Positions 1-64,000 of a stretch of 64,000 nt of DNA are shown here, one piece after another. Numbering within the stretch: position 1 is the first letter of the stretch; every line of letters begins with the position of its first letter. The DNA lies in the NCBI RefSeq assembly GCF_006345805.1, contig NC_043020.1, forward strand, positions 19,778,001 to 19,842,000. The letters are read 5' to 3'. Source of the stretch: Octopus sinensis (taxonomy: Eukaryota). The notes under the pieces were generated by a model. It was not told where the DNA came from and searched no databases. It saw only the letters and a program-made list of their open reading frames with translations. Made by a program: the position numbers and the translations under genes.

Positions 1-238
1 AAGTATTCTTAAAAAGATGTTGACTATCTTCAGTCGGTTTGGGAATGTTGATTCCCTCAGAATTCTTGAATCCAAGGCATCCAGAAGATGGTTGAAGTGA
101 ATTCATAAGAATATGCAAAAAAATAATGAACAAAATATAGAAAATAATTTTTTTATATTGAGGGAAACTATTTTTTTCAAAATACTGTACTAATTTACAT
201 AATTATGGGAAATTAATTATTTTTCTAATCATTATAGG

Positions 239-630
239 AGCAGGTGTAGTTGTGTAATAAGAAGCTTGCTTTCCAATCTCATGGTTTCAGGTTCAGTCCC
301 ACTTCATGATACCTTGGGCAAATATCTTCTACTATAGCCTGGGGGTGAACAAAGGCTTGTGAGTGGATTTGGTAAATGGAAACTGAAAGAAGACTGTCGC
401 ATATATATGTAGTGTGTGAGTCTTTGTCCCCCACTACCGCTTGACCACCAGTGTTGGTGTGTTTACATACCCAAAACTTAGCAGTTCAACAAAAGAGACT
501 GATAGAATAAGTGCCAGAGTTTTAAAAAATAAGTCCTGAGGTCAATTTGTTTGACTAAAACCCTTCAAGGTGGTGCCCCAGCATGGTCACAGTCAAATGA
601 CTGAAACAAGTAAAAGATAAAAAATAAAAG
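239..630 (+). mobile_element. Composite tRNA-derived SINE (CORE-like 'ccttgggcaa' block, 3' tail ending 'gactgaaacaagtaaaagataaaa')
   Basis: The same modules recur many times in the window (e.g. 34500-34890, 55400-55760, 63305-63750). The CORE-like motif resembles octopus OR-type SINEs. Boundaries are approximate. Confidence 0.8.
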
Positions 631-867
631 ACAAATTTTTCTCACTCCCTAGTTTAGTTCTTGGGACAAGTATATACAATGGTTTTAATTTTTCTATCAG
701 ATGTTCAAAAGAACAAAACTCAGTAGATGCAACAGGGAAAGATATGCTTCTGTGCCAAATTCCTGTCACTTAAGAGCCAAACAATGGCCTACAACGTGAA
801 ACATATACATTCACTTTTATATAAGGTAATAATTTTAAAAGCTGAGATACGATCTATTAGGATCATA

Positions 868-1220
868 AAAAGGGTAAGGAGTAAAGACCCCTTTCAGTCA
901 TGAATGACCATGGCATTGCATCCAGAATGTTACCCACCAAGGCACAAGTTTGGGCAAGGTTGTTTAAGGAAGACCAGCAGTCACCCATGTATACCAGCCT
1001 CTCCTCTCCACGCCACTGATGTTATCCAAAGGAAAGGCAGAAGCTGACACAGCTTGGCACCAGTGACATCACAACTCATTTCTACAGCTGAGTAAACCAG
1101 AGCAATGTGAAATAAAGTTTTTTGCTCAAGAACACACCACATAGTCCAGTCCAGGAATCAAACTCACTACCTCATGATTGTGAGCCTGATGCTCTAACCC
1201 CTAAGCCATGCTCCTTCACA
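868..1220 (-). mobile_element. tRNA-derived SINE, second family
   Basis: The reverse complement gives a tRNA-like head (ggcttaggggttagagcatcaggctcacaatcatgaggtagtgagtttgattcc) followed by gttcttgagcaa. A related piece lies at about 5870-6010. Confidence 0.7.
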
Positions 1221-1249
1221 TGTTATGAAGACCATAGCCTGGCCTTTAA

Positions 1250-1696
1250 CCCTTTATCATTCAGATCACTCTATCAAATGTAGAGATTATTTATTCACAT
1301 TGTTTTGAATTAATCATGTATTATCTAGTAGCTTTGACATTTTGATGAAGTGATTGTTTATTTTAAGAATGATGTTGTAGGGTAGGTGTACGAAGCATGA
1401 TCTGACCAGTTTAACCCTTTAGAGTTCAGATTACTTTGTCAAATGTAATGCTTATTTACTCATATTGTTTTAAATCTATTATTCATTATCTTGTAGCTTC
1501 AAGTTATATAAATGATTTCATTGTTTATTTTTAGCCAGTCATTGTATGGTACTTGTAAGAAACCCAATCTCTCTAGTCTGAGCATAATACAGGTAGAATA
1601 TTTAGGCCGAATACAACTGGTTTGAATGCTAAAGGGTTAAATATAAACCAGATAGAATTTTTGGGCCTGGTATGGCCAGTTTGAATGCTAAAGGGG
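1250..1696. mobile_element. TTAA-specific (piggyBac-type) MITE containing a nested copy of the same family at 1415-1636
   Basis: Termini TTAA|CCCTTT...AAAGGG|TTAA. The inner copy is flanked by TTAA at 1411-1414 and 1637-1640. Homologous to 6211-6418 and 36048-36266. Confidence 0.8.
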
Positions 1697-1829
1697 TAAT
1701 GTAAGTTCATTGTGCTGTAAAAAGCAAAAAGGTATATTTGGACATAAAGCAATACCTCAAAACTTCCTTTCCCAACCATTGCACTATGGAAAAATATATA
1801 TAAAAATGATGATAAATTACACATGACTC

Positions 1830-2175
1830 ATGTGGGACTGTGTGGTAAAAATTTTGCTTCCCAATCTCATGGTTATGGGTTCACTTCCAATGTGTAGCAC
1901 TTTAGGCAAATGTCTTCAAAAATAACCCTGGGCCGACCAAAGACTTGTGAGTAGATTTGGTAGAGAGAAACTGAAAGAGACCTATTGTGTTTGCGTGAGT
2001 AAATTTTTGACATTAAATGTTCTCTGGCCATGGGGAAATATTACCTTGCTTGGAGACAGACGAGGGTATATGACAGGAAGGACTTCTGGCCGAAGAAAGT
2101 GCATGTGTAAGGAACGCCGTTTGACCTATGCAAGCACAGGAAATTGGATATTAAAAGATGATGATGATGTTATGA
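1830..2175 (+). mobile_element. Decayed SINE with (GAT)n tail
   Basis: CORE-like block (ctttaggcaaatgtcttc) plus a 3' end shared with the RTE LINE tail. Confidence 0.6.
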
Positions 2176-2239
2176 TATGAGAAACTTAATATAAAATATC
2201 TTGATCAAAACTGTATAAAAAGATATTAAAGCATAAGAA

Positions 2240-2420
2240 ACTGTTAATCCAGACATGTTCTTTTTTATTCTTTCCATTTTCTTTTTTACTCTTTCCTTTT
2301 TGCTGAAGAGCAGGAGATCAAAACATCAAAAACTTTTCCATTTTTCCTGAGCATCAAACCAAACTAACACACCTTGTTTGTTGTCCCCTTACCTGTCTTG
2401 TCTTTCATTTTTTTGTACAT
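2240..2420 (+). mobile_element. Penelope-like pLTR remnant with decayed hammerhead core
   Basis: CTGAAGAGCAGGAGATCAAAAC at 2303-2324, followed by 'ttttcctgagc', parallels the pLTR layout at 19079-19140. Confidence 0.4.
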
Positions 2421-3317
2421 TTGAACCATATAAAAAAAAATACTTGGATAAAATATATTACTGAAATTTAGGGACAAAAAGTCTATTCATCATTAACATC
2501 ATCATTTAATGCCCCTTTTCTCATGCTGGCATGGGTTGGAGGTTTGAAAGGAACCAATGAGCCAGAGGGCTGCACCAAGCACCAATGTCTGCTTTACTAT
2601 GGTTCCTAATGCTGAATACTCTCCTCCTCTTCATCTGACTCAAACACAGAACCCCCAATACCTTTCTTTCTTTTGATGACCCTTTCACAATTCCTTATCA
2701 CTCTAGATTATTTCTCCCTTTCCTTGACCCTTTTCCCTCACATCTTCTATTCATTATGTTGAATAATCCTAGACACCTCCCTACATAATCCACCTAACCA
2801 CTTTCCTATTCTGTACCCACCTTTCTCAATAATCCATTACCCCATAATCTATGCCCTTCCTCTGTTCCCTGCCATTCCCTTTCAATTACTGCCTACTCTG
2901 CTACTCTTTCCATTACCATCCTGTTCTAACTAGAAATCCGCCCCTCTCATATCAGTTACCCTCTTTTATCACCCTATCTAGAATCATTGCACCCTCTCTC
3001 ATCTATTCAGTTTCAAATCTTAGTTTTGCAAGATGATCTCTATTGAGCTGGTACCATGTAAAAAGACACAGTACATTCTATAAAGTGGTTGGCATTACAA
3101 AGGATGTCCAGCTATAAAAACTATGCCAAAGTAGATGGTGCATACTAATTCCTCGACTCATTGAATTCTGTCAAACTGTCCAATCCATGCCAGGATGGAA
3201 GATACATGCTACATGATGATGATGATATGTTATATAGTATATAATATGGTACATATTTTATAGTATATATTACATAGTATATTACAGCATATATCATATA
3301 ATATATTATATATATAT

Positions 3318-5445
3318 CTGCTGAATTACTGCTGAGATGCTCAAAATATCTGGCAGTGTCGGCTATAGCCTAGTCACCCGTATAGTTAACCAGGTGATAC
3401 ACGAAGGAGTCATACCCAATGACTGGTGTAGTAGCATAATAGTCAACTGCTACAAAGGTAAAGGTGATGCCCTAGATACAAGTAATTACAGAGGTATCAA
3501 GCTGTTGGATCAGGTAATGAAGGTTACGGAAAGGGTCATAGCCCAACTGATTAGAGAGAGAGTCAACCTAGACGAGATGCAGTTTGGTTTCATGCCAGGG
3601 AAAAGCACCACTGATGCCATATTTCTGGTGAGACAGCTGCAGGAGAAATACCTAGCCAAAGATAAAACTCTGTACCTGGCTTTCGTTGACTTGGAGAAAG
3701 CCTTTGACAGGGTCCCCCCGTTCCCTTATCTAGTGGTCAATGAGGAAACTAGGGATAGATGAATGGCTAGTGAGAGCTGTGCGTGCCCTGTACAGGGACG
3801 CTGTCAGTAAGGTGAGGGTTGGCAACAAGTACAGTGAAGAATTCCGGGTGGAGGTTGGGGTCCACCAAGGCTCAGTCCTCAGCCCCCTCCTATTTATCAT
3901 AGTCCTCCAGGCAATAACGGAGGAATTCAAGACAGGATGCCCCTGGGAGCTCCTCTATGCTGATGACCTTGCTCTAATTGCTGAGTCTCTATCAGAACTG
4001 GAGGAGAAGTTTCAGATGTGGAAGCAAGGATTAGAATCAAAGGGCCTTAGAGTCAATCTAGCTAAAACCAAAGTCCTAATAAGTAGGAAGGTAGACAAAT
4101 CTCAAACGCCTTCAGGTAAATGGCCCTGCTTGATCTGTAGAAAAGGCGTAGGTAGGAACTCTATAAGATGCACCAAGTGTAAGCTATGGACACATAAGAG
4201 GTGCAGCAATGTCAAAGGAAGGCTAACTAGGAATATAGTTTTTGTATGTGGCAGATGCTCTGGTGCAATAAACACTGAAAATGCGCAGAGACCATCTTCC
4301 GCCACATTCTAGGGAGAAAAACTTGAAATAGTTGATAGTTTCCATTACCTAGGTGACCAAGTCAGTAGAAGGGGTGGGTGTGCCGAAAGTGTAACTGCTA
4401 GAGTAAGAATAGCCTGGGCAAAGTTCAGAGAGCTCTTACCTCTCGCTCAGAGTAAAAGGCAGACTGTATGATGCATGTGTGCGAACAGCCATGCTACATG
4501 GCAGTGAAACATGGGCCGTGACTGCTGATGATATGCGTAAGCTCGCAAGAAATGAAGCCAGTATGCTCCGTTGGATGTGTAATGTCAGTGTTCATACCCA
4601 ACAGAGTGTAAGTGCCTTGAGAGAAAAGTTGGACCTAAGAAGCATCAGATGTGGTGTGCAAGAGAGGCGTCTATGCTGGTATGGACACATAGTAAGAATG
4701 GCTGAAGATAGTTGTGTGAAAAAGTGCCACACCCTAGCGGTTGAGGGAACCTGTGGAAGAGGTAGACCCAGGAAAACCTGGGACGAGGTGGTGAAGAACA
4801 ACCTTCACTCTTTAGGTCTCACCAAGGAAATGACCAGAGACCGAGACCTTTGGAAGTATGCTGTGCGCGAGAAGACCCGGCAGGATAAGTGAGGCCATAA
4901 CCCATGGCCCCTACCTGGGATGTAGTCAGTCCACCTGTGCATACCTTCCTTCTTGGGACACATAACTCTACTTGTGAAGACCTGTTGAGGCAAGTGAAAA
5001 TCAAAAATCAAAGAATCAAATCAAAATCGATGAACATCAATGGAATTTGTAGTTTTGTGGTACCATTGCCGGTGGCACATAAGAAAACCATCCGAACGTG
5101 GCCGTAGCCAGTACCGGATCGACTGGCCTCCTTGCTGGTGGCACGTAACAAACACCATCCGATCATGGCTGTGCCAGCCTCGCCTGGCCTCCGTGCCGGT
5201 GGCACATAAATAACACCATCCGAGTGTGGCCGTTCGCCAGCCTCGTCTGGCACCTGTGTTGGTGGCACATAAAAAGCACCCACTACACTCACAGAGTGGT
5301 TGGCGTTAGGAAGGGCATCCAGCTGTAGAAACACTGCCAGATCTGATTGGCCTGGTGCAGCCTTTAGGCTTCCCAGACCCCAGTTGAACCGTCCAACTCA
5401 TGCTAGCATGGAAAGCGGACGTTAAACGATGATGATGATGATGAT
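3318..5445 (+). mobile_element. 5'-truncated RTE-clade (RTE-X-like) LINE: RT pseudogene plus 3' UTR and (GAT)n tail
   Basis: ORF pieces 3337-3762 (NYRGIKLL, QFGFMPGKSTTDA, AFVDLEKAFD), 3740-4312 (GVHQGSVLSP, LLYADD, PHD-like Cys cluster) and 4479-4892 (MLHGSETW, GRGRPRKTW). Frameshift near 3720, premature TAG near 4310, deletion near 4440. Confidence 0.95.
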
Positions 5446-6210
5446 ATCATAAAGTATATAGTATGTTATATATATAGCAGAATAATAAAAAGAAAGTTCT
5501 TGGAAAGTTCTGGAAAAAATGAGTAGAGATGGCTTTTGGTGGGGCAGATCATTTTTATTTTAATCTTAATAATGTTTACACAAGCTTCGAGTAGCCGTTT
5601 TCAAATTGAAAAATGTCTGTTTTACAAAAGATTTTTTTTCTTACAAGTATCAAACTGAAAATGGCTACTTGAAGCTCAAAACTCATATCAGAGTAACTCA
5701 CTGTAAACATTATTAAGATTAAAATAAAACTTATCCCCATAAAAAAGCCATCTCTGTTCATTTTTACAAATATATATATATATAGAGAGAGAGAGAGAGT
5801 GGGGGGAGCTTGTTTTAGTCATGGCTGAATAAAGGGTTTCTGCACCTGAAAAGTCCCTTTCTAAGATGTAGGTTTGAGGAAGCTTTTATTTTGTGACAGT
5901 CCAACAGTTGGCCATGCATGGAAGTCTATCTCTTCTTGCCACTAACAGTATCCAAGGAAAAGGCAAGGCTCATACAGCTTGGCACTAATATTATTGCAAG
6001 CATTGCTGCTAGAACATGAAAGCCAGAATCAGAACCACAAGGCATTCAGTCTGACATTTCTACAATTTCACCAATTCACTGCTCTGGATTAGTATTGTTG
6101 TTATTGATCCTGAAAGGATGAAAGACCAAACTGACTTTAGCAGGGTTTGAAACTGAAATTCAAGAACTTGGAACAAATACCCTGAGATATCCTATCTAAC
6201 TCTACCTTAA

Positions 6211-6418
6211 CCCTTTTAGCATTCACATTACTCTGTCAAATATAATGCTTATTTATTCACATTGTTTTAAATTAATCCTGCATTACCGCTTGGCTGATGT
6301 GACTGGTTATCTTTAGAATGATATAGTAGTGTAGGTATACAAGGTTGGATCTGGTAAGCTTTAACATAGAATGGGTAGAATATTTGATTTGGATATGGCT
6401 AGTTTAAATGCTAAAAGG
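6211..6418. mobile_element. TTAA MITE (piggyBac-type)
   Basis: TTAA at 6207-6210 and 6419-6422 around CCCTTTT...AAAAGG termini. Confidence 0.75.
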
Positions 6419-6834
6419 TTAAGGTGAATATTAAGGAGATGAAGTGGAATTTGAACTCAGAATGTATGGACAGATGAAATAGCACTAAGCATTTCACCTG
6501 GTGTGCTAACAATTCTGCTAGCTCACAATCTTTGGATAATATACCATGGGATATTTGTTCCTACGATGACACTGGTGTGGTCATCCTTCATTTTGGTGAG
6601 GACATCTTTCCATGTCAGTAACATGGGGAGGAGAGAGTTCCATGCATGAGCAACTGCCAATCTTCCACAAATAAGACCTTGCTCAGACCTACACATACAT
6701 TTGCAATTCAATGATAAGCCTTGATCAACAGAGGCTTCTATACAGGATATACTTTTGGGAGAACATGGTACTCAAATAAATGCCAAGTCTGGAAATAAAT
6801 GTAGGCCATTTGTTAGAATCTGTCAAGTTTTGCT

Positions 6835-6855
6835 TTATGTTTTCTCACCTACAAT
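6835..6855 (-). CDS. Possible terminal coding exon (IVGEKT*) of the unidentified minus-strand gene
   Basis: Acceptor ttttcttctttaacag; phase 0 matches the end of the 7234-7294 exon. Could instead be a 7-nt microexon (GTGAGA donor) or chance. Confidence 0.2.
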   Translation of the reverse strand: MVGEKT

Positions 6856-7233
6856 CTGTTAAAGAAGAAAATTATGGGCTGATTTTGATAGCATTTATAG
6901 TATTGTCAAATTATAAATGCACAAAACATTTTTGCAATTACAATTATATTCACAATCTCAATCATACACATTCATAACCACACATGCACAACAACACCTG
7001 CACCTTCATATTCGCAATCACATACAGACCATCATGACAGACACATATTTCCAGTTACACACACACACACACACAAATGAACATTCAGTTACATACTCAT
7101 ATTCACAATAACATACAAATATTTGCAGTGAGATATACACACGTTTACAGTTACACATATAACACATAAATTCAATTTCTCCCTATTTCTTCCACATACA
7201 CAATACACCAAGAAGGTACCAGAAATTACTTAC

Positions 7234-7294
7234 CTCAAATGAATTCAAGGGATTCATTTCTAAACCAAAATCAACTTTATGGTGTTTTAAAATT
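7234..7294 (-). CDS. Candidate coding exon (xILKHHKVDFGLEMNPLNSFE), unidentified protein
   Basis: ttaatttatag acceptor and GAG|GTAAGT donor; 61 nt; open only in the phase 2 to 0 frame. Confidence 0.45.
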
Positions 7295-7309
7295 CTATAA
7301 ATTAATTAA

Positions 7310-7380
7310 TTAGTAATAATAATAATAATAATGATAATAACAATGATGATGATGATGACGATGATGATGATGATGATTTC
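7310..7380. repeat. (AAT)n/(GAT)n microsatellite
   Basis: Directly visible. Confidence 0.95.
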
Positions 7381-8625
7381 TTTATTCATCACTAAGGGTT
7401 CATACAAAGACCAAAGACAGTACAGGACAATACAATATATGATATGATATGATTACATGAAGGTATATAAACAGTAAGATAACAAAAGCAAAAAACTAAA
7501 ATTTCAAACAAAATATTTCTCAAAATGAGGGAAACTGCTAAAGGCTGTCCATGGAAACCCCACAAAACCAGTTGCCCTGACCACTCGAGCAAGTGCCCTC
7601 TCCCCATCCTCTTCTCTCACTCAACAGTTGTATGCTCAGTATAGGCCCATTCACTCAGATGATTCTAGCCACATTCACCCATCTTTCAACAAATAGGTTG
7701 GAAGGCAGGATTACTCTCCCCACTTTCAATTTCCTTTTCAAGTGGAATTTGAGAAAATTGATGAGGATTTGACTAAAAAGGAATATATTTGCCTTCAGCC
7801 TTTTCAATCTACTAAAGGCCACCAGACAGATAAGGTGGTGGGATGATCTTCAAGATAAACTCAGCAGATAACCAAATTTGCCCCACATCTGACAGCATCC
7901 TACATCAATGTTGAACAGCATGGACATGCCTCTCCAGGTGCCAAACTGCAGGCCCACTGACTTTTATTGGTTGATTTTTTGCTCCTGTCACTGCCTGGCA
8001 TTCATTTAGGGCAGTGCCAATCAGGTCTACGTGTCTGGTGTTTGACACTATGACATGGTGATGTCATCTGCATATGCTGACACAGTTATTCCATGCTCTA
8101 GTTTGCACGGGCTACCCCTCAATGTCTTCAGTTTCTGTATGCACTGACTCTAGTTCTAGAGTCAATACATACAGAAGAGACAAGAGGGAATAATCTTGAC
8201 AAACTGAGTGCATCATACCAATTGGTTCTGATAGTCTACCACTCACCCAAACAACCAAGCAGATACCACTATACCCTGTGACAATCCCGCCACAGAAGAC
8301 AAGACCAAATATGACTGATTTGAGAACAGTTGCAAAGTATTGGTATTTAACCCTATTAAAGGTATTTCATTGATCAGGACCAAACCCATTCCAGGTTCTT
8401 TACCTGGCCTCTTTATTATGTATTGCATGAAGTGGAGGTTATTTTGGATGGATCTTCTTGGGATGGCAAATATTTGCAAATCACTAATCAGACCATCAAC
8501 AACAAGCACCAACCTCTTTACTAACGCCTTGGCCAAAATTTTGCCATCTACTATAAGCAGAGTTGTGGGCCTAAAATTTTCTATTTGATTCTCTTTGTAT
8601 GGGTTATTTCTCTACCAGCTTACTG
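7381..8625 (-). mobile_element. Decayed Tx1/L1-clade LINE (RT and 3' end, internally deleted)
   Basis: Minus strand reads ENFRPTTLLIVDGKILAKALVKRL...IPRRSIQNNL and HGITVSAYADDIT (about 8055-8095). AATAAA at the 3' end next to the microsatellite. Confidence 0.85.
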
Positions 8626-8626
8626 C

Positions 8627-8696
<70 letters not shown>

Positions 8697-8705
8697 TGAT
8701 AATAA
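8625..8705. repeat. (CTA)n(ATA)n compound microsatellite
   Basis: Directly visible. Confidence 0.95.
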
Positions 8706-9033
8706 TGGTTTTAGATTTTGGCACAAAGCCAGCAATTTTGAGGGTGGCAGTAAGCCAATTACATCAACCCCAGTGCTTAACTGGTACTTATTTTATCAAC
8801 CTCAAAATCAATCTCAGCAGAATTTGAACTTAGAATATAAAGAAAAATGAAACGCTGCGAAGCATTTTGCCTGGCTTGTTAACAATTCTGCCAGCTCTCT
8901 GCCTTAATAATAATAATAATAATAACAACAACAACAACTAGCTGGACACATGAAAAAATAAAATGTAAACATCTGTAAGTTGTGTGCAGGTGCCATGAAA
9001 AATGTTTCAATATTGTGACAGTTACAGAATATA

Positions 9034-10297
9034 TTAGGCTGTCAAGAAAGTTCTTGCGGTTTTTAACCTTTAAATTCAGATGCACATATCTCGGCTCAAA
9101 CAAAACTTTATTAATTGAAATAAACACCATCAGAATAACACACTTTTACCAACGCGAAACAAGTTTATTTACGCCAGTAGTTTAAAAATCTTGCGTTCTG
9201 GTGGCAATGAAGTGGTTGAAGGTGTGTTTGGCATCATCTTGGTTTTTGAAGCATTTCTCATGCAGGAAGTTGTCAAGATGCTTGAAAAAGTGGTAGTCGG
9301 TAGGCGAGAGGTCTGGTATGGAAGATGAGGCAGAGTTTCATAGCCCAATTTGTTCAACTTCTGCAGGGTCAGTTGTGCAACATGCAGCCAAGTATTGTTG
9401 TGGAGAAGAATTGGTCTTTTTCTATTGACCAATGCTGGCTGTTGTTGTCGGAGTTACTTATGCATTTCATCCACTTGCTGACAGTACTTCTCTGCCGTAA
9501 TGGTTTCACCTGGATCCAAAAAGCTGTGATGGATGAGACCAGCCACAGACCACCAAACAGTCACCATGGCCTTCTTTTGGTGCAATTTTGACTTCAGGAA
9601 GTGCTGTGGAGCTTCGTTGGCATCCAACCACTGAGCTGAGCATTGCCAGTTGTCATAAAAAATCCACTTTCCATCACAAGTCACAATCCAGTCAAGAAAC
9701 AGGTCGTTCTTGTTGTGTAAAAGTGGGGTAGATGACACTTCAAAACGGCATTTTTTTTGGTTGTTGTTCAATTCATGCGGCACCCATTTCTCAAGTATTT
9801 TTGTTTTTCCAATCTCTTTCAAGTGATTGGAAATTGTCGTATACATTATGTCTAATTCAGAAGCAAGCTCTCAAACAGTTGTGCATGGATTGGCTTCCAC
9901 TAAGGCTCATAGTTGATCATTGTCAACATCTGATGGCCAACCACTACGCTTATCATCTTCAAGACTCTCGCCACCACTACAAAATTCCGTGAACCACCAT
10001 TGTGCTGTACATTCATTAGTGGTTCTGTTGATATTGCAAGCTGTTTCAGCAGCTTTTCGGCCTAGCTTGAACTGGAATAAGAAAATTGTGCGAATTTGCT
10101 TATTGTTCATGTTGTATTCAACATTCCAGAAAAAATGGCCTAATTATTCAAAAAGAAAAAGAATAACACAATTGGATAGAGCGAAAATGGGCTTTAAATG
10201 ACATATAAAGTCAAAGTAATTTAACGAAAATTAATTTGAAAATACATCATTTAAAACCAAAATTAAAAATTCCACAAGAACTTTCTTGACAACCTAA
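9034..10297 (-). mobile_element. Full-length defective mariner (Hsmar1/cecropia-like) with TIRs and TA target-site duplication
   Basis: TIRs TTAGGCTGTCAAGAAAGTTCTTGCGG / CCACAAGAACTTTCTTGACAACCTAA, with TA at 9032-33 and 10298-99. Transposase pieces IRTIFLFQFKLGRKAAETA, KWVPHEL, IVTCDGKWIFYDN, KKAMVTVWW; frameshifted. Confidence 0.95.
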
Positions 10298-10444
10298 TAG
10301 AAAGAAATGTAAAACTGATAACTATATAATCCAACCAAAATATCTGTTACGCAAATGTAAACAGAATTACTATTTAACCTTAAAATACATCGTACATATT
10401 CAAAGAAGCTTCTTAGTTTCGTGGTACGGAACGTTCTTCTGGTA

Positions 10445-10710
10445 TTCTTTTATTCATTTACTTGTTTCAGTCACTTGACAGTAACCATGCTGGAGCATTG
10501 CCCTTTAGTCGAAGAAATTGACCCCTGGACTTATTTCCTGTAAGCCTGGTGCTTATTCTATCAATCTCTTCTGCTGAACAGCTAAGTTACAGGGACACCA
10601 ACATCAGTTGTCAAGCAATGGTGGTTGGGGGACAAACACAGACACATAAATATATATACATATATAAATTCACTCATGAGGCTTTGGTCGGCTTGAGGCC
10701 ATATAGTAGA
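10445..10710 (-). mobile_element. SINE (family of 239-630)
   Basis: 'tttacttgtttcagtcacttgac...' is the reverse complement of the SINE tail. Confidence 0.75.
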
Positions 10711-11231
10711 AAATACTCTTTAAAGTAGAGTTGAATTTCGTGTATCCACCTGTTAGCAATTTTTCTCCCCCACCCATTTTGTAGGGGTTATTACCCATTT
10801 TTCTGGGTTCTTTTCACAGCTATATCCTGTTCGAAATTTGCATTAGTTTTTGTATGAAATAAAAAGGGGATGAAGGGCTCGTTTGTAGTTTGTAGAGAAA
10901 ACGTTAAACATGCCTGAAAAAAAAACATGGTCTTTCCCCACCTACTAAAAGACATGAAGAACTATGAAAGAGAGTGAATAAGTACCAGGGGTGGGGGAAA
11001 GAAGAGAGAACTAACACTCAATCGTTCTAGAACTTCCAGAATAAAAACGTAAATACCTGAAAGACTTTTCCCTCTATTCATTGCTAAATGTCTCTCCACT
11101 CTTCTTCATTGTTAGAAGCAAAGAAGCTAGAAAAGATCGATCGTATTTCAGTCTAATTGTCATTATAATTACTGAGGCTTTCCTTTCTCTGTCTCTATCG
11201 CTTCACTCCTTTTCTCTACGGTTTAGAGTGA

Positions 11232-11520
11232 AGGTACGTGGCTCAGTGGTTAGGGGTATTCGGCCCACGATCGTAAAGTCATGAGCACGATACACTGCCG
11301 TGCGCTGTGTTCTTGAACAAGGTACTCTTATTCACCTTGTAATTCAAAGGGGCCAACCTTGTCACATTGTGTGAGGCTGAATCACCCTGAGAACTATCTT
11401 ATAGCATGCATGTCTGTTGAGTACTCAGCCACTTGCGTGTTAATTCTACGAGCAGACCGTTCCGTTGATCAGATAACCAGGAACCTTGTCGTAACCGACA
11501 GAGTGCCATTTTTTAAAAAG
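11232..11520 (+). mobile_element. tRNA-derived SINE, third family
   Basis: A-box 'tggctcagtggtta'; the body 'aattcaaaggggccaaccttgtcac' recurs at about 12785-12890. Confidence 0.65.
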
Positions 11521-11720
11521 AGTGAAGGAAGAGGAAATGTTTCATATCGTAAGGCAAAAATGTTGTGTGTTTAGTATAAGAAGTGAAAGCTAAGATGAAA
11601 TAATTGCTATTCCACCATGTATTCGCCCTCGTCTCACACTCAGTTTGATAACAACAGCCTGTGCATCAGTGTTTATCTGGGGATTTGGTCCCTGGATCTG
11701 TGAGACCCACAAAGGCATAG

Positions 11721-12621
11721 TTTCGGTTGTAGTAGCACAGATTTCCGTAAAAAACTTTTATTTTTTTACATAAGTAATGAGAGCAAAAGAGACTAAGAGG
11801 AAGCGATTTTATGACGAGAAGGTTTCTCTTTGAAGTCGGCCTGTGTGTGTTTGATGGGGTGTGGGAGACAGACAGTATGTTGTGTAAGTGAAGTGCTTCT
11901 GTTAGTGTGTGCGAAGAGACAGACATACATATACACATACACCGAGTAAAAAATTACGATGAATCGGCCATACATACATACATACATACATACATACATA
12001 CACACAAACACATACATAGATACATACACACACAGACATACATACATACACACACACATACTTACACACACACACACACATACATGCAGACATACATATA
12101 CACATACACCGAGTAAAAAATTACACTGAATCGACCATACATACATACATACATACACACATACATACATACACACACGCATACATAGATACATACACAC
12201 ACACACATACATGCAGACATACATATACACATACACCGAGTAAAAAATTACGATGAATCGGCCATACATACATACATACACACACATACTTACACACACA
12301 CACATACATAGATACATACACACACACACACATACATGCATACATATACACATACACCGAGTAAAAAATCAGTTATCTCTCTCTTTCACACATTACTCTC
12401 TCTGTCTCTTCACACACACTAACAGAAGCACTTCACTTACACAACATACTGTCTGTCTCCCACACCCCATCAAACACACACAGGCCGACTTCAAAGAGAA
12501 ACCTTCTCGTCATAAAATCGCTTCCTCTTAGTCTCTTTCGCTCTCATTACTTATGTAAAAAAATAAAAGTTTTTTACGGAAATCGACGGAAATCTGAGCT
12601 ACGACATGCGAAACTTCGCCA
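11721..12621. repeat. Fold-back element: about 180-bp near-perfect inverted arms around a tandem array of CA/CATA-containing units
   Basis: 11741-11923 is the reverse complement of 12401-12584 with only two mismatches spotted. Units anchored by 'caccgagtaaaaaat' at about 11940, 12107, 12235 and 12356. Confidence 0.9.
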
Positions 12622-14149
12622 CCCACAAATGCCGCTGTTAGGACCGGATTAACACCCATAATGACCCTAATGACTAAAAAGATTTTCCTGCCTCTATATG
12701 GGATCTTTTTTCGTTTTCTTCCAACCACTTGAAGGTTTGTCTTGTTCCAGTTCACTGAGCTGGCCAAAATGAGTTGTAGCTATGATTCAAAGGGGCCAGC
12801 CTTGTCATATTCTGTGTGAAGCCGAATCTTCCTGAGAACTACGTTAATGGCAAGCATGTCTGTGGAGTATTCAGCTACTTGCAAGTTAATTTTATCCTCT
12901 TGTGGTAATGAAAAGTGGAAGTGACATCTAATATTTGCTGTAGTTATTTAACAATGTCTCTACGTTTCTGTATCAACTTTTCTTTTGATCTATGTATCTA
13001 CTGTCTCTCTCACTTTCTCTGTGTCCCTCCTCTCTCCTGCTTTTAATTTAACAATGTGTGTATGTATCTATGTATCAACTTTCCTTTGGATCTATATATC
13101 TACTTTTCTTGCGATGTGATAAACATTTAAAAACACAAAACGAACACAGTCATCACTCACTGTCTCTCTCTCTCTTTCTCTCTGTCCTCCTCTCTCCCAC
13201 TTTGCCACTCACTTCTTCCTTTGAAGTAAGTGTGACACATACCACAGGTACATACACACCAAAACAACAAGTTGGCATATTAATAGTATTGATAATAATA
13301 GTGGTGGTAGTTACTAAATTACTGGCACAAAGCCAACAATTTTGAAGGTAGGGGATCAGTTGATACCGTTGACCCCACTACTTTATCTTATCAATGGATG
13401 AGACACAAAGACAGAAGATAGACAAAAAGTGAGGATTTACATGGGAAATTGAATGACTAAAAAGTAAAGCATGAAATACAAATATATATAAATAGTATAC
13501 AAAAATTAAATAATGAAGCAATCCTAAAACAGAGAATATTTAAGGCCAACAGAGAAACACAACAGGTCTAAAATTGCAATAAACACCAACAGCAAATGCC
13601 TGGCCTGATCAAAGAGGAAAGTGTTTGCCCTCAAACCTTCCAGTTTCACCCATCACACAACTTCTTTTGCTATAGTGATCAACCAGAGGAATATTACCTT
13701 CATGACCCAGTTAAAGGAGGGTGGTGTGACAATCATTTCATCCAACACAGAATCTCTTTCACTATAGTGAACAACCAGAAAAAAAAATTGCTTTTCTGGC
13801 CCAGTTAAAGAAGGGCATGGGACAATCATCATTATGTCCTCAGCTGATAACTGAATCTATCCCACATGCAAAAGCAGCAGTTCAGGATAACCTCACAAGT
13901 CAGCAATGCCGAGACACATGCAGAATGGGTTAGTTATACATTACCATCTTAAAAAAAAAGATATATTAGGTAATACAAAAAAATATATAATGAGCTTACA
14001 TTTAGAAAAGAAGAAAAGAAGAGCTAGAAAGCAACAAGTAAAGAAAGACTGCAATGTAGACAAAAGTACATGCATAATACACAGGATAATTCACAAGACA
14101 TCAAAAAAGTGAATTGTATAAAAGCCATAAAGTGCAAAGGATGTAGGAA

Positions 14150-14660
14150 TAGCATTGGTGAGTTTCAGGAAGAATCAAATTTTTTAAGGATGCAATGTCC
14201 TAACAAATGATGCAGATAATTTATTCCATTATTCTATTATAGTCAGGTTCCAACCTGGGCCACAGCAACAAAGTCTACCAGCCACACTTCTCAGTCCAAC
14301 TTCACTGCTTTGAGGGCCAAATAATGTGGAGAGAAAACTTCCATCCACTGTGTCCCTAGGTGGCAGACAGGGGAAAGGCATTCAGATACGAAAGTTTGCT
14401 GTGAACATAAAAATAAATAGTCCTGGACCAAACATACCTAGAGGAGTAAACCTCAGTGATAAAAAAATCACAGTCTTGAATTGTGGAAGGTTGTTATGCA
14501 GTGGAGCAAGCTTCAACAAACTGATTCATTGGACCTACATAATTTCTGCTTCACCAAAGGAGAACTTGTCTCTACTAATGAAGAAATACAATCCTCAGGC
14601 GGAGTACGTGGCCCCTGTCAGTATTAAACTATTAAAAGGCCAAAATGACATGGTTCACTG
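14150..14660 (-). mobile_element. Highly decayed LINE 3' end (CR1/L2-like)
   Basis: Minus strand shows IIE*WNKLSASFV, resembling the CR1-group C-terminal WNxLP motif; many stops. Confidence 0.4.
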
Positions 14661-15214
14661 ATTACTCCATGTTTTAACAGATCAGAACATGAAACAAAAA
14701 TGTTGTCCAAGATATATGTTTGAAACAAATCACATGGGACAATGTAGGAGCCTCCACATGGTTGCATGACCTGACAAAAACAGTAGCTTAATCTTCCTCA
14801 TATTATGCTCTCTTCTCTAAAAAAAAAACGATACATTGGATAGTATGAACAATATAGTAGAATAATAGATTAATTGGTAAGTGGAGAGAAGAGCAACTGT
14901 CCCATATGAACCAAATGCATTTTGTTTGCTTCTGCTGTGGCCAGCCACAATTTTAAAACATGCAACCAATGAAACGGCCTGCATGAGGTCATTCATCATG
15001 CTAGAAATATGAATAAAATCTTCCCCAGATCACATTCTGCCATCTTAAAAAAAGAGAGAAGAAAAACAGAAAAAGACACAAGGATAATGTAGTCATAAAT
15101 ACACAATACCTGAAATAAAACATGATTTAGCCATGGCTAGAATGTCTTTGATGATAGGTTTGTTGACTTAAGGTAAAGCAATAACAACACCAACAACAGT
15201 AGCAGTCGACTGAC

Positions 15215-15283
15215 AAAAATGAAAACTGGAAAGTGGAGAGGGTCTATGTCTTCCTGGCTGTCATACAGCACCTCCGATGATAA
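15215..15283 (-). CDS. Candidate coding exon (LSSEVLYDSQEDIDPLHFPVFIF), unidentified
   Basis: 69 nt open in frame 0, AG acceptor and GTCAGT donor, CpG retained. The polypyrimidine tract is weak and the opposite strand is also open. Confidence 0.3.
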
Positions 15284-15632
15284 CTGCGCGTTAGTGTGGA
15301 TAATATGGCTCTTGATTTAATATATAAACAACAGGCTTCTTTCAATTTCTATCAACCAAATCCACTCATAAGGGTTTGGTCAGACTTGGCAGAAGACACT
15401 TGCGCAAGGTGCCATGCAGTGAAACTGAACCTAGAGCCATGTGGTTAGGAAGCTCTTACCACAGAGCTATGCCTGTGCCAACTCTATGTTTATTTATACA
15501 TACACATGCTCACACACACACACAGAGAAAAATATAGGAAACTATTAATATACACAATACATACAAACACAAGAGAGAGATTACTACTTTTATATTTAGC
15601 AACTGTAAATAATAAATTCACAAAAGCAATGT

Positions 15633-15682
<50 letters not shown>

Positions 15683-16352
15683 TACATACATACATACATA
15701 CATGTACGTAAACACACACACAAACACTACACCACTGCATTATGCATACAAAATTATAAAAGACACTTACCAAAAGATTATGCTTGTATAATTGAAGGTA
15801 CGGCTACTTTGATTTTTACCTGGTGACAGTGGTATGTTGAGAACTAAACTCTTATTATGGCTACACAACTAAGTAACCAGAGAATTCTGGGATATCTCAT
15901 TGCCTTATTATAAACAACTGAAATAGATTTCCCAGAAGTTGAAAATTTATCTTTAAACATGCATTAATGTCGGTCTGTAATTTCTTATCTTAAAGTAAGT
16001 GGTGGAGGAGGAGGCCAGGCCATTAAGGAGGAGGAGGAGTGTAAGGAGGAACAAACAAATACACAAGAAATGAAACCACACATCCCTTTCTTCCCATGAA
16101 AACAAGGATTCCAGTGACTGTGGCCAAACTGGGTATTTTCAATTATATCAACCCTTAACCTGTACTGCACTTAAATCTTCATTCTATTGATATTATGCTA
16201 ATAGTTCTAGGGTCAGTCCTACTGCATGAATGACACCATAGGCAAGTGTCTACCACGGCCCTCGGCCAATCAAGGCCTTGTGGGTGAATTTGGTAGATGG
16301 AAACTCAAAGAAGCCCTCTGTGTGTGTATGTATGCGTCTGTCTGTCTATCTA

Positions 16353-16389
<37 letters not shown>

Positions 16390-16539
16390 GAAAAGCTTGC
16401 TTCCCAACCACATGGTCCCAGTATTACTGCATGACACCTTGGGCAAGTGTCTCTTACTGTAGCCTCAGGCTGACCAAAGCCTTGTGGATTTGGTAGACAG
16501 AAACTGAAAGAAGCCTGCCATATATATATATCATCATCA

Positions 16540-17250
16540 TCATTTAATATCCATTGTCCATGCTGGCCAGGGTTGGATGGTTTGACTGGGCTAGCACACT
16601 GGAAGGCTACATCAGATTCCAGTCTGATTTGGCATGGTTTTCTATGGCTGGGTGTCCTTGCTAATACCAACCACTCCAAGTGTGTAATGGGTGCTTTTAT
16701 GTGCCATTGGCACAGGTGCCATTTGTGTGACACTAGTGTCTGTCACAACTATGATTTTGCTCGTCTTGATGGGTCTTCTTCTCAAGCATGACATAATGCC
16801 AACAGACATGGTCATTGCCTCCATGAGGCACAACACTGAAAAGGAACTCAGCCACTTTGCCTCTGTGAGGCCCAACATTCAAAAGATGTTCTTTATGTGC
16901 CACCAGCACGGGTGGACTTAGCTTGACAGGTTCTCTCAAGCACAGCACATCACCAAATTCTCGGTTATTGCCCCTGTGAGGCTCAAAGTTTGAAGATCAT
17001 GCTTCATCACCTTGTCCCATGTCTTTCTGAGCCTACCTTTACCACAGGTTCCCTTCACAGTTAGAGATTGGCCCTTCTTTACACAGCTGTCCTCGTCCAT
17101 AAGCATCACATGACCATACCAGCACAGTCATCTCTCTTGCACATCACATCTGATTCCTCTTATGTCCTCAGCTCTCATAGCCTATCTTTCATTGCCATGG
17201 GCTATGACAGCTGAGGACTTGTGTACGCTTGAAAGAAATGAAGTCAATAT
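16540..17250 (-). mobile_element. Decayed RTE LINE 3' end with SINE/LINE-shared tail
   Basis: Reverse complement of the 4600-4900 RTE C-terminus (TVKGTCGKGRLRKTWDKVMKHDL) and of the (GAT)n tail. Confidence 0.75.
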
Positions 17251-17276
17251 ATATATCATCATCATCATTTAACATC

Positions 17277-17337
<61 letters not shown>

Positions 17338-18105
17338 TATATATATATATATATATGTGAAATAGAAAGATGAATAATCTTGTAGCAGATTAATCAAAAG
17401 TTTAACCGATACCTTGGTAGCAAAAATCACAGCAGAAAACAGCACGGTTGGAGGTACAACCATATGGTGTTGCAACCGTGCGTTGGTGCGGATAATTGAA
17501 ATTAAAATATTATTGGTGAATTGAAGAAATGGAGCTGAACGAAGATTGAACAGAAATCGTTTTATTTCATTCTACACGTGTTTCGAAAGGCACAATTTAC
17601 CAAAATCCGATTGAATATATATATATATATAAATGAAAAGCTTGCTTCCCAACCACATGGTCCCAGTATTACTGCATGACACCTTGGGCAAGTGTCTCTT
17701 ACTGTAGCCTCAGGCTGACCAAAGCCTTGTGGATTTGGTAGACAGAAACTGAAAGAAGCCTGCCATATATATATATCATCATCATATATATATCATATAT
17801 ATATATATATATGCCATATATATATATCATCAGCTGTGTAAAGAAGGGCCAATCTCTAACTGTGAAGGGAACCTGTGGTAAAGGTAGGCTCAGAAAGACA
17901 TGGGACAAGGTGATGAAGCATGATCTTCAAACTTTGAGCCTCACAGGGGCAATAACCGAGACACAATAACAAGACACAATAACAAGACACAATATGGTCT
18001 CATTATTCAATCGGATTTTGGTAAATTGTGCCTTTCGAAACACGTGTAGAATGAAATAAAACGATTTCTGTTCAATCTTCGTTCAGCTCCATTTCTTCAA
18101 TTCAC

Positions 18106-18139
<34 letters not shown>

Positions 18140-18148
<9 letters not shown>

Positions 18149-18640
18149 ATGGATCAGAATGGAAATCGATCAATGGAAATTGCAGATGTGTTACCAGTGC
18201 CGGTGGCATGTCGAAACTCTACTTGTGAAGACCCGTTGAGGCAAGTGAGGATCAGAATGGAAATCGATCAATGGAAATTGCAGATGTGTTACCAGTGCCG
18301 GTGGCATGTAAGAGAACCTTCCGTTTCGCGACCGTTGCCAGCACCGCCCCGTTCGTGTCCGTTGCCAGCCTCGCCTGGCCCTTGTGCCGGTGGCACATAA
18401 AAAGCACCATCCGTTCGTGGCCGTTTGCCAGCTCTGTCTGGCACCTGTGCGGGTGGCACGTAAAAAGCACCCACTACACTCACGGAGTGGTTGGCGTTAG
18501 GAAGGGCATCCAGCCGTAGAAACACTGCCAGATTTGACTGGGCCTGATGAAGCCTTCTGGCTTCACAGACCCCAGTAGAAGCGTCCAACCCATGCTAGCA
18601 TGGAAAACGGATGCTAAACGACGATGATGATGATGATGAT
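18140..18640 (+). mobile_element. RTE 3'-UTR fragment with minisatellite units and (GAT)n tail
   Basis: Homologous to 4960-5445 (gtgccggtggcac.taaaaagcacc units). Confidence 0.8.
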
Positions 18641-19071
18641 ATATATATGCAAATTCTCTCACCCTTATTAATTAATATATAATATATATATATATATATA
18701 TATGCATATATATATATATATATATACATATGCATTTTTTCTTAGTACTGACCTCGTCTGCTAGCTGACCACTAGTCTCGCCCTACCTCACACGCCTACA
18801 CACAGACGCACACACTAACACACACATATTTTTTTGTTTTTTCATCTCGCCTCACACACACACATACACACATGCACATGCACACACTCACACATACACA
18901 CACATCTGTTGGGTTACCAACCTTGTCTCCACTCTTTTGCCTTTAAAAACCCACTTTGCTCTTGTTATCGTCAACATCCGCCTTTCACCATGTGCAACTC
19001 GTAAACACCAGTCGTCTTTTTTCTCTTTCCCTGTTGCCCGCTCTGGGATCTTTCTCTCTCTCTTCCTTCTT

Positions 19072-19109
19072 TATGTTTCCGACGAAGAGCTCCGCTCGAA
19101 ACGTCATAC
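19072..19109 (+). ncRNA. Minimal type-I hammerhead ribozyme-like motif in the 5' pLTR (core variant CCGACGA)
   Basis: CCGACGA-A-GAGC-TCC-GCTC-GAAA-CGTC: 4-bp stem II, palindromic ACGT stem III, predicted GUC cleavage after 19105. U4 is C. Confidence 0.65.
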
Positions 19110-22100
19110 CTCCCTGCTTCCATCTCCTGAGCGCCTATTAATAATAATACTGTAATTGTTCCTGTTGTTGTTGTTTTGTGTTTCCCTTTTGGATTAAAAT
19201 TATACCACTGCGCGCCTACACGGACCCCTGTACCTTGGATACCAACTCTCGGATTTTTTGCACCTACGGGATTGTTACCATTCTTCCTGACCTACGGATC
19301 ACCTGCAACCTTCTTCCGGAGTACCGCTTACCGTGATGTAAAATCATTACTTAATCTGTCCGTTGACTCTCAAATCTCTTTCCTGACTTTTTTCAACTTT
19401 TTTCTATTGTTTTCAAACTGTCTTCACCCTTTTTCTTCTTTCGTTGTTTTCCTGTTGTCTCTCCTTTTTCCTGCTTCGCCACCACCCACTTTACCGTTTG
19501 CCACCACCTCTCATCATGCCTGACTTGCACTCGTTCGTCCAACACCTTCAATCCCTCTCAGCCGCTACCTCGCGTTCTTCCCCCCACAATGTTCCGCACC
19601 TGCTATAAAACTTTCCCGCTTGCTTTTTAAGAAAACCTGCCACTCTAGTCATCTTTCCTTTCTTAGCCGGTGCCTCCGCCATCATGTCACACCCCGCGGT
19701 TTCCTCTTGAAGTTCCACGCTACCCCCTATTCCTCCCCCTTCATCGAACCCACCCTCGCTCGGACCTCCGCTCCCTCCTCCGCGCCACCATCCGCTCCAC
19801 CCGCCCCCTCCTTGACTCCTCGACCATCAACTTCCCCAGGCCTACCTCCTTCTCTCCGCCCTCTGCCCTCCACTCTTCACCCAACCTATCCTCCGCTTCA
19901 TTCTTAATCTCAACCACCAACTCTACAACCACCTCACACACACAAAAAACAAAAAAACTCCACCTCCTCCTCAACCCCTCACCCCTTCCCATCCTCCCCC
20001 ACTGTTCCCCCCCTCCTTCGCACCTACCCCACCCTTCACGGACCCCCCCCCCCACCGTGACCTTCCTACGCCTAACCCATCTTCACCCAACCACCCCCTA
20101 CCCTCCCCTTCACACCCCTGCACCCCCTCCGCCTGCCCCTAGTCCTCCACCACCCCGCTTCCTCGCGCTGTTGTCACTATACCCCCACCTCCCCCTCTCC
20201 GCCGCTGAGCGCTCCCTCCTCAGTAAAGGTCTCCGCTTCACGCCACTCACGCGCCACTGTGATGAGTTCGAGACTCGGGCGGACGTCAACCTGTTCCGCG
20301 CCGCCTCAAACTTCGCGCATACTACCACGCGTCCCCGCAGCGTCAAAACAATCAGGATTGCCTTTTGGAGCTGGGGCGTCGTCCATCCATCTGGACGCCG
20401 CCCCCAGGCCTTTTCAGTAGCCTAGATTCGTTTGTACATGACTGCAACGCTTTGGTCCACCGTTTCAACTTTGAACCAAGACCCCGCCAGCCAACCTCAC
20501 TCGGGCCGAATCCATTGCCCTTCGCCACCTCCGCCGTCGTGATGACATTGTCATCAAACCGGCGGACAAAGGCGGGGCAGTGGTAGTGTGGCGCGCGGAC
20601 CTATACAGGGAGGAAGCGCTCAACCAGCTTCAAAATCCACTCTTCTATCGCCTCCTCCCCTCCGATCCCACCTCCTCCTACCAACAACGAGTGTCCTCCA
20701 CCATCCACGACCTCATCTCCTCCTCCGCTCTCCCCCTCACCGCCACCAACCTCATCGTCCGCACACCCCGCACCTCCACCATCTACTTCCTTCCCAAGAT
20801 CCATAAACCCTCTAATCCTGGCCGTCCCATAGTCTCTGCCTGTAATTGCCCCACTGAACTCATCTCCCTATACCTCGACCGCATCCTGTCCCCCTTAGTC
20901 GCAGCCCTCCCATCCCACATACACGACACCAACCACGCCCTCCGTCTCTTCAATTCCTTTTCCTTCCCTTCCAGCCCCTCACACCTCCTCTTCACTTTAG
21001 ATGTAAAATCCTGTACACAGTGATTCCCCACAATGACGGTCTCCTAGCCCTCAAACACTTCCTCGACCGTCGTCCCGACCCCACCCCCAGCACCCCCACC
21101 CTTCTCCGTTTGGCCGAGCTCGTCCTCACCCTCAAATGCTTCACGTTCGCCGGGGAAACGTACCAACAGGTGTCCGGGGTCGCGATGGGAACTAGGATGG
21201 GCCCCAATTTCGCCAGTCTCTTTCTTGGCTACATTGAGGCCCAAGTGTTCTCCCAGTTCTCTGGGCCGACCCCCGAAACTATACGGTCGCTATATCGACG
21301 ACTGCGTAGGTGCCACCTCCCTTTCCGTGAACTTCTCTGCCAATTCATCTCTTTCCTTTCCAAATTTCATCCCTCCCTTCAATTCACCTCCACCATCTCC
21401 AACACCTCTGTCAACTTCCTTGACATCTCTCTCCGCATCGATCACCCCTCCAGATCTCTCACCACCACCGCCTTTTTTAAACCTACGGATTCCCACCTCT
21501 ATCTCAACTTCTCTTCCTCCCACCCTTCCACACCAAACGAGCCATCCCCTACTCCCAGTTCCTCCGCCTCCGACGTTTGTGCAGCCGCGACCAGGATTTC
21601 GAGACCCAATCTCAATACCTGGCCCGCATGTTCAGACTCCGAGGTTACCCACCCATACTCCTCTCTGATGCCCTCACCCGCGCCCGTCGCATCGACCGCA
21701 CTACCGCCCTGTCTCCTTCCCCCCCCCCCCCCCCCCCAACCGCACCCCCCTTCCCCCTCCTTTTCCACCCCTCTACCCTACCCCTTCGTCGCAAGATACT
21801 ACGTGCCTTCCGTCGCCTCCAGCTTGATCCCACCACCCGCCCCATTTTCCCTAACCTACCCTGTCCTCTTTCAAACGAGCCCGCAATCTGCGTGACCTCC
21901 TGGTCCACAGCACCTCTCTCCTTCCCCCTCAGCCCCACACGGATCATTCCCTTGCTCTAGATCCCGCTGCAACACTTGCCCCTTCATCACCAACACCACC
22001 GCTGTCACCGGCTCCAACCTGCACACTGTACGCATTAGGCACTCTTTTACGTGCACCTCGTCTGGCCTTATTTACTGCATTAAATGCAACCTATGCGGGA

Positions 22101-22379
22101 TGCTGTATGTAGGACAGACGGGACGCCGGTTGTCCGACCGTTTCACTGAGCACTTAAGGGACGTTCGCCTACACTCTCTTTCTCCCGTCGCACGCCACTT
22201 CCGTTCGGCCGGCCTTCCCTAGATGACATCTCAGTGTTTGGTCTCGCCCCCCACCAAGGTCGCCCACTTTCCAGGCTCCACTTGGAGCAACGCTACATCT
22301 TCACCCTACAAACTACCACCCCACACGGACTTAACACAGCCCCCTCCTCTTGAGATCTGTTTTTTTTTTTTTTTTTTTT

Positions 22380-24600
22380 GGCACACCACCCACACACACA
22401 CCCACCTGCCTCCCACACGCACACACCCACCCACCTACCTCCCACACCCACACCCAACCACCTACCTCCCACACGCCTGTTCACACACACACATACGCAG
22501 ACCCATTTACGTACATACATTCACACATTTAATCACACACACTTACAGACATACTAGCACACACTAACATACAAACCAACATGCACATACACACACACAT
22601 ACATACATACGCACACACATACATACTTACACACACACACACACACACAGACATACATACACACATACACACACACATACATACGCACATACATACACAC
22701 ACACTCACACACACACACACCGCACGTACATACTTCACACACACACATGCAAACATACATGTAGGCACATACATACATACATGCCCACAAATGCACACCC
22801 TTACACTGAATGCACACACACATACACCTTTTGCATCCAGGCAGCCCCCCCTCTTTTCTGCTTTCCGGTTTTGGCTGATGGATCCTCGGTTCCCGCGTAG
22901 CGGGGCGTTCGAGGGCCTTTGCGCTCGCGCGCCTTGGCACGCGCTGGGGGCTTGGTCGGCCCCTTGGGCTTGCGTTGTACTGCTTGTGCGTTGTGTGCGT
23001 GAGCGCGCTTTGTGCGTGTGGGCTTGCTTCGGATGTGCGCGTACGTATGTATGCATACATACCCACACACTCGCATGCATCCCTACCCACATACATACAC
23101 GCACACCTACTCACACACACACATACACACACATACCTGCACACACAACACACATACATACATACACATACATACCTACTTCAGACATACACACACACAG
23201 ACATACACCATAAACTCACACCTCACACGCATACACACCACACACATACACACGCACACGTACACATACACACACACACACACACCTACATACATACATT
23301 ACACTTGTATACACACACACTTACATTCATACCACAACACACCTACACAGCCATACCCTCACTCAGACACACACATCTACCTACACACACACACAAACAC
23401 ACACGGACACACACCATACATACAACATCTACACACACACGCCTACACACATACATACACACATACATAAACACAACACACCATACAACACATACGCACA
23501 CACACATATACTTATACACATGCACACCCACACACACATACATACATACACCCATATACATACATACAAACATACCACATACTCCTATACGCACATACAT
23601 ACACAAAGACATACACACTACACACTCACACAAACATATACACACACACATACTTACACACACACTCACCTGCACGCGCACACACATGCATGACAAACAC
23701 CCATACACTCACACTCACATACGCACACACCAACATAAACACGCACCGCACACACACACCTACACTCCCACACACATACACACGCACCTACATACACACA
23801 CGCACGCATACACACGCACACACACATACATTACACACGTACACACACACCCACATACACATGCATACACACACACACACAAACATGCACGGACACACCC
23901 AGACATACACACATACACCTATATACACACGCCCCCACAACTACATACACACACATATACACCGCCCACACACCTACATACACACATACATACACACACA
24001 TACACGGACACACCCACACATACTTACATACATACACCTATACACACACGCCTACACACCTACATACACACACATGCATACACACACACACACTGTACGC
24101 ACATACACACACATATACGCACATACATATACCCACACACATGCACACACACACACACATACGCACATGCATGCATGCATGACACACGCGCACACCTACA
24201 CGCATACACACACACACACGCACGTACACATACATACATACACACACGCATACATACACCCATACACATACATGCATCCGACACACACATACATACACAC
24301 TCACACATACATACACACACACACACTCACTCACACACCTGTATGTACGCGCACACACATGCACATACACACACTTCCCCACACCCACACGTACATACAT
24401 ACACACTCACACACATAACACACACACACACGGACATACATCTATGCACACACACATACATACACAACATACTCACATACATTCATCGCACACACTGCCA
24501 CCCAGACATACACACAGACACACTCACACATCCATACACATACATACTTACGCGCATACTCGCAGGCACGCGCACATACGCACTTGCGCCGGCTCGCGCA
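22380..24600. repeat. About 2.2-kb degenerate (CA)n/(CATA)n satellite inside the Penelope-like element
   Basis: Directly visible; source of the His/Thr-rich and Cys/Val-rich spurious ORFs. Confidence 0.95.
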
Positions 24601-25311
24601 TGAGAACGCGTCGCATACACCTCGCCCTTGGACCTGACGAGACCTCCGCCCGTTCCTGGGACCGTCGCGTGTCGTTGGGTTTTCCCACGCCTGTCTCCGC
24701 GCGGTACCACTCTTCCATCTTCCCTCAGCTGGAGTCCTTTTTCCTTAACCCCCCCCCTTTTTTCGTTACACACACGCGCACACAATACACACCTTGCCTA
24801 TATATATACATCACTCTTACAACATTCAATCTACTCGCCATTAATACCACCACGACACTGGACACACACACACACTACTACTCAACACACGCTGGCACGC
24901 TACATACGCCCCCACCCCTTCCCTCCCTCCCTTCCCCTTCCTTCTTTTTCTTACTACTGACCTCCCTTCCTCCTTCCTTCTTTTCTTAGTACTGACCTCG
25001 TCTGCTAGCTGACCACTAGTCTCGCCCTACCTCACACGCCTACACACAGACGCACACACTAACACACACATATTTTTTTGTTTTTCATCTCGCCTCACAC
25101 ACACACATACACACACGCACATGCACACACTCACACATACACACACATCTGTTGGTTACCAACCTTGTCTCCACTTTTGCCTTTAAAAACCACTTTGCTC
25201 TTGTTATCGTCAACATCCGCCTTTCACCATGTGCAACTCGTAAACACCAGTCGTCTTTTTTCTCTTTCCCTGTTGCCGCTCTGGGATCTTTCTTTCCTCT
25301 CTTTCCTTCTT

Positions 25312-25349
25312 TATGTTTCCGACGAAGAGCTCCGCTCGAAACGTCATAC
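25312..25349 (+). ncRNA. Hammerhead-like motif in the 3' pLTR, identical to 19072-19109
   Basis: Same sequence ttatgtttccgacgaagagctccgctcgaaacgtcatac. Confidence 0.65.
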
Positions 25350-25439
25350 CTCCCTGCTTCCATCTCCTGAGCGCCTATTAATAATAATACTGTAATTGTT
25401 CATGTTGTTGTTGTTTTTTTGTTCCTTTTGGATTAAATA

Positions 25440-25690
25440 TTATATATATGATATATATATATATATATTGCATATATAATATATATATAATATATATATA
25501 ATATATATATATGCATATATATATATGTATATATTATATATATATATATATATAATATATATAATATATTATATATAATGCATATATATATATGTTATAT
25601 ATATGTATATATATTATATGTTGTTGGATATATATAGATATATATATTAATATATTATATATATGTGTATGTAGTATGTATGTATGTATG
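25440..25690. repeat. (AT)n-rich microsatellite
   Basis: Directly visible. Confidence 0.95.
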
Positions 25691-26304
25691 TATTTACGTG
25701 TGTGTCTTTGTGTTTGTCCCCACACCATTGCTTGACAACTAATGTTGGTGTGCTTACATCCCTATAACTTAGCGGTTTGGCAAAAGAGACCAATAGGATA
25801 AGTACTAAGCTTACAAAGAATAAGTCCTAGAGTCGATTTCTTCAACTAAAAACCTTTTTGGTGATGCTCCAGTATGGCCATAGTCAAATGACTGAAACAA
25901 GTAAAAGAATAAAAGAATATGAATATACACACACACACACATATATATATGTGTGCGTGTCTTTTCATGTATCTTCCCCTCCCCCACTATTGCTTGACAA
26001 CAAGTGTTGGTTTGTTTTCATCCTCTTAAGTTAGCAGTTCAGCGAAAATGACCAATAAAAAATGTACAAAACTTAAGGTTAAGAACTAGGGTCAAACTGT
26101 TCAATTAAAATGTTTCAAGGCAGTACCCCAGTATGACCACAGTCCAATGACCAAAACAAGTAAAAGTTAAAAGATACTGGCTATCGATATCAACTCCGTC
26201 ACCAACTTCTGTCTCTCAACCCATACTTTGAGAGACAGAAGAAAGACAAAAGTGATCTCAGCAGGATTCGAATTTACAAGGTGCAGCAACATTTCTTTTA
26301 TATA

Positions 26305-26530
26305 TCGAGCTGGCAGAACCGTTAGCGCGCCAGGCGAAATGTTTACCGTTAATTCGTCTGTCGTTACGTTCTGAGTTCAAATTCCGCCGAGGTCGACTTT
26401 GCGTTTCATCCTTTCGGCGTCGATAAATAAAGTACCAGTTTCGCACTGGGGTCGATGTAATCGACTTAATCCCTTCGTCTGTCCTTGTTTGTCCCCTCTA
26501 TGTTTAGCCCCTTTGTGGGCAGTAAAGAAA
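26305..26530 (+). mobile_element. Young short SINE (gttagcgcgcc...gaggtcgactttgc.tttcatcctttcgg.gtcgata)
   Basis: Retains CpGs. Minus-strand copies at about 35400-35590, 39240-39425, 45340-45560 and 50490-50650. Confidence 0.8.
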
Positions 26531-27039
26531 TATATATCTAGCTGTCTTATATTATTAATTATATATTTCTAAACACTGTTCAGTTTGGTTTGTATCATTG
26601 TTTCTTCCCAAATGATAAATATTCACTGTTTTGTTTGATTTATATGGCCTAGTATCCTCCAGTTTCCCATACTAATTTCTATTGTTCTTACTCTGTCTTC
26701 CTCTCTCTCATCATAATTTTTACTTTCATTTTTTTTTCTTTTGTTGATATTGATTGCTATATTTTGAAAACAATATCTGCAAACTCCTCTCTCATCTCAT
26801 TAAACTTTCTTCTTTTTTTATCTCCATTATTAATATTTCCAGGTTATTAACAATAAGCTGTCTGACTCTCTCTCCCCGCTCTCTCTCTTTATCATATGCA
26901 CAATCTTAATTCCCACCACCACTACCCACTGCTCCTTTTTAATATCTTACAAAATCTCCCTTCCTCCCTTTTATTGAAAACTATTTTATTAATTTATTGT
27001 TTTCCATACTTTAATATTTGAAGATGGCTTTTTGTATAC

Positions 27040-27101
27040 TGAAGTTGAAGAACCAATGTAACCACGATATTCTATACATTTGATGAATTAGCCTTCGATA
27101 T
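27040..27101 (-). CDS. Candidate coding exon (xYRRLIHQMYRISWLHWFFNF); may instead run to a stop at 27011
   Basis: Acceptor ttttacaagctaatacag; phase 2 start matches the end of the 29646-29755 exon. Confidence 0.35.
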
Positions 27102-27169
27102 CTGTATTAGCTTGTAAAATGTAAATAGTACTCCGTAATTTATATCATATACATTAGTGCAGACATATA

Positions 27170-27585
27170 TGAGGTGGTATCAAAGGATTCCTGGACTAGT
27201 TGTTTGAAAAAAAATATATAATTTAACATCATCCTCTTTGAAATAGTCACCATGCACTACAATACACTGATCCCAGTGTTCTTGCCACTTTTCAAATCCA
27301 GCCTGGAAGTCGTTTTCTGTAAGCAAGCCAAGGAACTTCTGTGATTTGCTCTGAATCTCATCAATGGTGTTAAAATGATGACCTTTGAGCTGTATTTTCA
27401 TCTTGGGGAAGAGATGGAAATCTGCAGGTGCTAAATCTGATGAATAGCATGGGTGCAGAAGTAATACCACATTGTTTTGGAAATTCATGAGTGAGGAGAG
27501 CTCGGTGAAGAATCCAGTTTATTGCGCTCCACAGGTTCACTTGCTTTTACTGAATGTTCTCCCTCAATCGCTTCAAAACAATTGA
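27170..27585 (-). mobile_element. Mariner 3' fragment with one TIR (same family as 37148-38015)
   Basis: YSSDLAPADFHLFPKMK...GDYFKED; TIR tgaggtggtatcaaaggattcctggactagtt. Confidence 0.9.
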
Positions 27586-27829
27586 CTGTTTGGCCCTGGG
27601 GGCATCTGCTGTAGTCCCTGTAGCCTCCCACTGGGAATATGCTTCCACCCGTGGTGTAGGGGTGTGACCCTAATATCAAGAGTATTTTAGTTAACACCCA
27701 TAGCCCATAAGCAGAGGTAGGATGCTCAATGCAGGGACAACAGCAGATGCCCAGTGGGAGGCCAATGTGAAACCAAGGGGGTTGTTAACAAAGCTTAGGT
27801 GGTATCTGACCCTGATAGAAGCAGCAGCT

Positions 27830-28045
27830 TTCCCAACTACTACTACAGTAGCAGGAATGGCAACAGCAGCAACTCTAACAGAAATAGCAGCAACATCACT
27901 GATCATGATAATGCTAATAATGATAACAACAACAACAACAACAGCCACCACCAATATAGCGTTGATAACAGCTCCAACAGCAACGATGATGGCTGTAACC
28001 ACCAACAGCACCAAAACCACCACCACCACCACCAGCAGAAGCAGC
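27830..28045. repeat. Compound CAA/CAC/CAG trinucleotide low-complexity tract
   Basis: Directly visible. Confidence 0.9.
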
Positions 28046-28049
28046 AGTA

Positions 28050-28560
28050 TATGAGATACATTGGATATTCCAGAAACACCTTCCCAACCACAGATCTTCA
28101 TTTAGGATCCCAGACAGATCATATGCTACACCCCTTGCTAGCCATGTGTGGCACCTGAAGGATGAATTGACTCCACACATAATCTTATGGAACATCCAAG
28201 AAAAATCAGGCCCCCACATCAACGGAAGCAAGCATAACATGCTGTGCATAGCTGAAATGGATGAGAATATTAAAGAATTCCCTCGACCCAGGGAACATCT
28301 TAAATTCCAGGACAGATGTCTTCGGATCCTTCTTACACTTCAGGAGATTCCTACTAAAATCCTGGGGCCCACAAGCCAACCAGGTCAATTTCAGATAGCA
28401 GTCTAAGGAAGACAATCCCTTGTGCTAAACCATTCTCTTTGTCCATGTGTTCAACAAGTAGCTATGAGGTCTTTTCTCCCTCCACTTTCAAGAGAGGTTA
28501 TAGACTACCGGCCATTAGGGTCTGAAGAGATGCTGTAAAGACGCTGTAAAGCGAAGCACT
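28050..28560 (+). mobile_element. Relic of a second Penelope-like lineage (GIY-YIG C-terminus)
   Basis: RYIGYSRNTF...SHVWHLKDELTPHIILWNIQEKSGPHINGSKHNMLCIAE resembles the PLE endonuclease tail (S.HIW.LK...W.I...C.LC..E). Degenerate CTGAAGA...GCGAA at 28522-28555. Confidence 0.5.
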
Positions 28561-28679
28561 TCATGGACATGAAACCTTGGGTAACTCCATAGACTGGCCA
28601 TAACTATCTTTATCTAAATACTATACTACTGTATAACTTAGTGTGCTTCTCTTTCAAATTTATGATTTATTGACTATCA

Positions 28680-29385
28680 TCATCATCATCATCGTTTAAT
28701 GTCTGTTTTCCATGCTGGCATGGGTTGGACAGTTCAACCAGGGTCTGGGAAGCCAGGAGGCTGTACCAGGCTCCCGTCTGATCTGGCAGTGTTTCTACAG
28801 TTGGATGCCCTTCCTAATGCCAACCACTCCGTGAGTGTAGTGAGTGCTTTTTACGTGCCACTGGCACAGGGGCCAGGGGAGGCTGGCAATGGCCACGATC
28901 GGTTAGAGCTTTTTATGTGTCACTGACACAGAAGCCAAATCAAAGCAGCACTGGCATCGGCCACATTCGGATGGTTCTTTTTACATGCCACTGGCACGGG
29001 TATCACAACTACAATTTCCACTTGATTTTTATTTTGATGTTGATATATTTGACTCAATAGGTCTCTTCAAGCACAGCAGGTTGCTCTACAATCCAGGGTA
29101 AGCACAGCAGGTCGTTCTGCAATCCAAGGTACTTTGGATGGGCTGGGGCAGCTATGTGAAGCTGGTGCAGGAAACAGCCATGAACGCACGTTAACTGTCG
29201 AGTCTTCGCAGTCACAGCATATTACCTCAGTTCTTTGGCCCTCATGCTGCTGGACATTGGCAAACTTCTTTTCCGCTTCACCCTTGGCTATGTATACCTG
29301 CCGCCCAGCCTCCCTTTTGGCTACCTGGTACAGTTCCTTGCTACCCCCATCCTTCCAGGCTTTCCAGGCCTGTTTCTTTGTCATC
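28680..29385 (-). mobile_element. Internally deleted RTE derivative (pre-RT segment fused to the 3' UTR)
   Basis: KKQAWKAWKDGGSKELYQVAKREAGRQVYIAKGEAEKKFANV joined directly to the UTR and (GAT)n tail. Confidence 0.75.
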
Positions 29386-29645
29386 TTTTTTTCTTATTAC
29401 TGCTCTGCACTCGAATAACACTTCATTCAGAAAAAATGTATACTGAGTTCTACACTAAACTATTAATATCGCAATGCCTAAGCAAAATATATATAAACAT
29501 ACATACACACATATAGATAGGTAGATAGATACATAGGCAAATATACAAATACACATGCACACGCATATGACCATATATGTACATCAAATTTTTGAAACAA
29601 AAGTAAATAAAGAAAATAAAAACAAAATAAACATCTTTTCCTTAC

Positions 29646-29755
29646 TGTTTGAAAGCAGACTCATTTAATGTTGCCTGATAAAACATCTGCCGAGCCATCT
29701 GTATGCTAAGATGCAATTTCCTTACCCTCACCGCTGAATCTTGAGTTTTGGTGAG
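29646..29755 (-). CDS. Candidate coding exon (LTKTQDSAVRVRKLHLSIQMARQMFYQATLNESAFK), unidentified
   Basis: tttttatcattgtag acceptor, GTAAGG donor, 110 nt open (phase 0 to 2). An alternative internal AGG|GTAAGG donor lies after 30 nt. Confidence 0.55.
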
Positions 29756-29808
29756 CTACAATGATAAAAATTATATATATACGGAAACTGAAAGAAGCCT
29801 GTTGTGTG

Positions 29809-29869
<61 letters not shown>

Positions 29870-30114
29870 CCTTGTCTGTGTTTGTTCCCCACCACTACTG
29901 GACAACTGGTGCTGGTGTGTTTAGATTCCCATAACTTACCAGTTTGGCAAAAGAGACCAATAGAATAACTATCAGGTTTTAAAAAATAAGTACTGAGATC
30001 AATTCCTTTAACTAAAATTTCTTCAAGGTAGTGACAGGGAACATGGCTGCAGTCTAATGACTGAAACAGGTAAAAGATAAAAAAAAAAAGGTAATATGTA
30101 TATATATACACATA

Positions 30115-31412
30115 AAGGGTGCGATGGGTAAATTGTCACTATTTCATATTTTCATGCATGTGCATTGTTTGTTTTTGAATTTGTTAACTACAAATATAGT
30201 AGGGCCAGTTGGGCACTGTCTGTGAGAAAAACAGCACCATGACGCAATTCACTCAGCCAGAAAGTTGGAAATGGCATGCTGTACTGCTTGGCATTCGCAC
30301 CAGAAGCTCCAATACAAACATTTCAGAGTGTTTGGGTGTCAATCTGAGGACAGTGCAGAGGATTTGGAAAGAGTTGGATGAGTCTATTTGATGGTGATTA
30401 TGAAGGTATGGCAGCTCGGAAGACTCACTCTGATCGTTCTGATAAGAAAAGAACTCCTGAATTTGTCAGTGAGATCCAGGCTATGACTGACAACAATCCT
30501 TCCAAGTCAATCAGGTCCATCACCAGGGACATGGAAGTGTCTGGGTTTCTTATCAGGCAGGTAGTGCATGAAGACATTCAGTATTCCTCATACAAGATGA
30601 GAAAGGACTAATTTTTATCCCAAGCCATCAAAAACAAGAGGAAAGACCATGCTATGAAGCTTTTGAACAAACTCAAGCATCCCCTCCAACCAAACATATT
30701 TTGGTTTTTCTCAGACAAGAAAAATTTCTGCAAGGATCAGATGATGAACACGCAAAACAACCATTGGCTTGCTGTGTCCCCAAAACATGTACCAACAGTG
30801 ATAAAAATCAAACATGCAGTCAACATCATGGTGTTTCGAGTGATCACTAGTGATGGCGATGTTGTGCCTCCATTCATCTTCCCACACGGCCTCAGACTCA
30901 ACATGGGGGCCTATATCAAGTGCCTGGAGGAGGTAATGCTGCCCTGGGTCAGGAGGGTAGCTGCTGGAAGACCCTATGTCTAGGAATAGGATTCTGCACC
31001 ATGCCACACAAGCAGGAGAACAGTTATGGCTGTCAGGCAATTTCTGTGACCATGTGACCCCTAACATCTGGTGACTTAACTAACCAAATTGCAACCCTCT
31101 TGATTATTGTGTGAGTTGCAGTTGAGCAAGAGACCAACAAAACTCCTTGTAATACCAAAGATGAACTAAAGGCAAGGATTATGACAGCATTCACCAACTT
31201 AAACAAGGAGACAATCCAGAAGAATCGCAGATGATTCCAAAGTTGTCTGAAGGCTGTGGCTGAAGCCAATGGCAATTTTATTAAATAAATTTACTTTTTA
31301 GTATTTCAAGATATTTTTTATGTAATTTTGGCAAATAAATCTGTTAAAATGAGATGTCAGTGTTATTTTGATTCCTGCATAATTTAGACGACAATATATT
31401 TACCACACCCTA
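30115..31412 (+). mobile_element. Defective maT (DD37D, Bmmar1-like) transposon
   Basis: Termini ta|AAGGGTG...CACCCTA|ta. FFSD(K)KNF, DSAPCH (D at 30990) and NPLDY (D at 31102); spacing of 112 nt is 2 nt short of the 114 expected for D37D. Confidence 0.9.
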
Positions 31413-33519
31413 TATATATGTTTTATCTTTTACTTGTTTCAGTCATTGGAATGCTGTCATGCTAGGGCACCACCTTGAAGGGATTTGTTGAACAAATTGA
31501 GCCCAGTACTTGGATCAGTCTTTTTTGCTGAACTGCTAAGTTACAGACATAAACAAACTAACACCAACTGTCAAGCAGTGTTGAGCAGATAAACACAAAC
31601 ATACACAAATACACACATTGGGCTTCTTTCCATTTCCACTGACCAAGCTTTGGTTGGCCTAGAGTGAAAGCCACTGCCCAAAGTGCCACACAGTAGGACT
31701 GGTCCTGAAATCATGTGGTTGTGAGGCAAACTTCTTACAATACAGCTACACCTCTGTGTGTGTGTGTGTGGGTGTGTGTACTTACACACAGGGAAAGAGA
31801 AAGAGATTTACTGGTTAATTGCAACACCAGTACCTGTTCTGGGACTGTTTTTCTCTATATCATTGGTGAGAAGATGAGTCACTCCTATCTCTAGTGGTTG
31901 AGCGTCCATCATTGGTGAGACCAAGCGGTTGAGCTTTCAACATTGGTGTGAACAAGAAAGGTTGAAATCATGTGATCTGGCGATCTCAGTGCTGGGGGTG
32001 ACAGGGATTTTTCTCCCTGCTAGTAATATCAACAAGAGTGCATTTTTCACCAAAAGCCAATATGAGAGTTTCTCTCATGGTATCTACTGCAGTATACTTT
32101 GTTCTAACAGAACATCCTCAGACTATTTAGGATTATGAATTCAAAATTAAAAATCTAAGTGGTAAGATGCTTTATGAAAAACAATGAGTTCAACAAAATA
32201 TTGTTTCCCCTGAGTGTGAAGCAGTATTTTGTTGAATTCATTTCTACGGATAAAACTTTATGTATATGTAGTTACCAAACATAATTCATGCTTGCCCCTA
32301 TATACATTCCTATGTCTGTCTGCTTGCTCCCGCTATCAGATTGACACTGTCTGTACAGATGCATGACGTGCCAAATGTCAGATGTTGAAATGATCTCAGA
32401 GCAACATAAAATGAAGTGTTTTGCTCAAGAATTCAATGTATCACCAAGACTTGGAATCAAAATCCCATTTCATATATACATATCACACAAACAGACAGAC
32501 ATCTAAACATAACAAAGCCTCATGGTGAGTTAATTAAGAATGCAAATACATTCTTTCTATGCTAATGATGTGCAGGAAAAAGAGAGGAGTCTCCTGACAG
32601 ACTGGTCCAAAGTTTGTTGACCACTCTTCAGAGAAGACATATCCAGCTTCCTTCCCTAGCATTGATCAACCACTATAGAAAGAAGTCATGAATTACAGTA
32701 TCACAATAGTAAATAGTCTAATTTTCATAATTGTGCTTTTGGTAACAATATCTACTTCATGCACAACACAGAATTAATCAGAAGAACTGAAATGAATCTA
32801 AACATTCGTGTGGGAGTTTAGCAGTGTGGTTATTTCATTCTACTAAATTATTAAATTTTAACTGCAAAAGTTTCGACATTGCACATTTATTTGTCTCTTG
32901 GCACAGGAATGGCTACTGGTTAAGAAGCTCATTTTGCAAGCGTATGATTTCAGGTCCAATCCCACTATGTGGCACTTTAGGTGATTGTATTCTACTATAG
33001 CCCCTGGCAAACTAATGGCTTGGGAGTATATTTGGTAGATGGAAATTGTCTGGAAGCCTATCAAATACACACACACACACATATGCCATGGGTATGATTC
33101 ATGGGTATGGTTCAGGAGTTCCAGGGTTTTGAGGTGTGTGGAACCATCTCTTGGCCGCTATTGTTCCCAGGTCTAGTCTGACCCAGAGTAGTAACACTTG
33201 TCAGGGTCCCAGCTATGAGTTAACCAGCATTTGTAATGACAACGATCCATCTGAGTATGGAAATACATTTGGTTGGTATCGTGTCAGGGCATGAAATAAA
33301 ACCACCAGGAATTTGGGACCCTAAGCTGTTGTCACGGTATCCTTCTTGGAGAGGGACACTCAGATATAAAACCTGTGGTTTCTTGTGATTACTGGCCATC
33401 TCACATCACTCTGTCACTTGATACTAATCATGAAATCTCAGAAAGTGTTTATCACTATAATCCAATGACATACAGATGATCATGATGATGATGATGAGTC
33501 TCTTTATGGTGGCCTCATT

Positions 33520-33900
33520 TGTCATTCCAGCTACTGAAAGTCCCATAACAATGGAAGAGTGGCAATGTATACAGATCTAACCAGGTGGAAGCACACTTTT
33601 ACAAATATGCACATAGGTGACAGGAAACTTACCCTAGCATCACTGTTGTGTCTTCTTATGACAGGGATCAAGTCTAGTGGAGATGATTGTGACTGAGCAA
33701 AGGAAAGTGCACGAGACTTTGCTTATCAATCCAGCAGAAGTTACAACTTCCATTTGTCACCCTTGCTTTAAACTATGCAGATCTGCAGTAGGACTGAACA
33801 GACATCTGACAGGCCATGGATGGAAAGTCAGAAATGCCATTAACAACAAGGAAGCATAAAGAGACAGCAATCGTCAGTAAAGATGGAGCAATCATCACAC
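33520..33900 (+). mobile_element. RTE (BovB-like) C-terminal relic
   Basis: ICHPCFKLCRSAVGLNRHLTGH matches the RTE C-terminal CxxCxxxCxSxIGLxxH motif. Confidence 0.55.
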
Positions 33901-35662
33901 ATGCATACACACATCTATATGTAAATCTTTGTGTCTGTGTTTACCACTCTCAACCAATCACTTGACAACTGGCGTTTATTTACATCCTTGTAACTTAGCA
34001 GTTCAGCAAAACAAACTGGTACAAGAAGAGCCAATTTGTTAGACTAAAACAAGTAAAAGATTAAAAAACAAAAGCAAGATTACAAAGCCTCACTATGCAT
34101 TAAATAAAAATGTAAATATATTTTTTCCTATGCTATTGATGTGTGGGGTAATAAAAAAAAGAAAGGAAGTTTTCTTATAAATTATTTCATGGTTTGTTGA
34201 CCTCAAGAATGATGCACCTGGCTTCCTTTCATCAACAAGTGAACAGAAAGACACCAATGAGGGTCACAACAAGCAGAAACTTAAGTTTTGAACATATTAC
34301 ACACAGCCACCCAACCTATTACTATTGCTGTTCTTAGAAACTTTATTTTCCATGGTAAAAAGAAGTAAATTTAAGAGAAACAATAACTCTTAAGTAAAAT
34401 TAGAAGTTTTGATGAGAACCTGGATTCGCTAAGACCACTGGAAACCTATAACATATTAAGTACACAAAAATTGATGAAGAGTGGTCCTGTGTTCCAAAAG
34501 GTTTGCTTTCTAACACCATGGTTCTGGCACCTTGGGCAAGTGTCTTTCACTGCATGGCTCTTTCAACTAAGTAACTTCTATTATAACCCCAGGCTGACCT
34601 AAGCCTTACAAGTGGATTTGGTGGATGGAAACTGAAAGAAGCTTATTGTATGCATGTATATCTATGTGTGTGTATGTGTCTTTATGTTTGTGCTTGTCCC
34701 TCACCGTAAGTTGACAACTGGTGTTGGTTTATTTCACTATAACGTAGCAGTTTGGCAAATAGAGACCAATAAAATAAGTTCTAAACTTTAAAAAAATACA
34801 AAAACTAAGTACTGGTGTTGATTTGTACAACTAAACACTTCTAGGTGGTGCTCCAGCATAGCCACAGTCCAATGACTGAAACAAGTACAAAATTACATTA
34901 AAATAAAAAAACAAAAACACATAAACCTCTGTGGACAATATAAAAATAACTGGGAAATTCAGAATCCTGGATCATACTGGATCAACGCCCAAGTCATACA
35001 TAGGTAAGATCAGTGTGAAGACTTTAAGTAAAGCAACTGGTAAGATTAAGCAGCAAACTTACCTTATCCAGCAGGTGAGTACATTAGAGATAATTGGGTG
35101 ATTCAGAAACATGGGGAATAAAACTTGAAATAGCTTATCCAGTTCAGCATAGATAATTACTATGACTCAATCATACTCTCACTACCAAAGAAAGCCATTA
35201 GTTATGCTAAAACAATCACCTACATACTAGATGCTAGAAAGGCTGTTGTTAACTTTGATAAATTCCTCACTGCAGAAGGATGAAAGGGAAACATTGAACA
35301 TGATGGACTCTGAACTCAGAATGTAAATAGAAAGAACTAAGTACCACAAGACATTTTATTTGATGCTTGACCAAGTCTACCAATCTCAACCCACAATGGT
35401 AATAATAACCCTTTCAACTATAGGCACAAGGCCTGAAATTTTGTGGGAGGGGACTAGTCGATTACATCGACTCCAGTACTGAAGTGGTACCTAATTTATT
35501 GACCCCAAAAGGATGAAAGGCAAAGTCAACTTCAGTGGAATTTGAACTCAGCATTTTGCCCAGTGTGCTACACTAACTTTTTTTCCGGCTCGCCACAATA
35601 ACAAAAGCAAAATGATAAAAATGAAGACTGAGTTTGAAAAGGCCTAAATAAAATAATAATAC

Positions 35663-35728
35663 CTCCTTAAAATATTGCTGGAGAATTTCAGGTTCATTAC
35701 AGATACTGGGCTTCTTTGTCCAATCCGC
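35663..35728 (-). CDS. Candidate coding exon (ADWTKKPSICNEPEILQQYFKE), unidentified
   Basis: Strong acceptor ttttatactttgttttacattgacag, GAG|GTATTA donor, 66 nt, phase 0 to 0. Confidence 0.6.
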
Positions 35729-36047
35729 CTGTCAATGTAAAACAAAGTATAAAATTAAGGAAACAGAGATATATTTGGGGAATCCTCTACTTTATAACCC
35801 AAAGAAATGGTTGTTCAAATATAATCTCATGCAGCTCCCCTGTGTGCAAAAGCAACTTTAGTAGCATGAAACTTATCAAGCTAGAAACAAGATCTAGACT
35901 ATTTTTGTCTGGTGGATCCCCATAGCCATTCAATACTTAAAAACTAATTTTATAGTTGCTACTTTCAAAATTCACTCATTCACTTGTATAGGTTGAACTA
36001 TGTAAATATCAGAGAAAGAAACCTAGCTATTTCTGTCATACATTTAA

Positions 36048-36266
36048 CCCTTTAGTGTTCTGATTATTCAATCAAACATAATGCCTATTGATTCCCATTG
36101 ATTTGAATTAATCATACATTATCTCATATCTTCAAGATCTTGATGGTGTAATTACTTAATGGAGAATAACATTGTAGGGTAGGTGTGAGAGCCTGGATCT
36201 GGTCAGTTTGAACATAAAACAGATTAAATATTTTGGCCGGATATGGCCGGTTTAAATACTAAAGGG
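36048..36266. mobile_element. TTAA MITE (piggyBac-type)
   Basis: TTAA|CCCTTTAG...CTAAAGGG|TTAA. Confidence 0.85.
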
Positions 36267-36271
36267 TTAAA

Positions 36272-36691
36272 CCAGGAGTGGGCAAAAATTTCCAAAGAAA
36301 AAGGTTTGTGGGTGGAGATGGATATGAATTATTTTTACACAGTATCTTCCGCTTTCATTTCATATAAAAATTATTTCGATACATGCAATATATTTTTAAT
36401 TTTCTCAGTTGGAGTGTAGTTGGATCTCAAGTGGGTGGTACAAACCTAGCAATGTGTTTTATAGTGGAAACAAAATTTCCATTCAAATGGCAATTACCGG
36501 ACAATATCTGTTCAAGTCTGACTCGTAATAGAAATGTGAGCTATGTCGCAAATAGGCACACGGGTATTGTATAAATTTCGTAATTGAAAAACTTACTATA
36601 TTCGGTAAATACTAGTATATCAGATTGCAGGCGCAATAAAATGAGTTCACAGGTGCAATTGCACCTGCAGGCAGCGTTTTCCCCACCCCTG
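36272..36691. mobile_element. Probable non-autonomous hAT-type element
   Basis: Imperfect TIRs CAGGAGTGGGCAAAA / TTTTCCCCACCCCTG; no clean 8-bp TSD seen. Confidence 0.45.
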
Positions 36692-36746
36692 ATTTAAATA
36701 CAAAGATAAAACATATAAACATAGACAAATTGTTTCTTTTCATTAC

Positions 36747-36812
36747 CGAAAGAGCCTTGAAATATCTTCGATAATGTACATCTGCATTACAGTGTTTTGT
36801 GCTTTTCTTCAT
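36747..36812 (-). CDS. Candidate first coding exon (MKKSTKHCNADVHYRRYFKALS); the exon spans 36747-36829
   Basis: Strong acceptor ttttcttttaaccag, ATG in gccataATG context, TCG|GTAATG donor, phase 0 compatible with 35663-35728. Confidence 0.55.
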
Positions 36813-37147
36813 TATGGCAGCAAAGGTTTCTGGTTAAAAGAAAATTTTTTAATTAAATGGAATATAAAATCAGGATTTGTTTCTCTTCTCTTAACACCAA
36901 ATTATCTCAGATTCAAAAGTAAATGTCTTTTATCTTTTATTCGTGTTAGTTACTGGACTGTGGCCATGTTTGGGCACCATCTTGAAGGGTTTTACTCAAA
37001 TGAATTGACCCAGTACTTAGTTTTATAAGCCTGGTACTTATTCTGTTGGACTCTTTTGCCAAATGATTAAGTTATGGGGACATAAACAAAGCAACCCCAG
37101 TTGTCAAGAGAAGGCAGGAGACAAACACACATACACATACATATGTG

Positions 37148-38015
37148 CAAGGATGCATCAAAAAGTTTCTGGGTTAGTTCTGCAGTGCAACAACAGATGG
37201 CAGCACATGGTTGTGTGTGCAGTGAGAGCTAGCAATGACCTTCATGGAGCAGTGTGCCAAGTGATATCACTGTTTACTTTGCAAGTTATGAAATTTGTGT
37301 TTTTTGATCATGTCTATGCTGTAGTCTGTGATTTTGGCAGAGACAGGAACAAAGAGCCAATGTGAAATTTTGCATTAAACTTGGGAAGTCTGCTAGAGAC
37401 ATTGAACATTCTTGAGTAAGCTTATGGTGATGAGGCAATGGGTCGTAGCAAATGTTTTGAGTGGCACAGGCACTTCAAAAGCTGAAGAAAGTCTTTGGAA
37501 GATGATGTATGATCTGGAAGACCTGCCACGAGTGTCATTTCCAGAAATGTGGTATTGAGCATTGAGAATTCATCTCCCAGAGCCTGCGACATTTTGAAGT
37601 TTTTGAGAGAGGACATTTAGTGAAAGCGACCGGATTTGTGGAGCACAAAAAATTGGATTCTTCAATAAGCTCTCCTCACTTGTGAGTTTCTTGCCAAAAT
37701 CAACATATTGCTTCTGCACCCTCCCTATTCACGGATTTAGCACCTGCAGATTTCCATCTCTTCTCCAAGATGAAAATGCAGCTCAAAGGTTGCCATTTTA
37801 ACACCAATGTCAAGATTCAGAGCGAATTTTAGGTCATCAATTCACTTACAGAAAATGACTTCCAGGCTAGATTCCAAAAGTGCCAAGAATGCTGGGACCA
37901 GTGTATTATTGCTACGCAATGTGACTATTTCAAAGGAGATGATGTTAAAACTTAGGTAAATAAGTTATTTTTTATTAAACATAAACTAGTCCAGGAACCT
38001 TTTGATATCACCTCG
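37148..38015 (+). mobile_element. Internally deleted non-autonomous mariner with both TIRs
   Basis: Right TIR actagtccaggaaccttttgatatcacctcg|ta; left TIR degenerate. DLAPADFHLFSKMKMQLKG; the central catalytic region is missing. Confidence 0.85.
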
Positions 38016-38349
38016 TATATAACAGGCCTCTTCCAGTTTGCATCTATGAAATCCGCTTACGAGGCTTTGGTTGGCCAAGGGTTTTAGCAGGAGACACTTG
38101 CCCAAGGTGCCATGCAGTGGGACTGAATCTGGAGCCAAGTAGTTAGAAAGCAAATTTCTTATCATACAGCCATGCATGCACCTATATCATATGAATTTAA
38201 AACCCTCTAGATCCCAATCATTTCTGTCACTACCAACTGGTTTTATGATGCATAACGTTGAATTCTAAAATGTTTGTAGTTACAAACATTTTAAGCAAGA
38301 ACTTTTCTTAAGATTTGGTTCAAACACCATCTTAAAAATGACAAATTCA

Positions 38350-39240
38350 ATTATTTGACAAAATCCTATCAAATTCTAAATCATTTCCAAAATGAATTGA
38401 AAAGTATAGACAAAGTATTTAAATGGAAATATGGAAAAAAAAAAGGGTTAAGGATTAGTGTTGAATTCTGTGAAGGAACCATAAAGATTTTAGAGAATAA
38501 TATACCAGAATATATATGTACACATTGCTTTCTCCAGGTTCCCAAAATGATATATTACCTTATTATCACCACACTAAAACATTATCTACTAGAGACATTT
38601 TTACACCAATTTTCAGTTTATAAAAATGAGAGCTAAAAGATTAGAAACCATCAAATATATGTATCAACAATAATGCAACAGGGAAAGACCTTGACCAACT
38701 TTGCATTCCTCCTTCAACTTCTACAGGTAATGCACATAACATGCATCAAACAACTTAAGATGTATTGACATATATTTGCACATTTGGTCAACCTGACCTA
38801 TTTATCACAATTAAAATCAGTTACTACCTGGACAAACGTACAAAATGTTATATCAGATATGACCACACAGCCAGAGTGTTTTGCTGAAACAATTAAACCT
38901 GATGAATTTAATGATAAAATCCAAAATTTTGAGCCCAATATTTTGAGTCACATGTATATACCACTGAATAGCAAAGGAGGAGACTGGTTCATGTTTACAT
39001 TTTGATTTGACTGACCAACAAAATTCAGCTAATCAAATTGATTCCTTTATTTCAGCTGAACTTCTGGACCCTAACACAGACAAGCACCTCTTGAACTTGA
39101 GAGATACATAGTCAATGGGATTCTCTAGATTTCAAATTACTTTGTATGAAGGACAATAAATGGTCAAAACATTATCATCCAAAACCATTTTTAAATTACA
39201 CTCTAACAGGAGATGATTATCATTCACATTGTTTTCTACT
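38350..39240 (+). mobile_element. Helitron Rep-domain relic
   Basis: Across frameshifts: FLHQF, IPPSTSTGNAHNMHQ, FGQPDLFITI, YTTE*QRRRLVHVYILI (cf. YTIEWQKRGLPHAHIL), QIDSFISAELLDPNTD. Confidence 0.8.
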
Positions 39241-39689
39241 CTAGGCACAAGGCCTGAAATTTTGGGGGAGGGGGCCAGTCGATGAGATTGACCCCAGTAC
39301 GCAACTGATACTTAATTTATCCACCCTGAAAGGATAAAAGGCAATGTCGACCTCGGCAGAATTTGAACTCAGGATGTAAAGACAGATGAAATACCGCTAA
39401 GCATTTCACCTGGCATGCTAATGTTTATCTTTCATATTGCAACAGAAAACCTGATGATGAAGGCTTTACAATAAGATTTGAACAAAATGTAATCTATGTA
39501 TATAAAACTAAGTATGTCTGTGTAAACCTACATAACTTTTGAAGTTCGCAACAGATTTTCTCCAAACTGGAAACATATATTACTTATGTTCCAGAGTTGG
39601 TCTTAGACTTAAAATCTTTTACACAATGAGTAATGGGGTCTCTGGGAGCAGAAAACTCCCTTTTCTAGGGTACATACGACTTATGTGGA

Positions 39690-39870
39690 GAAGAGAGGTA
39701 ACACTCTATGAAGTAACTCTGGAAGCCATTTACTCGCAATGTAATCTCCAGGGATACAGGCATCCAGCAACAGGACCTCCGTAATGCCATGATGGACCAT
39801 GAAGTCTGGCGTAGCATGGTAAATTCCATTGTCTCGACCACGGTGGAACAATGATGATGATGATGAACTC
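39690..39870 (+). mobile_element. RTE-type LINE 3' terminus with (GAT)n tail
   Basis: ISRDTGIQQQDLRNAMMDHEVWRSMVNSIVSTTVEQ* followed by the tail. Confidence 0.6.
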
Positions 39871-40719
39871 TTGGAAATTGATTGTCTCCCTTACATCCAG
39901 TGCAGTTAATCCACTTGGGTGTATTACTAGGTAAAGCTTTTTCCATTGAACCTTTTTCATCTTTTTAAAATATTGATATTAATTAATGTTTTTTAATGAC
40001 ATTTACTTAACATAACAGTGTCGTCTCAGTTCATTGTGTGTATTTCTTAAAATTTGCTAAGATATTGATATTATTTACCTTTTTTTATTGATATTTCATC
40101 ATTAACATACAATTGTTTATTACATCATATTTCTTGACATAATGTCTCCAAAGAAGAGATCCTCCATTGGTTGAAAAACAGTAGTAGCAGAGAAATTGAA
40201 CAGGAGAGCAAATGAAATGTCACATGAAACTTCAATTAGACAATCACAAAATGCTGCATGTACAGCTACTGCGATGAGCCATGTAGTATTCGCTTGACCA
40301 TGAATGCTGCTTCAGCCAATCACCACCCCTTACCACCTCATTTCTTTCATATAGTTTTCTCTCATGTAGTGCTCTTGAGCCTTCCCACAGGCTTAAGTTA
40401 TTACATAGATGTGGTTCTTATGTCTGCTGATTGATCAGCATGGTAGCGACAGTGCCATCAGCCACAAAGGAAAGTATATCCACTGAGAGCTTTTTGGTGC
40501 ATTCAAAAATAACATACCCCCACCCCCACCCCACTTTTTCATGACATGGTTAGGGCCTGGAACCTTCCAAACAGACACATGACATGTCACTTAGTCGAAT
40601 TAGCTCTTCATTTACTCCACAAATGTTTTGTCATCAATGCTACTCTTCCCTGTATCACATTTCATCTTAACTGTACTAGGATATACAAACTATGCCATTT
40701 AAATCTTGAGCAATGCCAG

Positions 40720-41520
40720 GTATCTGCTAGTTGCAAATAAATGGATTGTACGCCACTGCTCTCTCTTGACAAAAGCTTTTATTAAAGTACATATTAAGGT
40801 TGTATTTTGTAACTCTGTCAAGTCTATCATGTGAACAAGGGATCTGATATAGTTAAGTCTGATGAACAACAAACTATACCTGATGAAATGACAAACTATC
40901 AACAAAGTTGTTACTTAAGCAACAATAAAATATTTTGGGAAATGTTTGGCACTCCCAACCATGAAAGATTTTCTACAGTACAGTAACTTGCACTTCATTT
41001 AGAAAGTAGACCGATAAAAAACCTGCTTAGTAATAAGCTCTTACTCCAACAGAAACTACTCTTACAACTTTTTCTACACTGTGCCAAGAAGATATGTTTG
41101 CTTAAACTTCATTGCATCACTTGTTACTTTATTATATATGGAACAACAGAAAACGGAGTAGAAGAGAGGAGGCAAAGTTGAAGGTCATCCACAGGTAAAA
41201 TTTGTCTGCACTTTCAGCAGAGTTTATACTAGTCATCCCAACCAATATTTTTTTTAAGAATCTGCATGAAGTTATAGGGTCTAGATCTTCTGAAGACCTT
41301 AGGACAGCTGATGGTCATATTTGTGTTGCATTTAAAGAGAGAGAGGAATGCCACAAATGTGAAATACTAGAAGATGATAGTCAAAGGGAAGTCACTTTAA
41401 AAAAAGCAGCCATAACCAATCCCCAAAGCAGTTAAGAGATTTTGCTATTTTGTTGACAACCTGTAATATAGGAGTTGACCCTTTACAATTATGGAACAAA
41501 GATGATTTTGCAGAAGATTC
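40720..41520 (+). mobile_element. Helitron RepHel relic, continuation
   Basis: KWIV..., HIKVVFCNSVKSI, VNKGSD, DEMTNYQ, HERFSTVQ*LALHLE, RVYTSHP, GSRSSEDLRTADG, LEDDSQREVTLKKAA. Confidence 0.8.
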
Positions 41521-41559
41521 TAAGCACCAAGTTTAGAATCTTGCCAGCCTTTATATTAA

Positions 41560-42030
41560 TGTAATTTGCACAAATGAAGTGCAAAACAAAGCCTTAATTG
41601 AGATAGAAAAATAAAGCATCAGTGGATGGAGTGGATAACAAGAGACTAGAAGAATAGCAAGCTAGAGACATCCAGCAATATTACAGACTTCAGAGCCTGA
41701 ATTCTGAGCACATTGTTTTATGGCAAAGAATAGTATCGCTACACTTCTCATTTTGTATAGACTGACATGCTTCTTAAATATCAAGTAGGTTGGATTTGAA
41801 TCAATAGGATCCTGGCCAACATCAAGATACCTTGTTCTGTTGCAACATTTCCTCATACTGGGTCATACACACTGCATACTAAATATGAGGATCCCCAAAG
41901 ACATGCTGAATAGGGTGAGTCCTCTAACAATTCCATCTTCATTTCAAAGATATCTGCAAGTGAGACATGAAGTCACTGGATAAGAATGTTGAAAGATGGG
42001 AGGACGTTGCAAGTGACCGCTGGAATAAGA
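41560..42030 (+). mobile_element. Decayed RTE (BovB-like) relic
   Basis: ILSTLFYG, RIPKDML, FKDICK*DMKSLD..VERWEDVASDR. Confidence 0.6.
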
Positions 42031-42455
42031 CAGATTTTTTTTTTTAATTAAGAAAACTAAAGCTGAATGAAAGATACTTGACAAAAAAAAAAAGAAAAGA
42101 AGAAAGAAAGAGAAAGAGAGAGAGAGAGAGAGTACTATACTATCAAACGGGACTTCTAAAGTATTTGTGATTCCTGTTGTGGGGACCTCTACTGCCACTG
42201 CAGATGGTACTCTGCCAACAAGACTAAATCACAACTTTCCAGGTGAAAATCCACGATCTTCCAAGACTAACAGACGCCAGAATATGTGTGTATATGTGTG
42301 CATACCACTATGTGTAAATGTATGTATCTACGCACTTACATGTGTGTGTTTGTATTTTATAGTTCTGATATTCATAAAAGATAGCTTAATTCATAACAAA
42401 GCCAACAGGATAAGTAAAGAACCATAACCGTTTCCATCCCCCCCTTTTTACTTAC

Positions 42456-42650
42456 CGCTAGTTCAAACAACAAAACCACTTATTCCTGCTTTCTTCTCTC
42501 TCAATCGAAGGACAAGATCCAAGACATTAGAATCTACACGTTTCACGAAATCTTCTGTGGAGTGTCGCTAAATAGATTCTCACCACTTTCTTCGGCTTTT
42601 CGCAATTTACTCAACAAGATGGAATCGTTTACAAAACATATCTATAAACT
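42456..42650 (-). other. Putative non-coding first exon of the minus-strand gene (5' boundary unknown)
   Basis: G|GTAAGT donor at 42455, CpG-retaining context, stops in all three frames. Confidence 0.4.
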
Positions 42651-44453
42651 CGATAGAAACAATTGAGATTAACAATAGAAAGGAAACAAAAAAGAATGCT
42701 TCATATATTCAATAACAACATTGGGTTGGATGGAGGAGTTGACTATTCACACAGCGAATTCTGAATTAATGAGAAATAGCAACCAAATCTACCTCGGCTT
42801 ACACAACCGTAGTTTATATTTTATATATTCTTTTTTAAAAGACGTTTTGTAAAATATAATGTTAGATACACAAAAAGATGGGGTGATCATGGTTGGAATG
42901 CTTTTGATCATAGACCTGTCTGATCCATGGCCGATTTATGATCAAACAAGAACACAGCGAATATCGGTAGTTTAAAAATAATAAATTAAATACCGACAAT
43001 TAGATTCTCACAGAGTCAGCTTGTAAATAAATACACATCTGGATAGTTATATTGAATTGAGCGGTGAACTTTAAAACACGTCCGAAAGTTGTTCAGTAAA
43101 TAATTGTTTGACAGGAAAATTTCGGTCTCCTTGCACAAATCAAACGCGATTGTTGTTTAACCGCTTTGCACATCTTGTGTTTGATATAGTTATTGATTAT
43201 AGATGTGACTGTGTAATTTGTTTAAGAAGAGATCGAAAAACGATTGAATTTTAGTCATCTATAATTCTAGATTACCATTTTTCATTTGTATACGAAAGAG
43301 GTAAATGGGGAAGTTACCTAAAAAAAGTTTGAAAACGTCGGAAGAATTTGTCTTCAAACTTGAAAATAGAAAGAAAAAAGAAAAGAATTTGTCACGACGT
43401 CGTGGATGCAACAATTGCATCAGTTTGCACAGAAAAACGCTTCTGAGAAATAACATTTCATTAAGCCGCTTTTCATGTATTTTACCATTTAAGAGAGTCA
43501 GTTGCTTGACGATCTTTTGTCACGGCATTGACAGATACCAGAAATGTACGAAAACCAAACTGAAACCTTACCAAAACAGATCCTGCCTTCCCGAGTAATT
43601 TCCAGTCTAACGTTCGTAAAAACTGAAATGGTTTTGGTTTCAATTTTATTTTAACCAGATTAGCATGTCTCGTGGACGCAATGCTGCTCCTCGTTTTATC
43701 GTGAATCCCAACGAAATATTTACAGATCAGAAGACAATCAATGAAACGCATTTAATTACGACACTGACTCGAAGACTTACACTGCTTGGTGTGCTCGCCG
43801 TGGATTGAAGAATTCTCACTTATGCCCAGGACGTATGTGAGAATTCTTGAAAGTGGTATGCCACTTATAATTATGAAATGTTTTACTTTAATAAACTTTT
43901 TGGATCACCGATTTTATGAATGTCAAACAGGAAATTACCTCTTCCTGTTTGCATCTCAGATAAGAGACTCGCCACATCTGAACGAGAGGATGCTATTTAG
44001 ACGAGTGATTCTCAGACTGACAACAGAGCCCCACACCTCAAAATATCAATAAAATATTTTGATCTGGCCTCCACAATTAACGACAAAATAGGATTTGTAT
44101 CTATATAATTCTTCTTTCTTCGCTATGGTGTTGGACAAGTTAATTATTAAATTTGGTAATTAGTCTATCCCGTTCCTTTTCAATCCTAACAGGTACTCAA
44201 AGGAGATGTCGCCTCTCCTATGAGAAACACTGATCTCATTCACGTTTGACGTGGGGAGTAAGGAAATAATTAATGTTGCTGACTAAGGACGTTCTAACCA
44301 TGACCATCCCTTAGTTTTTTCTTCTCAAGAATGGACCCTACCTTTTTAAAGATACAGGCTCGATAACCGTCGCTTTACTAATGATAACATTTTAAATCTA
44401 AATTGTTTATCCGTTTAAAATGCTATCTTTAATACAAAATATATTCAGTTTAA

Positions 44454-46284
44454 GGCATACTTACATACGTGTGCCCCCCCCCCCTACGACTTTGTTTCTT
44501 CATAATTTTTCAGAAAGATGAGTATTTTTTTAATGAAATTTTCAACAAATACATTTCAGATAGTGTAGATTTCGATTATATCGGAATTTTTTTATGAAAC
44601 AATTTTTCAGTGAGTGAGGACGGGTTTTGAGAAAATTCACACGAGTTAGCTTTGTTTCCTCATAGCTTTCAGAAAAATAAGTGTTTTTTTTTTTTTTGTA
44701 AACTTGGACAAGTACTCCAGCACGCAGTTCACTAAGGAAAAAAAATAAAACTTGGATTTTCGCATAGAATCAAGTACCCTGCCTTCCTAATGGACCGCAA
44801 ACCCCTTAGCGTTTTGAGAAAAGCTTATATTTCACGTTAAAGTTGTAGTATTTCGGTAATTTCAACCAATCAATGACGTGTATTCAGCTGAATAAAATTA
44901 CTGCTGTTGTTTATCAACAAGAACTTCCGGTGGTGTATATTTCGTTTGTCACTGTTATTTATGACAATCCTAACCCTAAAACCCTAATCCTAATCCTAAA
45001 ACCCTAACTCTAACCCTAAACCCTAACCCTAATCCTAAAAACTTAAAGCTAAAACCAGTACAAACGCTCGAACGATGTCATAAATAACAGTGACAAACGA
45101 AATATACACCTCCGATAGTTGTTGTTGACAAACAACAGCAGTAATTTTATTCAGCTGAATACACGTCATTGATTGGTTGAAATTACCGAAATATGAGAAC
45201 TTTAACATGAAATAACTTCCTAAATATAAGCTTTTCTCAAAAACGCTAAGAGTAAAAGATGTTTTATATGACACATTCTACCACTGTCAGAAGTATGAAA
45301 GTGTTTAGTTCAAAAAATTATTTTTTAAATCTGTCGGTCCCACAAGGGGCTACACACAGAGGGGACAAACAAGGACAGAAAAACGGATTAAGTTGATTAT
45401 ATCGACCCCACCCCAGTGTGTAACTGGTACTTATTTAATCGACCCCAAAAGGATGAAAGGCAAAGTCGACCTCAGCAGAATTTGAACTCAGAACATAGCA
45501 GCAGACGAAATACTGCTAAGCATTTCAACCAGCGTGCTAACGTTTCTACCATCTCGCCACCTAAGGAGAGATAAAGAATAATATAAAATTCTTCTAAAAA
45601 ACGTTTTTCTAAATTTTATCAATATAAAGATTTATTTGACAAAACATTTCAAGTCTGTGTCCTAGTGAGACCACAGTCCACTGCCTGAAACAAGTAAAAG
45701 ACAAAACTGAATTGTAATCTACACTCTCAAGAACATATATCCTGGAGATATTTTTGTGTTTGTGTGTGAAAAATCCAAGTTTTGTTTTTTCCTAGTGAAC
45801 CGTGTCTACTTGTCCAAATTTACCGTTTTTTTTTTTTTTATATGAAATTTTCAACAGACACCTTTCAGTGTGTGGATTAGGATTATATCAGAATTTCATA
45901 TGAAAAAAAATGGGTGTACTTATACGTACACATCATTGTACATCTACAGAATCATACTTAAAATTTCGAAAAAAATTGTGATGTGTCAGTATGTATGTGT
46001 GTTCACCATTTTTATTTTTATTAAATTCCAATATAACTGACAGGAGGTAAATTTCATTTAAAAAAGTACCAATTTTTCTGAAAGTTATAAGGAAGCAAAG
46101 CTAACTCATGTGAATTTTCTGAAACTCCTCTCCCCACCTACAGAAAGTGTTTTTTCATGACAAATTCCAATATAATAAGAATGTACACAATTTGAAGTGT
46201 ATTTTTAAAAAATTTCATTAAAAAATATAAATTTTTTTTCTGGGTTATGAAGAAACAAAGTTGGGGGCACACTGTGTAGGTATG
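44454..46284. mobile_element. Large fold-back element with about 240-bp outer TIRs, nested inner arms and a 10-bp flanking direct repeat
   Basis: About 44454-44690 pairs with 46050-46284 (diverged), and about 44700-44770 with 45765-45830. TTCAGTTTAA at 44444-44453 and 46285-46294. Confidence 0.75.
44805..45250. repeat. Palindromic MITE-like hairpin with a (CCCTAA)n-like telomeric core
   Basis: Arms 44805-44966 and 45076-45250; the loop holds about 10 CCCTAA/TCCTAA/CCCTAAA units at 44967-45038. Confidence 0.9.
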
Positions 46285-46989
46285 TTCAGTTTAAATACTA
46301 AATCATTGGAAAAAGCTAGAAGCTTTACCTTTGTTTTGATTTTCAGAAAATTCTGTGAATTATCGAGTCTAAGGAGCCCTCTTTCACTGTTTTAAGAACA
46401 GGATTCTATCACCCATTGGACAAGTATAGGTGTCAAGAAACCAAGCTCATTCTCTCTATATACCCAGAAATTAAAAAAAAAAAGATAACATTGTCCTTTC
46501 AGCTAACAAATAATCCTATCCCTTCTCCTCCTCCAGTTTGCAATCAGTTCTAATTTAACTACACAGGATTTTAAATAAAGAACTTTTACAATATATTGCT
46601 TTTATTTTGTTTGATAAAAGTTGTCATGCAGAAAATGTCACCTTCCAAATCTGTTTTCTGATTATGTAAAAATAATCAAACTTTAAAGCTATGTAACACT
46701 TTTCAAAAAATTTTCTGGAACAAGTGAATAACTAAATTCATCATGAAAAATTTCAAAGATTGGAAGCCAACAGATGTCCAAAGAAAGTGGGGGGGGGGAG
46801 AAGAGAGGAATGTTGCAAAACAGCAATTTATTTTTTGTTAAAGAGTGGGATATTAAGTTCTTTCTATAGAGTTAAAGCTTATCAAGCTAAAAAGATTTGC
46901 AAGTGTATGCCAAGAAAGAAAAACAAATTCGCTAATTTGAATATTAGTAGGTATTTGTAAATCTAGTGAGAGAATGAAACAGACTGGTG

Positions 46990-49100
46990 AACCAACCATG
47001 TGGAAAGACAATCAACTTCTATTTGATTAACTCTGGATAATCTGCCGAAAGGTTCACAGAATTTAATGAGCCTAGTTGATTGGCCTGTTTATAGCTAATA
47101 GGGAGTGTGTTGAAAGGACTTTGTTAGGTTGAGTCATGTTTTGGTGCAAATTTATACCTGTAGTAAATTTAGCTAATAAGATGAATTGGTGTTCATTTGG
47201 GTATCTTCAGTACCTTCTTTGTGCTGCTTGTCTTATGAACTCATAATATGGAAGTAATGAGGAATATTCCCTTTGATATGAGATATTGGAGCATGCTACC
47301 TACGTAAGAAACTGATGTCACTATCAGGTTGCCTGATATTTCAGGTATGTGATTGGCATTCAGCTATAGAAATGTAATGCAGATTAACTGAGATAAGCTG
47401 GTTGGCTTGAAACTCAGCACAGAGGGAGGTCATACCAACTAGTGATCATCACTAAACTCAAAATATGTTTAAAATACTTGGGGTCCAGTTTGGTTCAAAC
47501 ATGCAAGTATGAACTGGGACAAGATGAGAACCACAGTGACTGACCCACTCCCTGAGTCAGCCACCCTGGTTCTCACCTTGTCCCTGTTCATGTGCTGTGA
47601 GGAAGTTATCAATGGAAGGTTGAGCAATGGGTACATGATTTACTTTTTCATCAACATACCTTACCACCATGCAATACCTGACTAGATTGGAACGTTTGAT
47701 CCTTTGTTACAAGAGAAAGAGACATGTTCTTTTAGTTGAGAGATTCAACAACCAGAACTATTCTAAGAAGCGTCATGAAATAACATGGCTGATGGTGTAC
47801 AAGCATTAGCTGATGCTGTAGCATCTGCCAGATTCCAGGACAAAGAGCAAGTGAAGCCATGATTTGTCAGCAACATGTTTCCATCAGCTCATTACCTTAA
47901 CTGCAGTCCTGGATCGAGCAGAAACCAAAGATGGACATTTGACATCTACAATGTTGCATCTGTAGTGAATGCTATTTTCATTATTTAGTTGTCTAGACTT
48001 AAATAGGCCCATTTTGGCTCCTACATTGGTTTTTCTACAAGTGGTCACATGACCACTTGTTCATGCTAATTGGATGCTTTAAGTCATCCAATTAGAGCTC
48101 AGGCCACCACAGAAAACATGTGGTCTGTTTTGAGCCCACCTGATGGCTATAAAAATAAAGAATTTCTTTTGAGATACCAGTGAAGAGAGAATTGTCAGCA
48201 GAGATTTTTGTTGCCATGTTTTATGCTTTTCCTGCACACTTCTTCATGTTCAAGTGGCATGAGAAACCAACGTATTTTTATTGACAGAATTAGTCATGTG
48301 TACCAGTTTGCTGTATCTTCTATTAGTGATGAAATAAATGTGGCAGTTAACTTTAACTTGTCTTCATATTTCTTGATGCTCTCTATCATGAATTGTTTGA
48401 AACTAGAAGATTATAATGTTTTCACATTCATCTTTTTCACCTCGCTAAACATCTACCAAATCCACATGTCCTATAGTAGGTCAGTGGAGAAGATATTTAC
48501 AATGTCATCGAAGATGTTCTGCAGAGACTATTCTGTAAGGCTTTCCGGATAGGAATTATGGATAATATCTAAAAGACTTTAGTTCTAAAGTGTCATCTAC
48601 AGGTATGACTGTATTGGTCTAAGATGTGGTGTGGTGGGGGAGGAGGGTAAAACCATTTTCCATGCACTGGCCCATTGCTATCTTATGGAATTATGTTGAC
48701 AGTTATTATGTGTTGGACAGATTTGGCTATTGTCTGATTCTCTTGTGGAGATCATCTTACTACCTTCCTTTTTCCAAGGAGGACTGACACCTTTCCTTTG
48801 CATGTGTCTAAGAAGATAGATCCTTTATGATGGACAGGTCTGAAAGGGATTAGGACAGGGTTTTTCCTTTCCTACTAAAAGGATTACCTCTTGGTGGTAA
48901 GGTAGAGAGGGAAGTGTTTTTCTACAGCAACTTTTATGATTGAGTGTAAAAATAGAGTATTGGTATTCTTACCCAAACATGGTTTGGATGAGAATAATGA
49001 TCTCTTCAGTTCTGCCTGCAGTTTGAGCAGAGGGAAAGCATAAATGAGCAGCAAAGTGTGGTTGAAAGTTTGGTTAGTTGTACTAAAGGTGTTTAGTAAG
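46990..49100 (-). mobile_element. Possible very old Tx1/L1 relic
   Basis: GC-richer, stop-riddled coding-like stretch; RQVKVNCHIYFI resembles octopod Tx1 ORF1 as I recall it. Weak. Confidence 0.3.
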
Positions 49101-50864
49101 TAAGGTATCTCCCTCTTAACAGAAGAGCTATATGTTTATAACCTTTCTTTGGACCCATGTTCTGGATAACTAAATGCCTTCGTCTCTCATACCTAGAAGG
49201 TCAGATGAGAAAGAGATTAAGAGAAAGAAATGCATAATTCTGTCAAATCGATACAATGGTACAGTGTAATGCTAAATGGAATTCACAACAGAATCTCATT
49301 GACAGAAACTTGATTGCATGGACCTTTTTTTCTTTTTTTCAAAATACATGACTGCTATTTCTTTTTCTGTTGTTTGTGCCAATGACACTATTACAGGAAC
49401 ATGAACATACCAACGCTGCACCTATAATTATCAATGTTTTTTAATTTTTATTTTTAATACTCAGTTCACTAGGATGTTGAAAATCTATAGAAACCAAAAA
49501 ATGCTTTAAAATTAACTTAGACTGAAATTTCAATGAATATTTGAAATTTAAATTCCTGTATGGTTGGTAGGTGGAAACTGGAAGATGCTCATCATATATA
49601 GAAGGGTAACTATAAAGTTTGGATACATGGGAAACATCAATCATATTCTTGCTTTTGTTTCTTTCACAAATTGAATATGAGTTTGTCTAAAGAAATAATT
49701 GAATCAATACTACTCATTGGGTATGAAGGATAGTCATAAGAACGTAGATGCTTTCAATGTATGTCGGATCTAGTTTTCCTCATTCACAAAATAAACCCCC
49801 TTGTCCACACACATACACATACATATACAACAGGCTTCTCTCAGTTTCTATCTACCAAATCCACTGACAAAGCTTTGGTAAGTCAAAGGCTATAGTAGAA
49901 GACACTTGCCCAAGGTGACATACAATGGGACTGAACCCAGAACCATATTGTTGGGAAGCGAGTTTCTTACCACACAGTCACAGGCAAAGTATGTATTATA
50001 TTGAAGTATGTATAATACTGAAGTGTGTATAATATTGGCTTCAAATTTTGGCACAAGACCAGCAATTTTCATCCCCACAGTTTAGCAGTTCGGCAAAAGA
50101 GACCAATAGAATAAGTACCAGGCTTTAAAAAATAGTACTGGGGTCAAGTTATTCAACTAAAACCCTTCAGGGCATCACCCCAGCATGGCCACAGTCCAAT
50201 GACTGAAACAAGTAAATGATAAAAGATATATTAAGATGTGTGAATATGGTGTGTGTGCACGCACGTGTGTGTGTGTGTGTGTGCACGCACGTGTGTGTGT
50301 GTGTGTATATATATATCATCATCACCATCATTTAATGTCTGTTTTTCATGCTGGCATGGGTAGGACAGTTTGACATGAACTGACCAGGCCTAAGACTACA
50401 CCAGACTATATATATAATTCTGCTGGGCCAGACATGTCACAAGATTCACAGACAACACATGAGTCTGTGCAGTTACTGAGTGGTATCCAAGAGTGGTATT
50501 CACCCCAGTGCTCAACTGGTACTATTTTGTTGACCTCAAAAGGATGAAAGGCAAAGTTGACCTTGGTGAAATTTGAACTCAGAACGTAAAGACAGATGAA
50601 ATTCCATTGATCATTTTACCCAGTGTACTAACGATTCCGTCAGCTCACTGCCTTTGAAGTGTGTATAATATTGAAGTATGTATATTAGTGAATAATGTAT
50701 AATACTGAAATGCGCATACTATTGAAGTATTGTATTAAGTTAAATCCTTGGCACATTAAATGCTATTAGCCTAATTGTGGATTTCACTAATCTGCCCACA
50801 CTCAACCCTATTTCTCTTCTTTACTCAACATTAATCTAGAGAAATCTCATTACGTGGACTTAAC

Positions 50865-50878
50865 CTTGCCATAGCAAC
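50865..50878. promoter_or_regulatory. RFX X-box-like site CTTGCCATAGCAAC
   Basis: 13/14 match to the palindromic X-box GTTGCCATAGCAAC, about 370 bp upstream of the STI1-like ATG. Confidence 0.55.
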
Positions 50879-50962
50879 AAATTGTGTGTTTCATTGACCC
50901 CCACCCCAGTCTGCTGCAGGCTACAGTTTGCAATCATTAATGCTATCTAGCTATATTATGAG

Positions 50963-51145
50963 GTAAAACCAACTAGTGAATGAAATAATTTTGTTGATTG
51001 GTTGTTAAATTATTCTGCCGGAGTTATTGAGGTGTTTTTCACACCAAAAATTCAATACAGCTCACTAGTCATCTTCATCTGTTAAAAGCAAAATATTCTA
51101 CTTAATGTCTTCAAACTGATAAATATATTATATGTTTCTTCACAG
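50963..51145 (+). other. Candidate 5'-UTR intron of the STI1-like gene
   Basis: GAG|GTAAAA donor and tatgtttcttcacag| acceptor; 183 nt. Confidence 0.45.
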
Positions 51146-51245
51146 ACTGACTTCAGTTGTAAATTTTTATTGGAATAACCTTCCAATGACTCTCATGTTC
51201 ATTTGAGTTTGTTTAATTTGGAGGAAAACCCTTCATCTCTGAATA

Positions 51246-52253
51246 ATGGATAACAAAGAACAGAGCAGATTGTGTGATGAAGAAAAAATTAAAGGTAATG
51301 ATGAATACAAGGCAAAGAATTTTGACGAAGCTCTGAAACATTATGAGATTGCTTTGGAGTATGATCCTAATAATATAACAGTAATTAATAACAAGGCAGC
51401 AGTGTTTCTTGATCAAGGAAAATACCAGGAATGTGTAGAACTTTGCAAAAATGCTTTGAAGTTGGACCCCAAAAATAAGGTTGATAGAAAAACTTTAGCA
51501 AAAACATATTACCGTTTGGCTAAAGCATATGAAAAACTGAACGATTTAGAGAATTCCCTGAAGTTTTATGACTATTCTATTATAGAAGACAGAAATCCTG
51601 CAGTGATAAAAATTGCTCAGAAGATGGAACTGGACCTCGAAGAACAACACAAAAATGCTTACATCAATTTTGATATTTCTGAAGAAGAAAATCAAAAAGG
51701 AAACCAGTGTTTCAAAGAGAAAGATTACAACAACGCTCTCAATCATTATACTGAGGCAATTAAGAGAAGTCCTAACGATGTCAGACGACATTACAACCGA
51801 GCTCTCTGCTACCTGAAGATGCAAGAGTATACACTATCATTGCAAGATGCAGAATCCTGTTCTAGGATTGATCCTACTTACATTCAAGCCTATCTTATCA
51901 AGGGCAAGCTATTTCAGAAGATGAGGGCCTTTTCAAAAGCCCATCTAGAATATGAAAAGGCCTTAGATATTGACAGTAACTGTGAGGAAGCTTTAAAAGG
52001 ATACAAGATCAGTTCTGAAGAAGCTGGACTGGACACAACTGCTCCAGAGGTTGTCCAAAGGCGTATACAGAGAAACCCTGAATTGAGAGCCATTCTAAGG
52101 GAACCAGAAATAAGCAAAATACTTTATGACATGCAAAATAATCCAAACTCTATGGCAATGTATATGAAAGATCCAGAAATACGCAAAAAGATTGACAAAC
52201 TGATTGCATGTGGTTTACTCACGATTGATCCAGTAATGGGAGAGGAATGTTAA
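51246..52253 (+). CDS. STIP1: Intronless STI1/HOP (STIP1)-like co-chaperone, TPR2A-TPR2B-DP2 only (335 aa)
   Basis: Colinear with the C-terminal part of human STIP1 (EKxxGNDxYK, AYINxD, YTEAIKRxP, ALDIDSNCEEA, DP-repeat tail ending KKIDKLIACGLL). Intact ORF with an in-frame TGA 6 nt upstream of the ATG. Probably a paralog or retrogene rather than the main ortholog. Confidence 0.93.
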   Translation: MDNKEQSRLCDEEKIKGNDEYKAKNFDEALKHYEIALEYDPNNITVINNKAAVFLDQGKYQECVELCKNALKLDPKNKVDRKTLAKTYYRLAKAYEKLNDLENSLKFYDYSIIEDRNPAVIKIAQKMELDLEEQHKNAYINFDISEEENQKGNQCFKEKDYNNALNHYTEAIKRSPNDVRRHYNRALCYLKMQEYTLSLQDAESCSRIDPTYIQAYLIKGKLFQKMRAFSKAHLEYEKALDIDSNCEEALKGYKISSEEAGLDTTAPEVVQRRIQRNPELRAILREPEISKILYDMQNNPNSMAMYMKDPEIRKKIDKLIACGLLTIDPVMGEEC

Positions 52254-53629
52254 AGTAACAATTTTTTGGTATTAATATTACTGGTAATAATTACATCAAT
52301 AATTAATAATTACCTCCTCCCCTTTCTCTGCTATTCTTCTTACATCAAACTGGAAATTCACTTGCTATTTTTTCTCTTTCTTATCCTCCTGCTTATCCCT
52401 GCTTTGACCCTTCTTCTCCCCGCCTTTTTTATTGTAAGGATTCACTGATTTTGTATGAAATCTTCAGTTCATATTCATAAAATGCTTGGTTATATTTTCA
52501 GAAAATAATGTGAAAAAGATTGTTTAGCAAACATGTTCTTGTCCATAATAGAGTTATCCATGTATATTTTGGTGAGTTTAACACAGTATTTGTCACCAAA
52601 ATACCAAAGATTCAGAAGACAGAAGCTGGAGAAGAAGAATCAGTGAAAATCATGTCTCGCAACTGGATTATGGAATGCTAATATCCACACAATGCCAAAC
52701 TAAAAGGATTATTTTACAATACTAGATTGATACACATATCACATGCATATTCTACTGGATTAAAATATATCTCAGAACTCCACATTAAAGGAAATTCTTC
52801 CTAAGATGAGATTGTAGAGGACTTCACAATATTATTTCAAGCAGTACCTTACAACATTGGATGGAGTTGTAGCACTTTATTGTGAATCAACATATTCTAT
52901 ACAACAATTGATCAAGGAGTACTTCATTGTACAACATTGCATCAGCACTGACTAAATACATTCCACACAAAACTGGATCAAGGAGTACTTTGTAGCAGCT
53001 GTATGGATATATTTTACACATCACTGGACCAGGGAGTATTTCACACATATCACTATAACATCTCCCTTTCTCCTCACAATCTTGAGTTAACATCTCTCAC
53101 TTATCACCACTATATGACTCCACTCCTCAAACATGGTTTTTAGGTCTCTAATTGAAAAATTATAGAACACTATAACGGATTTATGATAAATACAACTGTA
53201 TAAATAAATTTTTATTTATAGTTGTTGGTGTTTAGTTACATCCCTTGACTTTATGGGCTCAAATCCTGCTGAGTCAGCCTTTTCTTTCCATTCTTCAGGA
53301 ATCAATCACATTATATACCAGTCAAGTACTGGAGGGGAATGTATGGGTATATAAAGGAGTTATACCAACTACCATACCCTACACTTTGTAGCAAAATATA
53401 CATAAAATAATTATCATTTATAAATCATTTGTAAATTTCTGCAATTTTAATGTATCCCTTTAAGTTGTGAGTTCAAACCATCCCAGAGACGACTCTGCCT
53501 TTTATCCTTCTTGGAGACATCAGTATCATTAAATGCAGCCACTGTTCAAATCTATAGCCTATGTTATGACTAAATATTATTTGTACATTTCAGTTGTTAC
53601 ATACCTTTACATTCTAATTTCAAATCTGG

Positions 53630-54210
53630 CCAGTGTCAGGCAGTCTGCTCCACAAGCACACAACGAGAACAGGCTCATACCTCCAAGCTATTCACACCAC
53701 TCCCACCCACCTTTCTGCAAATTCAATAGAAGGCAGTACCTCCTTCTTCAAGTCAAACTTTAAGAACTTGATGGCTTGACCAAAGGGAGCATTGTTTTAA
53801 TTCAGTTCTTTCAATCTTGTACAGTATACAATTTCTTTTTCCATGGTTGCTAAACAAAAGAAAATTGCCTGTCCTTCTTGGTCAAAAAATGTTGGTGGAG
53901 CAATCTTCATGACAGACTTAGCTGAAAACCAGATTTGTCCTACATATGACAACAGTTGTTCAACAAAACTACACAAGTTAGCAAAGCTCAGACTCTGACG
54001 GAATGCCAGAATCATTTTGTCATCCTGCATGTATCTCAAAAAGGCTTCTGTGTCTAAAGAATTTATCTTTAAGCCCATTGCCAAGTCATGGATATCCGAA
54101 AACAGCCTCCACAACAAACTGTTCATGTTACTCTTGTCAACAATGATTTCTAACATAGTTCGGAGGGAGGGGCAGCAATCAGTTAAATCAACTTCAGTAT
54201 TTGAGTGGTT
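53630..54210 (-). mobile_element. Tx1/L1 ORF2 C-terminal relic (explains ORF 53797-54156)
   Basis: FVEQLLSYVGQIWFSAKSVMKIAPP...AIFFCLA...EIVYCTRLKEL*...FLKFDLK...EFAERWVGV resembles the Tx1 ORF2 C-terminus; reading through the TAA stays in the homologous frame. Confidence 0.7.
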
Positions 54211-55160
54211 CTTTATTTAAACCAATAAAGTCAAAATTGGCTTTGGCTGAATTTAAATCTAGAACTTGGAGTAGCACAAATGAATGCCACAAGGCATTTT
54301 GTCTAATGCTCTACTGGTTCTGCTAATCTATTGCCAAGGTAACATGGCTAAACTTTAGACCATATAGTTTCATGTTCACATCTGACATTTGTCCTTATCA
54401 TGAACCTCTGAACAAAGTACATTAATATGCTCCAGCTGGCCTGACTGATTAATGCCGAAAGGACATGCAGTTCTTCAAAACAGAAAAAGTTGCCTTAACA
54501 ATTGTTTCTGACAGTGCATGGCTTAATGGTTGAGGTGTTGGACTTAGGAGTGTAAATCCTGGCCTTGAGCAAGACACTTCATTTCATCATGTTGCTCTAA
54601 ACCACTGAATTGAGAAATAAGTACCAGTCTCCTCACAAGTTGTCACATCCTGGATGTTCTGTTAGGGCAAGAATGAGAGAGTTGAACTGGAAACACACGG
54701 TTGTAAAGCCTAATTTTTAACCACAGCTGTGCATGTCTACTTTTCCTTTTCCTAATGTAGTAATGTGTGATGTGGGGGAGATTTAGCTGTAATTAATAGC
54801 ACATTCACTAACCATACAGATGCTTCCTCAATGGCTTGGTGGTGATGGTGGTGGTATTACTTGGACCTAGCTAGCTCTGATCTAGCAAGTGGCATATTAT
54901 GAAAGGTATCCTATTCATGGCCTCAAAACCATTTCTGAGACAGGTGTACAAATGTTCTTCATTTTTAAGATTGTGTAATTGGAGGTGGTAACAAATATGG
55001 CAAATTCTGAGGTGAAGAGGCCATTGTAGTTGCTGTAGAAGAGGCTGTGAGAGCCTATTTGTTGGACAGTTGTGATGAAAAGTTTCTGCAGCTTTAATAA
55101 AAAGTATATTACTCTACCTTTGGTATTTGAGTACTATTTTTTACCACCTTGTTTTGTGCT

Positions 55161-55200
<40 letters not shown>

Positions 55201-57972
55201 CAAAATTTAAGGTGCAATATATAGATTTATCTAATCCAGTGGTAATCACAAAAGAGCTTCTTTAGTGGACCAGGTTATAAACCACAAAGTAAACCAATAC
55301 ATAAGAGTGTAATGTAGATCATAATCTTATGGATATCAACTAGTGAAATAAATATAATCATCTCATACCTCCTGACTTTCTAGAATTTTCCTCTCTTCTA
55401 GGATGTGACTGTATGGTAACAAGCTTGATTCCCAACCACATGGTTCCTAGTTCAATCCCACTTCATGAAACTTTGGGTAATTGTCTTGAGCTAAAGCCTT
55501 GTGAGTGGATTTGGTAGACAGACACTGAAAGAAGCCTGTCGTATATACATACATATGTGTGAGTGTGTTTGTCCCCACCACTGCTGGTGTGTTTCCTGTA
55601 ATTTAGCAGTTTGGTAAAAGTGACGAATAGAATGAGTACCAAGCTTAAAGAAGAGAATAAGTTCTGGGGTCAATTCATTCGACCAAACATTCTTTAAGGT
55701 GGTGCCCCAGCTTGGCAGCAGTCTAATGACTAAAACAAGTAAAAAGATGAAAGATAAAACACACAGTGTCTTGGACAAGTCAACTGTTGAAAGTGTTATT
55801 CATTTTATGTTGTTGAAAGGAATTATTGAAAATAAGCATTTTCACCTGTCTCCAGTTCACCCTGGATATATGTATACAACAGTGTGCCTTTGAGTTTGTG
55901 TCCCACCACTGCTTGACAACCAAAGTTGGTTTGTTTACCTCCCTGTAATCTAGTAGTTTGGCAAAAAGGAACCACTTGAATAAGTATCAGGCTTAAAAAT
56001 AAGTACCTGGGGTTGATTTGTTTAGCTAAATCTTTCAAAGCAGTGCCCCAGCATGGCCATAGACCAATAACTGAAATAATGAATTTCAATTTAAACCCCT
56101 CCTTCCACCACTAACCTCTTTGATTTTCTTTTCTGGAAATATTTCATTTTAATGAGTTTTAGTCTATTCTGGTTAGTTAGTAGTTGACAGATATATAACA
56201 CTGAAGTCTGTATAATGCTGGTTTCAAATTTAGGCACAAGGCCAACAGTTTCAGGGAAGGGACTGAAACAAGCAAAAGATTTATCACTTGTATTGACTAA
56301 ACTTTCAGAAGTTCTTATACACTATTGGTCACAATGTGCTTCCCATTCTTTCTTGATTGCACCATTCTCAGCCATCTTGGCCCAAATTATTTTACTAAAT
56401 TGTCTTCCAATCACTGTAGAGATCACTTCTTAGTTGCCTTTTCCAATCTCTTGGCTACCACTCTCTATCTGCACAGTCCAACCTGTTGTTTGTGAATCTT
56501 GCGACATGTCTCGCTCAGCAGAACTATATAATATAAGGCACTGCCTTGACGAATTTTTATTTTAATGAATCAACCTCAGCACTTACTTTTTTAAACCTGG
56601 TACTTATGCTATCAGTCCCTTTTGCCAAACTCCTAAGCTATGGGGACAAAATCAAACCAACATTGGTCATGAAGGACAAACACAAACTCAGTATATACAT
56701 ACACACACAAAAAACCAGCTTCTTTCAGTTTTTGCCTACCAAATATACTCACAAGGTTTTGGTCACTTTGGTCTGTAGTAGAAGGTGCTATGCAGAGGGA
56801 CTGAACCCAAGACTGCATGACTAGGATGAAAACTTCTTACTACAGTCACACCTGTGCCTGTTTGAGTCTTTTTTTACAGCTATAATTAGGTAGGAGAGGG
56901 TAACAATTGTATCCCTGTTATTCTGGTTCTCTGAGACTGGTAGGAGGATGTTATCCCCAAATTGGAGACATGGGCTGAATGCTTGCATTAGACTCTGCTT
57001 GAAGCACCCAAGGACCAGGTGAAGGAGTAAGTTTACCAACCAAGAAACTCAGAACACAAAAAGCTGGACAAAATACCACTAGGCATCTCATCTCACATTC
57101 AAACAATCCTTCCAATCCACTGCTCAAGACTGCTACTTTATTTTATCAACCCTGAAGGGATGAACATCAAAGTTGACCTTAGTAGAATTTGAACTCAGAG
57201 TATAAAGAATCAGAACAAAATATCACAAGGTATTTTCTCCTATACTCTGACAATATTGGCAATTATTCTTTCATTCATTCAATGTCCGTTTTCTTGTGTT
57301 TGTATGTGTTGATTGGGGACAATTTCATGTCGGATTTTAAAGCATGATGCTCTTCCTGTCACAGGATTGAATTCTGCACTGTTTCCATCAACCAAATTTC
57401 ATTCACAAGACATTTCTCAGCAAGAGGCTATTGTAGAATGCACTTGCTGAACATCATGCAACTGAACTCAAATATCATGTAATTGAACTCAAAGCAAGCT
57501 TCTTAATCACACAGCCATGCTTGCACCTATACATATACAAAAATATGCACAAACATATAGGTAAATAAACATATCTGAAAAAATGTTTTAGAAATAAAAG
57601 ACAACAAACAAGACTACATGGAAAATAATTTTTACACAGAAAAGAAGAGAGGAAAATTCAATGATTCAGACACCTGTCCTTCATCAGGAACAAAGATGAA
57701 ATAAAATATTGAAAGAGAAAAGAGATGTTACTTAAACTTAATTTAGCACAACAATAAACAGATATACATATAAATACCCACAAACAAATGTATGCATGCA
57801 TACACACACAAACTTTACATACATACAAAAACAAATGCTGTATTTGCTAATGAATAAGATGCACTCATATTTTACAAGTATATTTTGTGGAAAAAGATAA
57901 ATTTTGTGCTAACAGACTATGATATATATTTGCTTGCTTTTGATATCTTATTAGAAGTAACAGTTATTGTAC

Positions 57973-58025
57973 CTTGCAGGCTTATGCTAACCCAGATTTC
58001 TAGCCTATGATGCTTGGTTTCCTAT
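57973..58025 (-). CDS. Candidate last exon of the distal minus-strand gene (stop immediately after the junction)
   Basis: accattttacag acceptor; phase 2 gives CT|A TAG. An AAG|GTACAA donor also follows. Confidence 0.25.
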
Positions 58026-58923
58026 CTGTAAAATGGTCATATTAGATGCAAGGCAATTTTTGAATACGTTTAAAAATGAAAAAAAAAGTGTATCTTATAT
58101 GCCAGCAAATACAATCATCATCATCATCATTCAACATCCATGTTCCATGCTGGACAGTTTGACAAGGATCCCATGGGTCTAAAGACTACACCATGTTCCA
58201 GTGTTTGCCTTGGCATGATTTCTACAACTAGATGCCCTTCTTAACACCAACCACTCTACAGTATGTACTGGGTACTTCTTTCATGTCACCAACACTGTTG
58301 AGATCACCCACCATGCAGCTTGCAAGTCTGCAAATCCTGTGAAGGGAGTTGGGAGTGCATCCTTATGGGAGGTTAAAGTGTAAGAGAAGAGAGGTTAGGG
58401 TAGAGCTAGAGCTTGTTGAAGAGGTATACCAGGTTACTCATATTTAAAGGAGAGAGTGAGGATGAATCAGTAATATCTCTAAAGAGAAATGTAGTGGAGA
58501 TAAGGTATTCAGATAGCACCTCAGGGTATGAAGCGAGTGGTAGTGATAGGGGACAGAGACACTAGGAGGGTGTGTGGATGGAGGTTTGTAAGAGTGTACA
58601 AGGGGGAAGAAATATATGAACAACCACGAGTACACATACATATACAGTAATGTGTGTATGCAAACACATATACTTAGCCAAACACTGAACCACAAGTCAC
58701 GTACACAATAAAAACAAGTAGTTTTATTGCTTACACACAGACACACATATTCGTATATATATAACATGTGTGTGTATATATATATATATATATACATACA
58801 CACATTTTATATATATATATATAAAATGTACTCTCATAAACAAGTGAACTCAATTATGTATAGAAAGGTGATATATTTATTTTGTTATAATAATTATGGT
58901 CAACATTAATTGTAGTTTCATAC

Positions 58924-59027
58924 AGCAGAAGAGGTGTCTTCTGGTAGCAGTCATCAAATGAACAACGAAGAATGGTTTTAGCACCAACAATTGAAAGTAA
59001 AATAGGGATATCAACTTCTGCCTGCAG
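58924..59027 (-). CDS. Candidate coding exon (LQAEVDIPILLSIVGAKTILRCSFDDCYQKTPLL)
   Basis: Strong acceptor cccttacactgttttcttgatgcag, GTATGA donor, 104 nt, phase 0 to 2. Confidence 0.55.
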
Positions 59028-60134
59028 CTGCATCAAGAAAACAGTGTAAGGGAGCATAGTAATTCTGTTTTTACTTTTTCATTAATCAAGATGAATTACC
59101 TTCTGAAGATATTTAAATACTTACAGAAATTGTTAATTACTGAAGAAAATGTATTTTTCTATTTTTCTGTACTGTGACATTATCATATTTTAAATTTATC
59201 CATCAAGGTTTCAGCATAATTTTTATGCTCTGTCTCTGAGTTTAATTTTTTCAGAAGAAATCTTTGATCCATATCATTGCTTTAGTATTTCAGGACAAGC
59301 TTAAAGAGTGTGCAATTTAGTTTTGTTGGTTTAGTTGCGTTACATTGTCGTTTAGTTTTTCCTATTGACGATACAACAATAACTTCCTTTGTGTCATTTC
59401 TGTTAAAATTTTTTTTTGTAATGCTGGTTAACAGGGAATCGTTTATTTATAAAGTCTAAGAAAATTTTGCCACATTAGATTCAACATTTAATGAGAATGG
59501 AGGATTAAATCAGATGCTATTTCAAACACTTTCCTTAGATATTGAGTGCAAATGTTATGTCCGTATGGTGGGAGGTAAATTTAAAACATAAGAAAAGTAG
59601 TACATGATGAAACAATTCTTTGGAAAAATATACGCACACATATATGTATATACATAGTGTATTTTGTGTGTAGAAATAGATGTACGACAGTTACCATTAA
59701 GTTTAGAGCTCCATGTAGATTACCATTGTCCAGTCGGCTTCCAGTATAGTGGTTAAGCTACTACTATACTTAGCAGTATGCTAGTTGTGATATACAAAGC
59801 AAATGTAGAAGAAATTATAATAAGCACCAGTTCATATAATCTATTCCTACATACATTTCACCCTTGTGTTGTTTGGAACTCTGCATTTGATGTTTCAAGA
59901 ACAATTGGATACTTAACCACAACAGATCACTGGAGAACACTTTATTGTATTTACTTAGAGAGGTCCATTGTGGTTAAACATCAAATTGCACCTAGAATAT
60001 CCAATGCAGAGCTTCAAACAACCACAACAGTGAAATGTACACGGGAGCAAATGATACAGACTTGTGTTTATTGTAATTTCTCCTATGTATATACATCTAA
60101 ATACATAAAGAAGGGGATGTCCCGCCAAATATAC

Positions 60135-60234
60135 CTGATGAGATACAAACTGCACAGATTGATGCAACACTATTAGATGCACAAAATCAAATCCATAACG
60201 GACAGTTGCAGGATGGGTCAAAACAATCATTGAA
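60135..60234 (-). CDS. Candidate coding exon (xSMIVLTHPATVRYGFDFVHLIVLHQSVQFVSHQ)
   Basis: cctttattcag acceptor, CAG|GTATAT donor, 100 nt, phase 2 to 0. Confidence 0.5.
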
Positions 60235-60459
60235 CTGAATAAAGGCTACTGCTAAATCTATCTTCTGTTTCCTTCATCAGTTACCATTATCTCAGCTAAC
60301 ATTGTGGAGTTCCTGATGTAGATTCAGCAGATATATACTCCAACTGTGGATGACACCAGGCAGTCCAAACTGTGAACATGCTTTACTCAACACACCAATT
60401 GACATATACCCATTAGCCTAAAAAGTTACATACATACATTATAAATATATATATGTGGA

Positions 60460-60760
60460 AGCGCAATGGCCCAGTGGTTAGGGCAGCAGACCCACGGTCG
60501 TAGGATCATGGTTTCGACTCCCAGACCGAGCGTTGTGAGTGTTTATTAAGTGAAAATGCCAAAAGCTTTACTAGGCTCCGGCAGGGGTGTGGGTGGCAAT
60601 CCCTGCTGTACTCTTTCACTACAACTTTCTCTCACTCTTTCTTCTGTTGGCCTGCTCGCTTAACCAACGGGGTGGCATCATTTGAAGGCTAAAACAATGC
60701 GAAGTGCATTGTGACCAGCGATGTGTAGCAACATCTGATAGCCTGGTCAGTCACGGTGAT
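60460..60760 (+). mobile_element. tRNA-derived SINE, fourth family
   Basis: A-box tggcccagtggtta, B-box ggtttcgactccc, ends at (AT)n. Confidence 0.7.
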
Positions 60761-61558
60761 ATATATATATATATATATGCTTTAAGGTTTCACTTAGGCA
60801 TAGCAATATTAATAATCTAGTGTTAGAACTCAATATACATATGCTTCAGAATAAAGTGCAATGCAAGACCAGTGTGTAATATGAAATTGAATAAATGACA
60901 AAAGAACGGCTTCATCAGCTTACAGTTGTTTCTGCTATAAAATGCAGGGCACCCCTAACAGCAGAAACAGTTGTAAGTTAACGAAGATGATTACATAATT
61001 CCTGTTCTCTTCTCATTTATTTAATCTCATATATACACATATATACATAAATGCATATATGCATTTCGTTTTTGGATTTGGTGTATTTATACATATATAT
61101 ATAAATACATAAATATATTTAATAAATTTAGTTTTCAATTACCAACAATATTGAAGTTGTCTTATTTACACATACATACACAAATAAAAATATATATATA
61201 CAGTCATTAACAGTTTTGCCAAGCCTTTAGCTAATTTAAAGGCAACAACTCATCTCAGATAAGTAAAAATGAAAAGCATATGTTGCACTTTTATACACTT
61301 TACTTGATCCAGGTTCATTTCGAAGTTGATATCACTACTATACTTTGTCATGAAGGATTAGTGTTGATTATAGCTAATATAACATCATATATATAAAATG
61401 ACACAGATGTAGAATGCTTACTTGTGTCATTTAAGAAATTTAGTCTTCAATTACCAACAATATTGAGGTTGTCTTATTTTGTCATTACACACATGGTTTG
61501 TCAATACACACATACATACACACATACATATGTAGTTTATATTTCTCACAGCTAATAG

Positions 61559-61729
61559 CTACGAGTGAGGAAGGGAGGAAAGAAGAGTCTCATTGTATCG
61601 GAGTTTGCGGTTTACATTCCACGATGGCTGTTCTATATGGACATATTCCCTCTCGACACTGATGGTTTCGTCAAAAGATACCTGGTCTAAGTAGTATGCC
61701 ATGAGGTCTGTTATTGCTTTCTCTTCAAT
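61559..61729 (-). CDS. Candidate coding exon (IEEKAITDLMAYYLDQVSFDETISVEREYVHIEQPSWNVNRKLRYNETLLSSLPHS)
   Basis: Strong acceptor ttgtctattttgcag and a 56-codon open frame. The 3' end is ambiguous (TAG stop, GTAGCT donor or GTGAGA donor). Confidence 0.6.
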   Translation of the reverse strand: MEEKAITDLMAYYLDQVSFDETISVEREYVHIEQPSWNVNRKLRYNETLLSSLPHS

Positions 61730-62146
61730 CTGCAAAATAGACAAATCCAACATATATTAATTTTCTGCATATACACACTCACATTTTAGAAGAATAGATA
61801 CAGTCTATTATTAGAACCAACCACCATTTCTTGCTGGCCACCTTGGTAGGATTCAAAATAAGAATAGAAAGAAACACAACTAAATACCCCAAAGTATTTT
61901 GTCCAATGACCAACTGATTTTGCCAATCCCCACCCATATATAAGTGGGTACAGGACGTCACAAAATGTAAACAACATGAAATATGAAGACAAAGTTGGGT
62001 ACGCAAACAATGAGAGAACCAAATGGCAAACAAGACAAGTGACATAAAGAAGGACCCTTCATCAGTTGTCAGCTGTCCATCTACTCCTCATTTCGAGCAT
62101 TTAATGACAATATGAGGCTTTGAAAGGCAGTTGCTCCCACGAACCA

Positions 62147-62177
<31 letters not shown>

Positions 62178-62233
62178 TATTTATATTATTATATGATTGA
62201 ATGCCACACATCCATTTCCAAGTAAGTTTATCT

Positions 62234-62265
<32 letters not shown>

Positions 62266-62280
62266 TATATTTATACACAC

Positions 62281-62440
62281 ATGAGGGGGTACCCAAAAGA
62301 AACCGGAATTTTGCAATATCATTTTATTCACTTAGCTTTACATGTTTACACTTTTATTGCCTTCAAAGTATTCTTCATTTGAAGCAATGCATCATGTCCA
62401 ACATAGTCTCTTGTCACCACAACATACAACAATAAGATAG

Positions 62441-62482
<42 letters not shown>

Positions 62483-62660
62483 TATATACACACATGAGGG
62501 GGTACCCAAAAGAAACCGGAATTTTGCAATATCATTTTATTCACTTAGCTTTACATGTTTACACTTTTATTGCCTTCAAAGTATTCTTCATTTGAAGCAA
62601 TGCATCATGTCCAACATAGTCTCTTGTCACCACAACATACAACAATAAGATAGGTGTGTA
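62281..62660. repeat. Tandem duplication of a mariner terminal fragment between (TA)n tracts
   Basis: About 62281-62445 equals 62493-62657. Begins with a TIR-like 'tgagggggtacccaaaagaaaccgg'; the minus strand reads EEYFEGNK. Confidence 0.8.
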
Positions 62661-62746
62661 TATATATATATATATATATATGTATATAATTAAGTATCTA
62701 AGTCTTCCCCAATGTATAACAGCAACAAAAATATAGAAACAATTAC

Positions 62747-62776
62747 ATTTTCAATACAAGAGGCTATCTTGGACAT
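62747..62776 (-). CDS. Candidate first coding exon (MSKIASCIEN)
   Basis: ATG at 62776, AAT|GTAATT donor, phase 0 compatible with the acceptor at 61729, about 240 bp from the promoter motif. Confidence 0.3.
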
Positions 62777-63010
62777 GAAATGGTTTCGACTGGTATGTGT
62801 TTGAGATGTAATGAAGTGAATTTCGATGGTTGTGGATTGCACTTGCTTGGTTCTATCATCCGTTGGACTGTTTTTTGTTGTTTTTTTTAATTGTAATTGA
62901 TGTATGATTGAATAGTTAACGTTCACGCTCGTAATACAGAGACATTTGAATTAATTTTTACAATCTAACCGTTCTTTCACACGGAATTTCATCTATCTTT
63001 AAATCATGAC

Positions 63011-63035
63011 CCGGAAGTGACGTTATATATAAGGG
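63011..63035. promoter_or_regulatory. ETS-CRE composite CCGGAAGTGACGT abutting a TATA-like TATATAAGGG
   Basis: Exact motif visible within a CpG-retaining patch (about 62800-63030). Confidence 0.55.
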
Positions 63036-63304
63036 AACTGTTATTATGTATGTATATCAGAAAATGTACATAAGTTGAATAAATTTGTTGGCCTTTTATA
63101 GTTTTTTTTTTAATAACTGTTAATTTATATAATATTATGTTATATTATATTCATAGTATATTATGTAATATTATAATATAAATAAATTATTGGATTGTCA
63201 ATAGTATCTCTCTATTTAATTTATCTTTATATATATATATATATAGGTATTTAAATGTTTCTCAAAATATACATATACTTCATTTTAATGGTTGTGAAGA
63301 ATTG

Positions 63305-63750
63305 AAAGGATGTTGTACTTTAGGTGCAGGCATGTTGTGGTTAAGGAGATCGATTTGCATTCATGTGGTATCAGGTTCAGTACCACTGCATGGCACCTTG
63401 GGCAAGTGTCTTCTACTATGGCACCAGGTAGACCAATACTTTTGAAAGTGAATTTGAAGAATGGAAACTGTGCTAAAGCCTTATGTATGTATGTATGTTT
63501 GTATATGTGTGTGTATATATATATATACACACATGCACATATGTATGTGTGCTTGTGTGTCTGTCTTTGTGTTTGTGTTGACAACCAGTGTTGGTTTATG
63601 TCTCAGTAACTTCGTAGTTCAGCAAAATGACTGATAGAATAAATATCAGACTTAAAAAAATTAAGTGCTGGAGTAGAATTGTTCAACTAAACCCTGCAAG
63701 GTGGTGCCCCAGCATGGCTGCAGTCCAATGACTGAAACAAGTAAAAAAAA
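63305..63750 (+). mobile_element. Composite SINE (family of 239-630)
   Basis: tRNA-like head, 'ggcaccttgggcaagtgtcttctactat', microsatellite, tail 'gactgaaacaagtaaaa'. Confidence 0.8.
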
Positions 63751-64000
63751 CAATGGAAACAAGTAAGAAAACAAAAATATGAAGAAAAAAAGACCTTGAT
63801 AGCATTAGTGATTAAGTGTGGTCGAAGACAGGGGGAATAACTCCAAAATCGAAATCTATAAAAATTCAGAAGGGTTTTAGGGAATTTAAATTTATTTTTT
63901 ACCACTGGGTCAGCAAGGGCAGCACTCATTACCCTTAATTTTACAGAACTGCTGAGATAAGGTTTTGTGAGCACCAACTAGTAAAAATCAGAAGGAACAT

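Follow-up and report, generated by a model that had tools for sequence, protein, structure and literature searches.

The co-chaperone HOP (STIP1 or Sti1) is defined by the bridging of Hsp70 and Hsp90, yet the necessity of the bridge is debated. The grounds for this debate are the existence of binary Hsp70-Hsp90 complexes that form independently of HOP and the identification of TPR2A-TPR2B-DP2 as the minimal functional module of the protein, as has been published. In addition, the TPR2A-TPR2B part was reported to be enough for the inhibition of the Hsp90 ATPase. Within the TPR2A-TPR2B-DP2 module, TPR2B has been described as the high-affinity site for the EEVD tail of Hsp70, so that the premise of the original prediction for the present locus, which assigned the Hsp70 tail to this domain, is backed by the literature. 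The published R469A substitution in yeast, which affects the column of human R433, lowers the affinity for Hsp70. The cryo-EM structure of the GR-loading complex (bioRxiv 10.1101/2020.11.05.370247) has TPR2A on the MEEVD tail of Hsp90 and TPR2B on the EEVD tail of Hsp70, and revealed another contact, in which Y296 of Hop plugs into a cavity of Hsp70 NBD-IIA. Here we describe a short HOP gene of octopods and compare it, residue by residue, with these systems.

Layout of the octopus gene and its product

The window, i.e. the whole 64-kb stretch of Octopus sinensis DNA that was analysed, contains a single long and non-repetitive ORF, at 51246..52253 on the forward strand, which encodes 335 aa. 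Human STIP1 (7kw7_E) was the top match in a phmmer search of all PDB sequences (E 6e-93), and the alignment runs without gaps from query 7-327 to human 222-542, with an offset of 215. Pfam recognizes TPR_1/TPR_2 repeats and, at the C-terminus, the STI1-HOP_DP domain (PF17830, E 4e-18). On this sequence evidence the protein is the TPR2A-TPR2B-DP2 module of HOP, with no other domain. An identical protein is annotated on GCA_006345805.1 (CM016882.1). The database label of the gene is 'stress-induced-phosphoprotein 1(-like)'. The features discussed below are:

51246..52253, + strand: short HOP/STIP1 paralog, complete CDS of 335 aa plus stop in a single exon, based on the ORF, Pfam and the match to human STIP1 (E 6e-93)
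51264..51650, + strand: TPR2A domain, aa 7-135, with clamp residues K14, N18, N49, K86 and R90 and MEEVD contacts Y21, T45 and A52
51465..51494, + strand: loop and helix start in TPR2A, aa 74-83, reading D-P-K...R81 where canonical HOPs have G-R-E...F/Y (human 289-291 and Y296)
51651..52031, + strand: TPR2B domain, aa 136-262, with a remodelled groove (N149, Y183, L187, L190, Q214, I218)
51690..51692, + strand: codon of N149, in the column of human K364
51885..51899, + strand: codons Q214 to I218, spanning the columns of human K429 and R433, the latter equivalent to yeast Sti1 R469
52032..52226, + strand: DP2 domain, aa 263-327 (PF17830, E 4e-18), with L293 (human L508) and Q297 (human Q512) kept
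52227..52250, + strand: octopod-specific C-terminal extension of 8 residues, DPVMGEEC, in which D-P-x-M is conserved

The N-terminus of the protein lies at the TPR2A boundary and the TPR1-DP1 module, with the first Hsp70 site, is missing. The absence of TPR1, as stated in the original prediction, was borne out in three ways. A tblastn search with two bivalve HOPs found no TPR1/DP1 exon within the 64-kb window, including the 51 kb upstream of the gene, and matched only the ORF itself. In Octopus an in-frame TGA is located two codons 5' of the ATG. Finally, in a DNA comparison between Octopus and Argonauta the CDS alone could be aligned, the similarity starting exactly at the ATG. At the other end of the protein, canonical HOPs terminate at ...IAIR and the 8-residue octopod tail is absent from them.

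The TPR grooves and the Y296 contact

The concave face of a TPR domain is formed by positions 2, 5, 6, 9, 12 and 13 of the A-helix motif. This assignment agrees with the residues listed in PMC2865030 as contacts between TPR2A and the MEEVD peptide. The octopod proteins were aligned using MAFFT with a set of 133 full-length HOPs that spans animals, fungi, plants and protists.

The formal alignment confirmed that all five residues of the TPR2A carboxylate clamp are kept, as had been concluded by eye from the stretches EKIKGN, VINN and AKTYYR, all of which are present: human K229, N233, N264, K301 and R305 correspond to octopus K14, N18, N49, K86 and R90. Across the octopod orthologs these positions read K/R14, N18, N49, K86 and R90. 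The MEEVD contacts Y236, T260 and A267 are likewise kept in octopod TPR2A (Y21, T45 and A52). Conservative changes are found in the peptide pocket at L55, D56 and K93 (F270L/I, E271D and N308K, respectively), and just two of the 12 conserved positions of the TPR2A groove are altered, both of them conservatively (F270L/I and E271D). Given the three pocket changes, the peptide specificity of TPR2A could have shifted.

In TPR2B the basic part of the clamp has disappeared. Human K364, N368, N399, K429 and R433 correspond to octopus N149, N153, N184, Q214 and I218, so that none of the three basic residues is left and the two Asn alone remain. The alignment thus places N149, Q214 and I218 at the positions where basic residues would have spoken against the original prediction, and upholds the three substitutions it had named (K364 to N, K429 to Q and R433 to I). 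The underlying stretches EENQKGN and YIQAYLIK are present and the codons lie inside 51670-51900, those of Q214 and I218 at nt 51885-87 and 51897-99. The same columns are almost invariably basic in the full-length HOPs, with K/R in 128/133 for K364 and in 133/133 for K429, and R/K in 132/133 for R433. A wider survey covered some 320 proteins of the HOP family, 150 of which were the top-scoring representatives when 1.84 billion cluster representatives were searched exhaustively with HMMER, and within this set the octopod proteins are alone in having none of the three basic residues. The closest cases are two full-length HOPs with one of the three left, from Seison nebaliae (P0268) and from a metagenome (P0262); replacement of the first Lys alone by Asn is seen in about 20 of the ~320 proteins. 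Around nine other proteins that seemed to be 'clamp-less' in an hmmalign survey were rejected, as pairwise re-alignment revealed a mis-registration onto TPR1.

The changes extend to other residues of the TPR2B groove. Half of its highly conserved positions (5/10) are changed in every octopod, i.e. K364N, S398Y/H, A402L/V, K429Q and R433I/V, and T405L is a further groove change. As a result, the groove has three positive charges fewer and its lining is bulkier and more hydrophobic. A402 is the positional counterpart of A267 in TPR2A, which forms the pocket for Val(-1). Among octopods position 183 varies between Y and H and position 187 between L and V. TPR2B keeps N368, N399, K406, K395 (as R), F371 and K372, and given these retained residues it may still bind EEVD weakly. 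Changes are more frequent in the groove than in the rest of the domain (5/10 versus 8/38), which is a trend and not significant (p=0.11), and therefore the argument rests on the nature and the fixation of the changes. Over the whole protein, 24 of the 90 columns with a conservation of 90% or more are changed in the paralog relative to canonical HOPs. A rough estimate puts the probability of losing three specified conserved residues, with five others kept, at ~0.004, and in our judgement the clamp pattern did not arise by chance through an overall decay of the sequence.

The second structurally defined contact with Hsp70 has changed as well. All octopod paralogs have Arg (R81) in the column of human Y296, which is F or Y in 132 of the 133 canonical HOPs, and the near-invariant G289-R290-E291 that precedes it reads D-P-K in Octopus and K-H-Q in Argonauta. 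The residues of the interdomain network, by which the angle between TPR2A and TPR2B is set, are kept, Y354, E385, K388 and R389 being octopus Y139, E170, K173 and R174, with the qualification that the K388 column holds Asn in the octopod of SRR11869391 and Lys in all other octopods. In DP2, Q512 and L508, the latter a residue of the client palm, are kept in all octopods. Both structurally defined Hsp70 contacts, the TPR2B EEVD clamp and Y296, thus appear to be gone, and the MEEVD site, the geometry of the module and the DP2 palm appear to be kept.

Orthologs, selection and origin

Orthologs of the same 335 aa were found in other octopods, with 2 differences to O. sinensis in O. vulgaris, 10 in O. 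bimaculoides, 28 in the octopod of SRR11869391 and 95 in Argonauta hians (72% identity). All copies consist of a single exon, are equal in length and have no indels. In A. hians the gene occurs twice, with almost the same sequence and the same neighbours, and the two copies are probably haplotigs; an Ank/RCC1/BTB gene is located downstream in both the O. bimaculoides and the Argonauta loci. The TPR2B substitutions that the original prediction had reported for one species recur in all orthologs found, five taxa in total, the three basic positions reading N, Q and I or V. Logan contig L004 represents another ortholog, but its colinearity with the genomic flanks ruled it out as transcript evidence.

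In the exhaustive representative search no squid or cuttlefish orthologs were found, the score falling from 538 to 300 bits after the octopod cluster. A full-length cephalopod HOP was not encountered among the best 120 of 3469 matches to a bivalve HOP query, nor with a profile of the octopod paralog, both in a word-indexed search and both uninformative on absence. The same outcome in the representative search is equally uninformative, as that library merges relatives at 50% identity.

The short HOP gene is under purifying selection, with dN/dS values of ~0.1-0.27. More specifically, dN/dS was 0.15-0.27 in comparisons with the octopod of SRR11869391, where dS is unsaturated (0.17-0.26), 0.15-0.19 in comparisons with O. 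bimaculoides, and ~0.1 in comparisons with Argonauta, where dS is saturated. The two TPR domains are equally constrained, at 0.12-0.15 for TPR2B and 0.11-0.15 for TPR2A, and at the protein level TPR2B is identical in O. sinensis and O. bimaculoides (dN=0). The AlphaFold2 model has an overall pLDDT of 91, with values of 95-98 for all seven TPR2B helices. It superimposes on the crystal structure of yeast Sti1 TPR2A-TPR2B (3UQ3) at 1.9 A with a TM of 0.90, and Foldseek matches it to 7kw7_E with E 5e-22. The description of TPR2B as 'degenerate' in the original prediction does not agree with the constraint on this domain, its identity in the two Octopus species or its predicted fold. The term fits the clamp alone; the domain itself is maintained and re-shaped.

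We consider the gene to be a functional paralog of HOP/STIP1 that is known to date from octopods only. It most likely goes back to an old retrocopy, truncated at the 5' end, of a lophotrochozoan HOP gene with multiple exons, and this copy would predate the split of Octopus and Argonauta. Retroposition is inferred because the copy is both intron-less and 5'-truncated. The STIP1 gene of Haliotis rufescens spans 22 kb with at least 9 coding blocks according to tblastn, and its TPR2A-DP2 region comprises at least 6 exons over ~9 kb, whereas the same region is contained in one exon at five octopod loci. In this comparison Haliotis serves as a proxy for the parent gene and belongs to another mollusc class, and both the retrogene origin and the role of a 'competitor' discussed below rest on it. 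Among the canonical sequences, HOPs of molluscs and brachiopods come nearest, at 43-45% identity, which fits a lophotrochozoan parent. Downstream of the stop, neither a poly(A) remnant nor a target-site duplication could be made out, which is expected for a copy older than the Octopus-Argonauta split.

Proposed function and relation to known systems

The best-supported reading, to which we attach a probability of roughly 0.55, is that the octopod protein would be a derivative of HOP that docks on Hsp90 and is blind to Hsp70. That it binds Hsp90 but not Hsp70 is a well-motivated prediction from the residues described above. The protein would dock on Hsp90 through the contact between MEEVD and TPR2A, while TPR2B and DP2 would pack against the middle and C-terminal domains of Hsp90, and it would hold or inhibit Hsp90 as HOP does. 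Hsp70 would be neither recruited nor scaffolded. The protein could then act as an Hsp90-only regulator, in competition with other TPR co-chaperones for the Hsp90 tail; the idea of a 'competitor of HOP' holds only if octopus also has a canonical HOP. The simultaneous binding of Hsp70 and Hsp90 is predicted to fail.

The pattern of constraint admits another explanation, namely that the protein has been neofunctionalised into an adaptor whose TPR2B groove is re-specified, being neutral and hydrophobic (N, Y/H, L/V, L, Q, I/V), and accepts a non-EEVD ligand by which Hsp90 is linked to a new partner or client. A new ligand would account for the strong constraint on the altered groove no less well than simple loss: the substituted groove residues are in turn conserved among octopods, TPR2B evolves as slowly as TPR2A and has a dN of 0 in the comparison of O. 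sinensis with O. bimaculoides, its fold is predicted with high confidence (pLDDT 95-98), and a new C-terminal extension with conserved D-P-x-M has been added. Nevertheless, positions 183 (Y/H) and 187 (L/V) vary, and the service of TPR2B as a rigid spacer, together with its contact with the Hsp90 middle domain, could alone account for the constraint. Such an adaptor is the main alternative, if a tentative one, and it and the Hsp90-only reading are not mutually exclusive. The combination of the two, a natural separation-of-function HOP that is blind to Hsp70, docks on Hsp90, recruits a new partner through the re-shaped TPR2B groove and has been kept since before the Octopus-Argonauta split, is rather doubtful. 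TPR2A itself could still accept Hsp70 tails, since the short HOP of C. elegans binds Hsp70 and Hsp90 competitively. The octopod protein would in that case be a minimal HOP that takes the two tails in turn, or that holds Hsp70 away from the clamp. The C. elegans protein is functional despite the absence of TPR1, the EEVD core is common to the tails of Hsp70 and Hsp90, and the TPR2A changes F270L/I, E271D and N308K could relax the Met-specific reading. We regard this as unlikely, however, considering that the basic clamp of TPR2B is present in every other short HOP, that of C. elegans included, that the octopod protein keeps the readers of Met-4 (Y236 and the acidic 271 position) and that its contact with the Hsp70 NBD through Y296 has been lost too.

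An artefact, finally, is highly improbable, whether in the form of a non-functional retro-pseudogene or of a misannotated part of a longer gene with TPR1-DP1 exons elsewhere. The gene is intron-less and 5'-truncated relative to HOP, as a retro-pseudogene would be, and in Argonauta there is no in-frame stop within the 150 nt upstream of the ATG. On the other hand, the ORF of 335 codons is intact and without indels in five taxa, across saturated synonymous divergence and at dN/dS ~0.1-0.27, and O. sinensis and O. bimaculoides share 97% identity in the CDS compared with 88-91% in the flanks. The pseudogene was rejected on the basis of dN/dS and ORF conservation. A longer gene is opposed by the lack of TPR1/DP1 coding sequence in the 51 kb upstream, by the stop two codons ahead of the ATG in Octopus and by the similarity between Octopus and Argonauta that begins at the ATG.

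If the protein is indeed an Hsp90-docking and Hsp70-blind derivative, the octopod copy would amount to an evolutionary separation-of-function experiment, with the Hsp90 side and DP2 kept and both Hsp70 contacts lost. As such it could reveal the Hsp90-side activities of HOP in isolation, i.e. the holding of the open state, the inhibition of the ATPase and the contact of DP2 with clients. It would also provide a clear example of a retrogene that is predicted to have changed its partner specificity by a handful of groove substitutions. The function of Hsp70-Hsp90 organisation has been passed to the gene by automatic annotation, and this transfer is probably wrong. In the extreme case that the gene were the sole HOP of its lineage, clients in octopus would be handed from Hsp70 to Hsp90 without a bridging co-chaperone. 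In the literature nothing relevant was found on STIP1 of octopus or other cephalopods or on STIP1 retrogenes, and no natural, selected HOP paralog was found in which TPR1, the TPR2B clamp and Y296 have all been lost.

The closest known system is canonical HOP itself (STIP1/Sti1; 7KW7 chain E and 3UQ3), with which the octopod protein shares the colinear TPR2A-TPR2B-DP2 arrangement, the TPR2A clamp, the interdomain network and the DP2 palm residues, at ~42-45% identity to animal HOPs. It differs from it by the absence of TPR1-DP1, of the basic TPR2B clamp and of the aromatic residue at Y296, and by the altered GRE loop, the bulkier and more hydrophobic groove, the 8-residue tail, the single exon and the faster evolutionary rate. 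Several short HOPs of ~320-340 aa likewise have no TPR1-DP1, including C. elegans STI-1 and those of Dermatophagoides and Perkinsus (see also P0150, P0152, P0161 and P0180 of the survey). In contrast to the octopod protein, all of them are still basic at the TPR2B clamp and aromatic in the Y296 column. Moreover, the short HOP of C. elegans is the HOP ortholog of that organism, in contrast to the octopod gene, a copy that resembles a retrogene and is specific to its lineage.

A parallel of another kind is offered by the engineered yeast mutant R469A, which is altered in the very column that holds I218 or V218 in octopods (human R433) and shows a reduced affinity for Hsp70 with Hsp90 binding via TPR2A intact. 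Compared with the engineered R469A and N435A mutants, the octopod variant is natural and selected and combines five or six groove changes with the loss of Y296 and TPR1; N435A, on the other hand, removes an Asn that the octopod protein keeps. As to behaviour, the nearest counterpart is Tah1, in which one working clamp chooses the MEEVD of Hsp90 over Hsp70, as is predicted for the octopod protein. However, Tah1 consists of a single small TPR domain with neither DP2 nor a second TPR, is not derived from HOP and acts in the R2TP pathway. Hsp90-only TPR co-chaperones such as Tah1 are already a known class, and the suggestion in the original prediction that the locus encodes an undescribed type of co-chaperone goes too far. 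The novelty would rather be that of an Hsp90-only candidate derived from HOP.

Repeats and gene neighbourhood

Several repeats and one gene next to the short HOP gene were recognized in the window:

23088-24544: degenerate CA-rich repeat array of 1.4 kb, with units such as CACATACACACACACA
25437-25664: (AT)n array of 230 bp
~49800-50230, 55400-56810 and 63370-63750: dispersed repeat family, 150-400 bp, 66-86% identity
61614-61735, minus strand: downstream neighbour, a gene for a large Ank/RCC1/BTB protein (also at 19872-21008 of the O. bimaculoides contig L001 and 15388-21008 of the Argonauta hians contig L002)

The dispersed family, of which L001 holds many copies, flanks the short HOP gene in both orientations in O. 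sinensis as well as in O. bimaculoides, and probably represents a SINE-like element. Synteny of the Ank/RCC1/BTB gene with the short HOP gene was also seen in O. bimaculoides and Argonauta. The two near-identical short HOP copies of A. hians (on L002 and a second contig, L006) have the same flanking genes and are probably uncollapsed haplotigs rather than the product of a duplication.

Retroelement-like sequence

3740-4312, plus strand: ORF with matches to RVT_1 (reverse transcriptase, E 1e-15) and a PHD finger
~18000-25000: markedly C-rich block in which GC reaches 59%, with a GC skew of about -0.5

The ORF looks like a fragment of a retrotransposon, the reverse-transcriptase machinery of which is of the kind that produces retrocopies. 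The C-rich block looks retroelement-like; its long ORFs (19670-20425 and 21020-21895) gave no Pfam matches.

C-terminal extension and clamps of other HOPs

52227-52250: eight-residue C-terminal extension, DPVMGEEC, following ...LTI, past the canonical HOP terminus

This extension is modelled with low confidence by AF2. Its D-P-x-M is kept in all octopod orthologs and missing in the 133 canonical HOPs.

Partly eroded clamps were observed in further HOPs. In Seison nebaliae P0268 and the metagenomic P0262, N/D-or-E occupies two of the positions that are basic in the canonical TPR2B clamp, whereas a third protein, P0179, shows the reverse pattern, with K301T/R305I in TPR2A and an intact TPR2B.
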